Assembly (NCBI GenBank): GCA_003345555.1
Contig: PRDJ01000074.1
Location: 1-5,736 of the forward strand
Direction of reading: 5' to 3'
Length of the DNA: 5,736 nt
Origin: Candidatus Thorarchaeota archaeon
GTDB lineage: Archaea > Asgardarchaeota > Thorarchaeia > Thorarchaeales > Thorarchaeaceae
The notes beneath the pieces were generated by a model. That model had not been told where the DNA came from and made no database searches. It saw only the letters and a program-made list of their open reading frames with translations. A program made the position numbers and the translations under genes. Shown here piece after piece: positions 1 through 5,736 of the stretch (positions are counted from its first letter, which is position 1; the number at the start of each line of letters is the position of its first letter).

Positions 1-2
1 GA

Positions 3-1067
3 ATCGCAACGCCCTACCTATCCCTTTTCGCGAGGATTGAGAATTTCAGGAGAGAGCAGCTGGACGAGGAGCTCTACCTGAAGAAGCGACTCGGAAAGAT
101 ACGCTGCATGCGCCGAACGATTCACATCTTGCCAAGAGAAACGATCCCCTTAGCCTATGCCGCGGCAAGAAAAGGACTACTCAAAGACGCAGTTGCCTTC
201 CTTGAGTTTCGCGGTGTCTCAATCGATGAATACGAAGCGACTTCAAAGAGGATTCTGGAAATCCTGAAGGGTCAGGAGATGACAACCTCTGAAATCAAAG
301 GGATTCTTCGAACGGAATTGAACGTGTCTGCGATTGTGGAGCAAATGTGCGATCAAGGACTACTCATAAGGGGTAGACCAAGAAAAGGCTGGAGAGGAAA
401 GGTGCAGGACTACTCACGCTTCCACGACTATTTCCCGGACTTGGACTTGACCAGAACTGAGGAAGCAGAAGCAATATCCCTGTTAGTACATCACTACCTT
501 TGCTCCTTTGGTCCAGCGACTGAAAGTGATATCGCCTGGTGGATGGGCATTGGAAAAGGCAAAGTACGGGCAGCGCTGGACAGCATTCAAGGCCAGACAG
601 AGCAAATCACCATCTCTGACCTGGACGGCACCTTCATTCTGCTGAAGTCGGACGAGAAACGTCTGAACGACACGAAGACACAAGACACGCATACGGTGAA
701 TCTGCTGCCGAACCTTGACCCTTACCTCATGGGTTACAAGGATCGTGAGAGATACCTTTCACCAGAACACAGGGAGTACGTATTTGATCGCGGTGGCAAC
801 GCTACATCAACAATCTTGCTTGACGGAAAAGTCGTCGGAGTGTGGGACTTCGAGGAAGCTGAGAAACCCTTGGTCAAGTTGCACTTCTTTGAGAAGGTCA
901 AACGAAGCGCACTAAGCACAATTCACACAGAAGCGAGAAAGACCGGAGAATTCATCGTCGAAGAAAACGTTCAGATCAAGGAGTGCGACTCAATGGTTCC
1001 TTTAACGCGGAGAAATGCGGGAGGTTTCTTGGCGCCGTTGTCCGAAACTTACCCATCTAAGACATAG
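3..1067 (+). CDS. Winged-helix DNA-binding / DNA glycosylase AlkZ-YcaQ-like family protein (HTH_42), 5' end outside the window
   Basis: The frame is open from the window edge: codons from base 3 read IATPYLSLFARIENFRREQLDEELYLKKRLGKIRC before MRRTIHIL, so ATG108 is internal. PYLSLFAR...MRRTIH, YLCSFGPATESDIAWWMG, LLPNLDPYLMGYKDR and ILLDGKVVGVW match the typical HTH_42/AlkZ layout. Confidence 0.88.
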   Translation: MATPYLSLFARIENFRREQLDEELYLKKRLGKIRCMRRTIHILPRETIPLAYAAARKGLLKDAVAFLEFRGVSIDEYEATSKRILEILKGQEMTTSEIKGILRTELNVSAIVEQMCDQGLLIRGRPRKGWRGKVQDYSRFHDYFPDLDLTRTEEAEAISLLVHHYLCSFGPATESDIAWWMGIGKGKVRAALDSIQGQTEQITISDLDGTFILLKSDEKRLNDTKTQDTHTVNLLPNLDPYLMGYKDRERYLSPEHREYVFDRGGNATSTILLDGKVVGVWDFEEAEKPLVKLHFFEKVKRSALSTIHTEARKTGEFIVEENVQIKECDSMVPLTRRNAGGFLAPLSETYPSKT

Positions 1068-1107
1068 TCCCGAATGGTGTTCGGTTCCTGCGTCATCGCG
1101 GAGCACC

Positions 1108-1124
1108 TGCCTCTTGCAGAGGCA
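1108..1124. other. 7-bp stem hairpin in the convergent intergenic region
   Basis: TGCCTCT-TGC-AGAGGCA is a perfect inverted repeat 40 nt after the stop of the first gene. There is no U-tract, so function is unknown. Confidence 0.3.
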
Positions 1125-1222
1125 TGAACCTCTCCACTCTTGCAGGCGTTTTGAGTCTCCGCCCAACTGGCGGCGACTGAAACCAGATTCAGCCCCCCGC
1201 GGGAATCCGACATAGGGCTGCA

Positions 1223-2011
1223 TTATGCAGAATCTGAGAGATTTCTGCTTTTGACAAACCAACGCATGTCGCAGACCCCATCCCCGTCAGACAACGTGTG
1301 TGCCCTTTCACATTTTCCCCCGTCGACTAACATCTCGGCAGTGGCAAAGTCGCTCGTGCACCAGGTCCTCCGGAAGAATTGGAGTTCTTCCTCGCCAAAC
1401 TGCTTGTAGAAATCATGTACGAGACAAGAAGAATAATCCAAATGGAAGACATCGTTTTCTCTATGAACATTCACCCGATAGCCGGGGGGACCGACGCGAG
1501 TCTTCATTACCCAGTTGAGGACCTTCTCAAGGTGATCGGTCGGGGTCTTTGAGGATAATCGCATGAAGACTTTGCCCATGGCAAGTAGTGGGGAACTCTG
1601 CAGGTGCAGGGCGGCCAGCCAGAGCGAATCCGCCACCAAGGAAATGGCATAATCTTTCTCGATGTGTTCGGAGAGCAATGCCCGGTAAATCGCTAGATCG
1701 ATGAGTCCTAGGTATTCATTGCGATAATTGCCAAGGTGGTCGATATCGATGAAGAAGGGCATTAACTGCTTAGTATTCGCTTCTGCCTGAACCAGAATCC
1801 GCTCGATATCTCTTGGCTGAAAGTACCCATATTCCGGCAGGTGCTCTCTCCGGCATCGGGTTGTCAAGAGTTGAAACAGAAGTTCTCTCTTTAACTTCCA
1901 CGCACTCTTCCGTTGTATGTATTTGCGGAATTCTCTGGACAAGATTAGCCCCCGGTTCCCTTGTACTTCGATTACATTTCCAACCACGAAACGGGGGATA
2001 TAAGCTTGCAC
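1223..2011 (-). CDS. ATC_hydrolase (L-2-amino-thiazoline-4-carboxylic acid hydrolase-like, V4R-related) family protein; real start probably TTG at 1942
   Basis: The C-terminal FHLDYSSCLVHDFYKQFG...WCTSDF...ERAHTLSDGDGVCDMRW follows the family's C..C.xD..R..TL..G...CD pattern. The track start at 2011 is a GTG inside an AT-rich promoter-like stretch. An in-frame TTG at 1942 is preceded by GGGGG. Enzymatic activity is not established. Confidence 0.75.
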   Translation of the reverse strand: MQAYIPRFVVGNVIEVQGNRGLILSREFRKYIQRKSAWKLKRELLFQLLTTRCRREHLPEYGYFQPRDIERILVQAEANTKQLMPFFIDIDHLGNYRNEYLGLIDLAIYRALLSEHIEKDYAISLVADSLWLAALHLQSSPLLAMGKVFMRLSSKTPTDHLEKVLNWVMKTRVGPPGYRVNVHRENDVFHLDYSSCLVHDFYKQFGEEELQFFRRTWCTSDFATAEMLVDGGKCERAHTLSDGDGVCDMRWFVKSRNLSDSA

Positions 2012-2020
2012 TCTTAAATA
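1998..2020. promoter_or_regulatory. Candidate back-to-back archaeal TATA boxes
   Basis: Minus-strand CTTATAT (2004-1998) lies upstream of TTG1942. Plus-strand CTTAAATA (2013-2020) faces the LURP-like remnant. Based on motif match only. Confidence 0.4.
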
Positions 2021-2066
2021 GATAATCAGGTTGACCTACTTCTCCCACATCAGGGCTAGCTAGTAA

Positions 2067-2348
2067 TCCGCCCGCGCGATTCAAGATCTCAGTGGCAATA
2101 GGCTCTTTGAAGCCAAGGGCAATTTCCTCGGCTTCAGCTTCAAAGTCTACGACATGCAAGGCCGCGTGGCAGCAGAGATTGACAAGCTGGACGTGTGGAA
2201 GGACATCTTCTTGGGCGGGTCCATATTCGACTTCAAGAACACGTACGCGATTGTCATCAAGGACCCTGCCGTAGACCGACGAGTTGTTGTCCCTCGGGCA
2301 ATCGCTATTGATGAAGTAGTTGATGACGACAGGAAGGGTCGGCGGTAG
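2067..2348 (+). pseudogene. C-terminal remnant of a LURP-one-related / scramblase (Tubby C-terminal-like) protein
   Basis: The frame of track ORF 2154-2348 extends upstream as SARAIQDLSGNRLFEAKGNFLGFSFKVYDMQGRVAAEIDK...TYAIVIKDPAVDRRVVVPRAIAIDEV, matching the LURP-one C-terminal half (G.F...F.iyd..G..vA.I.K...Y.i.i...aiaiD). It is bounded upstream by in-frame TAG-TAA at 2061-2066, with no start codon before the conserved part. Confidence 0.7.
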
Positions 2349-2415
2349 CTCGGCCCTAAGATAGATTTCAACTAGAAAGACAGACATGCAACAAGCGCAG
2401 GCATCTCATCGATGT

Positions 2416-2672
2416 CTACCTAAAGAGCCAAACGACATCCACCGACGAAACCAGTTGCAGAGTGTGTGCAGAGGCAATGACTCCTCTTACGACAACTATC
2501 GAATGCAATGTCGCAGGACCCGCCCACACGAACACGAGTCCGCCTGTCCCGTCACTGACTGTGATTAATGTGCCTGCTATTGATGTATTGTTGCGAACAC
2601 TACAATGACAGCTGCGATTGTCAGAAGGACAGCGACGATGACCATTGGCTTAGGTTTTCCTATCTTCGGCAT
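2416..2672 (-). pseudogene. Frameshifted small membrane-anchored protein with an OB-fold-like C-terminal part (not in ORF track)
   Basis: ATG2672, preceded by GGTGG, reads MPKIGKPKPMVIVAVLLTIAAVIVVFATIHQ* (stop 2579-2577): a basic N-terminus plus one hydrophobic helix. A second frame (2589-2416) reads NTSIAGTLITVSDGTGGLVFVWAGPATLHSIVVVRGVIASAHTLQLVSSVDVVWLFR*. ITVSDGTG and VVVRGVI resemble OB-fold strands. The fold call is inference. Confidence 0.6.
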
Positions 2673-2703
2673 GCGAATCCACCAAAAGCCATTCACGTGC
2701 GGC

Positions 2704-2712
2704 AATATAAAA
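2704..2712 (-). promoter_or_regulatory. Candidate archaeal TATA box between divergent genes
   Basis: Plus strand AATATAAAA equals minus strand TTTTATATT. It lies about 35 nt upstream of ATG2672 (-) and about 30 nt upstream of ATG2739 (+), and fits the consensus better on the minus strand. Confidence 0.45.
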
Positions 2713-2738
2713 CACGCCAAGCGCGCAGTTCCCACCTT

Positions 2739-3245
2739 ATGACCAAAGAGTGTGCATCATCAGTAACTAGGAGGAGACAAGGCTCTGTACTCCTCTATGT
2801 ACTGGGTTTACTATGGTTCGCGTGGACACAGATAGTTTGCCATCCGGAAGTCGTAAGGTGGGTTGGTGTATTGTTGGCCCTTGCAGCCATACCCATGTTG
2901 GCTCGGATTCACCGTGCGTTGGGACGACAATACTCGCCTTGTTTGCAGATAAAGCAAAGCCACTCATTGATTACAGACGGGCCATACGCGAGAGTTCGTC
3001 ACCCTATGTATACAGTTCTGAGCACATTCTCGTTGGGGATGTCTTTGGTCACGGCGAACTTGCTCGTCATCTGTTTCGCGATTCTTGTAATCATTCCGTT
3101 TCCATTTGTGGCCAGAAAAGAGGAACACATGATGCTAGAGGAATTTGGAGACGAACACCGCGAGTATATGAAAAGGAGTGGTCGATTCTTCTCAAAGAGA
3201 TCCAAGAATAAGAAAACAGAAGAAGCTTCTCGGCAGTCGACGTGA
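2739..3245 (+). CDS. Isoprenylcysteine carboxyl methyltransferase (ICMT/Ste14/PEMT)-family membrane methyltransferase, possibly N-terminally truncated
   Basis: Contains LITDGPYARVRHPMY, RKEEHMMLEEFGDEHREY and GRFF plus several hydrophobic helices. The track start 2568 overlaps the opposite-strand anchored gene and gives a non-family sequence. ATG2739 (168 aa) is the most plausible remaining start. Confidence 0.8.
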   Translation: MTKECASSVTRRRQGSVLLYVLGLLWFAWTQIVCHPEVVRWVGVLLALAAIPMLARIHRALGRQYSPCLQIKQSHSLITDGPYARVRHPMYTVLSTFSLGMSLVTANLLVICFAILVIIPFPFVARKEEHMMLEEFGDEHREYMKRSGRFFSKRSKNKKTEEASRQST

Positions 3246-3294
3246 AACAGACGATTGTCAGGCAAGCCACAGTGGGAGAATCGTGCACTCTGTG

Positions 3295-3522
3295 CTACCA
3301 GACATATGAAAACAGGAACAGGATTCGACTTGCTTTCAGTGAACCTCTAGAATTCTGGAGAGCAGGATCCTTGGAGGAGTGAGGATGGTATGCCTTCGTC
3401 AATCTATTCAGGAAACAGCGATGAGGCAGAGGAGCATTCTGTGGGACTGGATGGTCACTGACGGCTCCAGCAACGAGTCCACTGGGCGCGAGGCCGAGCA
3501 GAAAGGTCAGACAGAGTAGCAT
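3295..3522 (-). CDS. Short hypothetical ORF or remnant with a signal-peptide-like N-terminus
   Basis: ATG3522 gives MLLCLTFLLGLAPSGLVAGAVSDHPVPQNAP..., a hydrophobic leader about 30 nt downstream of a CTTAAG box. The rest has no recognisable motif and may be out-of-frame decay. Confidence 0.3.
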   Translation of the reverse strand: MLLCLTFLLGLAPSGLVAGAVSDHPVPQNAPLPHRCFLNRLTKAYHPHSSKDPALQNSRGSLKASRILFLFSYVW

Positions 3523-3550
3523 GCCAAACGACAACAGGTGTTGCCATAAT

Positions 3551-3570
3551 TCTTAAGACCAAGGTCAAGA
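3551..3570. promoter_or_regulatory. Imperfect inverted repeat overlapping a palindromic TATA-like box; candidate operator or promoter
   Basis: TCTT(AA)GACC-AA-GGTCAAGA, where TCTTAAGA is itself palindromic. It lies between the divergent 3522 ORF and the wHTH gene. Confidence 0.3.
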
Positions 3571-3625
3571 GACAGTGTATTCTCTAACTGGCCATTTGCA
3601 TCCTGACATCACATGGGCGGGTGGA

Positions 3626-4096
3626 ATGTACACGAAAGAAAGGGAGGAAGACATACCGATAGGTGAGCAAGCGGAGGTCGACAGCCAACTCAGAGGGAAC
3701 ACTCTGGTCGTGTATTGGTACATGCTTCGATCCAACAAACCGCTTGGAGCCCGTGAGATACAGAGGGCAGTAGGGCTCTCAAGCTCAAGTTTGGCCTTGC
3801 ACCATCTCAACAAGCTGATAGAACTCGGACTGGTCGGAAAGGACAAGGAGGGTGCATATGTTGTTACGAGAAGAGTGAATGCGGGACTCCTTGGATTCTT
3901 CATCGGCACAGGAAGGTTGCTCTTGCCGAGATTCGTCCTCTATGCAGTCTTTTTCACTGGGGTCCTCATCTCCTCTTTGCTGGTGTTTTTCTCTCGTTTC
4001 GACGCGGTGCTGGTGACTCTACTTGTGAGTCTGGCAGTTGCCACACTCATCTTCTGGTTCGAGACTGTAAAGATGTGGAAGGCTCAGCCGCTCTAG
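3626..4096 (+). CDS. Membrane-anchored winged-helix (ArsR/HTH_20-like) transcriptional regulator with a C-terminal two-TM hairpin
   Basis: The wHTH segment LRGNTLVVYWYML...GAREIQRAVGLSSSSLALHHLNKLIELGLVGKDKEGAY is followed by two hydrophobic helices (FVLYAVFFTGVLISSLLVFF; AVLVTLLVSLAVATLIFWF). ATG3626 is directly preceded by a G-rich GGGCGGGTGGA tract and is preferred over the track GTG at 3575. Confidence 0.85.
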   Translation: MYTKEREEDIPIGEQAEVDSQLRGNTLVVYWYMLRSNKPLGAREIQRAVGLSSSSLALHHLNKLIELGLVGKDKEGAYVVTRRVNAGLLGFFIGTGRLLLPRFVLYAVFFTGVLISSLLVFFSRFDAVLVTLLVSLAVATLIFWFETVKMWKAQPL

Positions 4097-4100
4097 TTCT

Positions 4101-4118
4101 TGCTCAGATGTGCTCAGA
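4101..4118 (+). repeat. 8-bp direct repeat TGCTCAGA x2 at 10-bp spacing
   Basis: Copies at 4101-4108 and 4111-4118, plus a partial copy GCTCAG at 4082-4087. Confidence 0.75.
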
Positions 4119-4139
4119 AACTAGACTGAATAGACAACG

Positions 4140-5351
4140 ATGACGCTAGTTTGGCTGGGTGTCCGCAGTACGAGACTTCCGCTCGAAAACAGACCTGCTG
4201 CAGTCGTTATGGTGTTCCTGTTCACTCTGGGGATGCTCGTTCCAGTCATAGTGGCTGGCGTCACCTCCTCGGGTCTAGTCACGATGGGAGGAACACCTGT
4301 TGAGGACTCTGTCTTCGACGAGATTGTCACGCAGGTCCAAGATGAGGCCATGCTCCCGGGAGGTGCCGCTGGACCCACTCTGGACGGTATTCGATTGCCC
4401 ATTGATTATTCAGGACTTGAGAGGATAGACGAGTCCGTGGCTGCCGAGACCATGTTACAATTTGCAGCTCAGTCATCATACCTCACAGACCAGAATCTCA
4501 CGAGAGACGTGGTCTGGACGTGGGACAATCCTACTTGCTGGCCGCTCAGGTTCTTTGGACCCAATGTCACAGTATACGGAGCGGTGAACGCGTTCTCCGG
4601 AAAGGTGATCGACTTTCAAATAGCCTGGGACTACTCGCACGGTTCTTCGCCCTACTGGAGAGAATACAACGGGACGGACCCAATGCCAAAGGCCGAAGTT
4701 GAGGCCCACGCCCTCGAGTTTCTAAAGAACAACAACTATACTCTGGATGCTCATTCAAGGTACTTAGGACCCTTGGTGGAGCGTGGCATCCAGTATGTAA
4801 GCCAGTACGTCTACAAGCTACGCTTCTTTGACATCATCAGCGAGGTATTGGTTTGGGGAAATGTGATAGAGCTCGACCTCGACATTGAGACAGGAGAAGT
4901 GGTGAGTTTCCAGTACCACTGGGTCTTCGTTTCAAGCATCAGTACATTGGGCTCGATGAGTCGCGGCTGGGCGGAAACGCTGGCATTGAATCATCTCAGA
5001 GTCCTGAACGAACCGGTAGCATCTGTGGAGTCTTCGGTGCTCTTACTGATCGGAATTGGATCAGGTGACTACAGGCTGACATGGGTGGTTTCAGTAGATA
5101 GCGAAAGAGCGGGATCGGTATGTCTGGACGCCGTAACCGGAGAGGTGCTGGGTGTCGGCTACCATATGCTTGCTTCGCCAATCCTGCAGTCCTCACCGCA
5201 ACGGACTCTGGCGCCCCTATGGTTTTTCATTCCTGTGGTGTTTCTTCCCTCTGCACTCACTGGTCTGGCCGCATTCAGACTTGCCGGAAGAAGAGTCTGG
5301 AAGAGCTTACCTGAATCCGATGAAGAACCGTCGCCGTCAGAAAGCCCCTGA
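4140..5351 (+). CDS. Membrane-anchored surface protein with three PepSY/YcdB-YcdC-like repeats
   Basis: N-terminal hydrophobic segment (aa ~21-41) and C-terminal TM (aa ~358-381). Three repeats end in VNAFSGKVIDF (149-159), LDIETGEVVSF (247-257) and LDAVTGEVLGV (329-339). Each is preceded by an 'A..iA..fl'-type helix (ESVAAETMLQFA; KAEVEAHALEFL; SRGWAETLALNHL). N-X-T sequons at N119, N142, N177 and N199. Confidence 0.75.
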   Translation: MTLVWLGVRSTRLPLENRPAAVVMVFLFTLGMLVPVIVAGVTSSGLVTMGGTPVEDSVFDEIVTQVQDEAMLPGGAAGPTLDGIRLPIDYSGLERIDESVAAETMLQFAAQSSYLTDQNLTRDVVWTWDNPTCWPLRFFGPNVTVYGAVNAFSGKVIDFQIAWDYSHGSSPYWREYNGTDPMPKAEVEAHALEFLKNNNYTLDAHSRYLGPLVERGIQYVSQYVYKLRFFDIISEVLVWGNVIELDLDIETGEVVSFQYHWVFVSSISTLGSMSRGWAETLALNHLRVLNEPVASVESSVLLLIGIGSGDYRLTWVVSVDSERAGSVCLDAVTGEVLGVGYHMLASPILQSSPQRTLAPLWFFIPVVFLPSALTGLAAFRLAGRRVWKSLPESDEEPSPSESP

Positions 5352-5520
5352 AGGAAAGTGATTCTCAGAGACCGTGGCACGTCGCGTGATCAAGCATACA
5401 GTCAGCTCGTTCCCTTCACTGGGCCGCTTGGCGACTGCTCGGGGCGGAAGCTCTGAGTAGACTTGCAGGGATTCATGGAGATTAGGTTACTCGATAGTGT
5501 CGGGCCCGTTGCTCCTATGG

Positions 5521-5736
5521 CTACCCTGCATCCCGGGCGAACCCCTTCGTCCGCCTGCGCTCCTCAGGGAGCTGCCTAAACAGTTGGATGTGCGGTATGA
5601 GAGCCGTAATTAGCTTGTTCTCGGCCTTCTTCAGATGCTCTAGGAAGGTGGTCCTCCCCATCTTCTGCCTGGAGGCGATGGTCTGCAGGTCGGCCCCTCT
5701 CGGGTACCGAAAATAGCCCTGTGCATACGCGATAAG
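5521..5736 (-). CDS. 3' end of a bacterio-opsin-activator-type HTH_10 transcriptional regulator (5' end outside the window; not in ORF track)
   Basis: The minus strand from 5736 reads LIAYAQGYFRYPRGADLQTIASRQKMGRTTFLEHLKKAENKLITALIPHIQLFRQLPEERRRTKGFARDAG*, with the stop at 5523-5521. AY..GYF..PR...L..iA......T..EHL.KAE.KL is the HTH_10 signature. Confidence 0.9.
   Translation of the reverse strand, partial: LIAYAQGYFRYPRGADLQTIASRQKMGRTTFLEHLKKAENKLITALIPHIQLFRQLPEERRRTKGFARDAG

Follow-up and report, generated by a model that had tools for sequence, protein, structure and literature searches.

The stretch of DNA analysed here, called the window below, comprises 5,736 nt of a contig from a Thorarchaeota (Asgard) archaeon. 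Genes A and B both lie in it as intact open reading frames (ORFs), co-oriented on the + strand. The stop codon of A (TAG) occupies 4094-4096 and the ATG of B begins at 4140, so the spacer between them (4097-4139) is 43 nt long, exactly as a sequence-only reading of this DNA had described the pair. Around the two coding regions we observed the following features:

3356..5616, + strand: conserved block consisting of the upstream region, A, the spacer, B and ~265 nt downstream (blastn)
3546..3556, + strand: TATA-like AT-rich element, a possible archaeal promoter, ~75 nt 5' of the A ATG (sequence reading)
4097..4139, + strand: A-B spacer of 43 nt with tandem TGCTCAGA at 4101-4108 and 4111-4118 (sequence)

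The block at 3356..5616 was 90% identical over 2270 nt (blastn) to the related loci L125-L127. Outside 3356-5616, both flanks differ or are rearranged in these relatives, and the block alone is common. The element at 3546..3556 is almost identical among them and is a possible promoter of A. Within the spacer, 41 of 43 positions are identical in relatives, and the codons that flank it differ more; the spacer contains no T-run. An Rfam search of the window gave 0 matches. Scans of the window for repeats, promoters and terminators returned weak palindromes only, and they say little for an archaeon because their consensus models are bacterial. Nor did we find a common motif upstream of A orthologs that could serve as a conserved operator. 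Palindromes upstream of the A orthologs in L005, L006 and L014 lie just past the stop codon of the gene in front, with T-runs after them; hence, they look like terminators of that gene.

Two wetland metatranscriptome runs yielded one RNA contig each, covering 4655-4936 and 4952-5213, both inside B. DNA carry-over is a possible source of these contigs. Neither A nor the A-B junction was covered by an RNA contig in the two metatranscriptome studies.

Two membrane proteins

Gene A has 66 homologs, with E values down to 8e-85. The ATG at 3626 is its likely start: the conserved LxGNTL motif follows after ~21 residues, just as it does in homologous proteins. A GTG in frame at 3575 may be an alternative. 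The predicted parts of the protein are:

3626..4096, + strand: gene A, 156 aa, membrane-tethered winged-helix protein (ORF, homologs, family alignment)
3659..3865, + strand: A residues 12-80, cytoplasmic ArsR/MarR/Lrs14-like winged helix-turn-helix (profiles, AF2, Foldseek)
3866..3919, + strand: A residues 81-98, conserved Gly-rich basic juxtamembrane linker (alignment)
3920..3985, + strand: A residues 99-120, membrane helix 1 (hydropathy, AF2, alignment)
3986..4003, + strand: A residues 121-126, short outer loop, SRFD and neighbours (AF2)
4004..4084, + strand: A residues 127-153, membrane helix 2 (alignment, hydropathy, AF2)

The winged helix gave sub-threshold Pfam matches to HTH_5, HTH_20, LexA_DNA_bind and TrmB, and precomputed HTH_20 matches are present in some homologs. 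Against HTH_5 (PF01022) it scored 19.2 bits for a cut-off of 22, and against the NCBIfam ArsR/SmtB model NF033788 it scored 24 for a cut-off of 55, in both cases short of ArsR/SmtB membership. The best NCBIfam matches, to ArsR/SmtB (E 2.4e-5) and SdpR (E 0.012), were likewise below cut-off, and the likeness to ArsR/SmtB appears to lie at the superfamily level only. Using the structural model of A, Foldseek returned ST1889, SmtB, CadC, MarR and RovA with probabilities of 0.97-1.0 but E values above 0.03; when the A profile was searched against solved structures, the only match was at chance level. The recognition-helix motif is similar to that of ArsR-type DNA-binding regulators. Because all Pfam and NCBIfam scores fell below the curated cut-offs, we infer DNA binding by A from its fold and motif only. 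PADLOC gave no sign of a defence system: there was only a weak winged-helix likeness to Csa3/CARF proteins.

Hydropathy places two membrane helices at ~103-121 and ~127-145. AlphaFold2 models the winged helix at 12-80 and the membrane helices at 99-120 and 127-153, the latter two at pLDDT >90, with a loop at 121-126. The sequence-only reading had proposed two helices joined by about four residues and no external domain, and the modelled loop of ~4-6 residues bears this out. This loop is also the least conserved part of A (15% pairwise identity), and a short, poorly conserved loop argues that A has no outside domain. Conservation is highest in the winged helix, at 62% pairwise identity. Membrane helix 1 and the linker are both well conserved, at 44%. 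G87, L89 and G96 are invariant or nearly so in the linker, which AlphaFold2 models with low confidence, and P101, R102 and Y106 are invariant at the cytoplasmic end of helix 1. In helix 2, the nearly invariant W144 and the invariant E146 lie near the cytoplasmic face. The conservation of the winged helix, helix 1 and the linker suggests a role beyond simple anchoring.

Gene B belongs to a small family. Among 1.8 billion proteins it counts only 48 representatives at 50% identity, and almost all of them are 370-420 aa long. The predicted parts of B are:

4140..5351, + strand: gene B, 403 aa, surface protein anchored at both ends (ORF)
4197..4265, + strand: B residues 20-42, N-terminal membrane helix, predicted signal anchor (hydropathy, AF2)
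4431..4628, + strand: B residues 98-163, PepSY-like unit 1, motif VNAxSG (AF2, Foldseek)
4689..4940, + strand: B residues 184-267, PepSY-like unit 2, motif LDxxTGxV (profile, AF2, Foldseek)
4962..5162, + strand: B residues 275-341, PepSY-like unit 3, motif DAxTGE (Pfam, AF2, Foldseek)
5211..5288, + strand: B residues 358-383, C-terminal membrane helix (hydropathy, AF2)
5289-5348, + strand: B cytoplasmic tail, basic then acidic (sequence)

The exported region is ~300 aa long and is modelled by AlphaFold2 as three alpha/beta units at pLDDT ~90. An exported repeat domain of this size and a C-terminal membrane helix had been claimed from the letters; the N-terminal helix, which that reading had not stressed, is an addition. 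Residues 1-19 contain three Arg, and a C-terminal helix followed by an R/K-rich tail is recurrent among the classes of partner that have an anchor at each end. From the charge distribution, the N-terminus, linker and C-terminus of A and both tails of B would be placed in the cytoplasm. Classification of B as a class III (pilin-like) signal-peptide protein was dropped: the N-terminal hydrophobic stretch is ~22 residues long and carries no pilin-type motif.

Is the outer region really PepSY? Against PF03413, B scored 23.3 bits for a gathering cut-off of 24, the match lying at residues 304-339, and close homologs carry a precomputed PF03413 match graded 'faint'. Across the family, 8 of 14 members match PepSY (best E 6.4e-7) and 8 of 14 match DUF4901, the YcdB/YcdC repeat. 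The top Foldseek match was the triple-PepSY domain of YpeB (5boi; E 2.9e-9, probability 1.0, 13% sequence identity), and the inhibitory propeptides of vibriolysin and fungalysin came next (3nqz, 4k90). YycI and YycH were matched weakly (probability 0.84-0.92, E ~0.015). In structural terms B is a tandem-PepSY protein: units of a helix plus a four-stranded sheet are repeated, and solved PepSY proteins are matched. Profile and fold thus agree with the PepSY/YcdB assignment made earlier. We conclude that the structural models show the architecture of both proteins and the fold predicted for the outer domain of B. The membrane helices of B are its least conserved parts (17-21% identity, versus 23-31% for the outer domains); hence, they fit plain anchors better than a fixed helix-helix interface.

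Conserved pairing across archaea

We observed a co-oriented neighbouring ORF anchored at both ends at 50 of 80 loci related to A, compared with 18 of 749 control ORFs (2.4%) taken from elsewhere in the same 80 loci. When a membrane-anchored partner of any kind was counted, 91 of 113 A loci from Asgard and TACK archaea had one adjoining A, and 22 lacked a partner as we defined it. In a survey of Asgard genomes, in which nearly all loci came from the window's own family, 27 of 29 loci had a partner with two terminal anchors downstream of A, and the two genes often overlapped (-4 or -37 nt). A was present in all 26 genomes searched in that family, and Nitrososphaeria and Thermoproteota also have A homologs. 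Genomes carry 1-8 A paralogs, each with a different outer domain on its partner; the genome studied here has three, and each is followed by its own partner with membrane helices at both ends. We conclude that the adjacency of A and B occurs far more often than by chance.

The sequence-only reading had made its proposal depend on the two genes being neighbours elsewhere, and they clearly are: ~14 distinct loci of Thorarchaeota carry the A+PepSY pair, with either gene first and with differing flanks. A tree of A contains a PepSY-linked clade (14 of 14; support 100/98) that is separate from a clade linked to a partner of ~310-370 aa (21 of 23; support 100/100), and A subfamilies track partner type over long times. 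Many A-partner pairs overlap by 4 nt, and such overlaps imply matched amounts of both proteins. A and B have been inherited together over the long term as one unit.

Partners come as PepSY, SIMPL, DUF4382 and solute-binding (SBP_bac_5) proteins and as tiny two-helix proteins. SIMPL and DUF4382 partners are without a C-terminal helix, and some partners have a single membrane helix. The tiny partners, found in Bathyarchaeia and Nitrososphaeria, consist of two membrane helices with ~35 unstructured residues between them, and at ~20-25 Bathyarchaeia loci A and a tiny partner lie within a ribosomal protein gene cluster. One output with many inputs is the combinatorial pattern typical of signalling proteins.

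One ORF of 955 aa joins an N-terminal membrane helix, a NosD-like beta-helix, a second membrane helix and a full A module in frame, and its topology is that predicted for the split pair. It occurred in 1 of 61 genomes searched in its family and in none of the other 60. It could stem from the slip of a single base where two genes overlapped by 4 nt, whether in nature or as an artefact. A word-based search found no longer or fused A homologs, a result of little weight; the fusion itself came from the genome search. Recurrence in both orders, paralogs, the tree, the overlaps and the fusion all uphold the earlier idea that the two genes form a functional membrane module.

A proposed split regulator and its alternatives

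The same regulator is coupled to many outward-facing proteins, which makes the gene pair a good candidate for an outside-to-inside signalling device. We think it somewhat probable that A and B are a split transmembrane transcription-regulator system with B as the input and A as the output. The ArsR-like winged helix of A would face the cytoplasm, held at the membrane by the C-terminal two-helix hairpin, and the three PepSY domains of B would be exposed on the cell surface. Because B is anchored at both ends, its short tails should lie in the cytoplasm beside the conserved linker of A. The state of the outer domain (bound to a ligand or protein, unfolded or clipped) would be relayed to A within or just under the membrane. 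This relay would change the oligomeric state of A, its access to DNA or its stability, and transcription would change with it; the module's own genes and envelope genes are the probable targets. In some relatives a candidate cue is a secreted subtilase encoded directly upstream. On this proposal we infer that A and B touch, which way the signal runs and what kind of cue starts it. Protease sensing by B, relay by contact between membrane helices and regulated proteolysis, all put forward in the sequence-only reading, are hypothetical. A complex prediction for A and B (full length, own alignments) gave a score of 0.16 against a mark of 0.32 and weighs neither way.

Could A and B simply be chance neighbours with unrelated functions? 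A 43-nt gap alone is no proof of an operon, but this reading is practically refuted by the enrichment of partners next to A, the pairs formed by each paralog, the occurrence of both gene orders, the overlapping genes and the agreement of the A tree with the partner types, and we give it next to no weight. A stronger contender, though in our judgment still rather unlikely, is that A is a regulator and B only its target. A would itself sense the membrane state or a cytoplasmic ligand and control B, which would be envelope cargo, and contact would be unnecessary. When a transcription factor lies beside another gene, this is most often because it controls that gene as a local target. The great diversity of partner outer domains, the partners with one membrane helix and the weakly conserved membrane helices of B all favour this explanation, and the well-conserved helix 1 and linker of A are compatible with self-sensing. 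Yet tiny two-helix partners without a plausible envelope job are kept beside A, 4-nt overlaps point to matched protein amounts, a partner-like protein is fused in frame to A, and A subfamilies have been faithful to a single partner type over long times.

Protease feedback is a specific form of the split-regulator reading, and one we regard as unlikely: the PepSY units of B would bind a secreted subtilase or other peptidase, and B, once occupied or clipped, would lead A to adjust protease or envelope genes. Four relatives do have an S8 subtilase gene, or remnants of one, directly upstream of A+PepSY: in L005 and L014/L087 the Peptidase_S8 protein has 571 aa and a signal peptide, and in L006 and L088 remnants occur. 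The fold of B matches inhibitory propeptides, those of vibriolysin and fungalysin, and a role for PepSY in regulating peptidases has been proposed (Yeats et al. 2004, cited in PMC6393860). However, the window holds no protease gene, the genome's subtilases are only distant and much larger (31-38% identity), and most A+PepSY loci have other neighbours. The PepSY propeptides known to us, moreover, belong to M4 and M36 metallopeptidases, not to S8. Still less likely, we believe, is a structural tether with no switch, in which A would constitutively hold DNA, or some other partner in the cytoplasm, at the membrane, and B would link the complex to the envelope. Here the Bathyarchaeia loci in the ribosomal protein gene cluster would be a housekeeping context, and presence in every genome searched in the window's family would fit as well; winged helices also act as protein-binding modules. 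But the differing partner outer domains of up to eight paralogs per genome suit sensing over a single structural role, the recognition-helix motif is like that of ArsR-type DNA-binding regulators, and solute-binding-type partners point to ligand sensing.

The split-regulator reading may extend well beyond this locus. We consider it quite possible, though short of probable, that a major and so far unrecognised class of archaeal systems carries signals from outside to inside, with the A family as its shared output part. Each would be a one-component system split in two, with a minimal ArsR-like regulator, tethered to the membrane, combined with interchangeable surface sensors: PepSY, Ig-like, SIMPL, DUF4382, solute-binding and beta-helix proteins and bare two-helix adaptors. 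The class would span Asgard archaea, Bathyarchaeia, Nitrososphaeria and other Thermoproteota and supply their transmembrane signalling, and in Bathyarchaeia the module would even be wired into the ribosomal protein gene cluster.

To our knowledge, almost nothing is known of environmental sensing by uncultured Asgard and TACK archaea. If our proposal is true, a small and readily spotted output protein with faithful but swappable surface partners would let one map from genomes what these archaea monitor at their surface (proteases, solutes, envelope state) and would be an archaeal counterpart to ToxR/ToxS or sigma/anti-sigma pairs. It would also provide a minimal system, ~150 aa plus a partner, in which to study how information crosses an archaeal membrane, and would attach a testable function to SIMPL, DUF4382 and YcdB-type repeats, domains of unknown function, in archaea.

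Comparison with known systems

The general class is known, from bacterial ToxR/ToxS and archaeal ArnR. In the literature searched we found no description of a modular A-partner family; a widespread archaeal A-partner module is apparently undescribed so far. Transmembrane regulators are common in archaea (PMC10269533). A transmembrane transcription regulator (TTR) is defined as a protein in which a DNA-binding domain and one or more membrane helices are predicted together (PMC10269533), and A fits this definition. A Pfam-based TTR census could have missed it, because its DNA-binding domain is recognised only below cut-off.

ArnR and ArnR1 of Sulfolobus acidocaldarius are the only characterised archaeal membrane-bound regulators and, like A, have a cytoplasmic N-terminal HTH and two C-terminal membrane helices (PMC6396743). 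The sequence-only reading had known of no characterised archaeal example. This does not hold for the regulator, whose topology ArnR/ArnR1 share; it stands for the pairing with a surface partner, which we did not find in the papers searched. As ArnR is described, HAMP-like and sensor domains lie between its HTH and its helices. A differs in layout: the 18-residue linker from wing to helix 1 leaves no room for HAMP or sensor domains. A dedicated surface partner is not described for ArnR, whereas A has B.

ToxR/ToxS and TcpP/TcpH of Vibrio cholerae resemble A/B in that a membrane-tethered winged helix stands beside a membrane-anchored partner with an outward-facing controlling domain, and ToxS/TcpH-like genes lie beside some bacterial transmembrane regulators (PMC10269533). 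However, in ToxR and TcpP an OmpR-type domain is combined with one membrane helix and with a periplasmic domain that belongs to the regulator, whereas A is ArsR-like and ends in a two-helix hairpin with nothing outside. A had no Pfam match to Trans_reg_C, which sets it outside the ToxR/ToxS type. Neither ToxS nor TcpH is a PepSY protein, and each has one anchor where B has two. The two kinds of pair are unrelated in sequence and resemble each other in function, not by family.

YycH and YycI of Bacillus and Staphylococcus act on the WalK kinase via membrane-helix contacts (PMC7355866). Like B, they are membrane-anchored accessory proteins with outward alpha/beta domains, encoded beside a membrane signalling protein. 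They differ in having a single N-terminal anchor and in controlling a histidine kinase, whereas the proposed target of B is a DNA-binding-type protein. YpeB, a Bacillus spore protein, begins, like B, with a membrane anchor and continues with three PepSY domains in tandem. It works with the cortex-lytic enzyme SleB in spore germination; unlike B, it has neither a C-terminal anchor nor a regulator partner. ArsR proteins themselves are soluble dimers, whereas A is membrane-anchored. Bacillus subtilis SdpR is controlled via membrane capture by SdpI, a logic related to that proposed for A and B, but in A the anchor belongs to the regulator itself.

Layout of the A–B locus and anatomy of its proteins

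The window is the whole of contig C74 (5736 bases), part of a Thorarchaeota-type Asgard genome of 2.28 Mb that is 93% complete. The sequence-only reading had described an intact, co-oriented gene pair 43 nt apart, and this was confirmed, ORFs A and B lying on the same strand:

3–1067, +, AlkZ-like DNA glycosylase
1223–2011, −, ATC_hydrolase-like protein
2568–3245, +, ICMT/PEMT-type membrane methyltransferase
3626 (ATG)–4096 (TAG), +, gene A, 156 aa
4140 (ATG)–5351, +, gene B, 403 aa
5521–5736, −, HTH_10 regulator, end only

None of the four other genes is conserved beside the pair in relatives. The 43-nt A–B spacer contains no run of T; it is identical at 41/43 positions in relatives, in which the neighbouring codons are more divergent. 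Within it, TGCTCAGA occurs in tandem (4101–4108 and 4111–4118), and a third GCTCAG lies just ahead of it (4082–4087); these copies could form a regulatory site. Upstream of A, a 380-nt gap holds a divergent 79-aa ORF with a signal-peptide-like start (3295–3534, −), partly inside the block that relatives have kept. This ORF could be a small gene, or merely promoter DNA.

For A, hydropathy and the AlphaFold2 model (mean pLDDT 82) were concordant:

12–80, winged helix-turn-helix (hydropathy and AlphaFold2)
81–98, linker, low confidence in the AlphaFold2 model
99–120 and 127–153, two long helices, pLDDT above 90
121–126, loop between the helices, SRFD and neighbours (hydropathy and AlphaFold2)

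The earlier claim that A has no outside domain thus holds, as the helices are joined by this loop only. Every profile match was to a winged-helix regulator (HTH_5/ArsR, HTH_20, LexA_DNA_bind, TrmB; in NCBIfam, ArsR/SmtB, Lrs14 and SdpR), and every one scored under its curated cut-off. A fold search returned ArsR, SmtB, CadC, MarR and Sulfolobus ST1889 with probability near 1, but with E above 0.03. Across 26 aligned family members, pairwise identity was highest in the winged helix (62%), 44% in the linker and helix 1, and lowest in the outer loop (15%). The hairpin carries its invariant residues, P101, R102, Y106 and E146, at the cytoplasmic ends.

The model of B (mean pLDDT 78, about 90 over the outer region) has the following parts:

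about 20–42, N-terminal membrane helix, preceded by an Arg-rich start
between the two membrane helices, outer region of about 300 aa
98–163, 184–267 and 275–341, three predicted helix-plus-sheet units
about 358–383, C-terminal membrane helix, followed by a basic, then an acidic tail

The motifs VNAxSG, LDxxTGxV and DAxTGE correspond to the three units in the family alignment. B's own PepSY match falls slightly under threshold (23.3 bits vs 24); PepSY and the YcdB/YcdC repeat DUF4901 were each matched in 8/14 relatives. Among solved structures, Foldseek placed the YpeB triple-PepSY domain best (5boi, E 2.9e-9), followed by the vibriolysin and fungalysin propeptides, which are of PepSY type, and, more weakly, by YycH/YycI, which are accessory to the WalK kinase. 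B belongs to a narrow family of 48 representatives (50% identity) out of 1.8 billion proteins; their lengths are nearly all the same.

Pairing of A with membrane-anchored partners

The window's genome encodes three A paralogs, and the next gene after each, in the same orientation, encodes a protein helix-anchored at both ends:

contig C74, B itself
contig C10, 371 aa, divergent PepSY/DUF4901-like
contig C33, 329 aa, probably Ig-like, 37-nt overlap with A

Scanning species-representative genomes gave 180 A loci, in Thorarchaeota, Bathyarchaeia, Nitrososphaeria, Hecatellales, Brockarchaeota and other Thermoproteota. Two loci came from bacteria-labelled bins (L051 and L057; one a 'bacterium' bin, one a Methylomirabilota bin); since the range is otherwise purely archaeal, they are probably mis-binned archaeal contigs. 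Of the 80 loci kept, 50 have a neighbouring ORF that is co-oriented and carries a helix at each end, vs 2.4% of control ORFs from the same loci. With later loci included, 91/113 had some adjacent membrane-anchored partner; about a fifth of A-family loci had none by the criteria used.

Thorarchaeota contain about 14 distinct loci in which A adjoins a PepSY-type partner; B is upstream in four and downstream in most, and the genes around the pair are otherwise unrelated. An Asgard survey of 151 genomes found A in 86 (1–8 copies per genome), including 26/26 of the window's own family. A both-ends-anchored partner lay downstream of A in 27/29 of the best survey loci, and about half of those 27 pairs overlap, over 1 to 70 nt and most commonly over 4 or 37. 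The maximum-likelihood tree of A has a PepSY-linked clade containing the window's A (14/14 rows, support 100/98) and a separate clade linked to a partner of about 310–370 aa (21/23 rows, support 100/100); the window's genome has one member in each, plus one in a second PepSY-linked group. The closest relatives (90% DNA identity) have only block 3356–5616 in common with the window; the gene upstream of it is unrelated and the AlkZ-like gene is relocated. Together, the paralogs, adjacency, varied flanks and order, Asgard survey, tree and shared block show that A has been passed down together with its partner, as a unit, over a long time. The earlier proposal of a transmembrane signalling pair, with B sensing an outside cue, is supported in part: the conserved A–partner unit is borne out, and the sensing role belongs to the mechanism considered below.

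The outer parts of the partners are highly varied:

three PepSY units
SIMPL/DUF541, often alongside MoxR-type ATPase genes
DUF4382
family-5 solute-binding domain, helices at both ends, 4-nt overlap with A
80–135 aa, barely more than two membrane helices with about 35 residues between, K/R-rich end

One Asgard genome (G049) carries a 955-aa ORF (L115:4552–7419, −) that joins an N-terminal membrane helix, a NosD-like/right-handed beta-helix outer domain, a second membrane helix and a complete A module; this topology is exactly that deduced for the split A–B pair. The fusion was not found in the 60 other genomes searched in that family, whose orthologs have a separate upstream partner overlapping by 4 nt; hence a slip of one base, either natural or an artefact, could account for it. 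Beside it, an SBP_bac_5 protein gene (2175–4304, helices at both ends) overlaps a second A copy (1609–2178) by 4 nt.

Other arrangements were also seen. L071:1–2996 and seven loci like it, from Thermoproteota, Brockarchaeota and Nitrososphaeria, carry four genes in a row: a MoxR-type AAA ATPase comes first, then a protein (about 570 aa) in which an HExxH-like motif occurs, next a SIMPL-domain protein that has a membrane helix at its N-terminus, and last A. In another Asgard family, L121:1207–1971 encodes a 254-aa A variant with two extra membrane helices before the winged helix. At about 20–25 Bathyarchaeia loci, A and a tiny two-helix partner form a conserved antisense insertion in the ribosomal protein cluster (L3-L4-L23-L2-S19 / L22-S3-L29), where they are encoded on the other strand and flanked by rps19 and rpl22 (example, L041:3971–4742; L017, L022, L028–L030, L034, L035, L037, L041, L048, L054, L060, L061, L065, L069, L070, L073, L075, L079, L080, L082, L083).

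Candidate mechanism and its rivals

We lean modestly towards a split transmembrane regulator, with B the sensor and A the effector. The pattern fits modular signal transduction: a constant, conserved output predicted to bind DNA, variable outward inputs, matched production and occasional fusion. We infer that A binds DNA. The relay would take place in or just beneath the membrane, from the helices or tails of B to the conserved linker and helix 1 of A. It might work by sequestration, by altered oligomerisation or by shielding A from proteolysis, as ToxS and TcpH shield ToxR and TcpP. Counting against the split regulator, the membrane helices are the least conserved part of B. It is further weakened by the partnerless fifth of A-family loci and by the upstream regions of A orthologs, in which no operator was found.

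Perhaps A instead senses for itself as a local regulator, its neighbour being just its target? This main rival seems less likely to us: tiny partners, A–partner overlaps and the partner–A fusion all tell against it. A version of A–B signalling with protease feedback has some support from four relatives in which a gene for a secreted S8 subtilase immediately precedes A and its PepSY partner (Thorarchaeota; L014:695–2410 and L005:3–1679, with remnants at L006:2297–2602 and L088:1131–1343), but the window has no subtilase gene. A purely structural DNA–membrane tether is a minor possibility; the idea comes from the housekeeping setting in Bathyarchaeia.

Relation to known systems

Full-text literature searches turned up no archaeal account of a hairpin-anchored, ArsR-like regulator that has a PepSY or other surface protein as its partner; the nearest mentions were generic, of PepSY-like proteins in DPANN archaea and, in archaeal dark-matter islands, of a family of secreted PepSY/M4 proteases. 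The A–partner arrangement reaches well beyond the window's locus. Archaea commonly carry transmembrane transcription regulators, about four per genome (PMC10269533). Sulfolobus ArnR/ArnR1, for which a surface partner is not described, have their topology in common with A but in addition possess cytoplasmic HAMP and sensor domains (PMC6396743). ToxR/ToxS and TcpP/TcpH are functional analogues of A–B, not relatives: A lacks the ToxR/TcpP hallmarks of an OmpR-type domain, a single membrane helix and a periplasmic domain. YycH/YycI with WalK offer a precedent for accessory proteins that exert control via membrane helices (PMC7355866).
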